Source: a virus
Taxonomy: Duplodnaviria; Heunggongvirae; Uroviricota; Caudoviricetes
Reading direction: 5' to 3' (one strand)
DNA: 48,566 nucleotides
Virus record (IMG/VR): IMGVR_UViG_2636415673_000004
Span: 1-48,566 of that record
Part shown: positions 1 through 48,566 of the stretch, piece by piece
Layout of the letters: the number at the start of each line of letters is the position of its first letter
Position numbering within the stretch: the stretch's first letter is position 1
The notes under the pieces: model-generated
Seen by the model: the letters and a program-made list of their open reading frames with translations, nothing else
What the model was told of the DNA's origin: nothing
Database searches by the model: none
Translations under genes and position numbers: made by a program

Positions 1-234
1 ATGAAATCAAAAGACACCCTAAAGTGGTTCCCTGCGCAGCTTCCTGAAGTAAGAATTATCCTAGGGGATGCTGTAGTGGAAGTAGCAAAACAGGGAAGAC
101 CTATCAATACCAGAACATTGCTTGATTACATTGAAGGAAACATAAAGAAAAAATCATGGCTGGATAACAAAGAATTATTACAAACAGCGATATCAGTTCT
201 TAAAGACAACCAAAATTTAAATGGTAAAATGTAA
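1..234 (+). CDS. ydfK: YdfK/YnaE-like prophage cold-shock protein (77 aa)
   Basis: ORF-track protein MKSKDTLKWFPAQLPEV... matches my recollection of the 77-aa Qin/Rac YdfK/YnaE; ATG at position 1. Confidence 0.6.
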   Translation: MKSKDTLKWFPAQLPEVRIILGDAVVEVAKQGRPINTRTLLDYIEGNIKKKSWLDNKELLQTAISVLKDNQNLNGKM

Positions 235-550
235 TATAATAAACTTACTTTTTTATCATTTTTCCACTTTAACAACATTTTGCTCCACTTTTCCACGACC
301 AAACAACTTGAAATCTGGTTAAAATAACACGCAACACTATTCTTCTTCCTTGAGTCCTCCCGGAACTCGAAAAACAAACCGAGTTAAAGCCATTTTTCAC
401 AAAATCGATTTTGGGTCTCACCAAAATTACGGGGTTGCATACGCATTCGTTTATTTTCGAACGTGTACATACAAATATGCACAAAAATAATCATAATTAT
501 TTTCTGAGATGCATTATGATATGAACACCAATTTCGTATAGAGTCTCACT

Positions 551-1141
551 ATGTCTCGAATTTTTGCTTACTGTCGGATATCAACGCTGGATCAGACCAC
601 CGAAAATCAACGCCGGGAAATCGAAAGTGCAGGTTTTAACATCAAATCTCAGCAAATAATCGAAGAACACATTAGCGGCTCAGCAGCAACCAGTGAGCGT
701 CCTGGTTTTAACCGGTTGCTTGCTCGCCTGAAATGTGGTGATCAATTGATTGTGACAAAACTGGATCGCCTTGGTTGTAATGCAATGGATATCAGGAAAA
801 CAGTGGAACAACTGACCGAAACAGGTATCAGAGTGCATTGCTTAGCATTGGGGGGCATTGACCTGACCAGTCCAACAGGAAAAATGATGATGCAAGTAAT
901 TTCAGCAGTCGCTGAATTTGAACGAGACCTTTTACTTGAACGCACTCATTCCGGGATAGTAAGAGCCCGCGGCGCAGGGAAACGTTTTGGTCGACCACCT
1001 GTGTTAAATGAAGAACAGAAACAGGTGGTATTCGAACGAATTAAGTCAGGTGTAAGTATAAGTGCCATTGCCCGGGAATTCAAAACCTCGCGGCAAACCA
1101 TTTTAAGAGCCAAAGCAAAACTTCAGACACCTGACATATAA
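551..1141 (+). CDS. pinQ: Serine recombinase, Pin/Gin/Hin-family DNA invertase (196 aa)
   Basis: N-terminal catalytic motif [10 protein letters not shown] and C-terminal HTH; same length as PinQ/PinR; lies next to tail-fibre genes. Confidence 0.9.
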
Positions 1142-1368
1142 AAAATAATCTCGGTGTGAGATGCTTTACGTCTTCCAAGCCCCCTTCCTTGCCGTAAATG
1201 GAAAGATACATCTAATTATAGAATTTATATGTTTTACCCTACGGCAGTGCTGGCCATTCAATATCCTGTGCAGTTGACGTATCAACACGGTTCAGCAATA
1301 CCCGATACTTTTTCCATGCTTCCAGCAATGAGATTTCTTCCTCCGTTGCATATACAGCTCACCTTTTT

Positions 1369-1662
1369 TCACCCACGATTAACCAACAGCCAGACCAGCA
1401 GACACGCCACCACCGGCACAGCAAAATCTATCAGGCTTGCCACATCCCAAACACGCGGATCAAAACCGCCCCACCACGGCATGTTAATCCGCTTGCAATG
1501 CCCGAACATTTCAATCCAGCGATATTCTGCCTGGGTGTGTTCCCGCGCAATGAAGAATGTACAACCGGCTATCGCCCCGTAAGCCCAGTTTCCGGTAAAA
1601 AGACCAACCAGTACCTGCGCAGCCACAGCACAAAGCGCATGAAGAAAAGGTGTTATATCCAT
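1369..1662 (-). CDS. Small hydrophobic (probable inner-membrane) protein; start uncertain (1662, 1668 or 1692)
   Basis: ORF with hydrophobic segments directly downstream of the S74 fibre gene; AGGA lies 5 nt before the ATG at 1662. Confidence 0.4.
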   Translation of the reverse strand: MDITPFLHALCAVAAQVLVGLFTGNWAYGAIAGCTFFIAREHTQAEYRWIEMFGHCKRINMPWWGGFDPRVWDVASLIDFAVPVVACLLVWLLVNRG

Positions 1663-1703
1663 TTTCATCCTACCCAATAAAACGGGGCGCATAGCCCTTA
1701 ATA

Positions 1704-2744
1704 TTATTTAGACGCAAGCGTCGCCTCAATTGCAGATAATCTTTGCCTTAATTCTGCGTTTTCTTCTTCCAGTACTGTTATTCTGTCGTCTGACTCTCTG
1801 GCTACCTGAACAAGCAAGCCAGTAACACCAGAATAATCTACTGTGTAATAACGTTCACCTTCTTCACCTTCCGATCCGCTTGCACCGTCCTGATATTTCA
1901 TTGCGGAACCGACAACTTCTGGGATTGCTTCCAGAGCTTCCTGTGCAATGACACCTGCATAGGGCATACCGTTTTCTTTAAGCGTGTATGTATAGCCGTT
2001 CATTTTACGGATGCGGTCGGTTGCATTATCGATCACCTGAATGTTGTCTTTCAGATCCCGGTCGGAATGCTGGTTAAATGCGGTGGCATGACATGCACCA
2101 TTAACGCTTAACATATAGGTGTTATCGGTATTTTTCTGCGCATAGAACATATACGCGCCACCATCAGCACCAACTTCATATACAACCGGACGGGTAGAGT
2201 TACCCCACAAACTAGTAGTAGCGCCAGAATGAGCGGTCCCCTGTGTGTTTAATGTCATGGTTGACCCATGATTGGCATATTTGATTTGTAATGTGTCTGT
2301 GCAGTCAAACTTAATAAGCGCGTTACTTCCCCGCACACCATACGACATGAGACAGTTCCCCATCTTAAGGTAACCATCACTGCCTGGAAAAATTAATGTT
2401 CCGCCGTAAAGATCGCTAAAATCCCAAAAGATACCTTTTGTTCCATTGTGTGTGACAATCCTTGTCATTGTATCTTTTGTACCGTCAATATTTTTTCTGG
2501 TGTACATCTCACTATAAGCGTTTTCGGTTTCTCCTGTCTTATTTGACAAGTGAATCTTACCGCTAAATATAGTTCCAGTGGTCGGCAATGCCTTTTGATC
2601 ATAGATTACATTGCAATAACTATTCCATGTTGTTTTATTGTCTACATATGATTTTGTTGCATAGCTTCCTTGATCAGTTTTTAGTTTACTAACATCGGAT
2701 TTTAGCGTTTTGATGTCATCAGGAATTACTGTTTTTGTAACCAT
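1704..2744 (-). CDS. Tail fibre/tail spike-like protein with C-terminal intramolecular-chaperone (peptidase S74) domain (346 aa)
   Basis: C-terminal DLKDNIQ...GYTYT...AGVIAQE...YYTVDYSGVTGLL block followed by a coiled-coil tail is typical of self-cleaving fibre chaperone domains; GGAG RBS 7 nt upstream. Confidence 0.6.
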   Translation of the reverse strand: MVTKTVIPDDIKTLKSDVSKLKTDQGSYATKSYVDNKTTWNSYCNVIYDQKALPTTGTIFSGKIHLSNKTGETENAYSEMYTRKNIDGTKDTMTRIVTHNGTKGIFWDFSDLYGGTLIFPGSDGYLKMGNCLMSYGVRGSNALIKFDCTDTLQIKYANHGSTMTLNTQGTAHSGATTSLWGNSTRPVVYEVGADGGAYMFYAQKNTDNTYMLSVNGACHATAFNQHSDRDLKDNIQVIDNATDRIRKMNGYTYTLKENGMPYAGVIAQEALEAIPEVVGSAMKYQDGASGSEGEEGERYYTVDYSGVTGLLVQVARESDDRITVLEEENAELRQRLSAIEATLASK

Positions 2745-2756
2745 TGTCTTACTCCA

Positions 2757-3026
2757 TTAAGCCCATGTCCTTACATGCTGATCTGTCGTAATGAAAGGCA
2801 TTAAAGAAGATATGTTTTTACTGCTATCAACAATCCTCATGTTTACGAAAAAACCACCGCGATCAATGCCTGTACATCTTTCGTTTTCTGGCTCCTCGTA
2901 ATCGATAATGCAGCCAATAACATCAACAAGAACCCCGTTTTCTTCTTCAAGACTGAACAGGCCACTGTCATATACAATTGCGTTAAACTGTTCTCTGTTA
3001 TCGAATCGTAATGTTATATCTCGCAT
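2757..3026 (-). CDS. Hypothetical protein (89 aa), translationally coupled to stf; possible fibre accessory/assembly factor
   Basis: ATG overlaps the stf stop as TAATG; no recognisable domain. Confidence 0.4.
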   Translation of the reverse strand: MRDITLRFDNREQFNAIVYDSGLFSLEEENGVLVDVIGCIIDYEEPENERCTGIDRGGFFVNMRIVDSSKNISSLMPFITTDQHVRTWA

Positions 3027-5383
3027 TATACGTATTCCTTAAGCTGCGTATCTGACAATGCTCTGTTCCAGAAACGGAGGTTTTTTATATGACCATTAAG
3101 GTGTCGTAATCCTGTCGTCGTTTGCCCCCCGATACGAATCACGGCTGCTTCACGAATATATTTCCATACTGTTTTTGTTTCAGCGCTTATATGCTTATTT
3201 GCAAATGAGCATGTCATGCCGTCAGCCTTAACCCTGAATCCCATAACGAGATCCCTTACTCCGCATGATTCATATACACGTCGGTTAGCCCCGCCTATAT
3301 CGCAATACGAATAACCGTCCTGACTGATAGTTCCAGAAGAACCAAACCCCATAATAAATGGGCCTCCGGACTGGTGATTTTCTGAATCAATGACACGCGG
3401 TGCAGCATTATGAGAAATAAACCAGTTTTTATGGACTTCCACCATGAACGTAAAAGGCATGGTATACATATTTTTCATCAGCGGAAATTTACATAAATCT
3501 GATGCACGAGTCGCTGGCTCTGTTGTCGTTATGATGAAGGAAGTTGCACAAGCACCATACTCGAATTGCGGGGTGGTTACTTCTATCCAGTCACCTGTTG
3601 CAAAAGCTCCCACAGCTCTGTCGGCTGCAATTTGCAGCTGCGTACCAACCATTCCCCATTCTGGCAGACATTTCAGTGTTGCCTGAAAATATATCCATCC
3701 ACTACCAGGGTCGATTTCAAAGTTTGCTGTTAATAGCTGGGCATTGCCACCAGTAATTTGTAGTTCATGGGTCTGTAATGACAAATAGGCGTCGCAAAGG
3801 AAGGTGTATCCTTCCGAGTTATACCGTTCAAAACGGATACGTGCGCGAACATTGAGATCACTTCTTACCCTGAACGACGCGGTAACATACGGACCTTTAC
3901 TGTACTGATCATCGCCAGTCACATCTATGCCTTTGTTACCAGCAACTGTGCATATATTTCTCCCTGTTGTCGTTCCTGCTATATCGCTTCCTACCGTGAA
4001 ACGTCCATATTTAAACTCAAATTCATCTGTTGATGATGTTACAGATATACCACCGCTTTTATTCCACGCATCAGGATTAAAACTATTTACGAACATGTTT
4101 GTTCGCTGATTCTCTATCAGCAAACCATATTTTTCAAAACGAGGAACGTTATTACCTGCCACGGTAATATGCCCGGACTTATCAATATACGTTGCAGATG
4201 AAGCCCGGCTAAATTGGCATATGCCATTAACTGGCACAGTGATTTCATCGCTGCCGATGGTTATTGTTTTATACCCCGGCGCATACCCTGTTATCGCTTC
4301 CAGAGAATCATTCAAGGGTAGCCAGATATCAGGAAGCGGAGGGACAGAAGCAGGATCAGCGGCATCTTCTGCAATCCGGGCTGCATTCTCTGCTCTTGTT
4401 GCGGCTGACGTTGCTTCTGTCTCGCTGGCTGCTGCTTTTGTTTCGCTCGCCTTTGCGTTAGTTTCACTGGTTTTTGCAGCTTTTTGGCTATTAGCTGCCG
4501 CTGTTGCAGAACCAGCTGCAGCACTCTCGCTTTCGGCTGCTGCATCCTGACTGCTTTTCGCCGCAGTTTCGCTGGCTTTGGCATTCGTTTCGCTGGTCTT
4601 CGCTGCCGTCTGGCTGGACTTTGCGTTAGTTTCACTCGTCTTCGCAGCTTTCTGGCTGTTAGCCGCAGCAGTTGCTGATCCAGCTGCTGAAGTCGCAGAA
4701 CCGGCTGCCGCGCTCTCGCTTTGGGCTGCTGCAACCTGGCTGTTTTTTGCCGCAGTTTCACTGGCTTTGGCATTCGTTTCGCTGGTCTTCGCTGCCGTCT
4801 GGCTGGACTTTGCGTTGGTTTCGCTCGTCTTTGCGGCTGTCTCGCTGTTTTTCGCGTTGGTTTCTGATTTTTTGGCTGCTGTCGCGGAGTTTGCCGATGC
4901 AGTCTGTGAGGTCGCTGCCGCCTGTGCGCTGTTAGCTGCATTCGTTTCTGAGGTTTTCGCCGCGTTCTTCGATGATGCCGCTGCAGTTTCGGATTTCTTT
5001 GCCGCCGCTGCGCTCTGAGAGGCGGCTTCGGCGTTGCGTGCCGCTTCTTCCACCATTTCCTCAAAACGGCGCAATGCCTCCGGCATGACATCATCTTCCG
5101 TCATGGCACCGAGAAAATCATTCAGCGTACCTGGTCTGGAACCTTCATAGACGGTAATGGTCCCGGCATGTGAAGGCGGAAAACCTTCAACCAGCAGGGT
5201 GACGCTGTACTGGCCATACTCAACATCCATGCTGTAACGCCCGGCTTCATCAGGATTTTCAGAGGCCACCGTGTTCACCAGTACCGTGGTGCTGTTACGC
5301 TTTGCCTTCAGTTGAATAGTGCAGTTCTGTATTGGTTTTCCCGCACCATCTTTCAGCACACCTGAGATTTTTACTGCTGCCAT
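3026..5383 (-). CDS. stf: Side tail fibre protein Stf (about 785 aa) with lambda-Stf-like N-terminus, Ala/Ser/Thr tandem repeats and LamG-like C-terminal domain
   Basis: N-terminus MAAVKISGVLKDG... resembles lambda Stf; repeated KTSETNAK units; C-terminus ends in a ...NLRFWNRALSDTQL motif. ATG at 5383 preferred over GTG at 5389. Confidence 0.8.
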   Translation of the reverse strand: MAAVKISGVLKDGAGKPIQNCTIQLKAKRNSTTVLVNTVASENPDEAGRYSMDVEYGQYSVTLLVEGFPPSHAGTITVYEGSRPGTLNDFLGAMTEDDVMPEALRRFEEMVEEAARNAEAASQSAAAAKKSETAAASSKNAAKTSETNAANSAQAAATSQTASANSATAAKKSETNAKNSETAAKTSETNAKSSQTAAKTSETNAKASETAAKNSQVAAAQSESAAAGSATSAAGSATAAANSQKAAKTSETNAKSSQTAAKTSETNAKASETAAKSSQDAAAESESAAAGSATAAANSQKAAKTSETNAKASETKAAASETEATSAATRAENAARIAEDAADPASVPPLPDIWLPLNDSLEAITGYAPGYKTITIGSDEITVPVNGICQFSRASSATYIDKSGHITVAGNNVPRFEKYGLLIENQRTNMFVNSFNPDAWNKSGGISVTSSTDEFEFKYGRFTVGSDIAGTTTGRNICTVAGNKGIDVTGDDQYSKGPYVTASFRVRSDLNVRARIRFERYNSEGYTFLCDAYLSLQTHELQITGGNAQLLTANFEIDPGSGWIYFQATLKCLPEWGMVGTQLQIAADRAVGAFATGDWIEVTTPQFEYGACATSFIITTTEPATRASDLCKFPLMKNMYTMPFTFMVEVHKNWFISHNAAPRVIDSENHQSGGPFIMGFGSSGTISQDGYSYCDIGGANRRVYESCGVRDLVMGFRVKADGMTCSFANKHISAETKTVWKYIREAAVIRIGGQTTTGLRHLNGHIKNLRFWNRALSDTQLKEYV
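4420..4935. repeat. In-frame tandem DNA repeats (about 189-bp period) inside stf
   Basis: The block ccgcagtttc(g/a)ctggctttggcattcgtttcgctggtcttcgctgccgtctggctggactttgcgtt occurs at about 4561 and 4750, with degenerate copies upstream. Confidence 0.7.
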
Positions 5384-5394
5384 ATCCACTCCAC

Positions 5395-5421
5395 AAAAAA
5401 GCCCGCCTGAACCGGCGGGCT
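5395..5421 (-). terminator. Rho-independent terminator downstream of lom
   Basis: Minus-strand AGCCCGCC-GGTTCA-GGCGGGCT followed by TTTTTT. Confidence 0.7.
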
Positions 5422-5447
5422 GTCATAACACTGTGTTACCTGGCTAA

Positions 5448-6047
5448 TCAGAATTTATAACCGACACCCACGATGAAACCGTCAGTGCGCCAGTCACCAC
5501 TGCCGGAACCTTCATAAGCAAGGTCAATGGCCACGGATTCGGTCGGGTTAAACTGCACGCCAGCTCCCCACGCCAGAGACGTGTTGCTGTGGCGACCGTC
5601 ATCACTTCCGGTCAGCACATCGTGCGTTTTCCCCTTGTTGTCAGTTACGCGGAGATAATCCCCGGAGAAAGTCGACACACGGCTGTAAGCCATACCCGCC
5701 ATCGCATACGCGCTGAACCATTCATTCACGCGTACAGACGGCCCCGCCATCACGCTGAACCAGCGGTTACGCACGGAATCTTCATGCCAGCGGGTATCGC
5801 TGTAACGGGTAAGCTGGCGATTCTTGTCTCCTGCATAGCTGAATGACGTCACCAGCCCCAGTGTGTCCGTAAACTCATAACGGTATTTCACGTTAATCCC
5901 GTTAAGATCATCGCTGCCGGGAACGTTCGTCGAGGCATGAAGATACCCCGCGCTCAGCGTGGACTGATGTTCAGATGCCCATGCAGGCGCACCGGATACG
6001 GCCAGACAAATGGCTGCGGACAAAATGGCGGCATAAAGTTTACGCAT
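5448..6047 (-). CDS. lom: Lom outer-membrane protein (Ail/Lom family), 199 aa
   Basis: Signal peptide [24 protein letters not shown] plus beta-barrel-like sequence ending GVGYKF; conserved position after J. Confidence 0.85.
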
Positions 6048-6068
6048 AATTACCTCTCGCTTTTCTGC

Positions 6069-6094
6069 AAAAAAAAGGCACCATTTCTGGTGCC
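6069..6094 (-). terminator. Rho-independent terminator downstream of J
   Basis: Minus-strand GGCACCA-GAAA-TGGTGCC followed by a T8 run. Confidence 0.65.
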
Positions 6095-6113
6095 CGTATA
6101 TGGGTTATAAAAT

Positions 6114-9100
6114 TCAGCTGATACTGATGCCTGCGGTGGCTTTCTTCATCACCACAACCAGCAAATCGCTGATACTTGCTGTGGGATACCAGTCATTTAC
6201 CAGCCATGCTGACACCGAAAACTCCAGCGTCATGTGACCGTGACCGGCAGGCATATCAATAACGCCACTGTAAATCAGCGTATTATCCAGCGCGGTACGG
6301 TTATAAATTTCAGCACCGTTTTTCCGCACTATCAGACGGCATGAGGAGTAAATATCAGTATGCTCTCTCTCATGTTTAGCGCCGCTGAATGCCACCGCCG
6401 GAATAACAATCTGCCGGTCAAACGGCTGATCGTCATAAACCCTGACGGTAATGGTCCCTGATGGCCACCGTTCCGGTGCACGGGAGTCCCGGGGGAAAGC
6501 TTTGCCCACTGTTTTAACGAGATCGCCTTCAATCTGGTTCGCGGACAGTTTTCCCAGAACCCGACAGTTCTCGTTAATCGTGACGTTGTTGAGCGTCCCG
6601 GAGTTCGCATTCACGTTACCGCTGATATCGGCATTTTTCGCCGTCAGCCGCCCATCCGGTGTCAGGGAAAATGCCGGTGGATTTCCACCACTGGTAATGG
6701 TGGGGGCCGTCAGGCGTTTCAGGAACACGTCGTTCATGAATATCTGATTGCCCTGCGCCACAAACATCGGCGTTTCATTCCCGTTTGCCGGGTCAATAAA
6801 CGCGATACGGTTAGCGGCAACCAGAAACTGGCTCAGTTTGCCTTCCTCCGTGTCCTCCATACTGAGGCCAATACCCGCGACATAATGTTTGCCGTCTTTG
6901 GTCTGCTCAATTTTGACAGCCCACATGGCATTCCATTTATCGTTGGCATCCTTCCACTCTTTCGAAAACTCATCCAGTCTGCTGGCGTTATCCTCCGTCA
7001 GATCGACTTTTTCCAGCAGCTCCTTGCCGAGATGGGATTCGGTTATCTTGCCTTTGAAAAAATCCAGGTAACCTTCCGCATCATCGCTCGCCCGACCGAC
7101 GGACTCCACGAATGCCGATTTGCCAACGGTGTTCACACTGCGGATATAAAAGTAATAATCATGGCCCGGTTTGATATTGATACTGGCGGCTATCCAGTAC
7201 AGCCCCGTGCCAAGGTAGCGGGCTGTGGTTTCAACCTGCCTGATATCGGTAATCCGCGTTTCCGAGAACCAGAACTCAAACTGTACCGTCGGATCATAAA
7301 CCGCAAGATGCGGCGTGGCGGTGATCTGAAAATAGCCCGGCGTCAGCTCAATCCTCGACGGTGCTGCCGGTGCGGCAATCCGGAACGATACCGACGCCGG
7401 ATCGCCCTGCTGCCCCCACGCATTTACCGCCCGGACTGTCAGCCTGTAGTTCCCCAGCGCCAGCTGCGTGAAGCGGTATGTGGTTTCCGCCGTCCGGGCC
7501 GTGCTGACCAGCCGCTCACTGCCGTCATCCGCTGCCACGGTCAGGCGAAGCATAAAGCTCACCCCCTTCACCACCTTCGGCGTATCCCAGCGTGCCAGCA
7601 CCTGATACTCCCCGCTGTCTGCGGTGACTTCGGCAGTCAGGTGCTGCACCGCTGGCGGCGTGACACCATTCACCGTGCCGCTCTGGTCGCCGTCAAAGTG
7701 CGCCCCGTTATCCACGATGGCTTCTTTTTCCGGTACATGCTGCACGGCGGTGATGGCATACGTGCCGTCGTCGTTCTCACGGATACTCACGCAGCGGAAC
7801 AGGCGCTGGCGCAGCGTCGGCAGCTTCAGCCCCCATACGCTGTATTCAGCAACGCCGTCAGGAACACGGCTCACTTTCACCTTCACGCCGTCGGTGACGG
7901 ACTGGACCTCCACGCTGACCGGATTGCCACTTCCGTCAACCAGGCTTATCAGCGTGGTACCGGAGGATGGCAGCGTGATTTCACGGTCGAGCGTCAGCGT
8001 CCGGGTCTGGCTGTTCACAGCCAGCACGCGCCCGCCGATGCTGATCCCCGCATAGTCATCATCGCAGATTTCAATAACATCCCCCGGCACATGGCGAAGC
8101 CCTTCGGCACCCACGCTGAAATCCACGGTCTGCGTCTCCAGCAGCTCCGTTTTAATCAGCCACAGCCCGGCGCGGTGTGCCTGCCCCCGACTGGTACAGC
8201 CAAAGGCATCCATCTTCGTGACGTTACGACCGTAACGGGCAATGGCCTGCGTGTCCTCCACAAGCTCTGTCGCCGTCTCCCAGCCGTTATCCGGGTCAAT
8301 CCAGTTCACCTCAACGGCATTATGACGGTCCTTCAGGGCGCTGAAGCTGTAGCGGAACGGCGCGCCATCATCCGGCATCACCACATTACTGCGGTTATAG
8401 GTCCACACCTTATCCGATGGCCGGTCCTGCACGAACGTCAGCGTCTGCCCGTTCCATACCGGCATACAGCGCATCGCCGAGCAGAAATCACTGAGCACAT
8501 CCCACGCCTTGCGCTGTGTGGTCAGGTACGCATTACAGGCGATGCGCGGCTCCGTGCCGCCAAAGCCGTCCGGCACCGACTGGTCGCAGTACTGGCCGAT
8601 GACATACAGCGCCCATTTATCCACATCCGCCGCACCAAGACGTTTCCCCATGCCGTAGCGCGGATGGATCAGCATATCCCACAGACACCAGGCCATGTTG
8701 TTGCTGTATGCCGGTTTTAACGTTCCGTCCCAGATACCGCTGTATTGTCGCGTCTGCGGGTTATAGTTCGACGGCACCTGCAGAATGCGCCCGCGCAGAT
8801 GATAATTACGACTCACCTGCTGACTGCCGAACTGCTCCGAGTCCACCTGTACGCCAACCAGTGCCGTGTTCGGGTAGCACTGTTTCACATCGATGATTTC
8901 GGTGTATGACGACCAGAGCGTTTTGTTCTGCAGCTGGTCTGTGGTGCTGTCCGGCGTCATCCTGCGCATCCGGATATTAAACGGGCGCGGCGGCAGGCTA
9001 CCCACCACCACCGAGGCCAGATACTGCGAGGTGGTTTTGCCCTTAATGGTGATGTCTTTTTCCGTCACCCAGCCACCGTTACGTTGTATCTGAACCAGCA

Positions 9101-9509
9101 GGCGGACTTCCGACGGATTCCTGTCACCCTTTGAGGTGGTTTCCACCAGTGCCTGCACGCCGAAAGTAAAGCGCAGACGGTCGATGTTTGCCGACGTGAT
9201 GGTGCGGGTGATCGGCATGTCATATTTCACTTCCATACCCAGCACCGTCTCGGAGCCGGAGGATTCAAACCCCTCCGGCGGAGTCTGCTCCTGCTCACCT
9301 GCCCGGAACACCACCGTGACACCGGAGATGTTGGTATTCCCCTCAGTGTCCAGCACCGGCGTACTGTTCAGCAGCACGCTTTTTAATCCATCCACCGGAC
9401 CTTCAACCGGCCCTTCGCTGATGGCATCGATCACACTCAGCAACTGCGTGGACTTCAGGTTGTCCTTCGCTTCGCGCGGGGTATGCCCCTTACTGCTTCC
9501 TTTACCCAT
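6114..9509 (-). CDS. J: Tail tip/host-specificity protein J (1131 aa)
   Basis: Matches lambda gpJ over most of its length as recalled ([21 protein letters not shown]...); C-terminal about 150 aa look divergent. Confidence 0.95.
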
Positions 9510-9569
9510 TCCTCACGCTCCATAAATGACAAAACCGCCCGCAGGCGGTTTCACATAAAACATTTTGCA

Positions 9570-10241
9570 TCAGCGACCAATCACCACAACCTGACCACCG
9601 TCCCCTTCGTCTGCCGTGCTGATCTCCTGAGAAACCACGCGTGACCCCACGCGCATTTCCCCGTACAGAACAGGCAGAACATTGCCCTGGGCAACCATGT
9701 TATCCAGTGAAGAGAAATAGGTGTTCTGCTTACCGTTATCCGTTGTCTGTGTACGGGGAGTTCTGGCTTTCGGTGCCAGCATCTGCGCCACACCACCGAG
9801 CACCATACTGGCACCGAGAGAAAACAGGATGCCGGTCATACCACCGGCCCCAATGGCTGCCCCCCATGCTGCAAGGGTGGCTCCGGCGGTAAAGAATGAT
9901 CCGGCAATGGCGGCAGCCCCCAGGACAATCTGGAATACGCCACCTGACTTGGCCCCGGCGACTCTGGGAACAATATGAATCACAGCGCCATCAGGCAGAG
10001 TCTCATGTAACTGCGCCGTTAACCCGGACGTGCTGACGTCCCGCCCGGCAATCCGTACCTGATACCAGCCGTCGCTCAGTTTCTGACGAAACGCCGGGAG
10101 CTGTGTGACCAGTGCCCGGATGGCTTCAGCCCCCGTTTTCACACGAAGGTCGATGCGGCGACCAAATCGTTGTAAATCCCCGTAAAGGCAGATGCGCGCC
10201 ATGCCCGGTGACGCCAGAGGGAGTGTGTGCGTCGCTGCCAT
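9570..10241 (-). CDS. I: Tail tip assembly protein I (223 aa)
   Basis: MAATHTLPLASPGMARICLYGDLQRF... matches lambda gpI as recalled. Confidence 0.95.
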   Translation of the reverse strand: MAATHTLPLASPGMARICLYGDLQRFGRRIDLRVKTGAEAIRALVTQLPAFRQKLSDGWYQVRIAGRDVSTSGLTAQLHETLPDGAVIHIVPRVAGAKSGGVFQIVLGAAAIAGSFFTAGATLAAWGAAIGAGGMTGILFSLGASMVLGGVAQMLAPKARTPRTQTTDNGKQNTYFSSLDNMVAQGNVLPVLYGEMRVGSRVVSQEISTADEGDGGQVVVIGR

Positions 10242-10882
10242 TTGTCGGTGTACCTCTCTCGTTTGCTCAGTTGTTCAGGAATATGGTGCAGCAGCTCGCC
10301 GTCACCACAGTAAATGGCGGCATGATTCGGCACCGATGAACCAAAACAGCACAGCAGCACATCGCCCGGCTGCGCCGCTGACAACGGCACCTGATACAGC
10401 CCTGTGGCCTCCAGATTATCCAGATAGAGATTCTGGCCGTTACGCCACCAGTCATCCTCACGATGAAAGTCCGGCATCTCAATCCCCGCCAGATGGTAAG
10501 CGTCCCGGAACAGCGTGTAACAGTCCGTCACCCCGTGCTCAAAGCGCCGCCCGGTGAGATGCGGCACACAGCGGAACTTATGAATCGCCCCCCGGCAGAC
10601 CAGCCACCACGGCAAATCACTCTGCACCTGCAGCCGCCGGTCGGCCTCACTCAGCCAGGGCAGACCACCGGGATGACTGTGGACCAGCGCCACAATCTCA
10701 CCCTGCATTTCTGCCTGCAGCCAGTCCTCCGGCGACATCCGGAAATAATCCTCCGGCTCACCGGAGATATTCACGCAGGGAAAATATCTTTCCCCCTCCG
10801 GCGTTCTCACCACGAAGCCGCACGACTCCGCTGGCGCACATCGCCGGGCGTGCGCCAGAATCGCTGATTCTGTCTCTGTCAT
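10139..10882 (-). CDS. K: Tail tip assembly protein K (MPN/JAB plus NlpC/P60-like), about 247 aa
   Basis: Starts MTETESAILAHARRC...; the ATG at 10882 sits 5 nt after the L stop; the 3' end overlaps I in another frame. Confidence 0.85.
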   Translation of the reverse strand: MTETESAILAHARRCAPAESCGFVVRTPEGERYFPCVNISGEPEDYFRMSPEDWLQAEMQGEIVALVHSHPGGLPWLSEADRRLQVQSDLPWWLVCRGAIHKFRCVPHLTGRRFEHGVTDCYTLFRDAYHLAGIEMPDFHREDDWWRNGQNLYLDNLEATGLYQVPLSAAQPGDVLLCCFGSSVPNHAAIYCGDGELLHHIPEQLSKRERYTDKWQRRTHSLWRHRAWRASAFTGIYNDLVAASTFV

Positions 10883-10886
10883 GGGA

Positions 10887-11585
10887 TTACTGCGAAAGTT
10901 TGTTAATGGAAAGGAAGCCGCCAAAGTTGCCGACGTTATTGCGGAACTTACAGCCACTCAGGCATTTGCTGCATTTATCCTTCGTGATATCGGACGTCGG
11001 CTGGTCATATTCATCCGCGACCGCCGGACCGCTATAACCGCACTCATCACCGCGATAGGTCCAGGTGCAGGTGTTGGCCAGCATGATGCGCCCCGGAAAA
11101 ACAGCACCATCCGTTTCCGTCGGCGTGGACAACACAAAGGAGGCACTGACCGCGCTCAGTTCGCTGCACTGCTCGACGCGCCAGCGGCTGATCACCTCCT
11201 GCTCCGGATCGGCATCACTGTTTCCGTTGACGAAATTCACCGCATCCAGAAAACGGGCGTAAACCTTACGCCTGACCACCGTTCCGCCGACCAGACTCTG
11301 CAGATCTTCCACCATCCCGGTGACCATACCGTACAGGTTAGAAACCGTCAGCGTGGGGCGCGTACTGGTGCCTTTGCCATTCAGTTCAAAACCGCTCCCC
11401 TGAATGGGATACGCCTGATACTGTCGCCCCTGCCAGGTGACCGGCTCACCTTTTTCGTTCTGCTCATTACAGAAAAAATAACGCTCTCCACCGACCTCTG
11501 TCAGATCGATTTCCCAGAGCACCACGCTGGCCGACTGCTCCGCACGGGTGCATTCATTCAGTGTTTCCTGCCGGATATCCTGCAT
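10887..11585 (-). CDS. L: Tail tip assembly protein L (232 aa)
   Basis: MQDIRQETLNECTRAEQSASVVLWEIDL... matches lambda gpL as recalled. Confidence 0.95.
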   Translation of the reverse strand: MQDIRQETLNECTRAEQSASVVLWEIDLTEVGGERYFFCNEQNEKGEPVTWQGRQYQAYPIQGSGFELNGKGTSTRPTLTVSNLYGMVTGMVEDLQSLVGGTVVRRKVYARFLDAVNFVNGNSDADPEQEVISRWRVEQCSELSAVSASFVLSTPTETDGAVFPGRIMLANTCTWTYRGDECGYSGPAVADEYDQPTSDITKDKCSKCLSGCKFRNNVGNFGGFLSINKLSQ

Positions 11586-11914
11586 CAGTTCACCACCTGT
11601 TTAAACTCTGCGCTGAACTCAACACGCAACATACTGACCTGCGACGACCATTTTGCGCAGGTCACCTTTATCTGCCTGTAACCATAAGGCGGCGTCCACA
11701 GAAAGGCCTTCCAGCCCCCGTGCTCAGCCAGAAACGACTCCAGCGCCGTGGCCTCCTCACGGGAGACATACAGCGTCACGCTGTACGTTTTCAGGTCAGC
11801 GTTCAGCCCGGCAGGCGCACGCTGGGAATAGCCATCACCAAAGCGCACCTCCCTGACGGAAGGAGCCGATGTCACATCCATCCCGGGTTTCACTTTCCAG
11901 CGGAAGGTTTTCAT
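11585..11914 (-). CDS. M: Tail tip protein M (109 aa)
   Basis: MKTFRWKVKPGMDVTSAP... matches lambda gpM as recalled. Confidence 0.95.
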   Translation of the reverse strand: MKTFRWKVKPGMDVTSAPSVREVRFGDGYSQRAPAGLNADLKTYSVTLYVSREEATALESFLAEHGGWKAFLWTPPYGYRQIKVTCAKWSSQVSMLRVEFSAEFKQVVN

Positions 11915-14472
11915 CGTCCACCTCCGGAGAACAGACCACCATCGCGCATCTGTGCCTGGATTTCATCACGGGCACCCTTGCGGGCCATGTCATACACCGC
12001 CTTCATCATCTGTGGACCTGGCAGACCATTCGTACCGTCGTTCTGAATCACCACGTTGTTGTTCTGCTCAAACCTGATACCCTCTGAACGCCGCATTTGC
12101 GCCGGACTTCCGGTGCCACCGACATAACCGCCGGTGGCATAGCCGCGCATCAGCCGGTAGAGATTTCCCACGCCAATCCGGCTGGTTGCCTCCTTCGTGA
12201 AGACAAATTCACCACGGTGAACAATCCCCGCTGGCTCATATTTGCCGCCGGTTCCCGTAAATCCTCCGGTTGCAAAATGGAGTTTCGCCGCAGCGGCCTG
12301 AATGGCTGTACCGCCTGACACTGATGCGCCACCACCGGCAGCACCGCCAATGACGCTGCCGATACTCCCGACAATCCCCACCATTGCCTGCTTAAGCAGA
12401 ATTTCTGTCATCATGGACAGCACGGAACGGGTGAAGCTGCGCCAGTTCTGCTCACTGCCGGTCAGCATCGCCGCCATATTCTGTGCAATTCCATCAAAGG
12501 TCTGCGTGGCTGCACTTTTTACCTGCGACATACTGTCCGTGGCGCTCTCTTCCCACTCACTCCAGCCGGACTTCAGGCCTGCCATCCAGTTCCCGCGAAG
12601 CTGGTCTTCAGCCGCCCAGGTCTTTTTCTGCTCTGACATGACGTTATTCAGCGCCAGCGGATTATCGCCATACTCCTCCTTCAGGCGCTGTTCCGTGGCT
12701 TCCTTCGCTGCCTGCCGGTCAGTCAGCCCCCGGCTTTTCGCATCAATGGCGGCCCGTTTTGCCCGTTGCTGCTGTGCGAATTTATCCGCCTGCTGCGCCA
12801 GCGCGTTCAGGTGCTCCTGATACGTGACCTTATCGCCAAGTGCAGCCAGCTGGCGTTTGTACTCCAGCGTCTCATCTTTATGCGCCAGCAGGGATTTCTC
12901 CTGTGCGGACAGCTGGCGACGTTGCGCCGCCTCCTCCAGTACCGCGAACTGACTTTCCGCCTTCCACAAATCCCGGCGCTGCTGGCTGATTTTCTCATTC
13001 GCTCCGGCATGCTTCTCCAGTGTCCGGAGTTCTGCCTGAAGCGTCAGCAGGGCAGCATGAGCACTGTCTTCCTGACGATCGCCCGCAGACACTTTCACGC
13101 CGGACTGCTTCGGCTTTTTCAGCGTCGCTTCATAGTCCTTTTTCGCCGCCGACATCAGCGTGTTGTAATCTGCCTGCAGGATTTTTCCGTCTTTCAGTGC
13201 CTTATTCAGTTCCTCCTGGCGGGCGGTATATTTCTCCAGCGGTGTCTGCAGGCGTTCGTAAGCCTTCTGCGCCTCTTCGGTATATTTCAGCCGTGACGCT
13301 TCGGTATCGCTCTGCTGCTGCGCATTTTTGTCCTGTTGACTCTGCTGTTCAGCCTTCTTTCGGGCGGCTTCAAGCGCAAGACGGGCCTTTTCACGATCAT
13401 CCCAGTAACGCGCCCGCGCTTCATCGTTAACGAAATAATCATCCTTGCGCAGATTCCAGATGTCGTCTGCTTTCTTAAACGCAGCCTCTGCCTTAATCAG
13501 CATCTCCTGAGCGGTATCAGGACGACCAATATCCAGCACCGCATCCCACATGGATTTGAATGCCCGTGCTATCCTGTCTGCCCAGGTTTCCAGCGTGCCC
13601 ATGTTCTCTTTCAGGCGGCGGGTCTGGTCATCAAACCCTTTCGTTGCGGCCTCGTTCGCTGCCTGCAATGCCCCGGCCTCATCGCCGGAACGCTGCAACT
13701 GAGCAACATACGCAATTTGCTCCGCCGTCACGTTATGGAACTGGCGCGCCATCGCCGTCAGCCCCGACGTCGGGTCAGTGGTCAGCTTCCCGAAGGCTTC
13801 AGCGACCTTGTCCACCTCCACGCCGGATGCAGAGGAGAAACGCGCCACACTCTGGCTGATGGACGCAATCTGAGCCTCACCGCTTACCCCCGCCTTAACC
13901 AGTGCGCTGAGTGACTCGCTGGTCTGGTTAAACGTCAGCCCTGCCGCCTGCCCGGCTCTGGACAGGACCAGCATACGATCTGCCGTCAGACCCGACTGAT
14001 TACCGGAAAGGACCAGCGTTTTGTTGAAATCGGACAGGGTTGAGTTACCCTGATACCAGGCATACGCCAGCGCACCGGTCGCCACCGCCAGCGAGGTGGC
14101 CCCGACCATCGGCAGGGTGATCGCACCGGCAAGCCCCCGGAACATGGGGATCATCCCGCCGAAGGAGTCCTTAACCTGACCACCCTGTTGCAGCAGGATC
14201 AGCCACGGACTTTGCCCGCCTGCAAGCTGCGTGGCCACGTCGGTGAACTGCGCAGGCAGCATACGCATGGCAGCTTTATACTGCCCGACGGAAATCCCCG
14301 CTTTCTGTGCAGCCAGCGCCTGCCGGTTCATCGACTGTTCAACGACTGCCGCTGTTTTTTTCGCATCAGTTTCCGTACCGGAAAAATGACGCCTGACTCT
14401 GGCCATCTGCTCGTCAAATCTGGCCGCATCCAGACTTAAATCAACGACCAGATCGCCTACTGGTTCAGCCAT
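11911..14472 (-). CDS. H: Tail tape-measure protein H (853 aa)
   Basis: Same length as lambda gpH; coiled-coil rich; conserved position. Confidence 0.95.
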   Translation of the reverse strand: MAEPVGDLVVDLSLDAARFDEQMARVRRHFSGTETDAKKTAAVVEQSMNRQALAAQKAGISVGQYKAAMRMLPAQFTDVATQLAGGQSPWLILLQQGGQVKDSFGGMIPMFRGLAGAITLPMVGATSLAVATGALAYAWYQGNSTLSDFNKTLVLSGNQSGLTADRMLVLSRAGQAAGLTFNQTSESLSALVKAGVSGEAQIASISQSVARFSSASGVEVDKVAEAFGKLTTDPTSGLTAMARQFHNVTAEQIAYVAQLQRSGDEAGALQAANEAATKGFDDQTRRLKENMGTLETWADRIARAFKSMWDAVLDIGRPDTAQEMLIKAEAAFKKADDIWNLRKDDYFVNDEARARYWDDREKARLALEAARKKAEQQSQQDKNAQQQSDTEASRLKYTEEAQKAYERLQTPLEKYTARQEELNKALKDGKILQADYNTLMSAAKKDYEATLKKPKQSGVKVSAGDRQEDSAHAALLTLQAELRTLEKHAGANEKISQQRRDLWKAESQFAVLEEAAQRRQLSAQEKSLLAHKDETLEYKRQLAALGDKVTYQEHLNALAQQADKFAQQQRAKRAAIDAKSRGLTDRQAAKEATEQRLKEEYGDNPLALNNVMSEQKKTWAAEDQLRGNWMAGLKSGWSEWEESATDSMSQVKSAATQTFDGIAQNMAAMLTGSEQNWRSFTRSVLSMMTEILLKQAMVGIVGSIGSVIGGAAGGGASVSGGTAIQAAAAKLHFATGGFTGTGGKYEPAGIVHRGEFVFTKEATSRIGVGNLYRLMRGYATGGYVGGTGSPAQMRRSEGIRFEQNNNVVIQNDGTNGLPGPQMMKAVYDMARKGARDEIQAQMRDGGLFSGGGR

Positions 14473-15303
14473 ACCGGACTCCTCCTGCGATCCCTTCTGA
14501 TACTGTCATCAGCATTACGTCATCCTCCGTCATGTCCGCCACATCCGGGGAAGCGGGGATAACTTTATTCCCGTCCGGACCAAAGCGGACGCCTCCGGCA
14601 AGCCCTGCCGCTTTCTGCATCAGCACATCATCTTCAGGCTCTTCGTCAGCCTCACACCGATTCAGCAGACTGAAATCCAGCGGATGCATCTCCGGATCGC
14701 TGAAAAACAGGCTGAGCACGGTGTACGTCAGCCCGGAAAAGTGCATATCCAGCAGAACATCATGAAAATAATGGGTACTGTAAAAACGGTGCCAGTCGGC
14801 ATACTCCGTGGATGACATCCCGGCAAGCATGGCGCGCCAGTCGGGTCGCCCCATCTCACGCGCCAGTTTCAGGGCAAAACTCAGCTCACCGTCGAACACT
14901 TTCCCGCAGAAACAGGCTCTGCAGGCCCGGCGTCCTCTGCCTGTTCAGGGGCATTATTCACCACAAACTCAGACATTCCGGACAGACGTAACACCACGTT
15001 TTCAGCCTGAGCAATTGCCTCCGTGGGCCAGGTGGTAAGCACTTCCTGCTCAATCTGCGTAATGGCTTCATTCATGGACAGCAGCTTTGTCTTCTGCGGA
15101 TGGTTATGCCACAGAGACATCGCCACCAGAAACGCCCCGCCTCTGATAAGATCCTCTACAGACACCTGCAGGTTGCCACTGGATTCAGCCTTTTTTTCCT
15201 GCTCTTTCAACCAGGCAAGATGCTCAATACGCTGCAGGGCTGACAGTTCAGAAAGCGTGACGGTCACGCCGTTATATTCAAATGATTCGGTTTTCAGGAA
15301 CAT
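14465..15303 (-). CDS. T: G-T fusion made by programmed -1 ribosomal frameshift (gpT portion 14465..14905)
   Basis: The -1 frame is open from the slippery site to 14465 and encodes gpT-like sequence (V)FDGELSFALKLAREMGRPDW.... Confidence 0.85.
14881..15303 (-). CDS. G: Tail assembly chaperone G (140 aa)
   Basis: MFLKTESFEYNGVTVTLSELSALQRIEHLAWLK... matches lambda gpG as recalled. Confidence 0.9.
   Translation of the reverse strand: MFLKTESFEYNGVTVTLSELSALQRIEHLAWLKEQEKKAESSGNLQVSVEDLIRGGAFLVAMSLWHNHPQKTKLLSMNEAITQIEQEVLTTWPTEAIAQAENVVLRLSGMSEFVVNNAPEQAEDAGPAEPVSAGKCSTVS
14899..14905 (-). other. Slippery heptamer GGGAAAG for the G to G-T -1 frameshift
   Basis: Plus-strand ctttccc at 14899-14905 is GGGAAAG on the minus strand, in G frame as G GGA AAG just before the G stop. 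Confidence 0.85.
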
Positions 15304-15318
15304 CGCTGACTCTCCGGA

Positions 15319-16059
15319 TTAACTGGCGGTGACGGTGATTTCTGCAACCGCAGCAAACTCACCATTACCGGATACAACCGGAATGTTGACCTTGCCTGCA
15401 GCAACGCCGTTCACGGTGATGGTCATACCACTGACCGACACGGTGGCTTTTGTTTTATCCGCTGACACCGCACGGAAGCTCTTGTCGGTTGCGCCTTCCG
15501 GCTGGAATGCCACGGTCAGCGTGGTGCTCTGCCCTTTCACTACGGAAGCACTGGCTGGCGTTACCGTCATGCCGGTTGCCGCTGTTACCGTGCTGCGATC
15601 TTCTGCCATCGACGGACGTCCCACATTGGTGACTTTCACCGTACGGGTGATCACTTCCTTCGCCGTCACCGCCTTACCGATACTGCTGACCCAGCCACGG
15701 AACACATCGACCGTGCCGTTCGGGAAGCGGATTTTATAGGCACGGGTATCACCTTCATTAAACCACGCCAGCAGCGCCTGCTGCCCCTGCTCTCCGGGCA
15801 TCCACGCCAGCGTGAAGCTGGTATCTCCGGCGGATTTCTGCCCCTGCCCGGTCGCGGTCCAGTCCGCATCTTCATCATCGAGATAACTGTCGTCATAGGA
15901 CTCAGCGGTCAGTTCGCCGGGCGTCAGGTCTTTAACTTTTGCCAGACGCGACCAGTCAACGTCTGAAAGCGGGTTCGCATAAGGGTCGCCGCTCCCGTTA
16001 TAAACCCACAGGGTGGTCCCGGCACCTTTCACCGGCATTGTAGGATTTGGTACAGGCAT
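15319..16059 (-). CDS. V: Major tail tube protein V (246 aa)
   Basis: Starts [20 protein letters not shown]...; matches lambda gpV as recalled. Confidence 0.95.
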
Positions 16060-16066
16060 AGCGTCC

Positions 16067-16462
16067 TCACATTTCATAGGTAATGACATAAGTCAGATCG
16101 GCTGAACTCCACAGGCCCGCATCATCGTCGCGCCGGTAGTCATAGCCACTGGCCACCATACTGGTGATCAAATCTGACAGTGCCGGGATATCGCTCATCA
16201 CCGGATAAATCCGGGACTCCATCCACGAATCCAGCTCTGAATCCGGCACCTGAGCAGGCAGGAAAACTTCAATATGCAGCTCCGCCTGCCAGGTATCGTT
16301 GTCCAGCTCTTCGCCCGTGTATTCAGCGCCGGTGAGATAAACGGCAATTGCCGGAAAATCTTCCTCATCAAAAACAGCGGGGCGACCATCAAAAAGCGTC
16401 GCCCCGGTGTCATGCTTCTCCAGTGCATCCAGTACGGCTGCACGTAGTTCAGTATGTTTCAT
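16067..16462 (-). CDS. U: Tail terminator protein U (131 aa)
   Basis: [26 protein letters not shown]... matches lambda gpU as recalled. Confidence 0.95.
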
Positions 16463-17034
16463 CGCTTTATCACAATCCTCAGTTGTTGTTTCAGCGCATA
16501 GCCCAGTTCTTTTGGCAGACGTTCTCGCCGGATACGGTTAACGTTCTCATCAAAAGCCTGCTTCAGTGGGGCCGCCATCGGAATTTTCACCACCTGAATG
16601 GGAAGACGATTACGCTTTTTCCTTCCCTTATCGTCATTGCCCTTCGCATACCGGGCTTCTGGCAAACGTTGCATAACATGCCAGCGCCCATTATTTAATC
16701 GCTGGATGAATGCCCGCTGATAACGATGCTGACCGGCTTTGAGTATGCTGTTCGGACGATGACCAAGCATCCTGATCCCCAGCTTAATAGCAGGGAGATC
16801 ACCGCGGTTAACGATAATTTTTGCGTTCGGATTTCTTACCGTAGCCCGTTTCAGTCTGGATCGCTCTTTAACAAGTTTTCTCGGCACCCGGGTTTCACGG
16901 GCGACCTGAGACGAAGACTGATTAATCGCCGTTGTGGCCACGCGGTTAATGGCAATTGCTGACGCACCAGGCACCGCCGTTTTGCTGATACGGCTGAGGT
17001 TTTCAACAGCCTGCTCAAGACCTTTTATGGCCAT
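16459..17034 (-). CDS. Z: Tail completion protein Z (191 aa)
   Basis: MAIKGLEQAVENLSRISKTAVPGAS... matches lambda gpZ as recalled. Confidence 0.95.
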   Translation of the reverse strand: MAIKGLEQAVENLSRISKTAVPGASAIAINRVATTAINQSSSQVARETRVPRKLVKERSRLKRATVRNPNAKIIVNRGDLPAIKLGIRMLGHRPNSILKAGQHRYQRAFIQRLNNGRWHVMQRLPEARYAKGNDDKGRKKRNRLPIQVVKIPMAAPLKQAFDENVNRIRRERLPKELGYALKQQLRIVIKR

Positions 17035-17045
17035 ACATCCCCCTT

Positions 17046-17399
17046 TCAGCGGCGACGATTAAGGACAGGCGGCACGCCCCGTCCAAGCCAGAGATGACAG
17101 CTTCCGCCATCATCCGGCGTAACCCGATCTACCCAGAAGTTTTCCTCACCGATGGTCAGCGTATCTCCACGCCGCAGTTGCCGCACATCATCAGTCCGGA
17201 CAAACAGGGACGGGCTGGAGCCTTCAACGCGCACGCCCTGTCCGGCATAGCTGATATGTTCAGGGTCATCAAAAACACCACGTATTACTGCGCCGGACTG
17301 CTCACCGGATGTCATGGTGGCTGACGTTCCCATGTACCCGCGTATCGTTTCATCGGCGCGGGCAATGGCAGCATCGAACAGGTTATCGAAATCAACCAC
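17046..17399 (-). CDS. FII: Head-tail connector protein FII (117 aa)
   Basis: MVDFDNLFDAAIARADETIRGYMG... matches lambda gpFII as recalled. Confidence 0.95.
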   Translation of the reverse strand: MVDFDNLFDAAIARADETIRGYMGTSATMTSGEQSGAVIRGVFDDPEHISYAGQGVRVEGSSPSLFVRTDDVRQLRRGDTLTIGEENFWVDRVTPDDGGSCHLWLGRGVPPVLNRRR

Positions 17400-17410
17400 A
17401 GCGCCTCCCG

Positions 17411-17809
17411 TTATTGCATTCTGGCCAGGCCACGTTCTGTCATTTCGGCTGCCACACCGGCAGAGACACGGAACGCCGTTCCCGGCAGCACAAATGCCAC
17501 AGGTTCATCCCGCGTGGCGTGAAGTGCATCGGTATGCAGCGTCACCAGTGCCACGACCGTGACCAGTTCAGCCTTATCCTGAATCACGGTGTCCGGCTGC
17601 GCTGATACCACCTCATTTTCATGCCCGGTCAGCGCATTTTCCTGGCTGAGAGGGGTGTCCTGACCGGCAATGTCATCCGTGTCATCAAGCTCCTCTTCCA
17701 GCTCTGCCACACGGAGCGCCAGTTCTTCTTTCGTCCCCGTCAGGCTGACATCACGGTTCAGTTGTTCACCCAGCGAGCGGAGACGGGCAATCAGTTCATC
17801 TTTCGTCAT
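17411..17809 (-). CDS. FI: DNA packaging/head completion protein FI (132 aa)
   Basis: Starts MTKDELIARLRSLGEQLNRDV... at the internal ATG of the ORF-track frame. Confidence 0.9.
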   Translation of the reverse strand: MTKDELIARLRSLGEQLNRDVSLTGTKEELALRVAELEEELDDTDDIAGQDTPLSQENALTGHENEVVSAQPDTVIQDKAELVTVVALVTLHTDALHATRDEPVAFVLPGTAFRVSAGVAAEMTERGLARMQ

Positions 17810-17850
17810 GGACTCCTCCACAGAGAGAAAATGGCCCCGAAGGGCCACGA

Positions 17851-18876
17851 TTACGCCAGTTGTACAGACACGAATTCATCAGGGTCAGCCAGCAGCATCA
17901 GCGGTGCTGACTGAATCATGGTGAACTCACGCGCCGGATCGCCGGTGGTCACCCAGTTTTTCGGGTAACGGGCAGAGGCGTTAATGCCTTCGCGCTGTGC
18001 GTCCGCATCCTGAATGCAACCATAGGTGCGCAGACCGCGTGCCTGAGTGTTCCCCAGCACCATCGTGTTGTCCGGCAGGAAGTTCTTTTTGACGCCGTTT
18101 TCCACGTACTGTCCGGAATACACGACGATGGCCACATCGCCATACATTCCCTTATAAGACACCGCTTTGCCCAGGTCTTTTACCGCTGTCTCCAGTTCGG
18201 AATGAGAGCCGCGACGGGTATCCAGCTTCTCCCTGACGGCTTTGAAGGAACGGAACAGCGCCCAGCCTTTCGGATCAAACACGATGATATTCACCACGCC
18301 GCTGGCGTTCAGCGCGTAGGCTTCGATATCGTCGGTCGGGTCATACGTGGACTTGTCACGCTTGCTCCACTCCGTACCACCGGACTGCGTGATGTTGTTG
18401 GCCGCACTGCGGCCCATATCCACCTCAACCGGATCGAAGGCTTCACCGGTCATGGTGTATTTGCCCTTAAGCACGGCAGAAACTGCCTGCATCTCTTCCA
18501 CCTGGGCAATGGCCAGCTCTTCGTCACGCATGTTCTGCATGATGATGCGACGGCGACGGTAAGCCGGGTCCGCCAGATTCTGCGGATCTTCATCCGGCAG
18601 GCGACGCAGGGTCATCTGCGGATTCACTTCATGCTTGGGTTTGACATATCCCGGCGTAAATTCAGAGGTGGAGCCGCCACGGGAGCGGATAACCTCACCG
18701 GAAACAATCGGCGAAACGTACAGCGCCATGTTTACCAGTCCCGGAATTTGTGAGAGATAGACTTTCTCCGTGGTGAAGGGATAGCTCTCACGGAAAAAGA
18801 GACGCAGAAACAGCGGATCAAACTTAAATTTCTGCTCATTTGCCGCCAGCAGCTGGGCGGTTGTGTACATCGACAT
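17851..18876 (-). CDS. E: Major capsid protein E (341 aa)
   Basis: Starts MSMYTTAQLLAANEQKFKFDPLFLRLFF...; matches lambda gpE as recalled. Confidence 0.95.
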   Translation of the reverse strand: MSMYTTAQLLAANEQKFKFDPLFLRLFFRESYPFTTEKVYLSQIPGLVNMALYVSPIVSGEVIRSRGGSTSEFTPGYVKPKHEVNPQMTLRRLPDEDPQNLADPAYRRRRIIMQNMRDEELAIAQVEEMQAVSAVLKGKYTMTGEAFDPVEVDMGRSAANNITQSGGTEWSKRDKSTYDPTDDIEAYALNASGVVNIIVFDPKGWALFRSFKAVREKLDTRRGSHSELETAVKDLGKAVSYKGMYGDVAIVVYSGQYVENGVKKNFLPDNTMVLGNTQARGLRTYGCIQDADAQREGINASARYPKNWVTTGDPAREFTMIQSAPLMLLADPDEFVSVQLA

Positions 18877-18931
18877 AAAAAAATCCCGTAAAAAAAGCCG
18901 CACAGGCGGCCTTTAGTGATGAAGGGTAAGG

Positions 18932-19264
18932 TTAAACGATGCTGATTGCCGTTCCGGCAAACGCGGTCCGTTTTTTCGTCTCGTCGCTGGCAGCCTCCGG
19001 CCAGAGCACATCCTCATAACGGAACGTGCCGGACTTGTAGAACGTCAGCGTGGTGCTGGTCTGGTCAGCAGCAACCGCCAGAATGCCAACGGCAGCACCG
19101 TCGGTGGTGCCATCCCACGCAACCAGCTTACGGGTGGCGGTGTCCAGCATCAGCGGGGTCATTGCAGGCGCTTTCGCACTCAATCCGCCGGGCGCGGTTG
19201 CGGTATGAGCCGGGTCACTGTTGCCCAGCGGCTGGTAATGGGTAAAGGTTTCTTTGCTCGTCAT
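18932..19264 (-). CDS. D: Capsid decoration protein D (110 aa)
   Basis: Starts [12 protein letters not shown]...; matches lambda gpD as recalled. Confidence 0.95.
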
Positions 19265-19273
19265 AAACATCCC

Positions 19274-19669
19274 TTACACTGGTGTGTTCAGCAAATCGTT
19301 AACGGCATCAGATGCCGGGTTACCTGCAGCCAGCGGTGCCGGGGCACCCTGCATCAGACGATCCAGCGCAGTGTCACTGCGCGCCTGTGCACTCTGTGGT
19401 GCTGCGGCCAGAATGCGGCGGGCCGTTTCCACGGTCATACCGGGGGTTTCAGCCAGCACGCGTGCCTGTTCTTCGCGTCCGTGAGCCTCCTCACAGTTGA
19501 GGATCCCCATAATGCGGCTGTTTTCTGCCGCAACCGCTGCGGTGATCTGCGCGTTCACGTCCGGTTGCGCCGCGCTGGCGTTTTCGCCCTCCGTCGCTGG
19601 CACCACGTCAGTAACGTCAGCCTGCGAAGCAGTGGCTGAAACAGTTGTTGATTGAGTCTCTTTGGTCAT
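19274..19669 (-). CDS. Nu3: Capsid scaffolding protein Nu3 (131 aa), nested in-frame in the 3' part of C
   Basis: Internal in-frame start MTKETQSTTVSATASQADV... sharing the C stop codon. Confidence 0.8.
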   Translation of the reverse strand: MTKETQSTTVSATASQADVTDVVPATEGENASAAQPDVNAQITAAVAAENSRIMGILNCEEAHGREEQARVLAETPGMTVETARRILAAAPQSAQARSDTALDRLMQGAPAPLAAGNPASDAVNDLLNTPV

Positions 19670-20573
19670 TCGCCCTCCTGAGAGACGGGATTTACGTGCA
19701 TCCAGTGCCTCACGCATAACGGTGATCGCATCGGTGCTGTTAACAAGTTCATCAGCCAGTCCGGCATCAATGGCCTCCTGACCGCTGTACACTGCAGCCT
19801 CGGTATCCAGCACAGCCTGCACGGACAGGCCGGTATATGCCGACACCTTCTGCGCAAACATCCGGCGGGTTGCATCCATCCGGGACTGCAGTGTCTCCCG
19901 GACGTCATCCGGAAGATGGCTGTAAGGGTTGCCATCCACCTTATGGCTGCCGCTGTAAATCAGCGTGATTTCCACGCCCTGTTTCTCCAGCGCAGCACCG
20001 TAATTACTGTGTGCCATCATGACGCCGATGGAGCCTGTCCGGGCGGTCTGCGTGACCAGACGCCGGGAAGCGGCGCTGGCAAGCAGCTGCCCTGAACTGC
20101 AGTTCATGTCATTGGCCAGCGCCCATACCGGCTTTATGTCACGCACACGGGCGATGATGTCAGCGCAGTCAAATGCCCCTGCCACCATCCCGCCGGGCGT
20201 GTCCATATCGAGCAGAATGCCGTCCACCATCGGGTCGCTGGCAGCCTGTTGCAGACGGGCGATAATGCCGTTGTAACCGGTCATCCCCGAATACGGCTGC
20301 AGCGCCCGCGTCCGGCTGACCAGCGTGCCGGACACCGGCAGAACGGCGATGCCGTTCATGACCTGATAACTGCGGGCCTGTCGTGGTCCGTCATCATCAC
20401 CGGATAACGCCAGCGTCGCGGGTGCCTCTCCGGCAGTCAGGCTGTCACCGGATACTGCATCCGTCAGGCGGCTGATCCCAAGCTGGCCTGCAAGCGCACA
20501 AAAGAAAACCCGCGCATAGGCGGGTTCAAGCATCAGCGGCTCATTAAAAGCCATGCTGGCAATATGCGGGAGA

Positions 20574-20593
<20 letters not shown>
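19274..20593 (-). CDS. C: Capsid maturation protease C (439 aa), GTG start
   Basis: Protein (M)TAELRNLPHIASMAFNEPLM...; GTG at 20591-20593 preceded by GGAGGAG; overlaps the 3' end of B. Confidence 0.9.
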
Positions 20594-24274
<3,681 letters not shown>

Positions 24275-24300
<26 letters not shown>

Positions 24301-24820
24301 TCAGCAACCCCGGTATCAGTTCATCCAGCGCGGCTGCTTTGTTCATGGCTTTGATGATATCCCGTTTCAGGAAATCAATATGCCGGTTATCCAGCTCAGG
24401 AAAACGTCGCTGCACCGACAGAGGAATACCGTCGAGAATACTGGATATTTCCCTTGCTATACGCGACAGCACGAAAGTACAGAATGCGGTTTCCACCACT
24501 TCAGCCGATTCTTTGGCATTTTTCAGTTCCTGCGCCGTCGCCTGAGCACGAGTCAGGCGATGGCGCTCAAATTCAAGTGTTCCGGGGTGAAGATCTGCCT
24601 CGCTGGCCAGCCGCAGTTCTTCAACCTCCCGGCGCAGCTTTTCGCTCTCAATTTCAGCATCCCTTTCGGCATACCATTTTATGACGGCGGCAGAGTCATA
24701 AAGCACCTCATTACCCTTGCCACCGCCTCGCAGAACGGGCATTCCCTGCTCCTGCCAGTTCTGAATGGTACGGATACTCGCACCGAAAATGTCAGCCAGC
24801 TGCTTTTTGTTGACTTCCAT
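24275..24820 (-). CDS. Nu1: Terminase small subunit Nu1 (181 aa)
   Basis: MEVNKKQLADIFGASIRTIQNWQEQGMPVLRGGGKGNEVLYD... (winged-HTH); overlaps the start of A. Confidence 0.95.
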
Positions 24821-25060
24821 TGTTCATTCCCCGGACAAAAACAGAGAAAGGAAACGACAGAGGCCAAAAAGCCCGTTTTCAGCACCTGTCGTTTCCTTTC
24901 TTTTCAGGGGGTGTTTTAAATAAAAACATTAAGTTACGGCGAAGAAGAACGGAAACGCCTTAAACCGGAAAATTTTCATAAATAGCGAAAACCCGCGAGG
25001 TCGCCGCCCCGTAACCTGTCGGATCGCCGGAAAGGACCCACAAAATGATAATAATTATCA
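24821..25060. other. cos packaging site: cosB 24821..24997, cosN cohesive-end 12-mer 24998..25009, cosQ region about 25010..25060
   Basis: Plus-strand aggtcgccgccc (reverse complement of the lambda left cohesive end GGGCGGCGACCT) at 24998-25009, flanked by sequence resembling both lambda ends as recalled. Confidence 0.85.
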
Positions 25061-25208
25061 TCTACATATCACAACGTGCGTGTACGCCATCAAACCACGT
25101 CAAATAATCAATTATGACGCAGGTATCGTATTAATTGATCCGCATCAACTTAACGTAAAAACAACTTCAGACAATACAAATCAGCGACACAGAATACGGG
25201 ACAACCTC

Positions 25209-25400
25209 ATGTCAACGAAGAACAGAACCCGCAGAACAACAACCCGCAACATCCGCTTTCCTAACCAAATGATTGAACAAATTAACATCGCTCTTGATCA
25301 AAAAGGGTCCGGGAATTTCTCAGCCTGGGTCATTGAAGCCTGCCGTCGGAGACTAACGTCAGAAAAGAGAGCATCTACATCAATCAAAAGTGATGAATAA
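25209..25400 (+). CDS. Small ribbon-helix-helix-type DNA-binding protein (63 aa); start uncertain (ORF-track frame begins with GTG at 25080)
   Basis: MSTKNRTRRTTTRNIRFPNQMIEQINIALDQKGSGNFSAWVIEACRRRL has the beta-strand plus two-helix pattern of RHH (Arc/CopG-like) proteins. Confidence 0.45.
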   Translation: MSTKNRTRRTTTRNIRFPNQMIEQINIALDQKGSGNFSAWVIEACRRRLTSEKRASTSIKSDE

Positions 25401-25653
25401 TGAATATCCCGGTTTCTTTACCTCCCCTCCCACCCCGCACAGGACTGGCGAACGTGTGGGACAAATATGTGAGTCATAAACGCCTTATCTTCAGAAATGC
25501 AGTTGGCATCCGAACAGGACGATATTGTAACTTCACCTAATTACGAGGCATTGCAGTAGTTGAATTGTAGTTCTGTATTAGCCTGACAGTGACAGAATGC
25601 GATATTGACTCTGTCACAGGTGAAATAGTTTGAATGGTTAGCAGTTATGGCGA

Positions 25654-25860
25654 TCAGTCAACCACCAGGGAATAATCCTTCGAATTCTTATCGTGCTTCA
25701 CCAACGCTGCCTCAATTGCCCTGAATGCTTCCAGAGACACTTGATGTTCTATACATGCAATTACAACATCCGGATAACTCATAGAAATGGTGCTAGTGAG
25801 CATAGTTTTTACACGGACCTGATCCAAGGATGAGTCATCAGTGTATTGATCTTTATGCAT
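25654..25860 (-). CDS. Hypothetical protein (68 aa)
   Basis: ATG with GGAG 7 nt upstream; no recognised domain. Confidence 0.4.
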
Positions 25861-26155
25861 TTTGTCGCTCCATGCGTTTGCTCTTCACTTGCGGCTAAAA
25901 ATATAACGTCAAATCACTCAGCATGAAAGTGTGAAAGTTTCAGCGCGTTTCCCTTACATAATCTGTCGTTTGTATTCTCTCCAGGCATACCGGAAAGACT
26001 AGGTATTGTCACACAACCAATACCACCGACTATCGAGATTTATATCTATTCGGTAATGTTTAAATATAACAAAACCCCGTAAAAACGAGGTTTATGGGTA
26101 AATTGTATTGTTGAATAGCATCTGATAAGAAATTGATGCTAATACTATAAACACA

Positions 26156-26329
26156 CTAGATTAAATCAATCTTGATATCATAGCTTTCAAGACCAGTCAT
26201 TTTTTCCCGTGCAGTAAACTGGATACTGGTAACTTCTTTCCCGGTCTTTTTCTTAAGCTCAATAATTTTTTTTGTTATATATTCAGAAATATCTGCTTCT
26301 GTTTTTGTTTTTAACTCTTCAATGTTCAT
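26156..26329 (-). CDS. gnsB: GnsA/GnsB-family protein (57 aa)
   Basis: MNIEELKTKTEADISEYITKKIIELKKKTGKEVTSIQFTAREKMTGLESYDIKIDLI resembles E. coli GnsB as recalled. Confidence 0.7.
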   Translation of the reverse strand: MNIEELKTKTEADISEYITKKIIELKKKTGKEVTSIQFTAREKMTGLESYDIKIDLI

Positions 26330-26501
26330 CATTTCCTCTTTTAGTCTGTTATGACTTTCCTGGTACACAGTAGTGTCAATTATATGGAGCAAACGTATAA
26401 AAGATAAGATGAAACATCGCAATAATCAACATACGACAGTCTAAATTTCGCACAAACAGATAAAGATGATTATCCTTTATTATCAAGGCATTAGAATGAA
26501 A

Positions 26502-26732
26502 TCAATTCAAGAGTCTCATTGCTGCTTCCAGAATTTCTTCTGAAGTTACATGTCGATCCGCTGCTACATAAATGACTTTATGATCTCCGGTCAGAGATGG
26601 AAACCCTGCAGCCATTACAGTGAGATGTGTTGTTTCGCCATTTGGATATTCACGCATGATGGTGTTAACTCCGGTCATCACTGGCACTACCATTGCTGGT
26701 TCAGAGTTAAAAAAAACTATTATTTTTTTCAT
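26502..26732 (-). CDS. Hypothetical protein (about 76 aa); start uncertain
   Basis: ORF-track frame; internal ATG at 26732 (MKKIIVFFNSEPAM...) preferred over the distal GTG. Confidence 0.35.
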   Translation of the reverse strand: MKKIIVFFNSEPAMVVPVMTGVNTIMREYPNGETTHLTVMAAGFPSLTGDHKVIYVAADRHVTSEEILEAAMRLLN

Positions 26733-26774
26733 GATGTTACCGTAATATGTGAGTATCCATCGACTAGACACTAA

Positions 26775-26800
26775 GCAAAAAAGCTCCCGAAGGAGCCTTC
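26775..26800 (-). terminator. Rho-independent terminator (minus strand)
   Basis: Minus-strand GGCTCC-TTCG-GGAGC followed by TTTTTT. Confidence 0.5.
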
Positions 26801-27003
26801 ATTTTCACTTTCTTAAATCTAACGACAGACGGCTAACATTTAAGTATTGTGAAATATTATCAAATGTAATCATCATTGATTTACAAAAGATACATTTTGC
26901 CCCGAAAGGATTCCTGTCAGAAACATCAAAAGATGATGTTCTATACTGAGAACCATGGCAACACGGGCATCTAAAGTGAATATGGTTTGTAATATTTTCT
27001 ACC

Positions 27004-27216
27004 TCAAAGTGCCACTACATGAACAGCCGCGGGGCCTTTAGGTCCGTTCTCAATACCAAATTCGACTTGCTGATTCTCAGTTAACGTTTTGAAATCGTTG
27101 CTCTGAATAGCTGAGAAATGGACAAACACATCTTTGCTACCATCTTTCGGCGTGATGAAACCAAAACCTTTTTCAGGGTTAAACCATTTCACTAAACCAG
27201 TCATTTTGTTAGACAT
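27004..27216 (-). CDS. cspI: Cold-shock protein CspI (70 aa)
   Basis: [45 protein letters not shown]... is a cold-shock domain with RNP motifs. Confidence 0.85.
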
Positions 27217-27584
27217 CATTATTACCTTTTGAAGAAGTTAGCCCTTGGGCAGAATGGTCCGAAAAAAATATCAGAGAGAAAAACCAACAAGGAAATCTCA
27301 AGAGGTACAAATAATAAAATTATAACAATGACTGCTTCAGATAATTTTGTAACAAACCAGAACACCATTAACGCATGATTAACCAACCATAGCAAGGATT
27401 ACTTTTGTAAAGAAAAACACACGAATGAAACAATAGCTTTATTTATTAATAAAACGTATCATTCTGTCTAATGACCTTTTATCTTACCCTTAAGATTTCA
27501 AGGATTTTGACTCATGGAAGAGTCCTTTTTATTTAAATTTCACATTCAGCGCTAAAAATAATCCGATTTAATGTTAATCTACAT

Positions 27585-28606
<1,022 letters not shown>

Positions 28607-28711
28607 GGATATTTATCAGGATTTATCGGTTTCTGAACCCTGGATATGTTTATCTGTCCCGGCCTGTTGAATCAGGCGGGGAAAAGGTAAAGACAATCAA
28701 GAGGATTATTT

Positions 28712-28984
28712 ATGGACAATAACACCATTTCTCTACAGGAGTTGCTCGACTGCATTTCAAAGCTTCGGGATGATGTAAATGCCCTCACTGTTGCATTTTC
28801 ATATTTGGCCTTATCAATTCCCAGAGAACAAATGCAACCAACACTGGCATCGCTCCTGCTTGAATCACGCAACCCCAAATGGTCCCAGGAACAACAAAAT
28901 TCTTTCAAGTGGCTGGCGGCATTACTGGAAGAAAAATATGCTGGTAAAATTACCATTTCGGTGGAGTCTTCAGAGAATCAGTAA
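28712..28984 (+). CDS. Hypothetical protein (90 aa) encoded antisense inside the lysis cassette
   Basis: Strong RBS (AAGAGGA, 6 nt, ATG) and non-repetitive sequence MDNNTISLQELLDCISKLRDDVNALTVAF...; its 3' end overlaps the convergent 28950..29294 gene by 35 nt. Confidence 0.45.
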   Translation: MDNNTISLQELLDCISKLRDDVNALTVAFSYLALSIPREQMQPTLASLLLESRNPKWSQEQQNSFKWLAALLEEKYAGKITISVESSENQ

Positions 28985-29294
28985 TTCTTCCTGGTAGCTT
29001 TCCTTTGTAAGTTATCCACACATTCTGCGCCTCTAAAATTACGGGGCGCTTTTCCGGCGACTGCTCATCCCCTTCACATAACCCGGCTGCAACTTCCAGG
29101 AAGACCTGTCTGATGCTCCTTCTGGCTGCTGCCTCATAAAACTCCAGCGCGGCACCTTCAACACGGTCCAGCGAGATGTCCAGGTCAAAAATTTCACCGT
29201 CAAAGCGTTTTTTGTCCCTTAATGCTACAGTTACCGCAACTTTATTCTCAAAATTGCGGATCCCTTTCACAATCAGTTCATAGTTTTGTGTCAT
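28950..29294 (-). CDS. Hypothetical protein between holin and endolysin (about 114 aa; possibly YdfR-like)
   Basis: ATG at 29294 with GGGGAGAG upstream, 4 nt after the holin stop; MTQNYELIVKGIRNFENKVAVT.... Confidence 0.5.
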   Translation of the reverse strand: MTQNYELIVKGIRNFENKVAVTVALRDKKRFDGEIFDLDISLDRVEGAALEFYEAAARRSIRQVFLEVAAGLCEGDEQSPEKRPVILEAQNVWITYKGKLPGRITDSLKTPPKW

Positions 29295-29298
29295 TGAA

Positions 29299-29514
29299 TT
29301 ACTCTCCCCGTGCAACCTTACGCTTGTCTTCTTTAATCTTGAAATAAAGGTTTGTCAGGTACGTCAGCAAGCCAAATACCAGACTACCCAGCACACCGAT
29401 TGCAGCCCACTGTGACGGAGTTACTTTATCGAGTAACTGCAATGCCCAGAAACCAGCATTACCAGCCGATGTGCCATAGGCGATACCTGTTGTTAACTTA
29501 TCCATTGATTTCAT
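29299..29514 (-). CDS. essQ: Phage-21-type pinholin S (dual-start, 71/68 aa)
   Basis: [28 protein letters not shown]... with two in-frame starts (M1 and M4) and two TMDs; paired with a SAR endolysin. Confidence 0.85.
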
Positions 29515-29732
29515 ATCCTCACCCCGATGTACACAGATGGTGCAATATGTTTGAAAAGATCGGAGTCTATGGGGTAGTTTTTATAGCAAACGTTGTTCTC
29601 AACGGCGCTAAAAAACAGACACATTAAAAATGTGGGTAATTATTTTAAAAGAAAATCATATATTAAATAATAATACGAGATATGTTTTCATATTTAGTGT
29701 ACTGTATACGGCCATTTATACAGGAAAAGCCT

Positions 29733-29903
29733 ATGTCAGAACGTAAAGACTCAAAATCACGCCGTAATTATCTCGTTAAATGTTCCTGCCCAAACTGCAC
29801 CCAAGAGTCAGAACACAGTTTTTCAAGAATACAAAAAGGTGCCCTTTTGATCTGCCCTCATTGCAACAAAGTATTCCAGACAAATCTTAAAGCTGTAGCT
29901 TGA
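29733..29903 (+). CDS. ynfU: Small zinc-ribbon protein (56 aa), YnfU-like
   Basis: MSERKDSKSRRNYLVKCSCPNCTQESEHSFSRIQKGALLICPHCNKVF has a CxxC...CxxC ribbon; ATG at 29733. Confidence 0.5.
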   Translation: MSERKDSKSRRNYLVKCSCPNCTQESEHSFSRIQKGALLICPHCNKVFQTNLKAVA

Positions 29904-30266
29904 TTGATTTTATTCGTAACAAGTATTTTTTATATTTTAATAACATATTTAAAGCAGATAATAAAAAACCCGCCTGAGCGGGTTTAATATTGTGGTACTT
30001 TTTGTGGGAGTCATCCACTTACGCACTTTGTTTTGCTATGCCAGCAGTTAGCTTCTGCTGTAAAACTATTCATGCAGCAAACCTGCACTTCACCACAATG
30101 GTTAGCATACTTTTCCTGATTAAGTTATTGCCAAATATGCTGGCCATTGTTTCATGTATTGGACCTCCTTACTATTTATTAAAGAGATCCAATATTCACC
30201 ACTCTGTCTGTATCTCCACTCAGGCATCAGCCTTCTTCGTTATCGTATACAGACAAACTATGAATT

Positions 30267-30482
30267 TTAATCAGTAATTATGACATTTGCTGCTGCAGGA
30301 CCTTTAGCACCACTCTCTACAGAGAAGGTAACCTTTTGACCTTCAAATAAGGTTCGATAATTATCATTCTGAATCGCAGAAAAATGCACAAACACATCTT
30401 TACTACCATCAACAGGAGAAATAAAGCCAAAACCTTTATCAGCGTTAAACCATTTTACTAAACCAGTCATTTTATTTGACAT
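30267..30482 (-). CDS. cspB: Cold-shock protein CspB (71 aa)
   Basis: [45 protein letters not shown].... Confidence 0.85.
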
Positions 30483-30782
30483 TCTACATTCCTTAACTTG
30501 AGCCTTTCGGCATAAATGGCTTGTATAACAGAAACGACTTCGTACTTAATTGGAGAGACTCAAAGAAGGAATAAGTGAATAACACCTGAAATGAGAACTG
30601 CTTTAGTAAACTACTTCGTATATCGTCTGTTCTTCAAACCGACGCAATCATTAACGCATAGTTGAACATATGAAGCAATGTTTATTTTAGACATCCAGCC
30701 ATCTTCAACCCCATCAAAAAACTATAGCTTTCTTCAGGAACGTGTGTATAGTGCGCCAAGTTATCAGTATTAAGGAATTTTT

Positions 30783-30995
30783 TTGTCCCGTAAAATGACA
30801 GGAATTCTCAAAACCTTTGACGGCAAAAGCGGCAAAGGTCTTATAACCCCATCCGATGGTCGTATCGATGTCTAGCTTCATGTTTCAGCGCTCAATCTCC
30901 GCGATGCAGAAGAAATTACCACCGGATTACGCGTGGAATTTTGCCGGATAAATGGTCTGCGTGGACCATCAGCTGCCAATGTTTACCTTTCATGA
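30783..30995 (+). pseudogene. cspF: cspF-like cold-shock gene disrupted by an in-frame amber codon; TTG at the expected start
   Basis: Frame reads (L)[32 protein letters not shown](30873-30875)[42 protein letters not shown]. Confidence 0.6.
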
Positions 30996-31274
30996 GCTAT
31001 ATTAAAGCTTTAACTTCAAGCCCCATCGAATCAAACATGGAGAGTTTTCATGAATAAACCCGTCTGTCTTGATGACTGGTTGATTGGCTTTAAAAGCTTA
31101 TGCTGTACTTTGACCTTAATAGCTCTGCTAATAATGTAATAAGCAGACTCATTGTATCTATGGACATTGTACTGGAAGAAAACATTTTAAACATCAGGCA
31201 AAAAACAAAGTCACCCGATAAATAATAAGTAAACTAACATGAATCCCGTAATGAGATTCAACATCTCTATTACC

Positions 31275-31312
31275 CTATTTAAAGCACAAAAACCCGCTCA
31301 TCAGCGGGTTTT
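31275..31312. terminator. Hairpin plus flanking A/T runs; candidate tR' for the late transcript and/or cspF terminator
   Basis: aaaaACCCGCT-catc-AGCGGGTtttctacttttt: GC stem with U-runs on both strands. Confidence 0.5.
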
Positions 31313-31347
31313 CTACTTTTTCTTAACTTCGGGTATACAAAGCCCAT

Positions 31348-31376
31348 CGTTGAAAAAATTTTATCCATATTTTTTG
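31348..31376 (-). promoter_or_regulatory. Candidate late promoter pR' just downstream of Q
   Basis: Minus-strand TTGCAT, 17-nt spacer, TAAAAT; about 45 bp below the Q stop. Confidence 0.4.
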
Positions 31377-31417
31377 AAAAATGCAAGCATCACGTCGCCA
31401 TCTTCGGCGAAAATCAC

Positions 31418-32170
31418 TTATCTCGTCACCTTTCTCAATTGTGCTTCAGCGTAAGATTCCTCCTGCCAGCACTTTGTAACCAGTTTATCAATGACATTTG
31501 CATATCCTTTATACCACTGATAATCACTCAGGTCCGGTACCAGCTTCTGGACATGATGCCGCGCCAGTGTGGTTGGTAAACGACTAAACCGTTTTCCATT
31601 GCAACGCCCACAAATCTTATAAACAGGTGTGCCATGAAGCCGGGTCCTTTTTTCATCCAGGACAATACCTTTACCCTTACACCCTCTGCACGCTGTGCTG
31701 ACTTCTCCCTTACCATGGCAATGCTGACATAGTTCCTTCACCCACTCTTCTTTGATAACAGATTCCCCGCTTCTGGAGTGTTTCACCACTTCGCGCAATA
31801 CATTATGAAATCCAGTACCAGCACAATGCTCACAACGAGCCTTACTTGCCGCAGACCTGGAATAATCAGCAAAGGCAAAATTCACAAGGTAAGGAATAAT
31901 CTGTAGCCGGGTTTCTTCACTCAATTTATTCAATGTCGGGTTATCCAGTGCCATCGCGTAATTGAGCAGACCTTCAATCGCAAACTGAGGATCCTGAACA
32001 CCAACTTTTGCCAGGAATAAGGCAAACCCAAGCGGTGCTTTCGACTGCACCATCCCCTGCGCAGCCATCACATCCGTAATCGTTAAACCACCAGAGCCTG
32101 TCGCCGGTGCGTCATCACTCAATTTTGGAGATTTTGGGGAGTAATATTTTGGTAAGGCTTCAAGGTTCAT
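31418..32170 (-). CDS. quuQ: Late-gene antiterminator Q (250 aa, QuuQ-like)
   Basis: Cys-rich zinc-binding motifs (CEHCAGTG...CQHCHGKG...CRGCKGKG...CGRCNGK); same length as QuuQ; sits before the late promoter and lysis genes. Confidence 0.8.
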   Translation of the reverse strand: MNLEALPKYYSPKSPKLSDDAPATGSGGLTITDVMAAQGMVQSKAPLGFALFLAKVGVQDPQFAIEGLLNYAMALDNPTLNKLSEETRLQIIPYLVNFAFADYSRSAASKARCEHCAGTGFHNVLREVVKHSRSGESVIKEEWVKELCQHCHGKGEVSTACRGCKGKGIVLDEKRTRLHGTPVYKICGRCNGKRFSRLPTTLARHHVQKLVPDLSDYQWYKGYANVIDKLVTKCWQEESYAEAQLRKVTR

Positions 32171-32183
32171 GCTCGTTCTCCAC

Positions 32184-33179
32184 TTACGCCAGTACGCCTA
32201 TTGCCAGCGCACGATCGATAAAACGAAATATCAGCTCCAGCTGGGAGCCATACTTCTCTTCAAATGCCACGGTATCCGCATGCAGCTCGTCGTGATGCTT
32301 TCTGCACAAAGGCAACACAAAAAGGTCATGCGCTTTTGTACCCATTCCCCCCTGACCGTGGCCTATCAGGTGGTGGGGATCATCAGCAGGTTTTCCACAA
32401 CATGCGCACGGCTGCGTCTTAACCCAGCGCGTGTACTTTTCATTAACCCAGCGGTGACGTTTTGGGCGTAACATAAAAGACTCCGGCGACTCCGGATCCA
32501 CTTTCAGCGCCAGCACCTTTTTCGCCTTATCCTGGATGATGCTGGTGGCAGGAACCGAAGGCACAAGGTCACTTTCCCGGGTAACAGACGGCACAACAGG
32601 CTTCGGTAATCTCAGTGCCTTACGGGCTGCACTTTCCGGTAAGGCATCCGCCAGATCATTACGAATCAGCCACCAGCACAGTTCCGGCATTGTCACAACA
32701 TGACAGTCATCAAAACCGAGATCCCGACGCACAACAGACAACACCCAGCGGGCACAGTTATCCGTTGCCATTGATTCCAGCCGTTCCGTGAACTGATCGC
32801 GCAGCTGGTTATCGCAGTGCCAGCACAGACGGATTGCGCCCGGAGCGTGTCGCATTGTTGTCATGTTCTCGCTGTGCCAGTCGGAATGAGGCCACTGGCA
32901 GCCTTTTTCACGAAGTAACCAGCTTTCAAGACATTCCACGCCACCAGCACGACGGATCACTGCCTCATTGCGGAACACGGCCCGAACGGCAGGATCATCC
33001 GCCAGCGGTTGTGATGCCGCCGGAACGGCACCACTGGCGAAAGATGAATAACGTTCCGGCTCAGGCTCCAGCAGGACACGCCCCTGCATAAACAAGGGCA
33101 TCAGCTCTGAACCTGGTCTGAACAATACGATCCCCATACGCGGGGCAATTTCAGGGGTCAGTAGTGCTCTCACGGTCAC
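32184..33179 (-). CDS. DUF968-family protein with C-terminal HNH-like motif (331 aa), YdfU-like
   Basis: C-terminal CACCGKPADDPHHLIGHGQGG...LCRKHHDELH motif; position between the KilA-N gene and Q. Confidence 0.5.
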   Translation of the reverse strand: MTVRALLTPEIAPRMGIVLFRPGSELMPLFMQGRVLLEPEPERYSSFASGAVPAASQPLADDPAVRAVFRNEAVIRRAGGVECLESWLLREKGCQWPHSDWHSENMTTMRHAPGAIRLCWHCDNQLRDQFTERLESMATDNCARWVLSVVRRDLGFDDCHVVTMPELCWWLIRNDLADALPESAARKALRLPKPVVPSVTRESDLVPSVPATSIIQDKAKKVLALKVDPESPESFMLRPKRHRWVNEKYTRWVKTQPCACCGKPADDPHHLIGHGQGGMGTKAHDLFVLPLCRKHHDELHADTVAFEEKYGSQLELIFRFIDRALAIGVLA

Positions 33180-33180
33180 C

Positions 33181-33996
33181 TCAATGAACGGTATCGAGCA
33201 GCTTTAACAGCTCAGGGAATCGGGATTCGAAGAAATGCGGCTGCGTCTCGCGCGGATTTGCAGGACTGGTGATGTTCTTGCCGAACATGCAGCCTTTCGC
33301 GGTCAGCGACCAGAATTTTTTGATGTTGTTAATCGCGGTACGACTGTATCGTTCGCGTTGTTCAACGATCCCCAGCTTCGCCATCTGGTGATATGCCTGA
33401 TTAGCCGTCAGGCGGATACCATACTGCTTCAGCAGTGCACTCAGCGACAGCGTAGGGCGGCTTGAACCATCTGGCGCATCAGCAGGTGCATCAATGGCAT
33501 AGATCGGCATAAGTTCAGGAAGACCAGCTACCTTTGATAATTTCTGGTATGCACCAAGTTTCGAGGAGTTTGACAGATTTAGAGTCTTCGCTGCTGATTC
33601 AAGCAGAATGACCCCGGATTTAATTTTGTCGGATGTGGTTTCTTCTGGTGATGAATTATGAAGCGCATCAAAAGTACGTATCACTTTTAAGCTGAATGCC
33701 GGGCTGATCCACATTGCATATGCATAGACCAGCTCTTTACAGACATACGTCCCACCATTGCGCCCCTGAATGGTGATGACAGGAATACTACGGGAATCTC
33801 CCGTAGTTTCTTCTTCCAATAATTCCACAAGAGCCTTCGTTTCAGGACGACGCATAAACTCGTGAACTTCCAGCGAACGGGAGGAGCGATTCTCACCAGC
33901 GGCAAGAAGAGCAGCTTTCTGAAGGTCGTTAAGACAGTAGTTAGATTCGAAGTACTGGCGCACAGAAACGCCATCAATTACAAGCAACTGATTCAT
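33181..33996 (-). CDS. KilA-N domain protein (antirepressor-like), about 271 aa
   Basis: N-terminal KilA-N signature (...ITIQGRNGGTYVCKELVYAYAMWISPAFSLKVIRTFD); ATG at 33996 with GGAG 6 nt upstream. Confidence 0.7.
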   Translation of the reverse strand: MNQLLVIDGVSVRQYFESNYCLNDLQKAALLAAGENRSSRSLEVHEFMRRPETKALVELLEEETTGDSRSIPVITIQGRNGGTYVCKELVYAYAMWISPAFSLKVIRTFDALHNSSPEETTSDKIKSGVILLESAAKTLNLSNSSKLGAYQKLSKVAGLPELMPIYAIDAPADAPDGSSRPTLSLSALLKQYGIRLTANQAYHQMAKLGIVEQRERYSRTAINNIKKFWSLTAKGCMFGKNITSPANPRETQPHFFESRFPELLKLLDTVH

Positions 33997-34092
33997 TGGT
34001 TTCTCCACAAATTTTTATCCACGAGCGGGACTGCACTCCCTTTTCGTTGATGCAGGATGAACTTACTGCGATTTTTAATAGTTATCAAGGAT

Positions 34093-34113
34093 ACACTGTT
34101 CATAAATACAGTA
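34093..34113. promoter_or_regulatory. LexA (SOS) box in the promoter region upstream of the KilA-N gene
   Basis: caCTGTtcataaatACAGta: perfect CTGT-N8-ACAG core (34096-34111) with AT-rich spacer, about 16/20 match to TACTGTATATATATACAGTA. Confidence 0.65.
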
Positions 34114-34158
34114 TCTTTAACGAGGTAATACCCAAATTTAGGGTGTTGCTCAATTCCG

Positions 34159-34554
34159 TTACCGAGTTGCTAATTTGCAACTCGCTTTTTCGTACTTACT
34201 GATAGTGATCTCGACCTTCCCCTCCGGGATAACCGGTCCCCACTCCACCAGCATTCTTTTCACCTGACTGTCGTCTTCCCACACCCCCGCGTGGGTCAGG
34301 GCGTCAAACAGCGCCTTGTTATAGTTGTCCAGATCGCGGATCCGGTTATCCGGAGGAAACAACACGATCTCCACTGAAGCAGGTGCCGACGTTGGTTTCG
34401 GCAGACGACGTAACTGCTCAACTATTGCTGCACACGCCGCGCTCTGGAATTTTCGCCCCGCCGCGCTTATCAGGCTCTTACCAGCAAACGCCCCTTTGTT
34501 GGGGTGTCGCCAGTACGTGTTCACGCTGGGCGGAAAAGGCAGGATCAGCTTCAT
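34159..34554 (-). CDS. rusA: RusA-family Holliday-junction resolvase (131 aa)
   Basis: LPFPPSVNTYWRH...RDLDNYNKALFDALTHAGVWEDDSQV has the RusA catalytic-Asp region; ATGA overlap with the upstream gene. Confidence 0.8.
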   Translation of the reverse strand: MKLILPFPPSVNTYWRHPNKGAFAGKSLISAAGRKFQSAACAAIVEQLRRLPKPTSAPASVEIVLFPPDNRIRDLDNYNKALFDALTHAGVWEDDSQVKRMLVEWGPVIPEGKVEITISKYEKASCKLATR

Positions 34555-34877
34555 ACTTTCAGGCCTCTCTCATGTAACCAATGGGCTGCACGCAGCCTGG
34601 CGTTTTCCTCACCGGCAAGCAGTGAGCGGATAATCCCGACCGCCTCGCTGTCGTCGTCCTTCGCCACGGTATGAAGCGTGATCCCCCGGGCCACACCACG
34701 CTTTATCGTGATGACGCCTTTTTTCTCCAGTGCGCGAAGATGCTCCACCGCTGCATTCACTGAACGGTATCCCAGCATGGTTGCCACCTCCAGATTGGTT
34801 GGCGGGAAGCCACGTTCTTTCTGATAAGAAATCAGCATATCCAGCACCTGCTGCTGGCATTGAGTTAACGTCGTCAT
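34551..34877 (-). CDS. LexA-like winged-HTH DNA-binding protein lacking the S24 peptidase domain (108 aa)
   Basis: MTTLTQCQQQVLDMLISYQKERGFPPTNLEVATMLGYRSVNAAVEHLRALEKKGVITIKRGVARGITL aligns with the LexA N-terminal DBD; no Ser/Lys peptidase domain follows. Confidence 0.65.
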   Translation of the reverse strand: MTTLTQCQQQVLDMLISYQKERGFPPTNLEVATMLGYRSVNAAVEHLRALEKKGVITIKRGVARGITLHTVAKDDDSEAVGIIRSLLAGEENARLRAAHWLHERGLKV

Positions 34878-35527
34878 GCCGCCATCTCCCTGACCAGTTT
34901 TTCCGCCTGCTGGCGAACCTGCGCCAGAAACGCCTCACCACATGCCTCAAGTTCATCGCGCCCGATGTAGCTGATTGCCGGTCCCTTCCAGGTCTTGTCG
35001 AAAACAGCAATAGCACCAGCGAAGAAAGCGCCTGTCGGCACCTGCTTCTCATCTTTCGGGATAAACCAGGCAGGCAGTTCAAAACCAATACGCCCGCGAA
35101 TAAAAGCAATATGATCTGCATCTTCCGGCCACCACACTTCGCTGGTGGCAGCTTTGATCAGGAAAACATAGCGCCCGCCTTTATCACGCATGGCACTGGC
35201 ATGTTTCATGATGTAACGCATGCCGGTGATGTATTGCCCCTCATGCTGACTGGCGCGGCTGTATGGGGGATTACCAAAGGCAGCACCTTTAAGCTCCGCA
35301 AGACGTTCTGACCAGTCATGCGCCAGCGCGTTGTCTTCCGCCGTGTAATACGCGGCACATTTGGCGTTATCACCATCGGTAAACAGATCCAGAACAAACG
35401 GGCCAAACAGGGTGTTAATCCCCCAGAAAATGTTATCCGGCGTGCGCCACTGATCGCCCACTTCCTTCAGTTCATGGGCTGGTTTGTTCCGCAGTTCCAC
35501 CAGTGCCTGACAATATTTATTACTCAT
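34874..35527 (-). CDS. Phage-type DNA N6-adenine methyltransferase (about 217 aa)
   Basis: NPPY catalytic motif (GNPPYSR); ATG at 35527 forms a TAATG overlap with the upstream stop (ORF-track frame begins with GTG at 35560). Confidence 0.75.
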   Translation of the reverse strand: MSNKYCQALVELRNKPAHELKEVGDQWRTPDNIFWGINTLFGPFVLDLFTDGDNAKCAAYYTAEDNALAHDWSERLAELKGAAFGNPPYSRASQHEGQYITGMRYIMKHASAMRDKGGRYVFLIKAATSEVWWPEDADHIAFIRGRIGFELPAWFIPKDEKQVPTGAFFAGAIAVFDKTWKGPAISYIGRDELEACGEAFLAQVRQQAEKLVREMAA

Positions 35528-36021
35528 TAAGCCCCCACGTAATTCCCTGACAGATACCACTCTTCACCCGATGCAGCGCGCTTGCTGCTTTTCCGTAAGC
35601 ACCGCTCACGACGCGCCAGAAAATTGTTTCGTTCTGGCTGGGAGTGGCTTTCACGGAATGCCGCCATCCACACGGTTGCAGCACGACGAAATAAGCCCCT
35701 GGACTCCAGTTCTTCAGCCTGGCGGGTCAGGCACAAAATCACCCGGGGATCGTTAGTGCCGACATAGAAATTGCGCACAGGTCTGGTTTCACGAACTGGT
35801 TGTGGTTCCGGCTCCTGCGCTCTCTCAGTCAGGCGCGGGAAATGTCTGCGTGTATCTCCTTCACAACGGTGAGCCACACGCCCGCTCTGACGTAACTTGC
35901 TTGCTGACTGCAGTACGCGCTGCCGTGAGTAACCTGCAAAAGCATCCGCAATGTCTCCGGAAGTACACCCCGGATGGGCTTCAATGAATTTCTGAACGTC
36001 ATTCAAAAGACTCATGCTCAC
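35527..36021 (-). CDS. Hypothetical protein with PerC-like C-terminal region (164 aa)
   Basis: ELESRGLFRRAATVWMAAF...ERNNFLARRERCL resembles the PerC/Pch motif (LExRGLWRRAA); N-terminal half unassigned. Confidence 0.4.
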   Translation of the reverse strand: MSMSLLNDVQKFIEAHPGCTSGDIADAFAGYSRQRVLQSASKLRQSGRVAHRCEGDTRRHFPRLTERAQEPEPQPVRETRPVRNFYVGTNDPRVILCLTRQAEELESRGLFRRAATVWMAAFRESHSQPERNNFLARRERCLRKSSKRAASGEEWYLSGNYVGA

Positions 36022-36959
36022 CCCCTGAATCCTGCCGGGATCTGGCTGTAGTCCACATTGTCGTAACTGGCTTTGAAGTACGGGTCTTCGCGTTTTTCTG
36101 TGTACGTGCTGATGGACGGCGATAAGCGCAGGGAAAGCTCATCCCATTTTTCCCGCAGCTTCGACGGGCTGAGCACGTTACGGCACCAGAACGGATCGCG
36201 GCTGATGCGGCTGTACATCTCGCAGATTTGTTTGTGAGTACGACCATCCTGCACACACATCAGGCGAATTTCGTTTGCCCAGGCTGTCCAGTTCGGTTCT
36301 TTGGGACGAACCACCTCGCCGTCACATTCGGCGGCCTGCTCGTACAGGGCGATGATTTTTTTCCAGAGCCACTGTGCGCAGGTCAAATCATCCTGCGTTC
36401 CCCACTGGCACTTTTTAGGGCTGAATACAACCGCATCAGGATGGCGAGTTAAAAAATCCTGTTCAGCCGTCTGCGTGTCCGGTTGCGAAACGTCCGGACG
36501 AGAAGGTTTTTTATCTGACGGATCATATTTTGATTTTACTGACGGATCCCCGCCAGATTCTGACGGGTGAAAACCCGCTTTTTTGCCAGATTTCGACGCA
36601 TCAAATTTTGACGGGTCAGATTTTGATGCGTCAGATTTTGACGGGTCAGAATCTGACAGTTGAGAAAATGCCGCGGCCTGAAGCTTCGCAACGTTAAGCT
36701 GATAAACATTCGACGCATTACGGTTACCCTGGCGACGCGCCTTACGCGTTAACCAGCCTTCTGCTTCCAGCCGTGCAATAGCCGTTCTGACGGTACTCAT
36801 CCCCGCGCCAATCTGGCGGGCAATGGTTTCAATCGATGGCCAGCACACACCTTCGTCATTACTGAAATCAGCCAGGCGGGCCATAATTGCCACACTGGAT
36901 AATTTCATGCCTGACGCTGCGCAACCATCCCATACATAGCCGGTTAATTTAGTGCTCAT
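36018..36959 (-). CDS. Replication initiation protein (N-terminal HTH, repeat-encoded linker, C-terminal helical domain), 313 aa
   Basis: HTH region (SIETIARQIGAGMSTVRTAIARLEAEGWL); the SDPSKSDASKSDPSKFDASKS linker is encoded by DNA iterons; sits in the O position after cro/cII-like genes. Confidence 0.6.
   Translation of the reverse strand: MSTKLTGYVWDGCAASGMKLSSVAIMARLADFSNDEGVCWPSIETIARQIGAGMSTVRTAIARLEAEGWLTRKARRQGNRNASNVYQLNVAKLQAAAFSQLSDSDPSKSDASKSDPSKFDASKSGKKAGFHPSESGGDPSVKSKYDPSDKKPSRPDVSQPDTQTAEQDFLTRHPDAVVFSPKKCQWGTQDDLTCAQWLWKKIIALYEQAAECDGEVVRPKEPNWTAWANEIRLMCVQDGRTHKQICEMYSRISRDPFWCRNVLSPSKLREKWDELSLRLSPSISTYTEKREDPYFKASYDNVDYSQIPAGFRG
36510..36665. repeat. Iteron array (candidate replication origin) inside the replication gene
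   Basis: About 8 copies of a TGACGG(G/A)T-centred 15-bp unit at 15-24 bp spacing (for example ttttgacgggtcaga twice). Confidence 0.55.
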
Positions 36960-36968
36960 GACCGACCT

Positions 36969-37307
36969 CTATTTCCCTGAATTTACGACGAAACTGTTCG
37001 AGCGGGCTGAAGCACTCATGCTCATAGCCTTCGCGGAGGTAGATAACCCGTTGTGTTTCCGGTTCCCAACGAATGACTCTGACGGGTACTCCGTAGTGAT
37101 CTTTGAACCAGCGGTTAACTTGTCGCAAAGGACTGTCTCCTTCTGCCGGTTGAAATCACCCACAGCCCACTCAGCAAAGCTGTGGGTTACAATTTCCCTG
37201 TCACCTGGTACATTTACTGCATAGCAATACTCCACCTTCGCTTTTCCACCCGGTACAGGAAGCGCAATCAGTTGCGAGCGACGGTAGTGTGTTGTTAAAC
37301 TGTTCAT
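36969..37307 (-). CDS. Hypothetical ORF coupled to the CII-like gene; possibly frame-disrupted
   Basis: ATG overlaps the upstream stop (ATGA); N-terminal half looks protein-like, C-terminal half is low-complexity while an alternative frame encodes a better sequence. Confidence 0.35.
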
Positions 37308-37918
37308 GCGTTAGTTTCTCCACAACCAGAAGCAATCGACGCCACGACGCCCGGAGCTGCACACTCGCGGGCGTCATTACTTTCTGAAACGCAAAAAATT
37401 TTGTAGACAAGTGCTGCATGCTCCTGCAGCTTCGAAATTGAGAGGTACAGCTCGTCGTTAATTGCTGTCTTCTCATGCGGTTCCACTACACCGTCTTCGA
37501 TTGCCGAACGAATCTGTTTTGAATAACTGCCGATCTGTTCAATGACTTCCAGTAAACGCTGGTTAATATCGGCATTGTCCACATCCTCGACGTCAGGAAG
37601 AGACACAAAGACGCCATTTGCAGACTGCGCCACAGCGTCAGCAATGAAGTGAGTGCCACCAGCACGTTGTAAAATCATTGCCCATCCCAGCGGGAAAATC
37701 TGATCGCCATCGGCACGAAGGCGGTTAAATAATGCGTTCTCTGTTACATCCAGCCAGTCAGCTGCTTCAGCGTAACCACCCGGCAACGCTGCGATAGTTT
37801 TTCTGACAGCTTTCACGTACCACTCAGGCTGTTTTTCTACTTTCCAGTGATACTTACCCACGGTTAGCCTCATCGTTCTGTGGTTTCTGTTAATCGATTT
37901 ATCCATTAGATTTTTCAT
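37304..37918 (-). CDS. CII-like/YdaT-like regulatory protein (about 204 aa); start uncertain (37918, 37906 or 37975)
   Basis: Follows cro; central region [21 protein letters not shown]...FPLGWAMIL resembles the lambda CII HTH region. Confidence 0.45.
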
Positions 37919-38099
37919 AAAGCTCAGGTTTAAATGGCAACCGTCCGCAAGTTCTATATGCTGCTTCTGCTGCACGTCCTTTTGGAATTAACTGGCCCGG
38001 ACGGTTTCGCCACTGATAAACGGCCTCAGTTGTTATGCCGAAAAAAGCAGCAACTTTCTCAATACTGCCGAAGTAGCTTTCGATATCGTCAGTTGTCAT
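37899..38099 (-). CDS. Cro-like repressor, DicC/YdaS family (66 aa)
   Basis: HTH SIEKVAAFFGITTEAVYQW and overall pattern similar to DicC as recalled; divergent from the CI-like gene; GGAGG RBS. Confidence 0.75.
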   Translation of the reverse strand: MTTDDIESYFGSIEKVAAFFGITTEAVYQWRNRPGQLIPKGRAAEAAYRTCGRLPFKPELYEKSNG

Positions 38100-38197
38100 A
38101 CGCCCTCCAAAACTAAGTTTTATTAGATGTTAATTATCAATCTATCTTAGGTCAATAAAAACTAAGATTACTTAGTAATTTAAGAAATGGTGCTCCT
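38100..38197. promoter_or_regulatory. Divergent immunity promoter/operator region between cro and cI
   Basis: Perfect 16-bp palindrome ACTAAGATTACTTAGT (38161-38176) plus further ACTAAG/CTTAG half-sites; minus-strand TTGACC, 17 nt, TAACAT as candidate PR. Confidence 0.55.
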
Positions 38198-38824
38198 ATG
38201 GAAACGGTTGGTCAGCGTATAAAAGCTCTGAGAAGGGTTACCAGAACGTCCCAGAAAGAATTGGGTAAATTTTGTGGGGTAAGTGACGTTGCTGTGGGGT
38301 ACTGGGAAAAAGACATCAATGTCCCTGGCGGGGAAGCACTTTCGAAATTAGCGAAGTTCTTTAATACGTCAATAGATTACATTCTTTATGGTGCTGAGTT
38401 TGAAGGCAAACTAGTCACAAACATGCGCAGAGTTCCTGTAATTTCGTGGGTTCAGGCTGGGCAGTTTACTGAGTGCAGGGCAGCAGAAGTGTTTAGTGAA
38501 GTGGACAAGTGGGTAGATACATCTTTAAAGATTGGTGATAACTCATTTGCATTAGAAGTTAAAGGCGACTCCATGACTAATCCTAATGGCCTCCCAACAA
38601 TACCAGAAGGTGCAACAGTGATTGTAGATCCTGATGCAGAACCTCGTCATGGAAAAATAGTCATTGCTCGACTTGATGGAACGAACGAAGCTACAGTAAA
38701 AAAATTAGTCATCGATGGTCCTCAAAAGTTTTTAGTGCCATTAAATCCACGGTATCCCAACATCCCAATCAATGGTAATTGCCTGATCATTGGTGTAGTC
38801 AAAGGAGTTCAATACGAACTCTAG
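38198..38824 (+). CDS. cI: CI-type prophage repressor (HTH-XRE plus S24 LexA-like autopeptidase), 208 aa
   Basis: N-terminal HTH (QKELGKFCGVSDVAVGYWEKD); C-terminal S24 motifs GDSM (Ser) and a downstream Lys (ATVKKL). Confidence 0.85.
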   Translation: METVGQRIKALRRVTRTSQKELGKFCGVSDVAVGYWEKDINVPGGEALSKLAKFFNTSIDYILYGAEFEGKLVTNMRRVPVISWVQAGQFTECRAAEVFSEVDKWVDTSLKIGDNSFALEVKGDSMTNPNGLPTIPEGATVIVDPDAEPRHGKIVIARLDGTNEATVKKLVIDGPQKFLVPLNPRYPNIPINGNCLIIGVVKGVQYEL

Positions 38825-38846
38825 TACCTCCCTTCTCTAACCAAGG

Positions 38847-38880
38847 CACCAAACTAAGAAAAGTTTGGTGTTTCCTCTTG
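38847..38880 (+). terminator. Candidate terminator downstream of cI
   Basis: CACCAAACT-aagaaa-AGTTTGGTG followed by TTTCCTCTT; AT-rich stem, so only moderate. Confidence 0.4.
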
Positions 38881-38988
38881 CCTTAAAAACTAAGTTAAGT
38901 TAGATTTAATATCAAAGATAACGAACAGGCAGGACGCCCACAAAGTAGCCTCCTGGGGCAAATGAAGTCCAGGATGATTCGTTAGCAA

Positions 38989-39012
38989 CAAAAAAGCGCC
39001 CTATAGGACGCT
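38989..39012 (-). terminator. Rho-independent terminator downstream of the 39055..39576 gene
   Basis: Minus-strand AGCGTCC-TATA-GGGCGCT followed by TTTTTT. Confidence 0.6.
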
Positions 39013-39054
39013 TCGATCTTTAACAATCTGGGTATCATCCAACCAATGCAAGAT

Positions 39055-39576
39055 TTAAGGAATCCAAGGCGAATTCAGATCTCGCCCCGACTCACGTAAT
39101 GATCTTGGTCGTTCGTACATCGGATTTTTTTCCATAAGAAATTTATTTTCACAGTGAAGGCAACGGCTTGTAAGAAAATGAGAAGTTTTACCTACTGGAA
39201 GCGGATGAAGTATCGATTTTATATTTTTGGAATAACAAAGTGGGCACAGATGCACAGTTATTTCTTTTCCACTCACAATTTCATTTTTAGAGTAAACAAA
39301 AGCACCAGAGTCAAGCTGATCAAGGACATATCCTTCTACCTTGGCACAAAAATCTTCAAACTCTGCAATTTTTGCTTTGAGATGCATCACCTCTTCATCA
39401 CGAAGGCGGATCGCATCGCCAAGAGAGAAGCATTCTGCCTGAAGCGTGATTAGTTTGTTCTGGAGTTCAATGGTTGCAGCTTTAACTTCTGCATCCGTTT
39501 TCGCGTCATTAATAACCTTAGCAAGACCGGCAGTCTCCTTTATAGCAGCCATAGCCGCAGACAGTTCAGCTATCAC
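39055..39576 (-). CDS. Hypothetical protein (173 aa; coiled-coil N-terminus, CxxC...CxxC C-terminus), antisense to cI and the early-left operon
   Basis: Non-repetitive ORF with its own terminator; CPLCYSK...CLHCENKF motif; start codon GTG (39576) or ATG (39552), both with weak RBS. Confidence 0.45.
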   Translation of the reverse strand: MIAELSAAMAAIKETAGLAKVINDAKTDAEVKAATIELQNKLITLQAECFSLGDAIRLRDEEVMHLKAKIAEFEDFCAKVEGYVLDQLDSGAFVYSKNEIVSGKEITVHLCPLCYSKNIKSILHPLPVGKTSHFLTSRCLHCENKFLMEKNPMYERPRSLRESGRDLNSPWIP

Positions 39577-40045
39577 GTTGAATACTCAGCTAGTTGTTGG
39601 GGGTATCCAGATTAACCAAATCCTTGTTGTTGGGGAATAACCAGGTCCACCTCGCCTGATGTGGCTAAAAGCAGGCACATAACAGCTAAGTATTTTCAAC
39701 CAGAGAGAATCCTTAGCGTTGTGGTGAATGCGGCTCAGCGCACGCGGGTTAAGGTTGAGGCTGACAGTCGACCTTCTGTGGATACCCACCCGTCTGGTGT
39801 GCAACCTTCGCCAGGCACCGGGAGGCACCCGGCACCACAACTTTATGCTGTGTGTAGTCCTGGCGGTACCAGTTTGTACCCTTGCTTCCGGCTGGTACCG
39901 TCCTTTTTACAAAACAGAGAAGAGCATCACCGGACGACGGGCTCATAACCCAATCCATCCGGGCGGCTGCCACCGCAGGTGTTCTTCTCTGTTTTGTGGA
40001 GAAACTAATCGGCCTTGCAGGGTCGATATGATGAGGAGCAGCAAA

Positions 40046-40408
40046 ATGGCTAGCGAACGCAGTACTGATGTGCAGGCATTTATCGGGGAGCTGGACGGCG
40101 GCGTATTTGAAACCAAAATCGGCGCAGTTCTCAGTGAAGTCGCTTCCGGTGTGATGAACACGAAAACCAAAGGTAAGGTCTCACTCAACCTGGAAATCGA
40201 ACCATTTGATGAGAACCGTGTGAAAATCAAACACAAACTCTCATATGTTCGCCCGACTAACCGCGGGAAAATTTCCGAAGAAGACACCACCGAAACGCCG
40301 ATGTATGTCAATCGCGGTGGTCGCCTGACTATTCTGCAGGAAGACCAGGGACAATTACTGACTCTTGCCGGTGAGCCTGACGGAAAATTACGCGCAGCAG
40401 GTCATTAA
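40046..40408 (+). CDS. YfdP-like hypothetical protein (120 aa)
   Basis: Strong RBS (GAGGAG, 7 nt, ATG at 40046); first gene of a YfdP/Q/R/S-like cluster. Confidence 0.6.
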   Translation: MASERSTDVQAFIGELDGGVFETKIGAVLSEVASGVMNTKTKGKVSLNLEIEPFDENRVKIKHKLSYVRPTNRGKISEEDTTETPMYVNRGGRLTILQEDQGQLLTLAGEPDGKLRAAGH

Positions 40409-40473
40409 TATCGTTCTTAATTAACTGATTATTTATCTCATCACTGAATATCTTTATATAGTGAGGACTTATT

Positions 40474-41298
40474 ATGTCTCAGAACTTAGACGCAACCGCA
40501 ATTAATCAAATCCATGCCCTTATTTCTGCTCAGGGTGTTAATGAAATTATCAGTAAGATTGGTGCCGATGCTGTGGCATTGCCTGAGAATTTCCGCATTC
40601 ATGATCTGGAAAAATTTAATTTAAATCGCTTCCGTTTCCGTGGTGCGCTTTCCACTGCCAGCATCGATGACTTTACCCGTTATTCTAAAGATCTTGCAGA
40701 TGAAGGCACCCGCTGCTTTATCGATGCCGATAATATGCGAGCCGTCAGTGTGCTTAACCTGGGTACTATTGGTGAACCAGGTCACGCAGATAACACCGCC
40801 ACACTCAAACTGAAAAAGACAGCACCGTTCTCTGCTCTGTTGTCTGTTAATGGCGAGCGTAACTCCCAGAAGTCACTGGCAGAATGGATTGAAGACTGGG
40901 CCGACTACCTTGTGGGCTTTGATGCTAATGGTGACGCTATTCAGGCAACAAAAGCGGCTGCGGCGGTCCGAAAAATCACGATTGAAGCAAACCAGACCGC
41001 TGATTTTGAAGATAATGACTTCAGCGGCAAACGCTCCCTGATGGAGTCTGTCGAAGCGAAGACCAAAGATATTATGCCAGTGGCATTTGAATTTAAATGC
41101 GTTCCGTTTGAAGGTCTGAAAGAACGTCCATTTAAATTACGCCTCAGCATTATCACTGGCGATCGTCCTGTACTGGTTCTGCGCATTATTCAGCTGGAAG
41201 CAGTGCAGGAAGAAATGGCTAACGAATTTCGTGATCTGCTTGTTGAGAAATTCAAAGACAGCAAAGTAGAAACCTTTATTGGTACTTTCACCGCCTGA
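40474..41298 (+). CDS. yfdQ: YfdQ-like (DUF2303-family) protein (274 aa)
   Basis: Same length as K-12 CPS-53 YfdQ and in the same neighbourhood as YfdR/YfdS-like genes; GTGAGGA RBS. Confidence 0.6.
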
Positions 41299-41426
41299 TT
41301 TCATTACTGCAAATGCCCCTGCGGGGGCATTTATGGAAACGTAATTAACTCAATAATCGCCGGATGGTGAGGGCTTCCTTTTACCCGAATTCAGCGCGGT
41401 GCAGCGCATATAACGTGGAGAACAAA

Positions 41427-41963
41427 ATGTCATTTATTAAAACTTTTTCCGGGAAACATTTTTATTATGACAGGATAAATAAAGACAACATCGATATTAA
41501 CGATATCGCGGTTTCCCTTTCAAATATCTGTCGCTTTGCTGGTCATCTTTCACACTTCTACAGCGTTGCCCAACATGCGGTGCTTTGCAGCCAGCTGGTA
41601 CCGGAGGAGTTTGCTTTTGAAGCGTTAATGCATGATGCAACAGAAGCGTATTGCCAGGACATCCCCGCACCACTGAAACGCCTTCTTCCTGACTATAAAC
41701 GGATGGAAGAAAAAATAGATGCCGTAATCCGTGAGAAATACGGGTTACCCCCAGTTATGAGTACGCCCGTGAAATATGCCGATCTTATCATGCTGGCAAC
41801 CGAACGCCGCGATCTCGGGCTTGATGATGGCTCTTTCTGGCCTGTACTGGAAGGCATCCCGGCAACAGAGATGTTCAACGTGATTCCACTGGCACCTGGC
41901 CATGCCTACGGGATGTTTATGGAACGTTTTAACGAGTTATCGGAGTTACGCAAATGCGCATGA
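41427..41963 (+). CDS. yfdR: HD-domain phosphohydrolase, YfdR-like 5'-deoxynucleotidase (178 aa)
   Basis: MSFIKTFSGKHFYYDRINKDN... with HD-family residues (...FAGHLSHF...HDATEAY...). Confidence 0.7.
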   Translation: MSFIKTFSGKHFYYDRINKDNIDINDIAVSLSNICRFAGHLSHFYSVAQHAVLCSQLVPEEFAFEALMHDATEAYCQDIPAPLKRLLPDYKRMEEKIDAVIREKYGLPPVMSTPVKYADLIMLATERRDLGLDDGSFWPVLEGIPATEMFNVIPLAPGHAYGMFMERFNELSELRKCA

Positions 41964-42316
41964 ATGTTTTCGAAATGGAAGGGTTTCTTCGCGGGAAATG
42001 TGTACCGCGAGATCTGAAAGTGAACGAAACAAATGCTGAGTACCTGGTACGTAAATTCGACGCGCTTGAAGCTAAATGTGCGGCACTGGAAAACAAAATA
42101 ATACCAGTGTCAGCTGAACTGCCACCAGCAAATGAAAGTGTTCTGTTATTTGATGCTAACGGAGAAGGCTGGCTGATTGGCTGGCGTTCTCTCTGGTACA
42201 CCTGGGGACAAAAAGAAACCGGAGAATGGCAGTGGACATTTCAGGTCGGGGACCTTGAAAACTTCAATATCACTCACTGGGCAGTAATGCCCAAAGCGCC
42301 GGAGGCTGGAGCATAA
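41954..42316 (+). CDS. DUF551-domain protein (120 aa), YfdS-like
   Basis: C-terminal W-rich block ending ...NITHWAVMPKAPE; overlaps the yfdR-like stop. Confidence 0.55.
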   Translation: MRMNVFEMEGFLRGKCVPRDLKVNETNAEYLVRKFDALEAKCAALENKIIPVSAELPPANESVLLFDANGEGWLIGWRSLWYTWGQKETGEWQWTFQVGDLENFNITHWAVMPKAPEAGA

Positions 42317-42936
42317 TGACCACATTTACCAATAAAGAACTGATTAAAGAAATCAAAGAACGAATCAGCAGCCTAGAGGTTCGAGACGATATTGAGCGCC
42401 GTGCTTATGAAATTGCTCTGGCATCGCTGGAAGAGGAGCCGGTGGCATGGCTGCATTCAGACAATGGCTTAGGTATTCCGGCAATAACCAGGAGCAAAAA
42501 CATTGCTGACAGTTGGTTATCAATGGGCTGGTATGTTCAGCCGCTATATATAGCCAAGCCAGTACTGGTGGTGCCAGATGCTCGTCCGTCTTTAAATAAT
42601 GGCATAGTCGGTTTTGATGAAGGCTGGAACGCCTGCCGCGCCACCATGCTTCATGGTGCCAAACCTGTAAGCCAGACTTACAAGTTGAACAAGCTGTCGG
42701 GCAACTCTCCGGTAACTCAGGATGGTTGGATAAGCTGTAGTGAGCGAATGCCGAACGATAAACAGTATGTTTGGTGTTGGGGTAAGTCTTACGGCTGGAC
42801 TGAGTGCGATACCTTCGAAGGGTATTACGATTGGTCGAGAAACAAATGGTGGGCAGTTACAGACGATGGGGAAGAACCGGCATCGAAAGTAACCCACTGG
42901 ATGCCGCTACCGGAGCCACCGCAGGAGGTGAAGTAA
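42316..42936 (+). CDS. DUF551-domain protein (206 aa)
   Basis: C-terminal GWISCSERMPNDKQYVWCWGK...VTHWMPLPEPP; TAATG coupling to the upstream gene. Confidence 0.55.
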   Translation: MTTFTNKELIKEIKERISSLEVRDDIERRAYEIALASLEEEPVAWLHSDNGLGIPAITRSKNIADSWLSMGWYVQPLYIAKPVLVVPDARPSLNNGIVGFDEGWNACRATMLHGAKPVSQTYKLNKLSGNSPVTQDGWISCSERMPNDKQYVWCWGKSYGWTECDTFEGYYDWSRNKWWAVTDDGEEPASKVTHWMPLPEPPQEVK

Positions 42937-43130
42937 TGAACAACTTAATGACAACTAAACAAGTCGCCGACTTCTGTGGTGTTTCAGTATCGACCGTTCT
43001 TCGCTGGAACAGCGTAAACAGGAGAACTGGCCAGAAATACAGGCCTGACTTTCCAGATCCTGATATTAAATCCTGCCCAAATAAATGGGCATCACGCAAG
43101 ATATACAGGTTTGCTGGAGTTATTGAGTGA
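42936..43130 (+). CDS. xis: Excisionase/AlpA-like small HTH protein (64 aa)
   Basis: MNNLMTTKQVADFCGVSVSTVLRWNS... HTH; last gene of the early-left operon; TAATG coupling. Confidence 0.6.
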   Translation: MNNLMTTKQVADFCGVSVSTVLRWNSVNRRTGQKYRPDFPDPDIKSCPNKWASRKIYRFAGVIE

Positions 43131-43332
43131 TGGGTATTAGCTCATATCAGAACTAATACCCATCAATGACACAGAGCCAACTACCCACCCTGTGTCAGGG
43201 GCTAACTTTTAACACCATAATTCACCGCTAGATAAAAACTGTATTGCATTGCACGAGCGGCGCAGCATTATCAGTTAGAGTGTCTTTACCTTGTTAGGCT
43301 CCACAGTTCGCACTGTCCAACGCCTGTCACTT

Positions 43333-46300
43333 TCACACGCTGCGCCTTCGAGAATATTCATTTAATCGCTGATAACGAACATCTTGCTCCAGTTGTGGAG
43401 CAGCTTGAACAATTTGAAGCAAGCATTGCCCCAACTCTCGAGGCCCCCAGTGTTGTTCGGCAATCACGGCATTCAGCAGGGATAGAGCGTCCGCAGGATA
43501 TCGGCTGCAAATATCTGATTCTAGCAAAAGGCGAACGTCGTAGCTAAGGTGTTCGAGCGGTTGCAGCCAGTCCTGCACCACTGCCAAAGCCGCCGGAAAT
43601 TCACCTCGGGCAGCAATCACCATACGAGTCAACGATTCGGATATGCGTGGGGTGGCCAAGTTGCGGGACTTTGGCCAAACCTGTTGCCAAAATGGCTGGA
43701 CACGATTTTTCCAATACTCCTCGCGCTGATCGCCCGCACCTTCAAGTGCCTGGTATAACGCCTGCGCGGCTACCTCCAGACCTTCTTGTGGAAGAGCACT
43801 AATTGCCGTTCGGAACTCCTCCACGGTATATCCCTCGGTAGGGCCCAGAGCTGCATAAGTCAGGAAAGTAGCGAATTGCTGCCGGTGCTCGCCAAGATCA
43901 GAATAGTGATTGGCGCTCTCCAAAAAATCTGACTTGAAAGCTATCAGCAACGGTTCATACAGGCGTGGCGACCAGAGGAAGCCTTCCCACACAGCTTTTG
44001 CTTCGACGGGATTACTCCAAGCAAACAAGGGCAATAGATACTGTTCGGTCCAAGGTCGATCTACGCGAAAAAATGCGATCAGCCGCGACCCCAGCAACAC
44101 CCGACCATGGCGGAATAGCTCTATCTGTACATTACACAATTTGGTGAAAAGTGTTTTCAATTCAACAGGAAGCAAATCATTGTCATTCGGGTTCTGTTTG
44201 AACCATAGGGTGATCAGTGATTGCGTGACATGCCCAATGGGATGATTGATCGCCGTAGAAACAGGATCATAGGTCTCAATTCCGTTTCGAATGGTGCTAG
44301 ACTCTGGGCTTGTTTCTATCATCAGAACCCGACGACAAAGGGCCAGTAGAATCTCCTCGTGGCAGAGGATGGTCTTCGAAGCCTCCTCCATCCACCAAGT
44401 GACAGCGTGGGAAATCTCCTGAAGTACTGCGTCAGGCATGTCAAGCACCAACGGTGCGGCGTACCGCCACGAACGCAAAATCATCCCTGGTTCAGCCCAA
44501 GTCTGCAGAGCTTCACGCCACCGACCAACAGGCCACACATCATCTTGTGATAGTTTACTTAACGCATACAGACTGTGAAAAAAGCGCGTACGGCAAACAT
44601 CACTCCAAGTGTCCTCATAGAAAGGCAGTCTTTCTGGCATAGGCTTTGCGAGCCATTGCACTAATTCCTGCCACTTACGGGGCGCAATGTCGACATCTAT
44701 ATTCTCCTCGAAGCCTGGATCACCGGTTCCGCTCATCCAGTGAGAGAATTCATCACGCTCGTTGGTTGCCAGTTGCCATTTTGGGTATGCTGTGGATATT
44801 TCCGTCAAACGTGTAGCCGCAGACTCTCCCAAAACAAGGCCCGCTCCCCTGAGCTTCGCTAGACACAACCAGACGGAATGAGCCACCAAATAATGCCACC
44901 TGTCTGCTTCCAAATTATCCTCGTACATCTCGCGCGGAGGCCCTGCCAAGATAGCAGTTTCCAGACGCTCTTGTGCAATTCCTGTCAGATGTCGTCCCTG
45001 CAAAACAAACAGTCTGAATACCTCTCGCCCAGTATCCGTGGCCCACAACCACCATGAACCGTCCTCTAACAACCAATTAACCCACCGCTCAGGTGGTATG
45101 CAGTTGTCTTGGCTTGCGGCAAACAGTGCCAGACGTTTGAAGGTGGGATATGGCAACTCAAACCAATTCTGAGCAATGCGCGTGGCCTGATCGCTGTCTT
45201 TGGCTCGAACGGCTAACCATGAATCCCGAAGTAATTCAATCAGGCTCACCCAATCGCGGAACCCCCGGTTCTGCCAGTGCGGAGTGATGGACGGCAAATC
45301 CCAATGCGAGCGGTCGTGACGATCGTCGGACTCTCCCAACTCCCGCAACAAGTCCAGTGCATCACGCAACAACTGCTGAAAATCTTCCAACAGGTATGGC
45401 AAGGACGATTTCCATGACTCGTCAGCAAGGTCGAACAGGGTTGAACGTACGTAATCAGCAGTCAGCACCAGCTCCCAATCCACCAATTGCTTGATTCGCA
45501 AGGGTTCATCAGTGCTGCTCGAATCGTCTTCACTATAGCGAAACGGCCGCCTCAACATAACCTTGGGAGAAAGCAACTCGCGTAACTCCAAGCGCAATGT
45601 AGTCGTCAAGCCTTCATTCTTTAAGCGGTTTTGCCAACGATACAAATCCAGGTTCTGCAATGGCGATTTCACACGACCACTAAGCAGAAGCCGCCATAAA
45701 GTAGACATAGGTGGACCAGGAATAGCCAGGGGGGAATGCAAGAGAATTTCATCTAACTCAAAAGTCTTACGCTCCCGCATCAGTGCTGCTAAGCGATCTA
45801 GTTCGCTCTCAATCAGAAACATCCAACGGTCGTGTATTTGTCCGCCGCGTTCAGCAATCCATATGATCAACCTAGGGTCGCCCAGATAACGAACTAGCCA
45901 ACGGGCTATATGGGACATTACGTCATCCCATTTGCTAGCACTGACACATCCAGAAACCAGCGACATCTGCAGGGCCAGCTCATAGGGCGCAGGACGCTGA
46001 ACCAGACTGAATCGGAGTTTCGGGTCAATTTCGACATGCGGAGATACACAAAAGCGTGGCAGATCGCTGTATTTAAATCGTTCGTCCGAGAAAGCTTTCA
46101 ATAACCAATCCAGCGGCGGTGCAGGATTGAGTTCCGCAAAGCGTTTTGCTGGTAAACCTGATTTATCTGACAAGGCCCACAACATCCGACCAACGAAATC
46201 GTCCTGACGAGTGCTGTCCTGCGGGCGGGCCAGAGCATGTTTGACGACTATAGCCTCTTTGCCCTGTATACCATCTCGATAAGTATCTGCCCAAGCGTGC

Positions 46301-47160
46301 AACGTTTGATGCAGCACTGAATGATCAGTGGAGCCCGCCGGTACGGTGTAAAGGATAGGAGTGACCCCTTTGGCCTCCCACTCGATGGCTTTCCGGTGCT
46401 CCTGCCCCGGCTCACACTCCCCCAGTGCCCATACTTGTGGTGTGACTTCACCGAGCCTCCGATCTGCTGCAAGCGCATCCATCATGTAGCGCAGTACCGG
46501 GTCGTTGATGCTGTAGCCAACGAAGCAGACCACATAGTTACGAAATAACTCACTCACAAAGCGAGCTGCCCAACGCTCAGTGAGATAAGCCAAGCCAAAG
46601 TCACCGCTGGTAACAACCAGACGATTCAGGGCAGTATCATCCGCCTTTTCCGGTAACAGCCCATGCAGGTATACAAGTCCATCCCAGCGGCTGTTTTTTG
46701 GAATTGGCAGCATCGGCGCTACATAGGCCTGAAAAGCCTGGCCTGTACGTTTAGCTGCCACATGAAAGAGACGGTCAAAGTTGGTAGTGACCAATCGAAG
46801 GGCACCCTCGCGGCTACGGGCTAAACGTAACAGCGCCGCCTGAGTATCAATAGCGCCCCTACGACGGAGCTTTGGCTTAAGGGCTTTTTCCAACGCGCGT
46901 CGGACGGCTATACGCTGCCCTGGTAAGCGCCGTTCCAGCAAATCTAATGTGCCGTCAAATTGCCCACGCTCGAAAACCTCACGCTCAATTTCTGAAAGTG
47001 TTGTTCCGTTCCTCTGGTAAATTAGTTCTACCAACCCTTTGAAACCAGGTAAACCAGCAGGGTAGGAAATGCCTGCTCCACAGAAGAACACAACGCGCCC
47101 TTCCTCGTGCGCCTGCAAAAGCTCATCAGGAATATCAGGGCCGTTGGTAATGAATTGCAT
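43333..47160 (-). CDS. Large SIR2-domain protein (1275 aa): N-terminal sirtuin-like NADase domain (about aa 20-290) plus about 1000-aa helical C-terminal region of unknown function; candidate antiphage defence protein
   Basis: Sirtuin motifs GAGIS-x-P-x-GLPGF (aa 28-40), TTNFD (N127) and YLHG (H166); strong RBS (AGGAGG, 7 nt, ATG); cargo position between xis and int. Confidence 0.8.
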   Translation of the reverse strand: MQFITNGPDIPDELLQAHEEGRVVFFCGAGISYPAGLPGFKGLVELIYQRNGTTLSEIEREVFERGQFDGTLDLLERRLPGQRIAVRRALEKALKPKLRRRGAIDTQAALLRLARSREGALRLVTTNFDRLFHVAAKRTGQAFQAYVAPMLPIPKNSRWDGLVYLHGLLPEKADDTALNRLVVTSGDFGLAYLTERWAARFVSELFRNYVVCFVGYSINDPVLRYMMDALAADRRLGEVTPQVWALGECEPGQEHRKAIEWEAKGVTPILYTVPAGSTDHSVLHQTLHAWADTYRDGIQGKEAIVVKHALARPQDSTRQDDFVGRMLWALSDKSGLPAKRFAELNPAPPLDWLLKAFSDERFKYSDLPRFCVSPHVEIDPKLRFSLVQRPAPYELALQMSLVSGCVSASKWDDVMSHIARWLVRYLGDPRLIIWIAERGGQIHDRWMFLIESELDRLAALMRERKTFELDEILLHSPLAIPGPPMSTLWRLLLSGRVKSPLQNLDLYRWQNRLKNEGLTTTLRLELRELLSPKVMLRRPFRYSEDDSSSTDEPLRIKQLVDWELVLTADYVRSTLFDLADESWKSSLPYLLEDFQQLLRDALDLLRELGESDDRHDRSHWDLPSITPHWQNRGFRDWVSLIELLRDSWLAVRAKDSDQATRIAQNWFELPYPTFKRLALFAASQDNCIPPERWVNWLLEDGSWWLWATDTGREVFRLFVLQGRHLTGIAQERLETAILAGPPREMYEDNLEADRWHYLVAHSVWLCLAKLRGAGLVLGESAATRLTEISTAYPKWQLATNERDEFSHWMSGTGDPGFEENIDVDIAPRKWQELVQWLAKPMPERLPFYEDTWSDVCRTRFFHSLYALSKLSQDDVWPVGRWREALQTWAEPGMILRSWRYAAPLVLDMPDAVLQEISHAVTWWMEEASKTILCHEEILLALCRRVLMIETSPESSTIRNGIETYDPVSTAINHPIGHVTQSLITLWFKQNPNDNDLLPVELKTLFTKLCNVQIELFRHGRVLLGSRLIAFFRVDRPWTEQYLLPLFAWSNPVEAKAVWEGFLWSPRLYEPLLIAFKSDFLESANHYSDLGEHRQQFATFLTYAALGPTEGYTVEEFRTAISALPQEGLEVAAQALYQALEGAGDQREEYWKNRVQPFWQQVWPKSRNLATPRISESLTRMVIAARGEFPAALAVVQDWLQPLEHLSYDVRLLLESDICSRYPADALSLLNAVIAEQHWGPRELGQCLLQIVQAAPQLEQDVRYQRLNEYSRRRSV

Positions 47161-47342
47161 TCCTTTTCCTCCTATCCAATGTGCACGTTCATTCGAGTAA
47201 ATGAAGGCAAGGGGTTACATCTTATTATACCGACCGTGCAAATCCGGCTTCCTAGCAAGCTACTTTACTTGCCAACTCATAATGTCCGAACTCCGAACAA
47301 AGCGGACTGCTAGATTTGATTGCGTTCTAGCTACGCAAAATA

Positions 47343-48566
47343 TCATTTCGAGCCTGAACGAGTACAAGTAACAATCGATTCAACTCTCTCCCACCATGCC
47401 TGGTAGGCTTTACGCTGTTCTTCTAGATAATCACTCTTGTCATAAACTTGCCATACACCTGGCAGTTTATGACCGAGCATTATTTCAGCAATATGAGGCG
47501 CAGTAAGATCAGAAAAGTTTGTTCGTGCTGTTCGTCTCAAATCATGAAGAGACCAATGAGGAAATTGATACCCCAAACGCCGCCATGCGTACTGCATTAA
47601 ATTGTAAGGTAGCGACTGCAATGATGTCCGACCAACTGGTTCCCTGCTTCCTTCCTTAGTAAAAAGCATATCGGAACCGTTGTTCATAGAGATAACGTAT
47701 TTTATAAGCTCTTCAACCGGTTCAATAATGGGCCGCTTTAGCGGTTCGCCTGTTATATCCCCTGTCTTATGTCGTTCTGGTGGTACAGTCCATATTTTAT
47801 TAATGAAATCAAAATCGTCCACCTTGGCAGTAATTAGCTCTGAACTACGGCAACCAAAATGCAGCAATAGTTTAATGAAGGCCCGGTATTTAGGAACCAT
47901 TCGAGAACCATCGATCGCAGCATAAAGGATTTTAATTTCATCATGTGTCAGAAACCGTTTCTTCTGACCTTTACGGATATCCATATCTTTACCCGTGATA
48001 TCCGACAGCGGGCGAGTTTCAATGAGCTTTCTCTTATACGCCCAGACATGGGCCTGCTTTGCGTTAATTAGCAATCGGTCTGCTATTGCTGGAGTCTTAG
48101 TGCTAAGAGGCTCCAGGACTTCTAACCAATCATGCAATGTAGCTGCATCGTGAGGGATATTCCCGATTTTAGAGAACAGGTGCAGCTCAAACGAGCGGAG
48201 TATCTGTTCAGAACCTTTTTTATTTTTTACACAATATGCTTCATACCAAGCACGGATCACAGATTCTACCGTCATGGCTTCAGTAGCTTTACGTTTTTCT
48301 GCCAGCTTGACCAATCGTGGATTGCGGTTTGACTCGAGTTCACCACGAAGACGGATAACTTCTTCTCTGGCCTCTTTTAGTCCAGTTGCCGGGTAAGTTC
48401 CGATATCAAGACGCTCACCTTTCCCCGCCCACTGATAACGATATTGGAACACTACGCGACCTTTCGGTGATACTCTAACAGACAGACCATCACGATCGGA
48501 TTTAACCAAAACCTTATCACGTTCCTTTCCAACAACTGAACGCAACCACGCATCAGACAGCGCCAT
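47343..48566 (-). CDS. int: Tyrosine-type phage integrase (407 aa); ATG at the window edge
   Basis: N-terminus MALSDAWLRSVVGKERDKVL...GLSVRVSPKGRVVFQYRY typical of P4-like integrases; C-terminal catalytic region with HDLRRT and HxxG-Y motifs. Confidence 0.85.
   Translation of the reverse strand: MALSDAWLRSVVGKERDKVLVKSDRDGLSVRVSPKGRVVFQYRYQWAGKGERLDIGTYPATGLKEAREEVIRLRGELESNRNPRLVKLAEKRKATEAMTVESVIRAWYEAYCVKNKKGSEQILRSFELHLFSKIGNIPHDAATLHDWLEVLEPLSTKTPAIADRLLINAKQAHVWAYKRKLIETRPLSDITGKDMDIRKGQKKRFLTHDEIKILYAAIDGSRMVPKYRAFIKLLLHFGCRSSELITAKVDDFDFINKIWTVPPERHKTGDITGEPLKRPIIEPVEELIKYVISMNNGSDMLFTKEGSREPVGRTSLQSLPYNLMQYAWRRLGYQFPHWSLHDLRRTARTNFSDLTAPHIAEIMLGHKLPGVWQVYDKSDYLEEQRKAYQAWWERVESIVTCTRSGSK

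Follow-up and report, generated by a model that had tools for sequence, protein, structure and literature searches.

The pin gene of a prfC-located prophage is probably an orphan Tn3-family resolvase relic

The pin locus and the search for crossover sites

A recombinase gene that lies beside the tail fibre genes of a phage, with a DNA palindrome upstream, raises the question of which segment it inverts and where its second crossover site might be. Such a gene is found near the end of an E. coli prophage in the window, the whole stretch of 48,566 nt analysed here. In a preliminary description it was taken for a Pin-type invertase with a candidate crossover site at 394-418 and no obvious partner. 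The reading favoured here, with a probability of about 0.8, is that pin is an orphan resolvase of the Tn3 family, a relic of the right end of a transposon, with no segment in cis to flip, and that the palindrome is not a recombination site.

The pin ORF (551-1141, plus strand) encodes a small serine recombinase of 196 amino acids, and the coordinates and sequence given earlier for it are correct. Profile searches revealed a Pfam Resolvase domain (1e-36) and a C-terminal HTH_7 domain (4e-11). Residues Y7, R9 and S11 align with active-site residues of Gin and of gamma-delta resolvase, and the protein has the N-terminal catalytic domain, the serine near residue 10 and the C-terminal helix-turn-helix that define small serine recombinases. 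Its sequence identifies the gene as pinQ/pinR, already known from lambdoid prophages. The protein shares 98% of its residues with K-12 PinQ, four positions being different; upstream, the DNA at 380-550 matches the pinQ locus of K-12 Qin completely (100%); and both the level of identity (at least 98% relative to PinQ/PinR of K-12) and the gene order ydfK/ynaE - pin - tfa are those of the PinQ/PinR group. On its 5' side lies ydfK (1-234, plus strand), a prophage cargo ORF for the cold-shock protein YdfK that is annotated under this name in identical genome copies and in K-12 Qin. On its 3' side lies a remnant of the 3' part of the tail fibre assembly gene tfa (1239-1349, minus strand; annotated as partial tfa in an identical genome copy), which is phage DNA abutting the transposon end and is contiguous with tfaQ/tfaR of K-12-type prophages until about position 1350. 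The 12 kb to the left of the window are host DNA, from prfC onward. The pinQ/pinR module itself is ordinary and already known. About three in four complete E. coli genomes carry it, and the full-length pin ORF is retained in thousands of genomes and in viable phages.

The palindromic core that had been reported upstream of pin is real: ttttcacaaaatcgattttgggtct at 394-418 contains CAAAATCGATTTTG at 400-413 (no strand), a perfect 14-bp palindrome. Its resemblance to gix/hix half-sites was not borne out. A Din-site matrix was built from the gix, cix and pix sites of the Mu, P1 and e14 records and from two hix half-sites. On this matrix the 26-mer at 394-419 scores -15.3 bits, compared with 29-33 bits for real sites; it ranks 412th of 48,541 positions, and shuffled sequences yield about 380 equally good sites. 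Nor does the matrix for sites of the recombinase's family recognise it. The matrix search for a second site that the preliminary description had proposed gave a maximum of 9.4 bits in the window, within the range of shuffles, and the Din consensus 26-bp site (12-2-12, TTNTCNNAAACC type) had no match in the window with up to three mismatches; the 13 kb of left flank contain no such site either.

The absence of a convincing inverted partner was confirmed for the window and the 12 kb of left flank. A pattern search found no second copy of the 14-mer at up to two mismatches, a repeat finder run on the whole window and left flank found no inverted repeat involving the candidate site, and a Hamming scan in both orientations, over the window and 12 kb of left flank, gave 17/26 as the best match to the 26-mer, at the chance level of 16-19. 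The suggestion of an unusually large segment, or of one extending beyond the window, finds no partner in the left flank, which is host DNA. The weak half-site that had been pointed out in stf near 4127-4154 holds as far as a single half is concerned, since TTTTTCAAAACG at 4130-4141 reaches 11.8 bits; it has no paired half, and the overlapping full 26-bp site (4115-4140) scores -2.0 bits. The pin locus is accordingly not flanked by two inverted 26-bp Din crossover sites bordering an adjacent segment. A crossover site at the 3' end of pin, comparable to cixL of P1, was also considered and rejected: the similarity at 1092-1109 is wrongly spaced and falls within the coding sequence, and no variation is seen at the pin-tfa junction.

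Natural genomes give the same picture. Of 2801 E. coli genomes, 2783 (99.4%) have an unbroken ydfK-pin junction, and the pin-tfa junction is likewise conserved. The pixR junction of e14 served as a positive control; only 938 of 2397 genomes preserve it, and in about 60% it is broken at the site. No segment at the pin locus was found in both orientations, and published BLAST surveys found no inversions within Qin or Rac (PMC12529663).

The protein also stands apart from the Din invertases. Pin is 36-38% identical to PinE, Gin and Cin, compared with 77-83% among these three, and so lacks the close sequence relationship that unites interchangeable invertases. Identity to Pin in phage records is either 95-99% or below 40%, with a single record at 60-80%. 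Proteins 61-80% identical to Pin form a separate family across alpha-, beta- and gammaproteobacteria, the intact members of which are TnpR resolvases of the Tn3 family; the earlier classification as a Pin-type invertase is therefore abandoned. The recognition helix reads RQTILR, as opposed to STLYK in Din invertases. Where the Cin enhancer is annotated (nt +19 to +90), cin, gin and pinE share strongly conserved DNA; the corresponding stretch of pin has diverged and is followed by a 12-nt insertion.

A Gin/Hin-type invertase could still be imagined that uses 394-418 as one of two crossover sites, its partner being degenerate (in stf near 4130), far away or not contained in the window. In its favour, the left half TTTTCACAAAAT matches 8-9 of 12 bases of some Din half-sites, for example the outer half TTTTCATAAACG of pixR; e14 and Mu have a crossover site just upstream of the invertase gene; and the isolated half-site at 4130-4141 is a good one. 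These resemblances are set against a full site of chance frequency, the lack of any partner across the 48.5-kb window and 12 kb of flank, a junction invariant in about 2800 genomes where the pix control is mostly broken, the distance from Din invertases with a different recognition helix, and the lack of conservation in the DNA that matches the Din enhancer region. This explanation is essentially refuted already and is given next to no weight: pin is not a Gin/Hin/Cin/Pin-type invertase that has lost its partner site.

Transposon relatives and res remnants

Plasmid relatives of Pin point to another origin. Recombinases 85% identical to Pin at the amino acid level occur on hundreds of E. coli plasmids. 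In pRM10386-2 the relative, a TnpR, lies inside a 3.8-kb Tn3-family element with 38-bp GGGG...TAAG terminal inverted repeats and a 5-bp target duplication (TTTTA). The divergent tnpA of this element encodes 914 aa and scores 1096 bits on NCBIfam transpos_Tn3 (NF033527). In pECOED the DUF4158 N-terminal domain of a Tn3-family transposase is encoded upstream of the relative. Pin is thus an ortholog of a resolvase encoded beside a Tn3-family transposase within terminal inverted repeats, and belongs to the TnpR lineage.

The likeness extends to the DNA around the gene. Positions 495-1186 are colinear with the right end of the transposon (L034, 5943-6639, in a local alignment; BLASTN 83% over 688 nt, E = 0), and the segment assigned to it (495-1184, plus strand) comprises part of res, tnpR and the right inverted repeat. 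The remnant of this repeat, IRR, adjoins the gene at 1150-1184 (no strand), is about 74% identical to the 38-bp repeat of the plasmid transposon and ends in CCCC at 1181-1184. Homology to the transposon stops exactly at the tip of the repeat in three different contexts. On the left, the transposon-derived DNA has no clear-cut edge; pairwise similarity reaches significance from 495 onward only, and no significant similarity to tnpA coding remnants was detected in 235-495. BLASTN and TBLASTN searches with the transposon and with TnpA, run on the window and its 12-kb left flank, revealed no further part of the element; a complete mobile unit, with transposase gene and second inverted repeat, is not present.

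No prophage copy with an intact transposon was found, and the sole chromosomal match opened proved to be a different, cargo-carrying Tn3-family element in an island; for this reason the history of insertion followed by decay is inferred. A small cryptic Tn3-family (Tn5403-like) transposon would once have been inserted immediately 3' of the phage's tail fibre assembly gene. The survivors would be a decayed res (about 438-540), tnpR, now called pin, and IRR, the transposase gene and the left end having been lost. The name Tn5403 is used here on the strength of published and deposited annotations that place 'pinR' beside Tn5403 or a Tn3-family transposase, and not of a sequence comparison with Tn5403.

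In the relatives, the res array has a single site I of 12-2-12 layout, some 115 nt before the start codon, followed by two more pairs of TGTMCGAAA half-sites that flank a conserved TATAAT. The window keeps the positions, with half-sites that are mostly decayed, and an intact res with site I and accessory subsites is no longer present upstream of the gene. The tentative counterpart of the crossover site I, CATACGCATTCG TT TATTTTCGAACG (438-463, no strand), has the spacing to site II seen in relatives; it scores -0.1 bits, compared with 29-38 bits for intact sites I of relatives, an alternative alignment puts an insertion of about 20 nt inside it, and the pairwise similarity there is not significant. 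Subsite II, TGCACAAAA...TTTTCTGAG (476-507, no strand), was recognized as a remnant with decayed half-sites in multiple alignments with the plasmid transposon and distant relatives, and the allele L013 keeps a better copy of it. Sites I and II were assigned from multiple alignments that differ from one another in detail. Between subsites II and III, a conserved block of columns holds the -10-like hexamer TATGAT (515-520, plus strand; TATAAT in relatives), which is probably part of the pin promoter. Subsite III (519-540, no strand) was likewise placed by alignment. Its proximal half-site TATACGAAAT (531-540, minus strand) is the one strong half-site left and the window's best match to the family half-site TGTMCGAAA, with 13.6 bits and rank 1 of about 97,000 positions. 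Pin would still bind half-sites of this type. Because the best of them sits between the -10 box and the start codon, it is proposed that Pin probably represses its own transcription, as TnpR does.

The substrate of a resolvase is a pair of directly repeated res sites, which arises only in a cointegrate or dimer. It follows that a single copy never has a second site nearby and does not invert DNA in cis, and a resolvase relic explains why the second site of pin was never found. The earlier remark that the invertase may be cryptic remains a fair word in the sense that the gene has no invertible segment of its own. The useful point may be the corrected classification. Annotation pipelines and papers label the gene 'Pin DNA invertase', even the resolvase of Tn5403-type transposons has been labelled 'pinR', and the label invites hunts for an invertible segment that cannot exist.

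Catalysis, selection and possible present roles

The codon TGT at 776-778 (plus strand) encodes Cys76, which replaces a catalytic arginine, R71 of gamma-delta/Tn3 resolvase, as seen in alignments to 1gdt and within the family. Among the best 120 cluster representatives, 112 have Arg at this position and five have Cys, all five of the prophage type, and Cys was present in every prophage copy examined. The equivalent of D36 is Glu in the whole Pin family, intact transposons included, and the other catalytic residues are present; the full set of Y6, R8, S10, D36, R68 and R71 (Tn3 numbering) is therefore incomplete in Pin. Four Arg-bearing proteins 91-93% identical to Pin (P0003, P0004, P0006, P0007) were set aside as possible assembly chimeras, as they come from short metagenome contigs that start at the gene. 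In Tn3 resolvase, R71A and R71K abolish resolution in vivo and lower the cleavage rate about 1000-fold (PMC2794168). Since Cys76 stands in place of this arginine, the catalytic power of Pin is probably much reduced.

The protein has nevertheless been under constraint. The dN/dS ratio is 0.15 between Pin and the transposon TnpR, and 0.35 between two prophage alleles that both carry Cys76 and differ at 56 sites; such purifying selection on Cys76 alleles implies that Pin still does something. Passive carriage as a decaying transposon fragment with no present function would agree with the loss of tnpA and of the catalytic arginine and with the decay of res, and very similar alleles show, in tiny counts, as many non-synonymous as synonymous differences. 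The retention of the full-length ORF in thousands of genomes and viable phages, the ratio of 0.35 and the published phenotypes of pinQ deletions all speak against a gene without function, which is quite improbable.

PinQ and PinR, which occur in most E. coli genomes, have recently been promoted as a recombinase-based anti-phage switch. Overproduced K-12 PinQ is reported to raise inversion of the e14 P segment from about 30% to 88%, and deletion of pinQ to lower it (Kirigo et al. 2025, PMC12529663). The inversion leads to a chimeric tail-fibre protein that blocks adsorption of phage T2; T2 induces pinQ, and deletion of pinQ lowers survival (PMC12529663). Stimulation of P-segment inversion in trans is the sole activity reported for PinQ. 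The present job of the protein, whatever the origin of its gene, might be to invert the P segment at the pix sites and so to provide the fibre that stops T2. The experiments were made with a protein that differs from Pin at four residues, selection shows that the protein is used for something, and a trans-acting role is compatible with orphan status. If PinQ inverts the segment directly, Cys76 cannot be crippling and the pix sites must be recognized. The arginine is replaced, however, the helix-turn-helix is unlike that of Din invertases, and the matrix of the family to which PinQ belongs gives the pix sites -5 to -13 bits. Moreover, deletion of pinE alone locks the segment (PMC12529663), which leaves direct and indirect roles of PinQ unseparated, and that deletion also removes 5' coding DNA in which a Pin enhancer is expected by analogy with the annotated Cin enhancer. 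Direct inversion thus fits poorly with the features of the window's Pin, and trans-acting invertase activity is a possible role that we regard as doubtful.

An alternative that may be entertained tentatively, on odds well short of even, is that PinQ/PinR are exapted Tn3-family resolvases that have lost efficient catalysis, the transposase and their own crossover site and have been selected as DNA-binding proteins. Were this true, the effect on the P segment would be indirect, for example through regulation of PinE, interplay with it or selection, and not strand exchange at pix. The relic status of the gene in this way raises a testable question about the 2025 report of direct P-segment inversion by PinQ as a defence against phages.

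The palindrome at 400-413 is not a recombination site and possibly has no function; the DNA that resembles the transposon significantly does not include it. Perfect palindromes of at least 14 bp number 2 in the window, compared with 3.3 +/- 1.9 in shuffles; for the 316-nt intergenic region alone, 3.5% of shuffles hold one. It is identical in K-12 Qin and in phage HannyBb. The allele L013 carries the symmetric double change C400A + G413T, by which the 14-bp palindrome is kept; this could be a sign that the dyad is preserved. Derivation of the palindrome from a site I lacking 4 central bp was rejected, as alignments give it no support. The 10-mer TCGATTTTGG, which also occurs just downstream of gixR of Mu, was judged a coincidence because the upstream regions are otherwise unalignable. 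A role in RNA structure or termination found no support in 355-445, where the fold z-score is -1.7 and neither a terminator-like site nor an Rfam match was detected.

The palindrome and the nearby CACCAAAAT (419-427) could also form an operator or accessory site for a protein: Pin itself, if accessory-type spacing is shortened here, or a different regulator of pin or ydfK encoded by phage or host. The dyad symmetry is perfect, C(A/C)CAAAAT occurs three times within 30 nt, L013 alters both arms symmetrically, and the site I half TGTCCAAAATCG of one relative resembles the arms. Site III of gamma-delta is an example of non-standard spacing among resolvase accessory sites. Against binding by Pin, the arms score below 3 bits as half-sites of its own family and lack the TGT...CG core that defines them. 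The intergenic region is about equally conserved throughout, without a footprint, palindromes are as frequent as expected by chance, a single covarying allele was seen, and the symmetry is lost in a decayed copy, L027. We know of no convincing match to operators of LacI-family or other E. coli regulators. An operator at this position seems improbable.

Comparison with known systems

With the Din invertases Gin (Mu), Cin (P1), Pin (e14) and Hin, the window's Pin shares the small serine recombinase architecture with a C-terminal helix-turn-helix, and its best sequence match in the PDB is Gin (2e-29). A location beside phage tail fibre genes is also common to both. Unlike the Din systems, the window's pin lacks 26-bp crossover sites and an invertible segment and shows no polymorphism of orientation.

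The resolvases of gamma-delta and Tn3 have the same fold and domain order as Pin (E about 1e-22 to PDB chains), and their Y6, R8, S10, R68 and other active-site residues are present in it. In intact relatives of Pin, as in gamma-delta/Tn3, res lies between divergent tnpA and tnpR, and the TGTCCGAAA-type half-sites of the family resemble those of gamma-delta/Tn3 res. Sequence identity is about one-third only, and the Pin family differs in a 12-2-12 site I of 26 bp and in the direct orientation of the subsite III half-sites.

Much closer are the TnpR/res modules of small cryptic Tn5403-like transposons such as those of pRM10386-2 and pECOED (85% amino acid and 83% nucleotide identity). Colinearity with the window starts at res subsite II, takes in tnpR and ends at the tip of the right inverted repeat, and the recognition helix and -10 box are the same. 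Unlike the plasmid transposon, the window's remnant is embedded in a phage genome and is not a mobile unit. ColV-type and other large plasmids carry res-tnpR modules without tnpA, in which a resolvase of the Pin family was kept after loss of the transposase, as in the window. In the ColV-type modules homology begins at the outer edge of site I. These copies keep an intact res and the catalytic Arg, neither of which is found in the window's prophage copy, and they presumably resolve multimers.

The nearest counterparts are PinQ of Qin and PinR of Rac in E. coli K-12, which have Cys76 in common with the window's Pin. The order ydfK - pin - (convergent) tfa - stf near the prophage end is also the same. 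In the window, tfa is a 3' remnant only and is followed by a different tail-fibre module, and whereas Qin and Rac are cryptic, the prophage of the window, located at prfC, looks complete.

Identity of pin and the search for a second site

The gene at 551-1141 (+), which encodes a 196-aa serine recombinase, had been taken for a Pin invertase. It is pinQ/pinR, an already known module. Its product differs from K-12 PinQ at 4 positions, and over the 170 nt ahead of the gene the two loci have the same sequence throughout. A 1.7-kb region spanning pin is matched in 4113 of 5426 complete E. coli genomes, and the gene is also found in viable lambdoid phages, e.g., HannyBb and PhiR42_1. The protein shares only 36-38% identity with PinE, Gin, and Cin, which are 77-83% identical to each other, and its recognition helix reads SRQTILR, as against VSTLYK in the invertases. 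In the DNA corresponding to the annotated Cin enhancer, cin, gin, and pinE show strong conservation, and pin has diverged. Judged by its sequence, Pin falls outside the Gin/Hin/Cin/Pin family.

The palindrome CAAAATCGATTTTG lies at 400-413, within the 25-mer that the preliminary description had correctly located at 394-418. Perfect palindromes of at least 14 bp occur twice in the window, versus 3.3 +/- 1.9 times in shuffles, and the 316-nt ydfK-pin intergenic region alone contains one in 3.5% of its shuffles. A Din half-site matrix was built from cixL/cixR (P1), pixL/pixR (e14), and gixL/gixR (Mu), taken from annotated records, together with two hix half-sites. The supposed resemblance of 394-418 to gix/hix did not hold on this matrix: the 26-mer 394-419 scored -15.3 bits versus 29-33 for real sites and ranked 412th of 48,541 positions, with about 380 sites as good or better in shuffled windows. 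The palindrome is neither beyond chance nor gix/hix-like. The best 26-mer of the whole window reached 9.4 bits (shuffle maxima 6.0 +/- 2.2, maximum 12.0), and the degenerate Din consensus had no match in the window with 3 mismatches allowed. The weak half-site proposed within stf is a good single half-site at 4130-4141 (11.8 bits), with no partner half.

The inverted partner sought in vain before is indeed missing. The 14-mer has no other copy at two or fewer mismatches. Inverted repeats with 394-418 were absent both from the window and from the 1.2 kb separating it from host DNA. Searched in both orientations through the window and 12 kb of left flank, the 26-mer had a best match of 17/26, which is the shuffle level (16-19). 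The 5,426 complete E. coli genomes served as a natural experiment. The 316-nt intergenic query was present in 2801 genomes and intact, with at least 80% of it covered, in 2783 of these. An e14 pixR query of the same length, used as a positive control, was present in 2397 genomes and intact in only 938; its partial matches break off at query position 145-147, where the pix site lies. The sequence 3' of pin proved stable as well. K-12-type prophage homology continues from pin through the tfa end to about 1350, unbroken at the pin stop codon, the position at which P1 has cixL. A published BLAST survey reported inversions in e14 alone, never in Qin or Rac (PMC12529663). An invertible segment that is very large or extends beyond the window had been considered; with no partner in the window and 12 kb of left flank, and no natural rearrangement, there is none in either place. 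The original observation was real, and its interpretation was wrong at the key point, as the palindrome is no crossover site, the gene encodes no Din-type invertase, and no segment is available for inversion.

Origin of the gene and its upstream region

A scan of one genome per species revealed relatives with 59-80% identity in Shewanella, Erwinia, Photorhabdus, Mycoavidus, Oxalobacteraceae, Sphingobium, and Rhodobacterales. A plasmid search by tblastn gave hundreds of records with 80-90% identity and over 1500 in the 60-80% range. Common to all these relatives is a conserved array within the ~130 nt preceding the start codon, comprising one 12-2-12 palindrome, e.g., TGACCGAAAACG AC CGGTTTCGGACA, a 32-bp half-site pair, a TATAAT box, and a third half-site pair. 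The family half-site is TGTMCGAAA. The 12-2-12 site is present in a single copy per locus and, together with the array, fits a resolvase res and not an invertase. At 26 bp, this crossover site differs from that of Tn3 and gamma-delta, which has 28 bp. In the third subsite of the relatives, the half-sites are direct and not inverted (ATTCGTACA-N3-ATTTCGTACA; e.g., locus L016 2886-3000 and locus L033 4886-5000).

The genes upstream of the pin relatives on two plasmids settle the origin of the gene as a transposon resolvase. In pECOED, the divergent upstream ORF starts MPRRQILSSEE... and carries DUF4158, a domain of Tn3-family transposases. In plasmid pRM10386-2, a divergent 914-aa ORF scored 1096 bits on the NCBIfam 'Tn3 family transposase' model (cut-off 500). 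The 3.8-kb unit containing it has inverted repeats of 53 nt that are 94% complementary, with the terminal 38 bp GGGGTCCGCTTGGAAAACGGAAAATATCCCACGCTAAG, and a 5-bp target duplication, TTTTA. It is a minimal cryptic Tn3-family transposon with the order IRL - tnpA - res - tnpR - IRR. A gene automatically named 'pinR' is annotated beside a Tn5403/Tn3-family transposase (PMC13253593; AP022135.1), and Tn5403 has been described with transposition functions only (PMC13253593; PMC5142620). The element is therefore called Tn5403-like, a name based on these annotations and not on the Tn5403 reference sequence.

Other arrangements of the family were also observed. An Erwinia oleae contig (L020, 1268-2652) contains two divergent paralogous resolvase genes, 84% identical, whose common intergenic region is crowded with TGTMCGAAA half-sites, an arrangement unique among the loci seen. 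Many ColV-type and other large plasmids (e.g., NC_009837.1, pAPEC-O1) keep res and tnpR without tnpA, and in these plasmids homology begins 1 or 11 nt outside site I. This suggests that the res-tnpR module has been repeatedly recruited on large plasmids, presumably for multimer resolution.

In the window, 495-1186 is colinear with a stretch of the transposon that starts in the right part of res subsite II, takes in tnpR, and ends at the tip of the right inverted repeat (83% nucleotide identity, E = 0). The remnant of this repeat occupies 1150-1184. The window, pRM10386-2, and pECOED all lose similarity precisely behind the terminal CCCC, and their flanks beyond it are unrelated, as is characteristic of a transposon end. 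The window and 12 kb of left flank contain no fragment of tnpA or of the left inverted repeat. Going left from 495, similarity to the transposon tails off, and pairwise comparison of 235-495 with the transposon gave nothing above chance. In multiple alignments, what is left of subsite II falls at 476-507 and a degenerate counterpart of site I at about 438-463, the alternative being a site I split by an insertion of ~20 nt. Intact sites score 29-38 bits on the family site I matrix; the positional counterpart in the window scores -0.1 bits. In a scan with a half-site matrix from distant relatives only, the top half-site of the entire window (rank 1 of ~97,000) was TATACGAAAT at 531-540, which lies downstream of the conserved -10 box (515-520), ahead of the ATG, and forms the proximal half of subsite III. 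These data show pin to be an orphan tnpR-type gene, flanked by a decayed res upstream and a transposon inverted repeat downstream; its locus has neither a transposase nor a second site and shows no natural rearrangement.

On the half-site matrix from distant relatives, neither arm of the palindrome reaches 3 bits and, as similarity across 235-495 is at chance, the palindrome stands outside demonstrable transposon-derived DNA. The 26-mer 394-419 scores -21 bits on the resolvase family's own site I matrix. By these scores, the palindrome is a site of neither recombinase family. A 10-mer, TCGATTTTGG, is common to 405-414 and to Mu directly downstream of gixR (L006, 3540-3555). Homology with the gixR-gin spacer finds support in no further alignment, and the match is probably a coincidence. 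In E. coli SCPM-O-B-8794 (L013, 2850-2863), which has a visibly more diverged intergenic allele, C400A and G413T occur together and turn CAAAATCGATTTTG into another perfect 14-bp palindrome, AAAAATCGATTTTT. This single symmetric case is accounted for by none of the explanations offered.

The window begins at the ATG of ydfK (1-234, +), which pin follows, and ends at the integrase start codon. In a genome 100% identical over 1-1700, the prophage adjoins prfC, and only a DinI-like gene, ynaM/ynfT, and ydfK lie between pin and host DNA. Convergent to pin, a tail fibre assembly gene of the tfaQ/tfaR type survives at 1239-1349 (-) with just its final ~37 codons. At about 1350 the K-12-type homology stops at a mosaic joint within tfa, and a different tail-fibre module starts with a small ORF (1369-1692) and a tail-fibre protein with an endosialidase-chaperone domain (Peptidase_S74; 1704-2744, -). 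The side tail fibre gene stf (3026-5389, -), followed by lom and J, has tandem repeats at 4506-4864 with periods of 189 (1.8 copies, 90% matches) and 42/21 nt, coding for Ala/Ser/Thr/Lys-rich shaft repeats (…KTSETNAK…). Besides ydfK, the prophage has two cold-shock-protein genes with cspA-type RNA thermosensors (26958-27373 and 30204-30643, -), seen as full-length matches of 114 and 157 bits to the Rfam cspA thermoregulator 5'UTR (gathering score 78). A CI/LexA-type repressor with HTH_3 and Peptidase_S24 domains (38198-38824, +), amid a complete lambdoid complement of ORFs for structure and regulation, suggests a largely intact prophage and not a cryptic one. Beside the integrase, a 1274-aa ORF (43333-47160, -) has a SIR2_2 domain and scores 2051 bits on NCBIfam Dsr1, the model of an anti-phage defence-associated sirtuin (cut-off 1400); the int end therefore carries a defence gene.

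State of the enzyme and its reported activity in trans

All prophage-type proteins examined (window, K-12 PinQ, HannyBb, PhiR42_1, E. ruysiae, Shigella, and an 86%-identical allele) have the motif KLDRLGC; all transposon, plasmid, and distant relatives, as well as Gin, Cin, and PinE, have KLDRLGR. Among the best 120 cluster representatives from 5.8 billion proteins, Arg was present in 112, Cys in 5, all of prophage type, and 3 lacked the exact motif. Cys76 aligns with R71 of gamma-delta resolvase. In Tn3 resolvase, R71A and R71K abolished in vivo resolution and slowed cleavage ~1000-fold, with site binding kept (PMC2794168). The chances that the chemistry of Pin is weak, with Cys76 as the cause, appear about even. 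The gene is not drifting freely, as indicated by dN/dS of 0.15 between pin and the transposon tnpR and of 0.35 for a pair of Cys76 prophage alleles, with 25 synonymous and 31 non-synonymous differences.

The protein probably still binds TGTMCGAAA-type half-sites; its recognition helix is nearly unchanged from the transposon enzyme. With a site I that is both degenerate and present only once, recombination in cis would not be expected. TnpR autorepression at res is established for Tn3; by analogy, Pin might repress its own promoter by occupying 519-540, a proposal we regard as tentative. Four metagenome proteins (P0003, P0004, P0006, and P0007) are 91-93% identical to Pin and have Arg76 and transposon-like N-terminal residues. 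The short contigs L038 and L039 start 37-47 nt before the gene, and at least one of them, L038, has a prophage-like context with tfa downstream. These proteins may stem from true recombination between tnpR of plasmids and pin of prophages, or from chimeric assembly.

The sole reported activity of PinQ acts in trans. Kirigo et al. found that its overproduction raises e14 P-segment inversion at pix sites from ~30% to 88% and that this inversion blocks T2 adsorption (PMC12529663). The e14 pix sites fit the resolvase family site matrix very poorly (-5 to -13 bits), and the finding on PinQ sits uneasily with these scores, with Cys76, and with the non-Din recognition helix. In the same study, deletion of pinE alone locked the P segment (PMC12529663). 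By analogy with the enhancer annotated for Cin, this deletion would also take out a cis-acting enhancer within pinE, so the effect of PinQ may be direct catalysis or may be indirect. Neither the derivation of pinQ/pinR from a Tn3-family transposon, whose right end it represents, nor the conserved loss of a catalytic arginine was found stated in the literature searched, and these two points are what the analysis adds. Both provide a concrete test of the function recently claimed for PinQ.

What the first reader, a model, noticed from the sequence alone, without database searches (positions are those of the whole stretch)
1704..3026. Second fibre gene with a self-cleaving intramolecular-chaperone (peptidase S74) domain downstream of stf
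The 346-aa protein ends with the conserved fibre chaperone block (S-D-R-D-L-K...GYTYT...YYTVDYSGVTGLL) seen in endosialidase and L-shaped tail fibres, but lacks a lambda Stf-type tail-attachment N-terminus. Together with the coupled 89-aa ORF (2757..3026) this suggests a branched or dual-fibre arrangement, or an alternative receptor-binding protein; it is unusual for a lambda-type tail.
Basis: partly seen in the sequence, partly recalled or inferred. Interest (0 to 1): 0.45.

Follow-up and report, generated by a model that had tools for sequence, protein, structure and literature searches.

The report
Add-on second fibre behind lambdoid stf
Behind the side-tail-fibre gene of this E. coli lambda-like prophage lies a real, self-cleaving second fibre gene; it belongs to a three-gene cassette shared by several unrelated coliphage groups and most likely gives the side fibre an extra, swappable receptor-binding tip, an arrangement that is common and already partly described.

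Summary
On the minus strand, 1704..2744 encodes a 346-aa protein with a C-terminal Peptidase_S74 intramolecular-chaperone domain (E=6e-14; Ser227/Lys232) and no Stf N-terminal anchor. 2757..3026 encodes an 89-aa protein whose start overlaps the stf stop.

The three genes form a conserved cassette: a big fibre with a lectin-like C-terminal region, a small ~90-aa protein, and a short S74 fibre. I found it in lambdoid, T5-like, T1-like and Queuovirinae phages. It is homologous to Gp22-Gp23-Gp24 of phage IrisVonRoten, where the third protein was modelled as docking on the proximal fibre.

The big fibres carry group-specific N-terminal anchors. The second fibres all start with MVTKTVIPxDIxxLK, and 110 of 110 such ORFs follow a small-protein gene. 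The fibre therefore most likely docks on the Stf/small-protein assembly, not on the tail.

The 89-aa protein pairs with the Stf C-domain even where no second fibre exists (ev243, Lambda_2E9, an rV5-like myovirus). It is therefore Stf's partner, not a dedicated partner of the second fibre.

The gene is under purifying selection (dN/dS 0.10-0.33) and occurs in 638 of 5426 complete E. coli genomes, so it is not unusual. Physical attachment is untested.

The parts
3026..5389 (-). stf: proximal side tail fibre, 787 aa from GTG 5389 (RefSeq starts at ATG 5383, 785 aa). Residues 5-134 are the lambda-type tail anchor. Residues ~115-345 are Ala/Ser/Thr-rich 'SETNAK' repeats. Residues 345-787 are the conserved cassette C-region, starting at 'PLPDIWLPLNDSL'.
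   Evidence: PF08400 E=7e-67. Residues 5-97 match chain 9e7m, E=7e-49. Full-length match to phrog_1419. Alignment with big fibres of four other phage groups. 45% identity to IrisVonRoten Gp22 over residues 133-787.
3503..4120 (-). Stf residues 424-629: GTA head-spike-fibre-type beta domain, a putative glycan-binding module.
   Evidence: NCBIfam NF048003 GTA_spike_fiber, E=2.2e-12, 47.9 bits against cut-off 36. A profile of eight homologues hits the RcGTA head spike fibre Rcc01080 (6tb9), E=4e-12.
3041..3154 (-). Stf residues ~746-783: end of a concanavalin-A/LamG-like C-terminal domain (...RHLNGHIKNLRFWNRALSDTQL).
   Evidence: Pfam Laminin_G_3 is below its gathering score here (E=7e-4) but is found in 7 of 8 homologues, best E=1e-5. 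The homologous domain of IrisVonRoten Gp22 is called 'galectin-like' in PMC11990801.
2757..3026 (-). 89-aa small partner protein (Gp23-like). Its start overlaps the stf stop (TAATG). Function is not assigned; it is probably an assembly or structural partner of the Stf C-region.
   Evidence: phrog_1361 E=1e-30. No Pfam, NCBIfam, PADLOC or PDB sequence hit. Homologues of 91-93 aa directly follow the big fibre gene in every cassette seen, 110 aa in nomine. The family has 344 proteins. AF2 model pLDDT 66.5, alpha/beta.
1704..2744 (-). Second (distal or branch) fibre, 346 aa. The predicted mature part is residues 1-226 (24.8 kDa) and the released chaperone is residues 227-346 (13.2 kDa).
2700..2744 (-). 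Residues 1-15, MVTKTVIPDDIKTLK: conserved N-terminal peptide, the proposed docking element, leading into a short heptad coiled coil (~9-25).
   Evidence: Conserved in lambdoid, Nonagvirus, Seuratvirus, T5-like and T1-like second fibres. 12 of the first 17 residues are identical to IrisVonRoten Gp24, while the remainder aligns at only 25% identity. The profile hits trimeric coiled coils (Lpp, fibritin, P22 gp26). AF2 predicts a helix at 11-25. 110 of 110 ORFs with this peptide follow a small-protein gene.
2385..2633 (-). Residues 38-120: hypervariable beta-sandwich region, a candidate receptor-contacting module.
   Evidence: Only ~30% identical to the Tritos and PhiR47_1 alleles, whereas residues 121-346 are 60-100% identical. 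It overlaps the AF2 beta-rich region with pLDDT 70-83 at residues 50-150.
2067..2384 (-). Residues 121-226: fibre tip preceding the cleavage site. It contains a T4 gp34-like repeat (STRPVVYEVG...FYAQKN).
   Evidence: Profile hits to T4 gp34 structures 4uxe and 5nxf, E=5e-6. Residues 114-337 are 47% identical to the C-terminal tip (945-1174) of the single-chain 1202-aa Stf of mEp460.
1707..2066 (-). Residues 227-346: S74 intramolecular chaperone with Ser227/Lys232 and a C-terminal helix.
   Evidence: PF13884. S227 and K232 are conserved in at least 90% of 19 homologues. Aligned to the C-terminal part of the 6f45 chain through to the last helix. AF2 helix 305-345.
1369..1662 (-). 97-aa hydrophobic protein downstream. 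It is a lambdoid-specific neighbour and is not part of the cassette in virulent phages.
   Evidence: phrog_1443. 93% identical in Tritos, ev243 and 2E9, with or without a second fibre. Absent from the JenP2, T5-like and T1-like cassettes.
5400..5421 (-). Terminator-like hairpin between lom and stf. No comparably strong one lies between stf and the 97-aa gene, so the four genes are probably one late transcript (inference).
   Evidence: 8-bp stem, 7 GC pairs, T-run. A terminator is annotated at the same place in mEp460.

Best explanation
The 346-aa protein is the exchangeable distal or branch subunit of a composite side tail fibre.

Proposed mechanism:
1. stf, the 89-aa gene and the 346-aa gene are co-transcribed late in infection.
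2. The 346-aa chains trimerise with the help of their own C-terminal S74 chaperone, which then cuts itself off at Ser227. This leaves a ~25-kDa mature fibre.
3. The mature fibre consists of a conserved N-terminal peptide (MVTKTVIPDDIKTLK), a short coiled coil, a hypervariable beta domain, and a gp34-like tip.
4. The N-terminal peptide docks non-covalently on the conserved C-terminal part of Stf and/or on the 89-aa protein. Stf itself is fixed to the tail by its lambda-type N-terminal domain.
5. Stf carries its own putative glycan-binding domains (GTA-spike-fibre type and LamG-like), so the assembled fibre would present two different binding modules.

The 89-aa protein is primarily the partner of the Stf C-region, as a chaperone, cap or hinge.

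Shown: gene reality, S74 membership, cassette conservation, and strict linkage of the N-terminal peptide to the cassette.

Inferred: self-cleavage, presence in virions, the docking site, and the receptor (probably a surface glycan).
For: S74 domain and dyad:
-.

Purifying selection:
- dN/dS 0.10-0.33.

Cassette conservation. The same order, big fibre, ~92-aa protein, then a fibre ending in an S74 domain, with 9-13 nt spacers, occurs in:
- lambdoids;
- Nonagvirus JenP2;
- Seuratvirus KurtStettler and Tequintavirus IrisVonRoten;
- a 111-kb T5-like contig;
- T1-like contigs.

Anchors versus shared parts:
- The big fibres have different N-terminal anchors: lambda type, T5 Ltf type next to LtfC, and T1 type.
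- They share the C-terminal ~440 aa.
- The second fibres share only the first ~15-17 residues and the chaperone.
- In many T5-like phages DNA similarity stops ~17 codons into the second fibre gene.

Linkage:
- 110 of 110 evaluable IMG/VR ORFs with the peptide pattern start within 40 nt downstream of a small-protein homologue.

Exchangeability:
- The same Stf allele (99% identical) is paired with either the 346-aa fibre or a 227-aa 'mini fibre'. Both have the same N-terminal peptide.

Homology to a published cassette:
- Stf is 45% identical to IrisVonRoten Gp22, and the 89-aa protein is 33% identical to Gp23.
- PMC11990801 models Gp24 as attached to the proximal fibre.

The tip is a bona fide fibre end:
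- Residues 114-337 are 47% identical to the C-terminal end of the single-chain Stf of mEp460.
Against: - Nothing here or in the papers read shows physical attachment or presence of this protein in virions.
- The published docking for IrisVonRoten is an AlphaFold-Multimer model, and its text names the proximal fibre inconsistently (Gp22 or Gp23).
- Phages with the same Stf type and small protein but no second fibre exist, so no docking site can be deduced from presence or absence.
- Linkage of the N-terminal peptide to the Stf/small allele could reflect mere adjacency.
- The IMG/VR samples are dominated by related E. coli prophages and are not independent.
- My AF2 monomer model is poor (pLDDT 56.8) and fold search gave nothing significant.
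- No multimer modelling was possible.
Confidence: 0.7

Rival explanations
1. An independent second fibre that binds directly to the tail tip (J, or another tail protein) rather than to Stf, giving a dual-fibre rather than a branched arrangement.
For: It has its own start codon and RBS and its own trimerisation chaperone. Some phages do carry several independently attached fibres, as cited in PMC8594841.
Against: The same N-terminal peptide is used in phages with unrelated tail tips: the lambda J type, the T5 type with pb4 and LtfC, the T1 type, and Queuovirinae. It never occurs away from the small-protein/Stf-C cassette (110 of 110). The protein has no recognisable anchor domain. The conserved N-terminal part is only ~15 residues plus a coiled coil.
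Confidence: 0.12
2. A trans-acting assembly factor. The protein, or its S74 domain, helps Stf fold and is not retained on the particle. Stf in this cassette has neither a Tfa nor its own chaperone domain.
For: The homologous KurtStettler gene is annotated 'putative lateral tail fiber chaperone'. The mini-fibre allele would leave only ~108 mature residues. Stf here lacks a Tfa, and only a Tfa remnant survives at 1239..1349.
Against: Cassettes without this gene keep intact Stf and small-protein genes (ev243, 2E9, nomine). Known S74 chaperones act on their own polypeptide (established knowledge of endosialidase K1F and T5 pb1). Residues 38-120 are hypervariable, as expected of a receptor-binding part rather than a chaperone. 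The tip is homologous to the end of a single-chain Stf.
Confidence: 0.1
3. A non-functional leftover of fibre-gene recombination, that is, the severed 3' half of a long stf that happens to retain an ORF.
For: Residues 114-337 are homologous to the C-terminal end of a 1202-aa Stf. The region is mosaic. Truncated or deleted copies exist (PhiR47_1 is split, L032 and L033 are deletion remnants).
Against: dN/dS is 0.10-0.33. The length of 346 aa is intact in 43 of 80 IMG/VR loci and in several deposited phage genomes. The N-terminal module is conserved across phage groups at only 40% overall identity. A proper RBS is present.
Confidence: 0.03

Closest known systems
Lateral tail fibre locus of Tequintavirus IrisVonRoten (Bas32): Gp22 (proximal fibre with a 'galectin-like' C-terminal domain), Gp23 (92 aa), Gp24 ('T-shaped' fibre with an intramolecular chaperone); PMC11990801
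   Same: Homologous cassette in the same gene order. Stf residues 133-787 are 45% identical to Gp22. The 89-aa protein is 33% identical to Gp23 (E=3e-11). 12 of the first 17 residues of the second fibre are identical to those of Gp24, and both end in an S74 domain. The published AlphaFold-Multimer model attaches Gp24 to the proximal fibre.
   Different: The anchor is the lambda Stf N-domain rather than the T5 Ltf N-terminus with LtfC. The distal fibre is 346 aa instead of 574 aa and lacks the Gp12-like domain shared with phiEco32 gp15. The host phage is a temperate lambdoid.
Branched L-shaped fibres LtfA/LtfB of T5-like phages DT57C and DT571/2 (PMC4728585, PMC10713586)
   Same: It works alike. 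A tail-anchored fibre carries a second, separately encoded fibre with its own S74 chaperone and its own specificity. Genetics there show that LtfB needs LtfA.
   Different: It is not homologous in the docking parts. LtfA has its own chaperone domain and no small intervening gene. The LtfB N-terminus resembles phiEco32 gp15, which shows no similarity to the peptide here.
Phage lambda Stf/Tfa side tail fibre
   Same: Same N-terminal tail-attachment domain (PF08400; 9e7m E=7e-49) and the same genomic position after J and lom.
   Different: There is no Tfa chaperone, only a remnant. The Stf C-terminus is a lectin-like region. Two extra genes supply a partner protein and a separate tip.
Single-chain lambdoid Stf with a C-terminal S74 chaperone (for example mEp460, 1202 aa)
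   Same: The same kind of tip plus chaperone (47% identity over residues 114-337) and the same anchor.
   Different: There the anchor, shaft, tip and chaperone are one polypeptide. Here the tip is a separate protein with a docking peptide.
Peptidase S74 intramolecular chaperones of endosialidase K1F, T5 pb1 and S16 gp37
   Same: Pfam family, Ser-x4-Lys motif, C-terminal position, terminal helix.
   Different: The carrier protein is unusually short, with a mature part of 226 aa.
T4 long tail fibre gp34-gp35-gp36-gp37
   Same: A multi-protein fibre in which a small protein joins a proximal and a distal half (established knowledge). The tip region has a gp34-like repeat.
   Different: There is no sequence relation between the 89-aa protein and gp35 or gp36. 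A hinge role for the 89-aa protein is only an analogy.

Membership tests
Peptidase S74 / intramolecular chaperone domain (346-aa protein) | Match to the family profile above the curated threshold | tested here: met
   PF13884 E=6.2e-14, 52.5 bits against cut-off 22, residues 227-278. Profile-to-PDB hits on 6f45 (2.5e-8) and a myelin regulatory factor chain, 7dc3 (1e-3).
Peptidase S74 / intramolecular chaperone domain (346-aa protein) | Catalytic Ser and Lys five residues apart at the start of the domain (the Ser911/Lys916 pattern of endosialidase, from established knowledge) | tested here: met
   S227-D-R-D-L-K232. Both residues are conserved in at least 90% of 19 homologues.
Peptidase S74 / intramolecular chaperone domain (346-aa protein) | Located at the C-terminus of a trimeric fibre and ending in a long helix | tested here: met
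   The domain spans residues 227-346. AF2 predicts a helix at 305-345. The alignment to the 6f45 chain runs to the terminal helix. The trimeric state itself was not tested.
Peptidase S74 / intramolecular chaperone domain (346-aa protein) | Autoproteolytic release after folding | not testable with these tools
   Needs SDS-PAGE or mass spectrometry of wild type against S227A.
Lambda-type Stf (prophage tail fibre N-terminal domain) | PF08400 anchor domain at the N-terminus | tested here: not met
   Absent from the 346-aa protein. Present in the 787-aa Stf at residues 5-134, E=7e-67.
IrisVonRoten-type composite lateral fibre cassette (Gp22/Gp23/Gp24) | Proximal fibre with the conserved ~440-aa C-region (PLPDVWIPFNDSL ... 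RHLFGHVRNFRIW) | tested here: met
   45% identity to Gp22. Alignment of eight big fibres.
IrisVonRoten-type composite lateral fibre cassette (Gp22/Gp23/Gp24) | ~92-aa gene immediately after, overlapping or abutting the proximal fibre gene | tested here: met
   TAATG overlap. 33% identity to Gp23, E=3e-11.
IrisVonRoten-type composite lateral fibre cassette (Gp22/Gp23/Gp24) | Third gene starting with M-[VA]-T-x-T-x-I-P-x-D-I-x-x-L-K and ending in an S74 domain | tested here: met
IrisVonRoten-type composite lateral fibre cassette (Gp22/Gp23/Gp24) | Physical attachment of the third protein to the proximal fibre | not testable with these tools
   Only a published AlphaFold-Multimer model for the homologue exists. 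No multimer prediction or interface output is available here.
DT57C/phiEco32-type branched fibre (LtfB/gp15 docking module) | N-terminal ~45 residues similar to phiEco32 gp15 | tested here: not met
   No BLASTP similarity between the 346-aa protein and phiEco32 gp14 or gp15 at E<=1.
Tail fibre assembly chaperones (lambda Tfa / Mu U type), considered for the 89-aa protein | Match to a known Tfa family profile | tested here: not met

The most novel reading that the evidence does not exclude
The ~15-residue N-terminal peptide (MVTKTVIPxDIxxLK) together with the ~90-aa protein forms a universal, portable, non-covalent connector. It would be used by at least four siphovirus lineages to hang interchangeable receptor-binding fibres on a lectin-bearing proximal fibre; the proximal part also occurs in rV5-like myoviruses. 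Known examples of the hung fibre range from a 227-aa mini fibre to the 574-aa T-shaped Gp24. In this reading the small protein is the hinge or adaptor, analogous to T4 gp35, rather than a mere chaperone. If so, a short tag could suffice to graft foreign binding domains onto lambda-based particles.
Probability: 0.3. Interest if true: 0.55.

Novelty: new member of a known kind. Interest (0 to 1): 0.3.

Why it matters
Side and lateral fibres decide which O-antigen or capsule types a coliphage can approach. This cassette shows how a lambda-type phage can carry two binding modules and swap the outer one by recombination just after a 15-17-codon docking segment.

About one in eight complete E. coli genomes carries this second-fibre gene. 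That makes it relevant for predicting prophage host range and for engineering lambda-derived delivery particles.

The ~90-aa partner family has at least 344 members and remains without a known role or fold assignment.

Tried and rejected
- Invertible fibre switch. A pin-type recombinase (551..1141) and a Tfa remnant lie next to the locus. No convincing inverted repeats or crossover-like sites flank the fibre genes. I rejected a live switch as an explanation.
- Fold of the 346-aa protein. The AF2 monomer model had pLDDT 56.8. Foldseek against PDB gave nothing at E<=1e-3, and the top hit, T4 gp34 at 9e-3, only echoes the sequence similarity.
- The 89-aa protein, first homologue search. The word-indexed search found only 4 fragments. 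A profile of eight cassette homologues then found 344.
- The 89-aa protein, exhaustive profile search. It also pulled giant PKD-repeat proteins. Each repeat scores only 5-8 bits and the total is a sum over repeats. I did not accept this as homology.
- Homology to the DT57C/phiEco32 docking module: none.
- Readthrough fusion of the 89-aa and 346-aa ORFs. They are in the same frame with one stop in 8 of 9 cassettes. One T1-like cassette is out of frame, and the spacer is simply an RBS. I consider a fusion unlikely.
- Multimer modelling was not attempted, because the structure tool returns no interface information.
- Literature searches for virion proteomics or functional work on this cassette in lambdoid phages found nothing.
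Full report
**What is in the sequence.** All genes of the finding lie on the minus strand. The transcription order is:
- J (6114..9509);
- lom (5448..6047);
- stf (3026..5389, 787 aa);
- an 89-aa ORF (2757..3026);
- a 346-aa ORF (1704..2744);
- a hydrophobic ORF (1369..1662, 97 aa in RefSeq);
- a Tfa C-terminal remnant (1239..1349);
- on the plus strand, a pin-type serine recombinase (551..1141).

The window is 100% identical over the 1.8-kb stretch compared (window 1300-3100) to a prophage next to prfC in E. coli 2021CK-01784. The stf stop and the 89-aa start overlap (TAATG). The 346-aa gene follows after 12 nt that contain GGAG. A strong terminator-like hairpin precedes stf, and none of similar quality separates the following genes.

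The 346-aa protein carries Peptidase_S74 (PF13884) at residues 227-278 (E=6e-14). Ser227 and Lys232 are conserved in at least 90% of 19 homologues. A profile of these homologues reaches the chaperone-bearing tip of S16 gp37 (6f45, 2.5e-8), T4 gp34 repeats (5e-6) and a myelin regulatory factor chain (7dc3, 1e-3). Its N-terminal 50 positions resemble trimeric coiled coils.

The protein lacks PF08400. The 787-aa Stf has it, and Stf residues 5-97 match almost residue for residue a solved 'Tail fiber protein' chain (9e7m), which from my own knowledge I recognise as the lambda Stf N-terminus. dN/dS against five alleles is 0.10-0.33, so this is a selected gene.

**The three genes form a cassette that crosses phage groups.** The order is a big fibre (583-796 aa), then a 91-93-aa gene, then a fibre ending in an S74 domain, with 9-13-nt spacers. 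It recurs in:
- lambdoid phages Tritos, PhiR47_1 and PhiR11_1;
- Nonagvirus JenP2 gp23-25;
- Seuratvirus KurtStettler;
- Tequintavirus IrisVonRoten;
- a 111-kb T5-like contig, next to pb4 and LtfC;
- T1-like contigs.

Pairwise similarities to JenP2 are 31-33% for Stf over the full length, 29% for the small protein and 42% for the second fibre.

**What is shared and what differs.** Aligned, the big fibres have group-specific N-terminal anchors and repeat regions of variable length. They share a ~440-aa C-region that begins at PLPDVWIPFNDSL. That region contains two recognisable parts:
- a GTA head-spike-fibre domain (NCBIfam E=2e-12; RcGTA Rcc01080, 6tb9, E=4e-12);
- a LamG-like end (Laminin_G_3 in 7 of 8 homologues).

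The second fibres share only their first ~15-17 residues, a variable number of heptads (TLKSDVS), and the chaperone. In many T5-like phages DNA similarity ends about 17 codons into the second-fibre gene.

**Linkage statistics.** I took the 80 IMG/VR loci most similar to the Stf C-region and looked at the slot after the small gene. It held:

| Slot content | Loci |
|---|---|
| ~346-aa S74 fibre | 43 |
| 227-234-aa 'mini fibre' (same N-terminal peptide, own S74 domain) | 19 |
| Second fibre cut by the contig end | 6 |
| Another type of second fibre | 1 |
| Nothing | 6 |
| Deletion remnant | 2 |
| Not evaluable (contig ended at or before the small gene) | 3 |

The same Stf allele (99% identical) occurs with either fibre type. 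The N-terminal octapeptide allele follows the Stf/small allele, not the distal type.

A DNA pattern for M-[AV]-T-x-T-x-I-P-x-D-I found 111 further IMG/VR stretches. In 110 of 110 evaluable cases the ORF starts within 40 nt downstream of a small-protein homologue. These samples are dominated by related E. coli prophages, so the counts are not independent events.

**Role of the 89-aa protein.** It is not specific to the second fibre. ev243, Lambda_2E9 and six IMG/VR prophages have stf and the small gene but no second fibre. The rV5-like myovirus nomine has a 1479-aa fibre with the same C-region followed by a 110-aa homologue (E=7e-19) and no docking-peptide fibre. The invariant residues of the family are kept in those phages. 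It is therefore primarily the partner of the Stf C-region. Sequence and fold searches did not assign it a function.

**Most likely mechanism.** The second fibre folds and trimerises through its own chaperone, which is then cleaved off at Ser227. The mature 25-kDa trimer docks through its N-terminal peptide and coiled coil on the Stf C-region and/or the small protein. Stf is held on the tail by its lambda-type anchor.

The argument for docking on the cassette rather than on the tail has two parts. The docking peptide is constant across phages whose tails and fibre anchors differ, and it never leaves the cassette.

The hypervariable residues 38-120 (30% identity between alleles whose remainder is 60-100% identical) are the best candidate for receptor contact. 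The tip at residues 114-337 is homologous to the end of the single-chain Stf of mEp460.

Self-cleavage, virion presence, docking site and receptor are all inferred.

**Comparison with known systems.** The closest is the IrisVonRoten lateral fibre (Gp22/Gp23/Gp24). It is homologous gene for gene. PMC11990801 describes Gp24 as attaching to a proximal fibre that bears a galectin-like C-terminal domain.

The DT57C LtfA/LtfB branched fibre works alike and has genetic support. Its docking module is unrelated.

PMC8594841 already notes that lateral fibres of small siphoviruses may consist of one, two or more proteins.

The finding is therefore a new (lambdoid) member of a known kind, and it is frequent: 638 of 5426 complete E. 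coli genomes carry at least 80% of the gene.

**Rivals.**
- Direct attachment to the tail is disfavoured by the cross-group constancy of the peptide.
- A purely chaperone role is disfavoured by the hypervariable region and by intact cassettes without the gene.
- A dead remnant is excluded by selection and conservation.

No invertible switch is active here.

Noticed in passing
window 43333..47160 (-), next to the integrase at 47343..48566 (-): A 1275-aa protein matches the PADLOC Dsr1 model over its full length (E=0) and has an N-terminal SIR2_2 domain. This is a prophage-borne anti-phage defence gene at the integrase end of the prophage.
   Followed up: partly
window 551..1141 (+) and 1239..1349 (-): A pin-type serine recombinase lies beside a 36-codon Tfa C-terminal remnant, with no usable inverted repeats around the fibre genes. 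It looks like the relic of an invertible tail-fibre switch that the present cassette replaced.
   Followed up: partly
window 1369..1662 (-): A 97-aa protein with three hydrophobic segments (phrog_1443; no Pfam or PADLOC hit). It is 93% identical in lambdoid phages with or without the second fibre and absent from the virulent phages' cassettes. It may be a lysogen-expressed membrane protein.
   Followed up: partly
L018 6611..7294, L030, L056, L065 and 15 other IMG/VR loci (the same slot as window 1704..2744): An alternative allele occupies the slot: a 227-234-aa 'mini fibre' with the same N-terminal peptide, a longer coiled coil and its own S74 domain (residues 109-165). Its mature part would be only ~108 residues.
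   Followed up: partly
window 2757..3026 (-); proteins P0261, P0287, P0290, P0332, P0338: The profile of the ~90-aa family aligns in register with every repeat of giant PKD-repeat proteins. Each repeat scores only 5-8 bits and the E-values down to 1e-17 arise by summation. The AF2 model is alpha/beta, so a PKD/Ig-like relationship is unresolved.
   Followed up: partly
window 2745..2759 and the same junction in L002, L003, L006, L008, L011, L092, L093: The small ORF and the second-fibre ORF are in the same reading frame, separated by one stop plus 9 or 12 nt, in 8 of 9 cassettes. L009 is out of frame. This is probably RBS spacing rather than a readthrough fusion.
   Followed up: partly
L032 and L033, ~6599..6727: Deletion derivatives. 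The second-fibre gene is gone except for its last ~40 codons (...LLVQVARESDDRITALEEENAELRQRL...), lying between the small gene and the 97-aa gene.
   Followed up: yes
L003 2050..3090 (PhiR47_1): The second-fibre homologue is split into a 294-aa and a 37-aa ORF inside the chaperone domain. This is a frameshift or a sequencing error in that phage record.
   Followed up: no
L206 336..5107 (rV5-like myovirus nomine): The Stf C-region and its small partner also end a 1479-aa fibre of a Vequintavirus. The module therefore crosses the siphovirus/myovirus boundary.
   Followed up: partly
Phage collection records MG065692, MG065653, MG065654, OR849447, OR848352: Records named 'Campylobacter phage' or 'Listeria phage' carry T5-like or rV5-like coliphage fibre sequences. 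These are probably mislabelled or contaminated entries.
   Followed up: no
window 1707..2066 versus 2067..2633: Strong mosaicism relative to Tritos. The chaperone part is almost identical (dS 0.04) while the mature part is highly diverged (dS 0.9). This indicates recent recombination within the gene.
   Followed up: yes

Follow-up and report, generated by a model that had tools for sequence, protein, structure and literature searches.

The side tail fibre of the lambda-like prophage in the window (the whole 48,566-nt stretch of DNA analysed here) is probably composite, with the stf product as its proximal subunit, for which we infer roles in glycan binding and in docking of a second fibre protein. 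Its C-terminal module is always accompanied by a ~90-aa gene and usually by a short fibre gene, so that the apparent fibre tip would most likely be a lectin-like knee, able both to bind glycan and to dock a distal receptor-binding fibre. The original prediction had described a side tail fibre with a lambda-like N-terminus, an expandable repeat shaft and a LamG-like tip. The observation was confirmed, but its interpretation was borne out only in part: the module probably does not make up the distal tip by itself, since it comes with an obligate ~90-aa partner and, in the window, with a second fibre gene of 346 aa whose N-terminal peptide is conserved. Fibres of this design are known from other coliphages, and the window provides a lambdoid case; this architecture has been proposed for a T5-like phage, and current concepts are unchanged.

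The first step of host recognition is set by side tail fibres. These fibres have been re-engineered in lambda-based DNA delivery vehicles (PMC11338833), and the two-part reading shows engineers and annotators where natural exchange points would lie. The features that count here are the lectin-like knee, the small partner dedicated to it and a distal fibre that can be swapped. If the fibre has two parts, ‘hypothetical’ genes downstream of stf are therefore probably virion components.

The stf gene and its lambda-type setting

The stf gene occupies 3026–5389 on the minus strand and encodes 787 aa from a GTG at 5389; the interval given originally, 3026–5383, is the RefSeq version of 785 aa that starts from the ATG at 5383 (WP_021533785.1). 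The protein is 100% identical in E. coli A33 and 13 other complete genomes, its allele is present as an E. coli prophage gene in 131 of 5426 complete genomes, and a match to phrog_1419 spans it from end to end. The N-terminal tail-attachment domain (aa 5–134; 4988–5377, minus strand) matches PF08400 (phage_tail_N, E = 7e-67), aa 5–97 align with the solved lambda tail-fibre chain 9e7m/9mgh in a PDB sequence search (E = 7e-49) and aa 5–275 are 61% identical to lambda orf-401. These matches agree with the lambda-like N-terminus noted before, and aa 5–134 are the domain by which lambda Stf is anchored to the tail tip. The position of the gene is also that of a lambda-type Stf, downstream of J (6114–9509) and lom (5448–6047) on the same strand. 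Ur-lambda Stf thus shares with the window protein its first ~275 aa, its Ala/Ser heptad shaft and its location after J and lom.

The distal parts differ. Among the features that define a lambda-type Stf, PF08400 and the location after J and lom are present, whereas a gp37-like tip with a cognate Tfa gene is absent. No similarity of the Stf C-terminus to the gp37-like tip orf-314 was found on alignment to lambda, in line with the earlier view that the two tips are unlike, and it is plausible that the putative receptor of the window Stf is other than that of lambda. In place of the orf-314 tip and of an intact Tfa, the window has the module, a small ORF and a distal fibre gene. What is left of the lambda-type tfa is a remnant comprising the last 36 codons and the stop (1239–1349, minus strand), which is 89% identical to lambda Tfa aa 156–191; RefSeq annotates a partial tail fiber assembly pseudogene at the corresponding place in strain A33. 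Judged from this similarity, the remnant stems from the displaced original tip module. A Hin/Gin-type recombinase gene at 551–1141 looks like an orphan beside it. An invertible tail-fibre segment of the Mu G, P1 C or e14 P type was considered and rejected, as neither credible inverted repeats that could act as crossover sites nor opposite-strand fibre ORFs were found in 1–5500.

The C-terminal module and the two genes that follow it

The last ~435 aa of Stf (~351–787) are predicted to form two concanavalin-A/LamG-type beta-sandwiches. This module opens with the junction motif PLPDIWLP (aa 351–358; 4316–4339, minus strand), as it does in all host fibre types, and the motif is found in nearly all of the ~120 homologues screened, irrespective of their N-terminus. 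Beta-sandwich 1 (aa 424–629; 3503–4120, minus strand) is matched by the NCBIfam model NF048003, GTA_spike_fiber, with 47.9 bits (cut-off 36) and is all-beta with pLDDT >90 in the AF2 model. Beta-sandwich 2 (aa ~630–787; 3029–3502, minus strand) is Laminin_G_3/LamG-like and ends, as had been quoted, with NLRFWNRALSDTQLKEYV; PF13385 (Laminin_G_3) matches aa 746–783 of the window protein with 20.2 bits (E = 7e-4), under the gathering score of 27.6, and matches 34 of 43 module homologues with a best E of 2.1e-10. The AF2 model of the whole module is all-beta and confident (pLDDT 90.9, pTM 0.87). Foldseek searches with the individual domains returned laminin LG, neurexin LNS, CBM40, BoNT Hc-N and pentraxin, while the matches in BFVD include many viral proteins described as ‘ConA-like lectin’ or ‘LamG-like jellyroll’. 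The concanavalin/LamG-like fold suspected from the C-terminal motif is thus supported by family and structural matches, in the form of a confidently predicted double sandwich. The top PDB fold matches are 9b45_1 of Pa193 (503 aa) and 8env_K of E217; the sheath protein gp32 and the wedge protein gp46 of Pa193 are both ~504 aa, and as the chain may be either, no inference is drawn from these two matches.

The module was found in 218 phage records, those of T1-, 9g- and rV5-like phages among them, and is carried on lambda-type (PF08400), P2-type (PF12571 and PF03406) and T5 pb1-type N-termini with ~30–55% identity between phage lineages; from its PLPDIW start onwards it is mobile across fibre types. 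Carbohydrate binding by the module is suggested by its predicted fold and by distant homology. The head spike fibre of RcGTA (Rcc01080) is a relative of beta-sandwich 1, which scores above the NF048003 cut-off, and cell binding through that fibre rises with capsule (PMC10218006). In each case a lectin-like beta protein of two domains sits where an appendage ends; however, the RcGTA protein stands on the head by itself, attached through 10 N-terminal residues, whereas the window domain is fused to a tail-fibre shaft.

The gene that follows, at 2757–3026 on the minus strand, encodes 89 aa (phrog_1361), and its ATG overlaps the stf stop codon (TAATG). In every locus that is long enough, a homologous ~90-aa ORF begins at offset 0 or −3 relative to the fibre stop, and such a gene follows the module in every lineage examined (lambda-, T1-, T5-, 9g-, P2- and rV5-like). 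An alignment-based search with the 89-aa protein recovered 354 clusters, all of them ‘hypothetical’, and a single-sequence search only four fragments. Its AF2 model is of moderate confidence (pLDDT 66.8) and gave no significant fold match in the PDB, the best being generic ferredoxin-like proteins at E = 0.07. The protein is a putative partner of the module, either as an adaptor or as a chaperone.

Gene 3 (1704–2744, minus strand) encodes the distal fibre of 346 aa, which consists of an N-terminal peptide, MVTKTVIPDDIKTLKSD, a body that is the predicted receptor-binding part, and a C-terminal S74 intramolecular chaperone (Peptidase_S74, PF13884, E = 6.2e-14, aa 227–278 of 346; also phrog_4563). 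No tail-attachment domain was recognisable in it with Pfam or phrog. The first ~16 residues, MVTKTVIPxDIxxLK, are conserved, and a short fibre gene is usually present after the module and the ~90-aa gene. In the form M[VA]T[KSV]T[VT]IPxDIxxLK the peptide is kept in lambda-, P2-, T5- and T1-like contexts with differing bodies, and this N-terminus is common to gp24 of IrisVonRoten, PeterMerian and P2-like and T5-like genes. In the reciprocal test, every one of the 29 IMG/VR genes starting with MVTKTVIPxDI had the module and the small ORF immediately upstream. Residues 1–5 of gene 3 covary with the module variant, which could reflect either linkage, with a breakpoint at the start of gene 3, or co-evolution of an interface. 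The C-terminal half of gene 3 recurs elsewhere as the terminal part of one-piece fibres, e.g. in mEp460, where it is fused directly to Stf, which marks gene 3 as a genuine tip. Gene 3 is missing in phage 21, in the rV5-like FFH2 and in the prophage loci L065, L069 and L072, where module and small ORF close the fibre, which shows that the module can serve as a terminal domain by itself.

Gene 3 has 346 aa in PhiR11_1-type phages, with 90% identity in PhiR11_1, and is represented by a 227-aa variant in PhiR55_1; in strain A33 it is disrupted by IS66. Nothing specific was found in the literature on LamG tail fibres in prophages or on the ECOR PhiR phages.

A proposed composite fibre and its alternatives

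In the composite fibre that we propose, the trimer would end in three lectin-like modules that bind surface polysaccharide (O-antigen or capsule) and, together with the ~90-aa protein, form a knee at which the distal fibre docks via its conserved N-terminal peptide. The distal fibre would mature by S74 autocleavage and supply a second, easily swapped receptor specificity. A more tentative extension, to which we give a little under an even chance, is that the ConA-like double domain, the ~90-aa partner and the 16-residue peptide of gene 3 constitute a universal plug-and-socket joint, the socket itself being a lectin, so that the fibre is of dual specificity and its distal part is swappable. Such a joint may be common to lambda-, T1-, T5-, 9g- and P2-like phages and possibly rV5-like ones, and recombination at the conserved PLPDIW and MVTKTVIP junctions may let siphoviruses and myoviruses exchange distal receptor-binding fibres. 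If this is so, lambda-based delivery particles could be re-targeted with the 16-residue peptide as a portable tag.

The lateral fibre of the T5-like phage IrisVonRoten (Bas32) has the same three-gene order, gp22-gp23-gp24. Its gp22 carries the same module (~433 aa) after PLPDVW, and a near-identical homologue from KS_S14 is ~51% identical to the window module; gp23 (92 aa) is a homologue of the 89-aa ORF; and gp24 begins with MVTKTVIPTDITKLK and, like gene 3, has an S74-type chaperone at its end. In the published model gp24 is attached to the proximal gp22, and the ‘galectin-like domain’ of gp22 is possibly an extra receptor-binding domain (Humolli et al. 2025, PMC11990801). The hallmarks of this fibre type, a ~435-aa module initiated by PLPDxW, an overlapping gp23 homologue and a gene start of the form M[VA]TxT[VT]IPxDIxxLK, are all present in the window. 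The two fibres differ in their anchors, which are of T5 pb1/LtfC type in IrisVonRoten and of lambda Stf type in the window, in the distal fibre, which has 574 aa and two receptor-binding domains in the former and 346 aa in the latter, and in their shaft repeats, which are unlike. LtfA/LtfB of DT57C and gp34-35-36-37 of T4 are likewise multi-subunit fibres in which a proximal subunit carries the distal receptor-binding protein. The joint of the window fibre is a ConA-like double domain with a ~90-aa protein, whereas T4 uses a knee of the gp35/gp36 type, the only link between them being a weak fold match. The PDB sequence search covered one L-shaped tail fibre chain of the T5-like kind, 8hqz_d, and gave no match of it to the window module.

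The published placement of the IrisVonRoten distal fibre on the proximal one (PMC11990801) is one of several observations that make a one-piece Stf, in which the LamG-like module forms the tip and binds the receptor, its folding chaperone is all that the 89-aa protein is, and the 346-aa fibre is an independent appendage or an unused leftover, an unlikely account. Gene 3 has no recognisable domain with which to attach to the tail by itself, its N-terminal peptide is conserved in four phage lineages, and in IMG/VR all genes with this start (29/29) are directly preceded by the module and the small ORF. A one-piece fibre would nevertheless fit phage 21, FFH2 and the L065-type prophages, which do without gene 3, as well as the lectin-like fold with its capsule-binding GTA relative and the break of gene 3 by IS66 in strain A33. 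The phages that lack gene 3 bear on a further alternative as well, since they keep the module at the end of the fibre, where a knee or hub of purely structural function, comparable to T4 gp35/gp36 and leaving all specificity to the distal fibre, would not be expected. The diversity of the module between lineages is that expected for a host-contacting part and, together with its ConA-like/Laminin_G_3 and GTA spike-fibre homology, renders a purely structural role improbable, even though the viral fold matches include a T4 gp35-like ‘hinge connector’ (rank 41, TMq 0.38) and the top-ranking PDB chains, taken as baseplate, are from Pa193 and E217.

Shaft repeats and fibre length

Between the anchor and the module lie 33 uninterrupted heptads (aa ~115–345; 4355–5047, minus strand), in which position 2 is Ala in 32 of 33 and position 5 is Ser in 29 of 33. 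This continuous heptad periodicity with small core residues is that expected of a coiled-coil shaft, and aa 156–348 match 8hqz_d, an L-shaped tail fibre chain of the T5-like kind, in its coiled-coil part (E = 4.7e-6). We infer that the array forms a trimeric alpha-helical coiled coil. The predicted three-helix shaft resembles the proximal shaft of DT57C LtfA, an N-terminal homologue of the T5 fibre, which is a three-helix coiled coil from T40 by cryo-EM (PMC10713586).

Part of the shaft is a tandem repeat, detected by TRF at 4506–4849 (period 189, 1.8 copies, 90% matches). Registered to the protein, copy 1 (4649–4837, minus strand) has 189 nt and nine heptads (aa 185–247), copy 2 (4481–4648, minus strand) has 168 nt and eight heptads (aa 248–303), and a partial third copy adds two heptads (aa 304–317; 4439–4480, minus strand). 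The repeats are in frame with a period of 189, as had been claimed, but ‘near-identical’ overstates their likeness: copies 1 and 2 are 89.3% identical, with a longest exact run of 56 nt, and a 21-nt indel leaves one copy a heptad shorter. ORFs in alternative frames (e.g. 4312–5094 and 4578–5018) were discarded, since repetitive Ala/Ser codons give rise to such frames incidentally.

Shaft length does vary, because related fibres hold 0, 1, 2 or 3 copies of a 63-aa block, with shafts of 124, 187, 250 and 313 aa, respectively. The shaft is 237 aa in the window Stf and 244 aa in L008, and one close allele has a single extra heptad. The notion of an expandable shaft therefore holds, as repeat number differs across homologues rather than being invariant; at close range, however, it is constant. 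No change in repeat number was seen among the 60 best E. coli genome alleles (97.8–100% identity), all of which are exactly 2364 nt save one with an IS2 insertion, and gain and loss of repeats therefore look like evolutionary events rather than frequent switching. Shaft length is also the same in 26 of 27 window-type IMG/VR loci. This constancy of alleles and loci, together with the divergence of the copies (89% identity), which argues against frequent homogenising exchange, makes it very improbable that the repeat is a contingency locus altering fibre length at high frequency within populations, despite the tandem in-frame copies with their common exact run and the existence of 0–3-copy and extra-heptad variants. 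Unequal homologous recombination between copies of this similarity would shift fibre length in steps of 63 aa, and the clean series of 0, 1, 2 and 3 copies of a coiled-coil block would then be a tidy natural example of fibre-length evolution by this route.

The side tail fibre gene and its shaft

In the window, stf is a single minus-strand ORF (3026..5389, starting at a GTG, 787 aa), for which RefSeq places the start at the ATG at 5383 (785 aa, WP_021533785.1, 'prophage tail fiber N-terminal domain-containing protein'). The prophage is complete and lambda-like, with stf following J (6114-9509) and lom (5448-6047) in operon order. E. coli A33 and 13 further complete genomes have the gene with 100% DNA identity, and 80% or more of it occurs in 131 of the 5426 complete genomes of E. 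coli. The induced phages PhiR55_1, PhiR47_1 and PhiR11_1 encode a 'side tail fiber protein' to which it is 97-98% identical. IS2 lies inside stf itself in VTB96929v and ISEc8/IS66 interrupts the distal fibre gene of the A33 locus (11646-15136), so some lysogens keep inactivated copies of the system.

The N-terminus is lambda-like, as originally predicted. Residues 5-134 match PF08400 (E 7e-67), residues 5-97 are near-identical in alignment to the lambda tail-fibre chain (PDB 9e7m/9mgh), and the first 275 residues share 61% identity with lambda orf-401. The shaft that follows (approximately residues 115-345; 36% Ala, 17% Ser, 13% Thr) consists of 33 uninterrupted heptads, with Ala at position 2 in 32 and Ser at position 5 in 29 of them. 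It is likely to be trimeric and alpha-helical, because it matches 8hqz_d, a chain of a T5-like L-shaped tail fibre, in the coiled-coil region (E 4.7e-6) and because DT57C LtfA, the N-terminal homologue of the T5 fibre, was seen by cryo-EM to form a coiled coil of three helices (PMC10713586). Several long ORFs crossing the shaft out of frame or antisense to stf (4221-5094, both strands), such as an Arg/Gln-rich ORF of 260 aa at 4312-5094, were rejected as genes and are by-products of repetitive GC-rich Ala/Ser coding.

Tandem repeats in frame, with a period of 189 bp, had been noted here and are present (TRF: 1.8 copies, 90% matches), but 'near-identical' overstates their likeness. Copy 1 (4649-4837, minus strand; residues 185-247, 189 nt, nine heptads) and copy 2 (4481-4648, minus; residues 248-303, 168 nt, eight heptads) share 89.3% identity across 168 aligned nt and an exact run of 56 nt, with a single 21-nt indel between them, and a partial repeat (4439-4480, minus) adds two more heptads that repeat the start of the block. 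No change in copy number was found in the top 60 matches among genomes (identity 97.8-100%), all exactly 2364 nt except one carrying an IS2 insertion. The shaft is 237 aa in 26 of the 27 window-type IMG/VR loci; in L008 (IMGVR_UViG_2541047802_000012), where the C-terminal module is 100% identical to that of the window, it is 244 aa, with one additional heptad in repeat copy 2. Within the wider family that shares this lambda-type N-terminus, shaft lengths differ in exact steps of 63 aa, from 124 aa without a block copy (protein P0111) through 187 aa with one (protein P0114 and locus L071) and 250 aa with two (44 loci) to 313 aa with three full blocks (locus L034). Repeat number is thus not invariant among homologues, and the shaft has both grown and shrunk by whole blocks. 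Whole-block gain and loss are most simply explained by unequal homologous recombination; the length change is on an evolutionary timescale, without visible population polymorphism.

A mobile lectin-like double domain

The C-terminal ∼435 residues of Stf (the module) show no similarity to the gp37-like half of Ur-lambda Stf (orf-314), which bears out the predicted departure from the lambda tip, and they have no sequence match in the PDB. Residues 424-629 match NCBIfam NF048003 (GTA_spike_fiber) above the family cut-off. Residues 746-783, the very motif originally read as LamG-like, match Pfam Laminin_G_3 (ConA-like lectin/glucanase superfamily) under the gathering score (E 7e-4), and 34 of 43 module homologues match the same family (best 2e-10). 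An AF2 model of residues 340-787 built from these 43 homologues (pLDDT 90.9, pTM 0.87) is all-beta with two sandwich domains. Foldseek against the PDB returned ConA/LamG-type sandwiches (laminin LG, neurexin LNS, CBM40, BoNT Hc-N, pentraxin and adenovirus galectin head); against BFVD, the best matches were tail fibres of phages rolling, EdH4 and NBEco002 (TMq 0.88-0.93), followed by dozens of viral 'Concanavalin A-like lectin/glucanase' and 'LamG-like jellyroll' proteins. The model and the family matches support a LamG-like module at both fold and family level. The head spike fibre of RcGTA, which defines NF048003, is described as lectin-like and two-domain, and its cell binding increases with capsule (PMC10218006); this lends indirect support to polysaccharide binding by the module.

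The module is mobile. Always starting at a conserved PLPD[IV]W junction, it closes, at ∼30-55% identity, proteins with lambda-type (PF08400), P2 gpH-type (PF12571+PF03406) and T5 pb1-type N-termini, as well as fibres from phages of the T1-, 9g- and rV5-like groups. It is present in 218 phage records, and an exhaustive search yielded 2026 50%-identity clusters at E<=1e-3. Three 'Campylobacter phage' (MG065655, MG065652, MG065692) and two 'Listeria phage' (OR848352, OR849447) records have fibre modules of coliphage type (rV5-/T5-like), 44-95% identical, and are probably mislabelled or contaminated entries.

A probable composite fibre

An 89-aa ORF (2757-3026, minus) overlaps the stf stop with its start (TAATG). 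In every lineage checked, the gene next to the module is a homologue of ∼90 aa, at offset 0 or -3: in PhiR55_1, a P2-like prophage, the T5-like KS_S14 and IrisVonRoten, the T1-like PeterMerian, phage 21, the rV5-like FFH2 (110 aa) and about 75 IMG/VR loci (GTG start in three). The family comprises 354 clusters, every one annotated 'hypothetical' and none with a Pfam domain; the AF2 model of the 89-aa protein is of mediocre quality and gave no informative fold relative. We take the 89-aa protein to be an obligate partner of the double domain; it may act as structural adaptor or as chaperone.

Next there is usually a third gene. In the window, gene 3 (1704-2744, minus; 346 aa) starts twelve bases past the 89-aa ORF and ends in a Peptidase_S74 intramolecular chaperone. 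The N-terminus of gene-3 products reads M[VA]T[KSV]T[VT]IPxDIxxLK and the remaining sequence varies: besides the S74 form of the window, there are products of 227-234 aa (the 227- and 231-aa versions align to the S74 region of the window gene, with a similar motif), of 303-340 aa with a Gp34_trimer domain and then a Caudo_TAP chaperone gene, and the T-shaped 574-aa protein of IrisVonRoten. Reciprocally, all 29 IMG/VR genes starting MVTKTVIPxDI directly follow the small ORF and module. Gene 3 encodes a genuine receptor-binding tip, as its C-terminal half forms the end of one-piece fibres in other phages, e.g. mEp460 Stf.

IrisVonRoten (Bas32) has exactly the same layout, with bas32_0022 (796 aa, with the module), bas32_0023 (92 aa) and bas32_0024 (574 aa), the last starting MVTKTVIPTDITKLK. 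According to Humolli et al. 2025, its T-shaped gp24 attaches to the proximal fibre. Maffei et al. 2021 (PMC8594841) noted that two or more proteins may make up the lateral fibres of small siphoviruses, and that in the distal subunits conservation is limited to the far N-terminus, 'where these are likely attached'. Taken with these published models, the layout makes the window a lambdoid member of an architecture that predictions had already suggested for T5- and T1-like phages; Stf itself is already annotated, common and part of a described design.

We consider it reasonably probable that Stf is the proximal subunit of a composite fibre with a separately encoded distal fibre. Stf would supply an anchor, a length-variable coiled coil and the lectin-like double domain, and the 346-aa protein would most likely dock through its conserved N-terminal peptide and bring a second specificity. 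However, phage 21, FFH2 and prophages of the L065 type keep the module and small ORF without gene 3, which argues against a pure hub role and obligate docking, and the co-variation of the first gene-3 residues with the module variant may be linkage alone. That the module is the sole tip of the fibre, as its original description as a tip implied, is nonetheless rather unlikely, and probably wrong for this prophage, where a separate distal fibre gene follows. A purely structural knee and fast length switching are, even jointly, the least probable readings. The original observation is confirmed, and most of its interpretation holds for the fold, the divergence from lambda and the plasticity of the repeat; the neighbouring genes on which the composite-fibre reading depends were beyond what it could see.

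History of the locus

Beyond the fibre genes lie the last 36 codons of a lambda-type tfa (1239-1349, minus), 89% identical to lambda Tfa residues 156-191 and with no tfa sequence upstream, which we take as the scar of a fibre-tip module that the present cassette displaced. A Hin/Gin/Pin-type serine recombinase (551-1141, plus; Resolvase and HTH_7) adjoins the fibre cluster, with no inverted crossover sites or alternative fibre segments detectable nearby, and looks like an orphan invertase. Together, the remnant and the lone recombinase point to the displacement of an ancestral stf-tip/tfa cassette, which may have been invertible. The replacement would have comprised the module, small ORF, distal fibre and a membrane-protein gene. 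The last encodes a hydrophobic protein (1369-1692, minus; phrog_1443, 97-107 aa), which many lambdoid loci keep immediately behind their fibre genes and whose phage 21 counterpart bears the annotation of a putative membrane protein (2 TMDs); the gene may serve in lysogenic conversion or exclusion. Phage 21 (L087, 5508-8332) also carries the sitABCD iron/manganese transporter operon directly after its fibre cluster, a cargo (moron) region in the same position as the distal-fibre and recombinase region of the window.

Follow-up and report, generated by a model that had tools for sequence, protein, structure and literature searches.

A natural lambda-type J protein with a 1A2-type receptor-binding domain that probably recognises OmpC

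The J Locus and Its Neighbours

The window, i.e., the whole stretch of 48,566 nucleotides that was analysed, opens with an ATG and extends exactly to the start codon of the integrase gene (position 48566), and it looks like a lambdoid prophage excised at gene boundaries. The features discussed here are collected in Table 1. The J gene is complete, and its product is a lambda-type tip attachment protein, as given by its domain series and its place in the tail cluster. The Pfam domains follow the lambda order, all above cut-offs, namely PF24801, PF13550, PF24421, PF24489, PF09327, and PF12421 (FNIII-A_GpJ, Phage-tail_3, Ig_J, Ig_J_second, Phage_Tail_Tip, and Ig_GpJ_C, respectively). Ig_GpJ_C, the C-terminal receptor-binding domain of gpJ, is found at aa 1001–1131 (E=3e-37). 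The initial annotation had stated that the J C-terminus sets host range, which fits the finding that the segment diverging from lambda is the gpJ receptor-binding domain. An antisense open frame of 611 aa also lies within J and is most likely a by-product of the coding-strand composition.

Genes I through J are 96% identical to lambda, and lom and then stf follow downstream of J according to Pfam. The lom gene resembles lambda lom in patches only, at about 83% DNA identity, and encodes 199 aa in the window, 434, and phi330 vs. 206 aa in lambda. The stf gene matches lambda stf at its 5′ end only (83% DNA identity), and the encoded side tail fibre carries a long Ala/Ser/Thr-rich repeat (KTSETNAK...). 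Following stf, within the side tail fibre region at 1704–5389 (minus), come an 89-aa ORF (phrog_1361) and the gene of a 346-aa tail fibre protein that has an intramolecular-chaperone domain (Peptidase_S74). Two terminator-like hairpins were found, one after J and one after lom, a number not above the shuffle expectation of 1.3.

Beside the tail-fibre genes lies a Pin/Hin-type serine invertase (Resolvase + HTH_7), together with a 102-nt remnant that matches the 3′ end of lambda tfa at 89% identity. This Pin-like invertase region may be a decayed host-range switch; a search for inverted repeats bounding an invertible segment beside the invertase gave none that was convincing. At the other end of the window, chicken isolates and E. 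coli 2021CK-01784 have a prophage beside yjjG to which the right-hand 10.5 kb are 100% identical. In strain 2021CK-01784, the integrase end abuts yjjG (L004 13067-13453). Adjoining the integrase gene is one for a 1275-aa SIR2-domain protein, a full-length match to the anti-phage defence protein Dsr1 (PADLOC PDLC02183, 2729 bits); its counterpart in the identical 2021CK-01784 prophage is annotated as dsr1.

Table 1. Position, strand, and supporting evidence of the features at the J locus and elsewhere in the window
Feature	Position in the window	Strand	Evidence
J (tip attachment protein / central tail fibre), complete, 1131 aa + stop	6114..9509	minus	ORF list and translation
J trunk, lambda-like, aa 1–964 (hub domains, FNIII/Ig domains, helical shaft, most of the beta-prism fibre)	6618..9509	minus	97.1% aa identity to lambda J
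J transition zone, aa 965–985 (21 aa)	6555..6617	minus	homology to lambda decays here
J receptor-binding domain proper, aa 986–1131 + stop, 1A2-type allele	6114..6554	minus	identity to GpJ 1A2, Pfam, AlphaFold model
Predicted distal loop L1, aa 1004–1017 (14 aa)	6459..6500	minus	between model strands 997–1003 and 1018–1026
Predicted distal hairpin L2, aa 1047–1052 (EREHTD)	6354..6371	minus	alignment
Predicted distal loop L3, aa 1087–1090 (PAGH)	6240..6251	minus	loop in model
Predicted distal loop L4, aa 1103–1115 (13 aa)	6165..6203	minus	loop in model
Antisense open frame within J, 611 aa	6885–8720	plus	
Terminator-like GC hairpin + T-run, just 3′ of the J stop	6076..6095	minus	consensus scan
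lom (Ail/Lom outer-membrane protein), 199 aa, adjoins J	5448..6047	minus	PF06316, E=3e-120
Terminator-like GC hairpin + T-run, directly after lom	5400–5421	minus	consensus scan
Side tail fibre, 787 aa, lambda Stf-like N-terminus, unrelated distal part	3026..5389	minus	PF08400 phage_tail_N, E=7e-67; phrog_1419
Remnant of lambda tfa 3′ end, 102 nt	1249–1350		89% identity
Pin/Hin-type serine invertase	551–1141	plus	Resolvase + HTH_7
SIR2-domain protein, 1275 aa	43333–47160	minus	PADLOC PDLC02183
Integrase	47343–48566		Pfam

The Mosaic Boundary in J

J was compared with lambda J from NC_001416 (1132 aa; P03749). Over the whole length, the two proteins are 90% identical with a single one-residue gap. 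The trunk, aa 1–964, is identical at 936 of 964 residues (97.1%, i.e., 28 differences), and aa 965–980 at 13 of 16, whereas aa 981–1131 match lambda at only 65 of 152 alignment positions (42.8%). This is the pattern that had been read from the sequence at the outset, in which J stays close to lambda gpJ until roughly its last 150 residues. The interval assigned to the divergent part, 6114–6600 (aa ~971–1131), proved accurate, and both strings quoted from it (27 and 10 residues) lie in the J C-terminus; the identity to lambda J across residues 980–1131 is clearly far below 90%.

At the DNA level, a block that is 95.9% identical to lambda extends from window position 10014, inside gene I, to 6564, beyond which the ungapped identity is ~53%. 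Nucleotides 1–2890 of J are 95.7% identical to lambda, and across the transition zone the DNA identity falls from 87% through 70% to 57% in successive 30-nt intervals. The break in lambda identity is sharp and lies at about window 6565–6660, and the homology of the proteins decays between aa 950 and 985. The diverged end of J is nevertheless still homologous to that of lambda, with an alignment score of 296 vs. −47 ± 13 for shuffled sequence. Within the transition, the stretch N7–C22 (alignment numbering) is invariant across the window J, lambda, phi330, and 434. These comparisons indicate that J received the module through recombination within the conserved segment at about aa 965–985, a natural recombination joint. 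The replaced segment runs on past J, where lom and the side tail fibre gene are only patchily lambda-like.

The Receptor-Binding Domain and the 1A2 Allele

Chimeras that switch at residue 964 from lambda gpJ to the C-terminal portion of a natural E. coli gpJ variant were built by Brödel et al. (Nature 2024, PMC11338833), who determined the receptor use of each; the DNA of two of them, 1A2 and A8, is printed in the supplement of that paper. The 1A2 sequence used here was machine-read from the supplementary PDF with dropped and added bases, and a frameshift-tolerant alignment was used. Of the last 215 residues of J, 197 agree with the published GpJ 1A2, 10 are mismatched, and 8 could not be read (197/207 readable); over the last 151 aa, the corresponding numbers are 137, 9, and 5. 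Four differences are credible, R1048K, S1081T, D1106N, and S1129T (the first letter being that of the window J), and these were taken as real because they are frequent natural variants among 29 close homologues. The remaining 5–6 mismatches are ambiguous and adjoin reading errors. On this alignment, the receptor-binding domain of J is the 1A2 allele. The 1A2 chimera leaves the lambda trunk at lambda aa 964, the same place at which the window J leaves lambda; however, the chimera is engineered, whereas the window J is a natural mosaic with a trunk that differs from lambda at 28/964 residues.

A tblastn search of phage genomes with the last 151 aa of J showed that lambdoid J C-termini fall into discrete classes. 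The class of the window's own allele (91–99% identity) includes PhiR55_1, PhiR5_1, 2G7b, VT1-Sakai, JLK-2012, and many long-tailed Stx1a/Stx2a phages. It is followed by a ~64% class (mEp460_4F5, 1H12, and 4A7) and by ~58–61% classes (BP-4795, Turner, and Chlobot), with lambda at 43% and 434 at about 41%. Three other assignments were considered and rejected. The LamB-binding lambda allele does not reach high identity (42.8% over aa 981–1131, 37% in the predicted loops), and neither does the 434-type allele (41.6% by tblastn, with 49% in the core and 22% in the loops). The J of phi330 is not the same allele either, its receptor-binding domain being A8-type and 67% identical over the last 171 aa.

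By alignment, the A8 C-terminus is the same allele as that of phage phi330 J. A8/phi330 (PDB 9wca, 9wcb; PMC12502783) has the same fold and the same OmpC receptor class as the window J allele and is a sister to it, with the A8 domain overall ~60–65% identical to that of the window J and the core 68% identical (63–65% by Foldseek). We note two differences between these sister alleles. Compared with the window J, A8/phi330 has a longer L2 (by 5–6 residues) and a shorter L1 (by 4 residues), and K-12 OmpC is accepted by A8 but not by the 1A2 allele (PMC11338833). The C-terminal domain of 434 J (lambda h434) belongs to the same family and is likewise OmpC-specific; however, it is ~41–49% identical to the domain of the window J, has longer L1 and L2, and is a separate allele. 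Lambda J (P03749; PDB 8xck, and 8xcj with LamB) shares with the window J the trunk, the architecture, the receptor-binding fold, and presumably the opening mechanism (PMC11101478), but the receptor of lambda J is LamB, whereas that of the window J is most likely OmpC.

Predicted Fold and Distal Loops

An AlphaFold2 monomer model of J aa 944–1131, built from a 30-sequence alignment, has a mean pLDDT of 76, i.e., moderate confidence, and is an all-beta beta-sandwich. Its best matches in the PDB are 9wca, 9wcb, 8xck, and 8xcj, with TM about 0.65–0.70. The entry 9wca is the A8 gpJ central fibre in the closed state and 9wcb the open state with OmpC of E. coli EDL933, the latter comprising three OmpC chains and A8 gpJ713; 8xck is the closed lambda fibre and 8xcj the open one with LamB.

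All indels among the window J, lambda, phi330/A8, and 434 fall within the predicted loops L1–L4. Loop L1 is an indel site in the alignment with phi330/A8 and 434, and hairpin L2 is 5–6 residues shorter in the window J than in the A8/phi330 and 434 alleles. The counterpart of L2 is the phi330 hairpin E953–S962, predicted by AlphaFold3 to enter the OmpC barrel (PMC12502783), and the counterpart of L4 is the phi330 hairpin A1015–P1020, predicted by the same method to contact the OmpC rim (PMC12502783). The window J is 68% identical to A8/phi330 in the core and 40% in the loops, and 45% identical to lambda in the core and 37% in the loops.

Polymorphism among 29 close homologues (>=85% identity) clusters at aa 1048–1053, 1090–1092, and 1103–1106 (window 6351–6368, 6234–6242, and 6192–6203, respectively). 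The stretch 1048–1053, in L2, is the most polymorphic of the allele family, with R, K, Q, or G at position 1048; H1090 and H1092 are also polymorphic, and position 1106 is D, N, or G. Such clustering would be expected if the loops track variation of the OmpC surface. Taken with the moderate-confidence model, these observations point to L1–L4 as the putative specificity determinants. It is also plausible, judging from the alignment, that the shorter L2 explains an OmpC-variant preference differing from that of A8.

OmpC Rather Than LamB as the Probable Receptor

Brödel et al. measured gene delivery by 1A2 particles in MG1655 ΔlamB ΔompC supplied with OmpC from a plasmid (PMC11338833). At the top MOI, 76–99% of cells were GFP-positive with 20 of 23 natural OmpC variants, whereas the variants G1, G2, and G40 gave 2% or less. 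G1 is taken to be the K-12 (MG1655) OmpC because its numbers are identical to those of the MG1655-OmpC panel. Wild-type MG1655, which has both LamB and K-12 OmpC, gave 5% with 1A2 particles at MOI 50, and particles with the wild-type lambda gpJ fail (3% or less) in ΔlamB ΔompC cells supplied with OmpC (PMC11338833). G17 is the OmpC of EDL933 according to the title of PDB 9wcb, and 1A2 reached 98% on it (PMC11338833). The main text likewise reports that, of the two variants examined in detail, 1A2 is efficient on EDL933 only. However, in the source data of Extended Data Fig. 2 of that paper, panel C (OmpC-EDL933) and panel B (OmpC-MG1655) give the same 1A2/A8 values. These duplicate values contradict the main text and are probably a copy error in the deposited sheet. 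Because panel C repeats panel B, the support for EDL933 OmpC is drawn from the main text and from G17 in Extended Data Fig. 1. A later preprint from the same group used 1A2 for O157 strains and in the anti-STEC particle EB003 (bioRxiv 10.1101/2025.02.28.640725).

For the sister allele, plaquing of phi330 is lost on the Keio ompC mutant and restored by complementation (PMC12502783). The literature on close phages yielded no direct receptor data for a natural phage with the exact allele: no paper turned up for PhiR55_1, 2G7b is absent by name from the main text of Mathieu et al. 2020, and a large receptor-screen preprint (10.64898/2026.04.02.716166) treats the gpJ of Drexlerviridae rather than lambdoid J. 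As circumstantial evidence from record hosts, the hosts given for sequenced phages with the window J allele are E. coli C or ECOR13 rather than K-12, and MG1655 is given for several phages with other alleles.

Since the near-identical 1A2 domain depends on non-K-12 OmpC without a need for LamB, the earlier proposal of a receptor other than LamB gains support and can be sharpened to OmpC. By analogy with 1A2, J very probably binds OmpC of the non-K-12 type and does not use LamB, provided that the phage itself behaves like the near-identical 1A2 domain.

Of the other readings, continued use of LamB by the diverged domain is the least probable. Many sequences can bind one receptor, and the fold is the same as that of lambda, with a core that is 45% identical. 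However, identity to lambda in the predicted loops is only 37%, and the near-identical domain on a lambda chassis fails on LamB+ MG1655 (5% at MOI 50) and works in ΔlamB cells with a suitable OmpC. It is nearly as improbable that J uses another outer-membrane protein, such as OmpF or FhuA, or that the side tail fibres alone are needed. A small number of point mutations can redirect lambda J to OmpF (as cited in PMC11101478 and PMC13190303), and the prophage has side tail fibre genes of its own, but 1A2 delivery in ΔlamB ΔompC cells tracked which OmpC was supplied while OmpF and FhuA were still present, and OmpC is the receptor of A8/phi330 and of 434, the closest relatives for which a receptor is known. 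That the prophage is defective and J a functionless relic is also very unlikely, even though many E. coli prophages are cryptic and the annotation of the identical prophage in strain 2021CK-01784 includes a few early-region pseudogenes. The J open frame is full-length, and the structural half of the window is ~96% identical over 80–89% of its length to plaque-forming phages such as PhiR11_1, Turner, and 2H10. Among the tail-cluster ORFs upstream of J are ones of 223, 232, 109, and 853 aa, which correspond in length to lambda I, L, M, and H.

More weight, though still as an unlikely reading, belongs to the proposal that J binds OmpC with a spectrum of variants shifted by R1048, S1081, D1106, and S1129 relative to 1A2, so that K-12 OmpC is accepted or that of EDL933 excluded. 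Two of the four differences, R1048 in L2 and D1106 in L4, fall in the predicted receptor-contact hairpins, i.e., those matching the phi330 hairpins predicted to touch OmpC, and therefore the accepted OmpC spectrum could differ. The same two positions, 1048 (R/K/Q/G) and 1106 (D/N/G), are the most polymorphic in the allele family, and A8 and 1A2 already differ in the OmpC variants that they accept (PMC11338833). However, the R/K, D/N, and S/T changes are conservative, and 1A2 tolerates 20/23 diverse OmpC variants. It is rather doubtful that R1048 and D1106 (K and N in 1A2) retune the accepted variants and that the loop polymorphism records an ongoing arms race with the surface loops of OmpC; were this so, the host range conferred by the window J would be measurably different from that of 1A2.

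Proposed Mechanism

In the mechanism proposed here, J is the trimer at the tail tip, the tail module being intact and of lambda type, and its receptor-binding beta-sandwich would most likely dock on a trimeric non-K-12 OmpC, e.g., the EDL933 variant, rather than on LamB. The distal loops would then push into and around the porin barrels; which of them may make contact is suggested by the monomer model together with the published AlphaFold3 description of phi330. In lambda, the spreading of three domains is relayed up the fibre and the tail tip opens (PMC11101478). By analogy with lambda–LamB and A8–OmpC, docking of J would open the tail tip and trigger DNA ejection.

Occurrence and Biological Significance

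At >=95% DNA identity, 53 of the 59 phage records with a match carry the allele, as do 2,331 records of a complete-genome E. coli collection, 830 of the latter at >=99% and several at 100%. A protein search returned Escherichia and Shigella sequences only, mostly partial E. coli proteins, with thousands of members in some clusters. The J allele is already known, abundant, and experimentally characterised, i.e., it is not new. For a genome scan, its value is that of a correct but routine annotation, namely a J with an OmpC-type (1A2-like) receptor-binding domain.

Engineered lambda particles designed for anti-STEC therapy and for gene delivery in the gut already carry this natural module. For the phage itself, the predicted host range comprises strains with a non-K-12-type OmpC, independent of the maltose-regulated LamB, and by this prediction it would probably form no plaques on E. 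coli K-12.

Follow-up and report, generated by a model that had tools for sequence, protein, structure and literature searches.

Our analysis indicates that a small plus-strand open reading frame (ORF) in the lysis cassette of an Escherichia coli prophage is a moron gene, which the lysogen would express on its own and whose product would act as a modulator of the host rather than on the timing of lysis. We give this joint reading a probability of about three in four. That the ORF is a real protein-coding moron is, taken by itself, very probable. The term moron is used here for an autonomous cargo cassette of temperate phages; such cassettes interrupt a contiguous region, carry a sigma-70-like promoter and a factor-independent terminator, deviate in G+C content and are expressed from the repressed prophage (PMC3714127).

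The window, that is, the whole stretch of 48,566 nucleotides analysed, comprises a largely complete Qin-like lambdoid prophage of E. coli. Its late genes are on the minus strand and run from the Q antiterminator gene (31418-32170) via the lysis, terminase and head genes to the tail genes. The features of the lysis cassette and of the ORF locus are listed in Table 1. The cassette is flanked by the cold-shock cargo genes cspI and cspB, which, together with their 5' leaders, are spanned by the two full-length matches to the Rfam cspA thermoregulator (26958-27373 and 30204-30643, minus strand; 114 and 157 bits). A further small plus-strand ORF, zinc-binding ynfU (29682-29903), lies just upstream of essQ on the opposite strand; it has 73 aa as a mechanical ORF and 56 aa as annotated in K-12 and CB9615. 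The Rfam scan found no known RNA at the ORF locus itself.

Table 1. Coordinates of the lysis cassette genes, the ORF and the elements around it
Feature	Position	Strand	Remarks
rzpQ	27585-28076	-	lysis cassette gene
rrrQ	28073..28606	-	SAR-type phage lysozyme (SAR endolysin)
Module absent from K-12 Qin	28619..29085	.	from alignment with K-12; cassette plus replaced ydfR 3' end
Candidate sigma-70 promoter, weak	28623..28650	+	TTATCG, 16-nt spacer, TATGTT; 7/12 consensus positions
Exchangeable cargo core	28651-29042		breakpoints against L241-type loci: 28650 and 29043
Shadow ORF, 94 codons	28672..28956	-	not a gene; third codon positions coincide with those of the plus ORF
Shine-Dalgarno AAGAGGA	28699..28705	+	GAGGA core invariant in 36 haplotypes
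ORF, 90 codons	28712..28984	+	ATG at 28712, stop codon ends at 28984; RefSeq WP_001315200.1; PHROG 2411
YdfR/DUF1327 gene (ydfR)	28950..29294	-	114 aa; Pfam DUF1327 E=9e-43; follows essQ
Terminator-like hairpin	29027..29053	+	GCGCCTC, 9-nt loop, GGGGCGC, TTTT; -12.3 kcal/mol; within ydfR tail coding sequence
essQ	29299..29514	-	phage-21-type class II holin (pinholin); lysis cassette gene 1

The plus-strand frame as a gene

An earlier note, made from the sequence alone, had drawn attention to a 90-aa plus-strand ORF with a near-ideal ribosome-binding site, and both were found exactly as placed: AAGAGGA lies 6 nt before the ATG. A similar Shine-Dalgarno sequence also precedes the homologues in the iha-linked E. 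coli remnant (L164), Citrobacter, Serratia and Sodalis, while that of the plasmid/L163 copy is weak. The ORF was said to lie between the endolysin gene and the holin-proximal gene and to be convergent with both; the location is correct, but the convergence holds for ydfR and essQ and not for rrrQ, to which the ORF is divergent and head-to-head, with the two starts 105 nt apart. It was also called antisense within the lysis cassette. This is true of the late polycistronic transcript but hardly of coding sequence, as the overlap with the 3' end of ydfR was confirmed to be 35 nt (28950-28984) and 238 of the 273 nt of the ORF lie inside the 343-nt gap between ydfR and rrrQ. With only 35 of 273 nt over ydfR, the ORF is not an overprinted or embedded antisense gene.

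Of 5000 shuffled versions of 28607-29000, 49 (about 1%) contained an ATG-initiated ORF of 90 codons or more. The evolutionary evidence is far stronger than this shuffle-based chance figure. RefSeq/PGAP annotates the ORF in near-identical prophages as the “hypothetical protein” WP_001315200.1, and the homology search that the earlier note had called for matched it from end to end to PHROG 2411 (E=4.9e-57; residues 1-90 aligned with all 90 profile positions). The same note had held that a gene would be refuted by lack of conservation of the frame in related sequences; the frame proved to be conserved and under purifying selection.

For the selection analysis, 160 IMG/VR loci were gathered by protein similarity and gave 36 DNA haplotypes in five allele groups; the order ydfR-ORF-rrrQ was identical in all 160. 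This sampling biases the integrity of the ORF, not dN/dS. Over the 79 non-overlapping codons, pooled Nei-Gojobori pN/pS was 0.26 in the ORF frame versus 1.1-1.8 in four other frames. Pairwise dN/dS of the ORF, copies from other genomic contexts included, was 0.14-0.37, with binomial p down to 2.5e-7. Variable sites in the close allele set were distributed 10/11/21 over the codon positions, a weak periodicity; since codon periodicity cannot separate the plus and minus frames, dN/dS and stop-codon counts were used.

To remove the ascertainment due to protein matching, IMG/VR was re-sampled with a 37-nt pattern upstream of the ORF. The ORF was intact in 101 of the 111 evaluable pattern-chosen loci, compared with 96% for rrrQ and 93% for ydfR in the same loci. 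The remaining copies (about 9%) were disrupted, and frameshifted and truncated forms also occur in the protein databases; many lysogens can thus do without the gene. Among complete E. coli genomes, 1207 of 5426 contain the ORF interior, and a CDS was annotated at the ORF in all 60 of 60 evenly spaced records among the carriers.

One alternative is that the ORF is not a gene, being either a chance or decaying frame or the mere reflection of the 94-codon minus-strand shadow ORF as the real frame. The shadow ORF runs in the same direction as the operon and begins with an ATG that overlaps the ydfR stop codon, and its pN/pS of 0.23 equals the plus-frame value; several truncated or frameshifted plus-frame variants are known as well. 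Because the two frames share their third codon positions, dN/dS (0.23 and 0.26) cannot tell them apart. Stop codons can. The shadow frame is interrupted by in-frame stops in the L083 (more than 54 contigs), L056 and L068 allele groups and in every distant homologue, whereas the plus frame is open at 90 codons where the shadow frame has stops. In addition, the Shine-Dalgarno sequence is conserved for the plus ORF and none is present for the minus ORF, and the plus-frame homologues, at 30-60% identity, form a coherent family with a confident predicted fold. The shadow ORF was thus rejected as a true gene on account of its stop codons in other alleles and homologues, and we consider it extremely improbable that the locus holds no plus-strand gene.

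A probable self-contained cassette in an exchangeable slot

The suggestion that the ORF could be a moron is well supported by its absence from K-12 Qin, its low G+C content, its own Shine-Dalgarno sequence, its terminator hairpin and the exchangeability of the cargo. In K-12 Qin, which lacks the ORF, ydfR overlaps the start of rrrQ directly at an ATGA junction; relative to it, approximately 460 nt including the ORF are inserted or substituted here. The ydfR/rrrQ region is present in 4322 E. coli genomes, the ORF in only about 1100-1200. The G+C content of the cassette (28651-29026) is 42.6%, as against 51.3% for rrrQ, 48.5% for the ydfR core and 50.6% for the window.

On the upstream side, the promoter scan found no site at a threshold of 9/12, and the candidate promoter in Table 1 is a weak one. 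It lies in a block (28612-28650) that is the most conserved part of the upstream sequence and nearly invariant among the haplotypes. The iha-linked remnant keeps TTATCA-16-TATGTT, and the block is shared with an alternative cargo cassette up to the end of TATGTT. On the downstream side, the terminator-like hairpin is predicted in silico to terminate plus-strand but not minus-strand transcripts, with four T's only. It was passed over by the terminator scan because its loop is longer than 8 nt. The hairpin is almost invariant in the 36 variants, although this conservation is confounded by its position within the ydfR coding sequence; a perfect stem is also present in L164, a copy without ydfR.

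In five IMG/VR contigs (L241, L242, L247, L249, L259), the slot is filled by another plus-strand ORF. Homology between L241 and the window stops right after TATGTT (28650) and resumes within the terminator stem (29043); the L241 cargo has the same stem with a different loop. The alternative cargo ORF encodes 79 aa (MQKEVFINITADC...; phrog_21218) and has no described function, and hhalign found its product and that of the ORF to be unrelated. Judged from these alignments, cargo is exchanged within the lysis operon at the slot that separates the ydfR core from rrrQ.

Other rearrangements were observed at related loci. Upstream of the Citrobacter homologue (L167, about 4880-4905) and of the L241-type alternative cargo ORF alike lies a perfect hairpin, CGCCAGTG-GTAGGA-CACTGGCG, which may be a common regulatory or recombination element. 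L011 (2923-4233) has a 1.3-kb insertion that breaks the tail region of ydfR. In L212, sequence 97% identical to window positions 40940-41235 follows the upstream block in place of the ORF; it may be a mobile element present in the window too.

The cassette also encodes the C-terminal tail of YdfR, the 3' end of ydfR being replaced from about codon 72 relative to K-12. The length of YdfR differs with the cargo: 114 aa here, 104 aa in L241 and 103 aa in K-12. Swapping of cargo at the slot would explain these varied C-termini, and the 35-nt overlap with the ORF would be a by-product of ydfR reading on into the inserted cassette. [quoted passage not shown] This published region agrees with the retained part of YdfR, as only the first 72-85 residues or so are common to the variants. 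In the ydfR frame, pN/pS over 28986-29024 was 0.25, from few and non-independent pairs. In a Citrobacter freundii prophage (L167, 5239-5430, minus strand), a 63-aa ORF overlaps the 3' end of the Citrobacter homologue; its end, ...KITGSLRAPIKL, resembles the tail of YdfR in the window, ...RITDSLKTPPKW, while its N-terminus is unrelated to YdfR. From the sequence, the upstream gene there again seems to read into the cassette. At the other end of the cassette, rrrQ is without the K-12-type ATGA stop/start coupling to ydfR, and the region upstream of it (28604-28650, minus strand) has no obvious Shine-Dalgarno sequence (…aaatcctgataaatatccATG).

We propose that a self-contained cassette, consisting of a promoter-like block, a Shine-Dalgarno sequence, the ORF and a one-way intrinsic terminator, was inserted between the ydfR core and rrrQ, opposite to late transcription. 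The insertion would have replaced the 3' end of ydfR, which would then read through the terminator into the cassette as far as the first stop codon. The lysogen would transcribe the ORF on its own, and the protein would act on host physiology as a small protein-binding modulator, not on lysis timing. Such an action is likened to that of the small stress-linked proteins DinI, BssS and the Ira anti-adaptors.

The protein and its mobile family

The ORF product is an acidic protein of approximately 10 kDa (pI 4.6, GRAVY -0.32) with no hydrophobic segment. AlphaFold2, with an alignment of 39 sequences, predicted three amphipathic helices (residues 8-35, 38-52 and 59-76) and a disordered tail (79-90) at a mean pLDDT of 82.4. 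In this model, the product looks soluble and without a membrane segment, and the monomer pTM of 0.61 hints that it may form oligomers. Residues Y31, L32 and E51 are invariant and belong to the pattern “AFSYLAF ... ES-N”. The product matched no family in Pfam, DinI and BssS included, or in NCBIfam; the ORF product and three homologues had no PADLOC match at E<=1; the sequence-profile search of the PDB gave only a chance-level match to YibL (E=0.098); and the fold search returned no relative that would assign a function. A literature search on the ORF accessions and family names found no paper and no transcript, ribosome-profiling or proteomic evidence. The protein (PHROG 2411, WP_001315200.1) is named “Ybl58” in some records.

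An exhaustive HMMER search of 1.8 billion representatives returned only 20 clusters. A protein identical to WP_001315200.1 is found on at least 1000 contigs, and its carriers include BL21/B strains, ST131 and O55:H7. The functional phages Chlobot, vB_EcoS-783R2 and the Stx2k-converting phage phiSTEC1575 have the ORF. Its linkage to the ydfR 3' end is invariable in E. coli prophages. In phiSTEC1575-Stx2k (L292, 2165-4392), essQ, ydfR and the ORF are followed by a second and distinct lysis module with two holin genes and an M15 metallopeptidase gene, and an IraM-like anti-adaptor gene lies on the opposite strand between stx2AB and essQ.

Other homologues occupy different surroundings. Divergent intact E. 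coli copies (56-60% amino acid identity) adjoin the iha adhesin gene, where the lysis genes are gone and nothing but a degenerate rrrQ stub, together with the upstream block and the terminator, is left. Another copy, by autotransporter and HTH-domain regulator genes, was found on one chromosome and in 72 mostly conjugative plasmid records, of which the one examined is IncF. On this plasmid (p04IncF, L291) and the chromosome of strain 33F4 (L163), a 4.5-kb module that is 99.6% identical comprises the autotransporter gene, the ORF homologue (89 aa, 61% identity), a transposase fragment and the HTH-domain regulator gene. The homologue of Citrobacter and Salmonella salamae (60%) is in a prophage, upstream of the holin gene and opposite to the late genes, and homologue P0067 adjoins the terminase module, likewise opposite to the late genes.

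With profile searches, the family extended to Serratia, Chania, Sodalis, Gibbsiella, Chimaeribacter and Acerihabitans, whose proteins have about 92 aa and 30-39% identity; PHROG 2411 is matched by the homologues from Citrobacter and Serratia as well. In Serratia marcescens, S. odorifera, Chania and one further taxon, the homologue (X) has a fixed place in the chromosomal order pyrC-dinI-X-bssS-solA, following the dinI terminator and with its own Shine-Dalgarno sequence. The S. marcescens orthologue is found on at least 1000 contigs. No conserved LexA box was seen by eye, in analogy to dinI, upstream of the Serratia orthologue. In another taxon, the neighbour of the homologue is DUF892/YciE-like.

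Proposed host-directed action and its alternatives

The size and fold class of the product, its DinI/BssS and DUF892/YciE-like neighbours and the stress-linked company of the prophage cargo led us to suggest a host modulator. Judged by size, charge, fold class and neighbours, the protein could possibly bind a host protein and thereby modulate a stress or biofilm-type response; we offer this tentatively. A fuller proposal, which we regard as speculative, is that the homologues form a hitherto undescribed Enterobacterales family of small regulatory or stress proteins with three helices, its ancestral or core copy being the one between dinI and bssS. The E. coli copies would have come on mobile DNA only, in prophage lysis-operon cassettes, on IncF plasmids and in virulence islands beside iha or autotransporter genes, and the protein, expressed in the lysogen, would rewire host stress, biofilm or RNA-decay pathways by protein binding.

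The classic lambdoid morons are the closest parallel in arrangement. The bor gene of lambda lies in or next to the lysis region, opposite to late transcription. Like bor and lom, the ORF is a small single accessory gene opposite to late transcription that close relatives lack; it has predicted expression signals of its own and would not be needed for lytic growth. In contrast, Bor is an outer-membrane lipoprotein that confers serum resistance, while the ORF product is a predicted soluble, cytoplasmic helical protein with no similarity to it in sequence or fold, and bor follows Rz, whereas the ORF is inside the cassette between ydfR and the endolysin gene. The cargo genes of Qin-like and Stx phages (cspB/cspF/cspI, ynfU, gnsB and the IraM-like anti-adaptor gene) are likewise small and located around the Q-lysis region, some of them on the opposite strand; they are stress-linked but unrelated to the ORF in sequence. 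DinI, BssS and the Hha family resemble the ORF product in size (80-95 aa) and in being encoded by stand-alone genes. This is a resemblance of context, with no homology detected (hhalign probability of 0.2% against Hha), and the spread over chromosome, plasmids and islands recalls Hha-like modulators.

The earlier note had also considered a lysis-timing regulator, and this suggestion did not find support. Such a device would dampen or delay the expression of the pinholin/SAR-endolysin operon, through the protein or simply through transcription that leaves the cassette and converges on ydfR and essQ. The ORF does lie within the lysis operon and faces late transcription, it is constantly linked to the ydfR 3' end in E. 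coli prophages, and the translational coupling of rrrQ to ydfR is lost in the ORF-bearing variant. The antiholins lambda S107, S21-71, P1 LydB and T4 RI, however, target the holin, either at the membrane or within it, and are linked to lysis genes, and the ORF has only its location in a lysis cassette in common with them. Its product is predicted to be soluble, has neither a membrane or periplasmic segment nor holin-like sequence, and matches no holin family in Pfam. Intact and selected homologues occur without any lysis genes in the iha island, on IncF plasmids and at the dinI-bssS locus of Serratia. There is thus no obligate linkage to holin and endolysin genes, and selection in these settings argues that the gene is not a dedicated lysis-timing factor. 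Moreover, unrelated cargo can fill the slot, and K-12-type cassettes manage without the ORF. A lysis-timing or safety device is therefore quite improbable.

The linkage to ydfR could instead reflect a functional partnership, for example with the ORF product as a co-inherited modulator or antidote of the interaction of YdfR with RNase E. The coupling is kept even in the Stx2k phage with its different downstream endolysin module, and the binding of K-12 YdfR to the RNase E catalytic domain (PMC13232886) offers an interaction to modulate. Many ydfR genes are without the ORF, however, that of K-12 included (4322 genomes versus about 1100-1200), and the Citrobacter, plasmid, iha and Serratia homologues have no ydfR neighbour, which makes a partnership very improbable. 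A role in protecting the lysogen from phages or mobile elements, by superinfection exclusion or anti-defence, would suit a typical prophage accessory gene that is spread over prophages, conjugative plasmids and islands and has a small acidic product, as many anti-restriction and anti-defence proteins are. We regard it as unlikely, given the lack of a PADLOC match and of a partner gene and the vertically conserved core copy between dinI and bssS, which would be unusual for a defence or anti-defence gene.

We favor the reading of the ORF as a self-expressed, host-directed moron. The gene is of an ordinary kind, a moron, but its protein family, PHROG 2411, is widespread and uncharacterised. The ORF is present in roughly a fifth of complete E. 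coli genomes, and the gene is under purifying selection on prophages, plasmids and virulence islands, with a core-genome orthologue in Serratia. Its placement as autonomous cargo points experimenters to the phenotype of the lysogen and to host partners rather than to the timing of lysis. A recombination slot in lysis operons of the Qin/phage-21 type is a further outcome of our study; there the upstream block and the terminator stay constant while the cargo between them is swapped. The most notable aspects of the finding are this cargo-swap slot within a lysis operon and the protein family, for its breadth and its mobility.

Follow-up and report, generated by a model that had tools for sequence, protein, structure and literature searches.

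A predicted LexA operator at the RusA/KilA-N junction of a lambdoid Escherichia coli prophage and its possible SOS input to the KilA-N, DUF968 and Q genes

The early-right operon of a lambdoid E. coli prophage contains, between its RusA and KilA-N genes, a 20-bp element that by its sequence is a genuine LexA site. We favor the reading that this box is a host-LexA operator acting on an internal promoter, which would provide the KilA-N, DUF968 and Q genes with an SOS input beside the one that comes through the cleavable CI repressor. The box is carried on a mosaic cassette, and similar boxes recur at the same junction in other prophages. The window, i.e., the whole stretch of DNA that was analyzed, is 48,566 nucleotides long; its region 33900-34900 is 100% identical to E. 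coli LSC52, 99.3% identical to phage PhiR49_1 and 98.7% identical to Shigella phage SfIV.

The early-right operon is situated on the minus strand in the order cro, a cII-like gene, the replication gene, PerC, Dam, a gene encoding a LexA_DNA_bind-only protein, RusA, the gap, KilA-N, DUF968 and Q. The relevant genes are as follows:

38198-38824, plus strand: CI-type repressor with HTH_3 and Peptidase_S24 (1e-27) domains (Pfam)
36018-36959, minus strand: replication gene
35527-36021, minus strand: PerC
34874-35560, minus strand: Dam
34551-34877, minus strand: phage LexA homologue of 108 aa, LexA_DNA_bind (PF01726, 1e-18) as the sole domain, no S24 protease domain
34159-34554, minus strand: RusA resolvase gene, with the gap directly after its stop codon
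33181-33996, minus strand: KilA-N domain protein of 271 aa, with an N-terminal KilA-N domain, a helical linker and a winged-helix-like C-terminal domain
32184-33179, minus strand: DUF968 / HNH-like protein, beginning 1 nt past the KilA-N stop
31418-32170, minus strand: Q-type antiterminator (Antiterm), 13 nt after DUF968

A PR-like promoter is located at 38155-38127, near the CI operator region, and a strong terminator lies downstream of Q at 31289-31312. From the replication gene through RusA every gene overlaps its neighbour, and the spacings between KilA-N, DUF968 and Q are only 1 and 13 nt; the 162-bp gap between RusA and KilA-N is therefore the sole sizeable one between cro and Q. The gene coordinates thus agree with the initial annotation, which had placed the box in the only sizeable gap of the early operon, and Pfam confirmed all of the gene names it had proposed (KilA-N, DUF968, Q and an S24-type CI). 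The extent of the gap had to be corrected from 34009-34158 to 33997-34158: the KilA-N gene starts with the ATG at 33996, preceded by GGAG, in agreement with the RefSeq annotation (816-nt CDS).

Within and around the gap, the following elements were delineated:

33770-34183, minus strand: mosaic cassette of ~415 bp, from the last rusA codons to the KilA-N N-domain; the 33770 boundary is approximate
34021-34047, minus strand: leader hairpin ACGAaaaGGGA-gTGCAG-TCCCgcTCGT, 25-50 nt upstream of the KilA-N ATG
34060-34088, minus strand: best promoter-like element in the gene direction, TTGATA (34088-34083), 17-bp spacer, TAAGTT (34065-34060)
34094-34113, no strand assigned: LexA (SOS) operator 20-mer, reading TACTGTATTTATGAACAGTG on the minus strand (34113-34094)
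34124-34150, no strand assigned: dyad 2, a 10-bp stem around AAATTTA
34125-34153, minus strand: alternative promoter-like element, TTGAGC, 17-bp spacer, TATTAC, relative to which the box would lie at +6 to +25
34163-34184, no strand assigned: dyad 1, CGAGTTGC-TAATTT-GCAACTCG, in the last rusA codons, with a T-run next to it on the plus strand only

Positions 34096-34111 read CTGTTCATAAATACAG, an exact match to CTGT-N8-ACAG and hence a LexA-type core. The 20-mer matches the consensus TACTG(TA)5CAGTA at 16 of 20 positions, and the variant found in SfIV at 17 of 20. Its edge lies 98-100 bp from the KilA-N ATG and the 20-mer spans 98-117 bp upstream of it, so that the distance of about 90 bp given at the outset was roughly right. 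Taken alone, the CTGT-N8-ACAG pattern is not significant (two occurrences in the window vs 0.6 expected; 11 of 100 shuffles reach two), and an analysis by heterology index (HI) was used in its place. The HI matrix was rebuilt by regression from 140 published sequence/HI pairs (PSOSP Table S1, PMC12527982); the fit is exact (rms 2e-5), giving 4.31 for the 20-mer TACTGTATGAGCATACAGTA. With the rebuilt matrix, the window 20-mer has an HI of 7.26, and the variant of SfIV and E. coli AZ187, in which a G to A change at position 20 produces a final A, has 4.93. The second-best site in the 48.6 kb window scores 14.55, leaving the operator as the sole site below 14.5. An HI of 7.26 or less is expected by chance 0.003 times per window and 0.28 times per 4.64 Mb, and was reached by 5 of 2000 dinucleotide shuffles.

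In the PSOSP table for E. coli K-12, the LexA-binding class runs up to an HI of 13.6, the authors report 100% agreement for 24 tested sites, and the HI values listed by sequence include 4.31, 6.40, 6.98, 4.65 and 2.77 (PMC12527982). Both values obtained here, 7.26 and 4.93, fall within the range of the K-12 binding class. The five listed values we take to be those of the recA, lexA, uvrA, sulA and umuDC boxes, respectively. With these chromosomal SOS boxes the window box shares an identical 20-bp palindromic motif and an HI in range; unlike them, it lies inside a prophage operon and at an unusual predicted position of -50. The near-consensus LexA operator that had been read at 34096-34111 is borne out, and weight-matrix scoring, which had been suggested as a check on it, gave the low HI and the chance expectation reported above. 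Occupancy of the box by host LexA in vivo is, on this sequence evidence, very probable.

The box belongs to a segment that has evidently moved as a unit. Relatives of the mEp460 type are 97% identical to the window up to ~34186 and ~80% identical again from ~33770 inside KilA-N, and they do not have the cassette; in mEp460, SfV, SfII and Stx2a_1447-type phages the spacing between RusA and KilA-N is 19 bp. Besides the LexA box, the cassette carries the two dyads, the leader and the promoter-like elements, together with the KilA-N N-domain (~75 codons). The module made of the LexA-like gene and RusA matches ~2300 of 5426 complete E. coli genomes, and the gap occurs in only 186 of them, always between RusA and KilA-N. 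By these alignments, the cassette replaced a gap-less rusA-kilA junction, and the box, the promoter-like elements and the KilA-N N-domain move together; it illustrates neatly how mosaic recombination can bring in or remove a regulatory input. Every cassette copy seen retains the box, including a variant with an 11-bp deletion closer to the ATG, and the sole change within the 20-mer moves it towards the consensus. The copies are nearly identical, i.e., near-clonal, and conservation within E. coli therefore says little; footprinting on this set is uninformative. Among the members of the family are prophages from pathogenic E. coli and Shigella, namely SfIV and those of O104:H4, O157, O111 and O103 strains.

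For a comparison across more distant phages, a set of 160 loci with relatives of the KilA-N N-domain was assembled from 80 IMG/VR contigs and 80 genomes. The gene order Dam-(LexA-like)-RusA-KilA-N-DUF968-Q recurs widely in Enterobacterales. Among the 122 loci that do not carry the cassette, seven have a box with an HI of 13 or less at ~80-170 bp upstream of the KilA-N start, where ~0.1-0.3 would be expected:

L075, Citrobacter: HI 8.53
L053, Edwardsiella: HI 8.5
L016, Rosenbergiella: HI 12.2
L023, Pantoea: HI 12.55
L147, viral contig: HI 7.55
L126, viral contig: HI 10.2
L155, viral contig: HI 12.2

In the genome set, four sites with an HI of 13 or less occur in the 32 kb upstream of these genes vs five in the other 430 kb. 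The window and the Citrobacter locus L075 have unalignable flanks, and their 20-mers are identical only at positions 2-6, 11 and 15-18; nine of these shared positions are LexA-critical half-site bases. Using the 72-aa LexA-NTD protein of the Edwardsiella locus L053 as a query, two kinds of Edwardsiella-type prophages were retrieved. The first has the order RusA, box (HI 8.5), KilA-N, LexA-NTD, DUF968 and Q; in the second, RusA and a box with an HI of 4.3-6.7 are followed by a Rha-type regulator, LexA-NTD and DUF968. LexA-type boxes are thus present at the RusA/regulator junction of no fewer than seven further enterobacterial prophage lineages, and the seven loci together with the Edwardsiella-type prophages identify the LexA box at this junction as a recurrent design. 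The nearest N-domain relatives from other genera (L005, 75%; L007, 70%; L121/L122, 83%) have gaps with no box, which indicates that LexA control is optional for the KilA-N gene. Two cassette loci, L090 and L093, have the box and do not have the phage LexA-like gene, which points to host LexA as the common denominator.

A simple sigma-70 scan of 33800-34400 on both strands returned no promoter. The best promoter-like element in the gene direction, TTGATA-17-TAAGTT, predicts a start near 34053, for which the center of the box would be at -50.5, with the box 5 bp upstream of the -35. Its PWM score of 8.3 corresponds to about the 80th background percentile (per 226 bp, the median best score is 6.4 and the 90th percentile 9.1) and is not above background. 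The alternative TTGAGC-17-TATTAC scores 6.8, about background, and has no counterpart in L075 or L155, because the rusA stop codon abuts the box there. The register of the first element, i.e., box, 4-6 bp, -35, 17 bp and -10, is common to the window, L075 and L155; the corresponding element is ATGCAA-17-TAAAAT in L075 and GTGACA-17-TATATT in L155, where it is strong (score 11.8). At Pantoea-type loci the -35 (GTTACA) lies within the box, and at Edwardsiella-type loci the -10 (TACAAT) overlaps it. Across the 11 box-bearing loci the predicted center of the box is at -20, -30 or -50 relative to the start. The gene-direction element scores above the opposite strand in 10 of these 11 loci, which supports a promoter reading towards the regulator gene. 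An internal promoter directed towards KilA-N, designated here P_kil, probably exists on this evidence. Repression from -50, as it would have to operate in the window, is less certain than repression from an overlapping site.

In the mechanism that we propose, P_kil would most likely correspond to TTGATA-17-TAAGTT and transcribe towards KilA-N from its predicted start. LexA would be bound on or beside P_kil in a lysogen, and likewise in an infected cell that is undamaged, and KilA-N, DUF968 and Q would then be expressed only via read-through from PR. DNA damage would lead to RecA-stimulated cleavage of LexA and free P_kil, whereupon KilA-N, and then DUF968 and Q by read-through, would gain an SOS-dependent input that is independent both of CI cleavage and of transcription across the ~4-kb early operon. 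As had been claimed at the outset, KilA-N, DUF968 and Q follow the box as contiguous genes; no convincing minus-strand terminator was found between the gap and Q, which makes read-through from P_kil into Q plausible on sequence grounds. Since SOS-driven Q expression before CI cleavage would risk premature lysis, this read-through may be limited. If P_kil is under LexA control, this widespread prophage family would possess two separate SOS inputs, CI self-cleavage and LexA acting over a block that contains Q, and these would affect the speed and the damage level of late-gene switch-on.

It is also conceivable, and in our view unlikely, that LexA binds the box with no regulatory effect, the cassette being a passenger from a donor in which the box overlapped the core promoter. 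The weak promoter prediction with the box upstream of the -35, the recent and nearly clonal spread of the cassette, and the absence of LexA control from the closest N-domain relatives and from mEp460-type phages would all be consistent with a passenger, as would the case of the ssb promoters, which harbor an SOS box whose regulatory role is framed as unsettled in the abstract of the respective report (PMC9505508). However, the -50 register is shared by three diverged lineages, one of them with a strong promoter, the only substitution seen in the 20-mer improves the match, and boxes at the RusA/regulator junction occur far above chance.

The two dyads on the rusA side of the box suggest another use for it. 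Dyad 1 begins at the left breakpoint of the cassette, and dyad 2 pairs better as plus strand RNA if three G-U pairs are allowed. The plus strand of 34114-34195 is predicted to form two hairpins with a U-run after them (-27.7 kcal/mol, z = -5.05), and this fold makes a LexA-controlled antisense sRNA conceivable: the box would control a short plus strand RNA starting at ~34114-34124 and ending at a plus strand terminator at 34163-34192, antisense to the 3' end of rusA and the far upstream part of the gap. Besides the fold and the G-U preference of dyad 2, whose plus strand pairing is kept by two C-to-T changes in AZ187, such an RNA could draw on -10-like hexamers (TACAGT and TATCTT) that overlap the box on the plus strand. 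Promoter scores there are nevertheless poor, at 5.7 or less, and an Rfam search of 33800-34400 gave no match. Terminator-like plus strand hairpins are common in these minus-strand genes (six within 33787-36577), and AZ187 carries an uncompensated stem change in dyad 1, the presumed terminator. In L075 and L155 the abutting rusA gene leaves no room for the RNA, and the promoter on the opposite strand is the weaker one in all but one of the 11 box-bearing loci. We regard the antisense RNA as very improbable. CI operators inside the gap were considered as well and rejected, the immunity-region operators (ACTAAG...CTTAGT) being unrelated to the gap dyads. The leader hairpin near the KilA-N ATG has an invariant (N)TGCAG loop on 21 different inner stems, and precedes the KilA-N genes of many lineages irrespective of whether a LexA box is present.

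The product of the first gene downstream of the box was analyzed by family and fold searches. Its KilA-N domain comprises residues 10-114, and the protein matches PHROG 129, 'transcriptional regulator'. The C-terminal half yielded no match in Pfam (E <= 10), NCBIfam or the PDB sequences; in other phages it is fused to Rha or AntA N-terminal domains. In the AF2 model (pLDDT 77) the C-terminal helix/strand unit looks winged-helix-like, and a Foldseek search of the model against PDB gave a best E of 0.27. The protein had been described initially as antirepressor-like, a label that is left unsupported by the lack of any antirepressor family or fold match in Pfam, NCBIfam, the PDB sequences and the AF2 and Foldseek analyses. 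From its sequence, the KilA-N protein is more likely to be a DNA-binding regulator than an antirepressor; antirepressor activity is unlikely.

The early operon encodes a LexA homologue of its own, two genes upstream of KilA-N, which the initial annotation had not mentioned and which is a second candidate ligand for the box. Its identity to E. coli LexA (residues 1-86) is 43%. When compared with the published list of LexA DNA-contact residues (PMC3091678), the protein keeps four of the five helix-III contacts (S39, N41, A42 and E45), E44 being replaced by V. The protein ends before the S24 domain, and therefore Ser119 and Lys156 are absent. In the AF2 model (pLDDT 79), a winged helix is connected through a flexible linker at residues 69-75 to a helical hairpin (75-87 and 93-103); the C-terminal hairpin is conserved down to 42% identity and, to judge from the model, may serve in dimerization. 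A search of the library with this protein returned 3913 clusters at E <= 1e-3, and many of the best are short, covering residues 1-70 only. A literature search for the box, for a LexA-controlled KilA-N gene and for the LexA-like protein of SfV/mEp460-type phages retrieved nothing specific to them.

The box might be bound mainly or additionally by this truncated protein, a possibility that we hold only tentatively and that is compatible with control by host LexA. Made from PR after induction or infection, and uncleavable because it has no S24 domain, the phage protein would bind once more to the box, and to the SOS boxes of the host, after the loss of host LexA, resulting in a pulse of P_kil activity; alternatively, it would modulate P_kil in the way that gp6 of phage GIL01 does P3. 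The LexA_DNA_bind domain with most helix-III contacts kept, and the modeled winged helix with a conserved hairpin through which the protein could dimerize, are compatible with such binding, although the E44 to V replacement, together with the absence of a dimerization element from the 72-aa forms, speaks against it. Apart from the box, no inverted CTGT/ACAG pair, whatever its spacing, stands out in the phage; a scan of the window for other spacings of the half-sites (0-20) revealed no enrichment and no hidden set of operators for the phage protein.

The linkage between gene and box is mixed. A LexA-like gene accompanies the box in 36 of the 38 IMG/VR cassette loci, the 72-aa LexA-NTD gene of Edwardsiella-type prophages is located inside the box-controlled operon, and the truncated LexA homologue GIL01 gp6 at a late promoter provides a precedent (PMC6182141). 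Conversely, the box occurs in only the 186 gap-bearing genomes among the ~2300 that match the LexA-like/RusA module, phages that have the gene and no cassette show no LexA box within ~3 kb, many gene-bearing loci have no box before KilA-N, and L090 and L093 carry the box and not the gene. A center at -50.5 is, moreover, not a classical activator position. The box-only and gene-only loci ruled out that the box and the phage LexA-like gene are strictly coupled. Given this mixed linkage, we rank use of the box by the phage protein as the main rival to, or an extension of, control by host LexA, and not as the primary reading.

As an extension, it would lead to a circuit with two LexA proteins in lambdoid enterobacterial prophages, which we put forward as a speculative and at present rather doubtful model: host LexA would hold the promoter of KilA-N/Rha, DUF968 and Q, and the uncleavable phage LexA DNA-binding domain, whose gene adjoins that operon or lies within it, would take over the operator and the host SOS boxes after cleavage of host LexA. 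Such a circuit would produce a timed pulse of the regulator and Q, along with a phage-imposed shut-off of the host SOS regulon in lytic growth. Should the phage homologue prove to occupy SOS boxes, the phage would have in it a means to override the DNA-damage response of its host, and GIL01 gp6 would have a counterpart in Gram-negative bacteria.

Host LexA control of phage genes has several known forms. The initial annotation had likened the present locus to those of 186/Gifsy-type phages; the likeness holds for the layout of the Gifsy locus, which is the closest known system, and does not extend to the context of a non-cleavable repressor, the CI protein of the window having a Peptidase_S24 domain. 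The phage 186 repressor is not known to have a self-cleavage domain. In Gifsy prophages the repressor has no such domain and LexA is the SOS sensor; in the experimentally proven SOS locus of Gifsy-1, -2 and -3, a LexA box preceded by terminator-like palindromes and located 1.3 kb downstream of the replication genes drives dinI, the antirepressor gene gfoA/gftA/gfhA and irsA (Lemire et al. 2011, PMC3121763). In both loci the box does not belong to the immunity region; it follows the replication genes, within a nin-like region, has palindromes before it and heads a small operon upstream of the late region. They differ in payload, which is a 271-aa KilA-N protein, DUF968 and Q here and dinI with a small antirepressor in Gifsy, as well as in the S24 domain of CI, owing to which LexA would not be the sole SOS sensor in the window prophage. 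In addition, the box adjoins the predicted core promoter here and does not overlap it.

LexA-controlled antirepressors cited in the Gifsy report include Tum of 186 and AntC of N15 (PMC3121763), and in P1 a LexA site overlaps the coi promoter (PMC4713147). Tum, AntC and Coi each promote the lytic switch and are encoded by phage genes under repression by host LexA; for the KilA-N protein, the family and fold searches gave no match that would link it to an antirepressor. A single characterized analogue of the phage LexA homologue was found, gp6 of GIL01, likewise a truncated LexA protein; it activates the late promoter P3, to which host LexA also binds (Fornelos et al. 2018, PMC6182141). This phage, a Bacillus tectivirus, has no CI-type repressor, and the own site of gp6 overlaps the -35 (PMC6182141). 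In both systems a temperate phage has a LexA homologue that is essentially a DNA-binding domain, and LexA boxes at a promoter of late functions; unlike in GIL01, the host here is E. coli, the homologue has an extra helical hairpin, and the box is missing from most of the phages that bear the gene. As a general idea this is not new, since PSOSP already scans prophage promoters for LexA boxes. What sets this locus apart overall is the combination of a KilA-N/Rha, DUF968 and Q payload, sometimes with LexA-NTD, with a cleavable CI, a box at a predicted -50 and an adjoining truncated LexA gene.

Upstream of the KilA-N gene (33181-33996, minus strand), two structured elements lie in the gap that separates it from rusA, the second of them reaching into the rusA 3' end.

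34021-34047, minus strand: conserved hairpin in the leader, its (N)TGCAG loop invariant, 25-50 nt 5' of the KilA-N start
34114-34195, plus strand (the genes are on the minus strand): a pair of hairpins and then a U-run (-27.7 kcal/mol, z = -5.05)

The leader hairpin was also detected upstream of the KilA-N genes in the comparison loci L006-L164. At least four closing pairs are formed in 85% of the 34 distinct sequences, against 14% in shuffled controls, and the inner stems take 21 different forms, i.e., they vary by compensatory changes. The hairpin occurs with or without a LexA box such as that at 34094-34113; in mEp460-type phages, relatives with a short rusA-kilA junction, it overlaps the rusA stop codon. 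The element is no terminator, and no Rfam match was found. As for the plus-strand fold, the palindrome at 34124-34150 pairs better as plus-strand RNA, via three G-U pairs, and the fold could represent either an antisense sRNA or a chance structure.

The locus also encodes a LexA-like protein, and a shorter counterpart is present in Edwardsiella-type prophages.

[quoted passage not shown]
L053 1232-1450; L165-L170 and L172-L174 2501-2716: 72-aa LexA DNA-binding-domain-only gene of Edwardsiella-type prophages

The 108-aa protein, annotated in databases as "LexA family", lacks the S24 protease domain; its gene matches sequence in approximately 2300 of 5426 complete E. coli genomes, and no functional study of it was found in the searched literature. 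The Edwardsiella-type prophages share the order KilA-N or Rha-type regulator–72-aa LexA-domain gene–DUF968, and a good RusA-junction LexA box (heterology index 4.3-8.5) precedes the 72-aa gene in all of them. With these genes lying downstream of the box, the LexA mimic would itself be SOS-controlled in Edwardsiella-type prophages.

The KilA-N protein and the flanking regions contributed further features.

33181-33650: C-terminal domain of the KilA-N protein, about 145 aa, without a Pfam family
35527-36021, minus strand: PerC-family transcriptional activator gene inside the early operon
31289-31312: strong symmetric hairpin AAAACCCGCTCATCAGCGGGTTTT, flanked on either side by A- and T-runs
38110-38190: ACTAAG-N4-CTTAGT-type palindromes around a PR-like promoter

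In other phages, e.g., Klebsiella phage SopranoGao, the C-terminal domain is also found behind an N-terminal Rha (PF09669) or AntA (PF08346) domain, a case of domain shuffling among phage DNA-binding regulators. The PerC family also includes the PerC/Pch virulence regulators that prophages carry in pathogenic E. coli. The symmetric hairpin follows Q at a distance of about 100 bp and appears to be the terminator overcome by Q. The palindromes surrounding the PR-like promoter (TTGACC-17-TAACAT, 38155-38127) appear to be immunity-region operators, and the rusA-kilA gap dyads are unrelated to them.

Follow-up and report, generated by a model that had tools for sequence, protein, structure and literature searches.

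[quoted passage not shown] That this protein binds DNA and is non-cleavable we regard as very probable. The explanation we place first, although it has not quite an even chance of being right, is that of a RecA-insensitive winged-helix regulator of the LexA family which would dimerise through a tail of its own and most likely reads a LexA-box-like operator. As a sequence feature the protein is unsurprising and belongs to an existing, already annotated but uncharacterised database family (phrog_362). Its kind, the stand-alone LexA DNA-binding domain encoded by a phage, is also already known from gp6 of GIL01.

Gene neighbourhood

In the window, that is the whole stretch of DNA analysed (48,566 nucleotides of a Caudoviricetes virus record), the LexA-like gene stands in the early-right (nin) string of genes, which runs in the order replication, PerC-like, Dam, LexA-like, RusA, KilA-N, DUF968 and Q:

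36018-36959, minus strand: O-like replication protein
35527-36021, minus strand: PerC-like protein
34874..35560, minus strand: phage Dam-type N6-adenine methyltransferase (PF05869, E 1e-45; TIGR01712)
34551..34877, minus strand: LexA-like ORF, 108 aa (phrog_362; RefSeq name 'LexA family protein')
34159..34554, minus strand: RusA Holliday-junction resolvase (PF05866)
33181..34008, minus strand: KilA-N domain protein, likely true start ATG at 33996 (PF04383, phrog_129)
between KilA-N and Q, minus strand: DUF968/HNH protein
31418-32170, minus strand: antiterminator Q
38198..38824, plus strand: phage CI repressor (HTH_3 and Peptidase_S24)

Translational coupling links the LexA-like gene with Dam on its upstream and with RusA on its downstream side, the stop of the preceding gene and the start of the following one overlapping as ATGA (4 nt) at either junction, and no intergenic region precedes it. 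By analogy with the organisation of lambdoid genomes it would count among the delayed-early genes of the rightward operon. For dam, the SfV record gives a promoter; this is weak, and one base of its -35 hexamer is different in the window, so that it offers no evidence of expression in lysogens. The phage's own CI, to judge by its domains, is an ordinary S24 repressor of the RecA-cleavable type.

To describe the immediate surroundings of the gene, 81 close loci were compared, defined as viral loci with a LexA-like gene at least 96% identical. RusA lies downstream in 81/81 of them, as it does in most of the class E relatives described below. Dam lies upstream in 55/81, and in the other 26 the PerC-like gene abuts the LexA-like gene; an obligatory partnership with Dam was rejected on account of these 26 loci.

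Domain structure of the LexA-like protein

Three parts of the reading frame are referred to in the following:

[quoted passage not shown]
34740..34763, minus strand: start of the recognition helix, codons 39-46, SVNAAVEH compared with SPNAAEEH in LexA
34554..34655, minus strand: two-helix C-terminal hairpin, residues 75-108 (model helices 75-87 and 93-102, pLDDT ~87)

The domain model PF01726 (LexA_DNA_bind) is matched end to end, residues 1-65 covering model positions 1-65/65 (E 1e-18; 67.3 bits, cut-off 23.7). Of the lexA equivalog TIGR00498 the protein covers positions 1-91/203, and its 69.7 bits stay below the curated NCBIfam cut-off of 110.95. In BLASTP against E. coli LexA, residues 1-90 align with LexA 1-86 at 43% identity (E 1e-21), and among solved structures LexA, both full-length and as its N-terminal domain, comes closest. 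An AlphaFold model made from 13 family members (mean pLDDT 82.7) predicts helices at residues 6-22, 28-35 and 40-52 and wing strands at 56-58 and 66-68, with a disordered linker (69-75) between the winged helix (6-68) and two later helices. Superposition of the winged-helix part on LexA from the crystal with DNA (3jso_B) gives an rmsd of 1.0 A over 68 residues, which are 50% identical.

The S24 peptidase domain (PF00717) is not matched in the protein, the chain of which ends at residue 108 with the RusA gene next, and a tblastn search with the LexA C-terminal domain as query gave no remnant anywhere in the window. Of the features by which a LexA repressor is recognised the protein thus has the winged-helix domain, but neither the S24 domain nor a conserved cleavage site nor a whole-protein score above the cut-off. 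A truncated or frameshifted lexA pseudogene was considered and rejected, because of the missing C-terminal remnant, the purifying selection on the gene, a length that is kept across thousands of copies and the clean ATGA coupling to RusA. [quoted passage not shown]

Predicted DNA-contacting residues

The helix-3 base contacts of LexA, as far as they are listed in PMC3091678, are S39, N41, A42, E44 and E45. Four of these five (S39, N41, A42 and E45) are kept in the phage protein and the fifth, E44, is V; conservation of the recognition helix, which the first-pass annotation had set as its test, thus came out largely positive. H46 is also kept, and P40V is the second change in this helix. Helix 3 is 6/8 identical to LexA compared with 48% for the remaining domain, and in 12 family members, down to 39% identity, it retains 3-7 of the 8 residues (median 6) compared with 45-55% elsewhere in the domain. 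Likewise kept are the wing residues G61, R64, G65 and I66 (G-x-x-R-G-I). It is to wing contacts that PMC8565304, in a statement citing the LexA-DNA structure, puts down the fixed spacing of LexA operators.

At position 44 all 12 family members examined have V, A, T, F or L instead of E, and R28 is replaced in 12/12 as well; the three true LexA sequences of the same alignment keep both residues. In 80 further viral loci, helix-3 positions 43-45 read AVE, AAE, AND, ATD, AAD, VLL or VAL depending on the clade, E45 being changed to D, L, T or G in other clades. Since the hosts all share one SOS box, this variation looks like a diversification of specificity and not like mimicry. Taken at the level of residues, the kept part of helix 3 and the wing favour a LexA-like operator; the loss of E44 and R28 and the variation between clades point away from it. 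A general role as LexA mimic is weakened by the loss of E44 and by this variation; in the E. coli clade of the family the protein may still have such a role.

The C-terminal tail

Down to ~40% identity, the two amphipathic helices of residues 75-108 stay conserved. BLAST and HMM alignments reach across LexA residues 70-86, with A88-G89 set against the cleavage bond A84-G85, in a stretch over the LexA cleavage-site region where the confidence of the alignment is low. The two residues are unconserved, close relatives having AN or VG and distant ones TG, TR, DD, AE or ER, and the AlphaFold model predicts the segment as helical and not as a LexA-type beta hairpin. A mimic of the cleavage site was for these reasons judged unlikely. 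It is possible that the tail is a remnant of the LexA linker that has turned into a small helical module.

We propose that the tail serves in dimerisation or in the binding of a partner. Dimerisation, which in LexA is supplied by the C-terminal domain absent here, would be its most likely role. Beyond LexA, weak fold matches (E ~1e-2) were obtained with MntR/DtxR-type regulators. In these regulators a winged helix-turn-helix is followed by helical dimerisation elements, and the match therefore fits a dimerising tail without proving it.

Selection, spread and annotation

Among close copies of the LexA-like gene dN/dS amounts to 0.17-0.48. Compared with homologues of 47-66% protein identity the synonymous sites are saturated and dN is 0.22-0.64. 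The ORF is a real gene under purifying selection and the product neither of chance nor of decay.

The phrog_362 profile ('transcriptional repressor') is matched by residues 1-108 over model positions 1-106/106 (E 9.9e-59). Copies with 92-98% identity are present in SfV (orf42), SfII, SfIV, mEp460, cdtI and many Stx2a and Stx2c phages, where they are named 'LexA DNA binding domain protein', 'LexA-like protein' or 'repressor, lexA family'. Over SfV, SfII, mEp460, cdtI, Stx2 phages and the E. coli genomes given next, the identity to annotated copies is 94-100%. The gene was found in 2233/5426 complete E. coli genomes (~41%), at 2855 places, and RefSeq labels these copies 'LexA family protein' or 'LexA family transcriptional regulator'. 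The family has thousands of members in the databases, and phage-encoded stand-alone LexA DNA-binding domains are widespread in predicted viral proteomes. Literature searches found no functional study of this family. A scan of genome contigs returned mainly ordinary host lexA genes.

The SOS box and the KilA-N gene

Downstream of rusA the window contains a strong SOS box within a spacer of its own:

34094..34113: SOS box TACTGTATTTATGAACAGTG (minus-strand reading), the only strong one in the window
34009..34158, minus strand: spacer of 150 nt, specific to one KilA-N allele, with the SOS box and weak promoter-like hexamers

The core of the box is CTGTTCATAAATACAG at 34096-34111. The 20-mer scores 21.3 bits, with 12.8 for the runner-up in the 48.6-kb window, on a rough matrix built from ~20 E. 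coli SOS boxes (training boxes 12-27 bits, median ~21). From the rusA stop codon down to the box the distance is 45 nt, and from the box down to the KilA-N start it is ~85-100 nt. The sigma-70-like hexamers that flank it are weak (best TTGATA-17-TAAGTT, 8/12) and a standard promoter scan flagged nothing at this site. In the simplest reading, the box is an operator for host LexA at an internal promoter of the KilA-N allele of the window. Other operators were looked for by scans for CTGT-N(0-14)-ACAG spacings and with the matrix throughout the window and by inverted-repeat scans of PR', OR and PL, which gave nothing beyond 34094-34113.

The box is present in 16 of the 81 close loci, each time at the identical offset. 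The other close loci carry a different KilA-N allele (66-69% identical), which follows ~20-25 nt after rusA and has no box, and 50/81 lack a strong SOS box within 4 kb. The 150-nt spacer was located at 203 places in complete E. coli genomes, compared with 2855 for the LexA-like gene, that is beside at most ~7% of the copies. The homologue in mEp390, which is 47% identical, lies between a replication gene and RusA, with neither Dam nor KilA-N. From the rarity of spacer and box beside the gene and from mEp390, where KilA-N is missing, it follows that the box and the 5' end of KilA-N form a separate mosaic module. The linkage of the LexA-like gene to the SOS box is incidental, and an obligatory partnership with either the box or KilA-N was rejected on the same counts.

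The first-pass annotation was right that the SOS box at 34096 is real, as its score and that of the next best site indicate. The functional link it drew between this box and the LexA-like protein is not supported, in view of the 16/81 loci and of the disproportion between spacer and gene. The same applies to its proposal of a dedicated regulator of the KilA-N module, as the box belongs to one allele and more distant relatives such as mEp390 are without KilA-N.

The wider family

A phmmer scan of 1.84 billion representative proteins brought up tail-bearing relatives at 40-52% identity. When the contexts of the relatives and of the 80 further viral loci were sorted, two classes emerged, in both of which the LexA-like gene is located upstream of DUF968 and Q.

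Class E, which includes the window, has the order (methyltransferase), LexA-like, RusA, further genes, DUF968, Q. In different phages the upstream slot is taken by three methyltransferase families (PF05869; PF00145; PF00145 with PF02086). No upstream SOS box was found in ~42 loci of this class.

Class K is formed by a Klebsiella-type clade whose proteins have an N-terminal extension and a helix 3 reading SSNAVLLH or SPNAVALH, and still belong to phrog_362 (E 1.5e-41). Its order is a strong SOS box overlapping the -10, dinI (PF06183), orf85, LexA-like, orf67, DUF968 and Q; RusA is absent from the whole class, and the Klebsiella relatives lack KilA-N as well. The box is found 640-800 nt upstream of the helix-3 codons in 31 of ~38 loci, including seven without dinI in which it directly precedes orf85. 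The gap between dinI and orf85 contains no convincing terminator. With the SOS-box/dinI promoter ahead of the gene, this part of the family is therefore wired for being switched on by LexA cleavage, beside an anti-RecA gene, and the arrangement ties the family to the SOS circuit. Because the class K proteins have L in place of E45, the arrangement supports an action within an SOS-triggered programme more than LexA mimicry at SOS boxes.

Comparison with known systems

With E. coli LexA (PDB 1lea, 3jso) the phage protein shares the fold, 43% identity, the helix-3 residues S39/N41/A42/E45/H46 and the wing motif G-x-x-R-G-I. What it lacks are the S24 domain with Ser119/Lys156, a conserved Ala-Gly site and a dimerisation domain of the LexA type; other residues stand in place of E44 and R28, it has a two-helix tail of its own and it is encoded by a phage, in the nin region. 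The autocleavage fragment LexA 1-84 likewise is a LexA DNA-binding domain without the C-terminal domain, but is a transient product with a ClpX degron (..VAA), whereas the phage protein comes from a dedicated gene and has a different, conserved C-terminus. The fragment reportedly keeps repressor activity unless it is removed by ClpXP, and its operator binding is known to be still specific, though weaker.

The only characterised phage-encoded truncated LexA homologue is gp6 of the Bacillus tectivirus GIL01 (PMC6182141). Its site is GaCACA..TGTGaC instead of the LexA box, and it activates a late promoter (PMC6182141), the -35 of which is overlapped by this palindrome. Both proteins are stand-alone LexA DNA-binding domains of temperate phages, and in both the expression context is linked with the SOS switch. 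However, gp6 has 66 aa and no helical tail compared with 108 aa and a tail in the phage protein, and it falls into phrog_3502 (E 1.8e-21) and the window protein into phrog_362 (E 1e-58); BLASTP between the two gave no alignment.

A further small winged-helix protein co-expressed with a phage methyltransferase is known from the same phage group, namely PNB-2 of the M.EcoPA8orf6770P holoenzyme in Stx2a phages. PNB-2 redirects the methyltransferase M.EcoPA8 in Stx phages (PMC10810198). Its module lies near the integrase end, however, and the methyltransferase is of the MT-A70 type and not PF05869. BLASTP of the window protein against PNB-2 found no similarity. Identity with PNB-2, a subunit of the Stx-phage rRNA methyltransferase, was rejected, as the PNB-2 gene is a different one, located towards the int end (WGPS2 genes 05-07), and BLASTP similarity is lacking.

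Discussion

According to the explanation we favour, the LexA-like protein would be produced from the early-right (PR-type) transcript in lytic growth or induction, and not as an immunity repressor. Its tail would supply dimerisation in place of the missing C-terminal domain of LexA, and the dimer would bind a palindrome through helix 3 and the wing. The operator would most likely be LexA-box-like, with CTGT-type half-sites, because S39, N41, A42 and E45 as well as the wing are kept. SOS-box-type promoters, of the host or of a phage, might thereby be kept occupied during the destruction of host LexA, and the box at 34094-34113 would be one possible target and not a dedicated one. For the E. coli clade taken separately, an SOS-box-like operator is a tentative proposition, which we would rate somewhat below an even chance. 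In favour of this explanation as a whole we count the domain and its fold, the missing peptidase, the selection, the coupling within the operon, the identity in helix 3 and wing, the conserved tail and the recurrent SOS context. Counted against it are the loss of E44 and R28 in 12/12 members, the variation at positions 43-45, the loss of E45 in class K, where the association with an SOS box is closest, the 50/81 loci without a box and the precedent of gp6. That the protein goes as far as being an uncleavable LexA surrogate, which would fill SOS boxes again once host LexA is destroyed and would be made with the early genes or from the class K SOS promoter beside dinI, seems rather unlikely to us.

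The precedent of gp6 points to another reading, in which the protein has an operator of its own unrelated to the SOS box and acts on a phage promoter, for example in the timing of Q or of the late genes. The replacement of E44 and R28 throughout the family and the changes between clades at positions 43-45 would be expected of such a regulator, its place upstream of DUF968 and Q is constant in both architectures and most copies have no phage SOS box nearby. On the other hand, no candidate for such an operator was found, the SOS box being the only LexA-type palindrome in the window and the inverted-repeat scans of PR', OR and PL giving none of the CTGT type, and helix 3 of the E. coli clade is still LexA-identical at 6/8 positions with S39/N41/A42/E45 kept. 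We therefore consider a regulator of the gp6 type doubtful, albeit a serious contender. A dedicated uncleavable repressor of the 34096 box and the KilA-N module, the specific model of the first-pass annotation, could draw upon mostly kept recognition residues and upon the position of the box on the same strand and in the same gene string, 45 nt past the rusA stop and as the only strong one in the window. Box and spacer accompany the gene too rarely for this (16/81 close loci; 203 versus 2855 places in E. coli genomes), the other KilA-N allele comes ~20-25 nt past rusA with no box, and both mEp390 and the Klebsiella relatives do without KilA-N, which leaves the model very improbable.

It has also to be considered that the protein may not be a transcription factor at all, but an accessory subunit that targets the Dam-type methyltransferase or RusA to nucleic acid, in analogy to PNB-2 (PMC10810198). 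The ATGA overlaps on both sides of the gene, the three methyltransferase families directly upstream of distant homologues and the presence of RusA in 81/81 close loci would agree with this idea. Stop-start overlaps are common in phage operons, however, and are therefore weak evidence of a partnership; Dam is absent from 26/81 close loci and from mEp390, RusA is absent from the entire Klebsiella-type clade, and there is no similarity to PNB-2, all of which makes a subunit of this kind improbable. Hardly any credence can be given to a decoy of the cleavage machinery, the 'AG' of whose tail (88-89) would dock into S24 active sites or RecA filaments and so inhibit the cleavage of LexA or CI, or be cut in trans. 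It takes its origin from the BLAST and HMM alignments that run through LexA 70-86 and set A88-G89 on A84-G85, but the confidence of these alignments is low in the cleavage-site stretch, the AG varies among close and distant relatives alike, and the segment is modelled as helical (pLDDT ~87) with no beta hairpin.

The family is large, common in E. coli including its Stx phages and easily tested, and combines mildly intriguing biology with an ordinary annotation. Should the protein use an operator of its own, it would be the second independent case, after GIL01 gp6, in which a phage uses the LexA DNA-binding domain as a private regulator. Should it be a LexA surrogate, it would switch off the SOS functions of the host, the SOS-controlled antirepressors of rival prophages and SOS-box genes of the phage such as KilA-N, and ~41% of complete E. 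coli genomes would contain a phage-encoded 'SOS off-switch'. If binding to SOS boxes is true, a very common prophage gene would modulate, blind to RecA, the SOS response, which governs mutagenesis, the induction of prophages and of Shiga toxin, and persistence. As Stx2a and Stx2c phages carry the gene, this would have a bearing on the competition between prophages and on the antibiotic-induced release of toxin in STEC.

The SOS box and KilA-N module

The SOS box and the 5' end of KilA-N (positions 34009-34158 and 33181-34008 of the window) make up a mosaic module whose exchange has also swapped the last ~6 codons of rusA. Among E. coli genomes this module is restricted to 203 places, spread over 185 genomes of which O104:H4 HUSEC2011 is one. 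The KilA-N gene, which likely starts at the ATG at 33996, with GGAG before it, rather than at the GTG at 34008, is probably controlled by LexA, and an antirepressor-like role is conceivable for its product. The 3' end of rusA contains a further element:

34163-34184, hairpin CGAGTTGC-loop-GCAACTCG

As the T-run after this hairpin is present on the plus strand only, it is terminator-like toward antisense transcription and not toward the operon.

Genes upstream of the LexA-like gene

Directly upstream of Dam lies the following gene:

35527-36021, minus strand, PerC transcriptional-activator domain protein (yfdN type), 164 aa

This gene adjoins the LexA-like gene where Dam is absent, as is the case in 26 of the 81 loci with a LexA-like gene at least 96% identical to that of the window. 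In distant phages (L106, L107 and L109) the position immediately upstream of the LexA-like homologue is held by methyltransferase genes of three different families (PF05869 Dam; PF00145 C5; a PF00145 + PF02086 fusion). The methyltransferase slot is either a hot spot of cargo-gene insertion or the sign of a functional association.

Another gene of the window is a likely cargo gene:

43333-47160, minus strand, protein matching the Dsr1 defence-associated sirtuin, 1275 aa (full-length match to PADLOC PDLC02183, 2729 bits; Pfam SIR2_2)

Flanked by the excision region on one side and the integrase (47343-48566) on the other, this Dsr1-type gene looks like anti-phage defence cargo on the prophage.

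Possible tandem LexA-domain proteins

In the phmmer scan, eight proteins of 160-350 aa (P0136, P0150, P0151, P0154, P0155, P0163, P0173 and P0174) each matched the LexA DNA-binding domain twice, in separate alignments, and may represent single-chain tandem 'pseudo-dimers' of this domain in other organisms.

SOS boxes in related phages

Strong SOS boxes are also present elsewhere in the relatives:

SfV (L084), 34170
mEp460 (L085), 41021, 31970, 23255 and 23283
WGPS2 (L001), ~6408
mEp390 (L086), 20706

These boxes lie in dinI promoters, as expected, right where the DNA methyltransferase gene of the late region (orf48 type) begins, and within the cI coding region, ~180 nt from the cI start.

Klebsiella-type lambdoid phages (L117, 4370-5378, and L112-L149 in general) show the arrangement dinI - orf85 (phrog_1813) - LexA-like - orf67 - DUF968 - Q, headed by a strong SOS box that overlaps the -10. 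Seven of these loci are missing dinI and retain the box before orf85. Just upstream of the LexA-like gene of this clade (class K) lies a possible private operator:

L117 4900-4935, TTACCA-18-TACAAT (promoter-like, with TG) and palindrome CTGGTTACCAG with CTGGTT repeats

Since the SOS box heads the whole string from dinI to Q, Q in the Klebsiella-type phages could be reachable from an SOS promoter.
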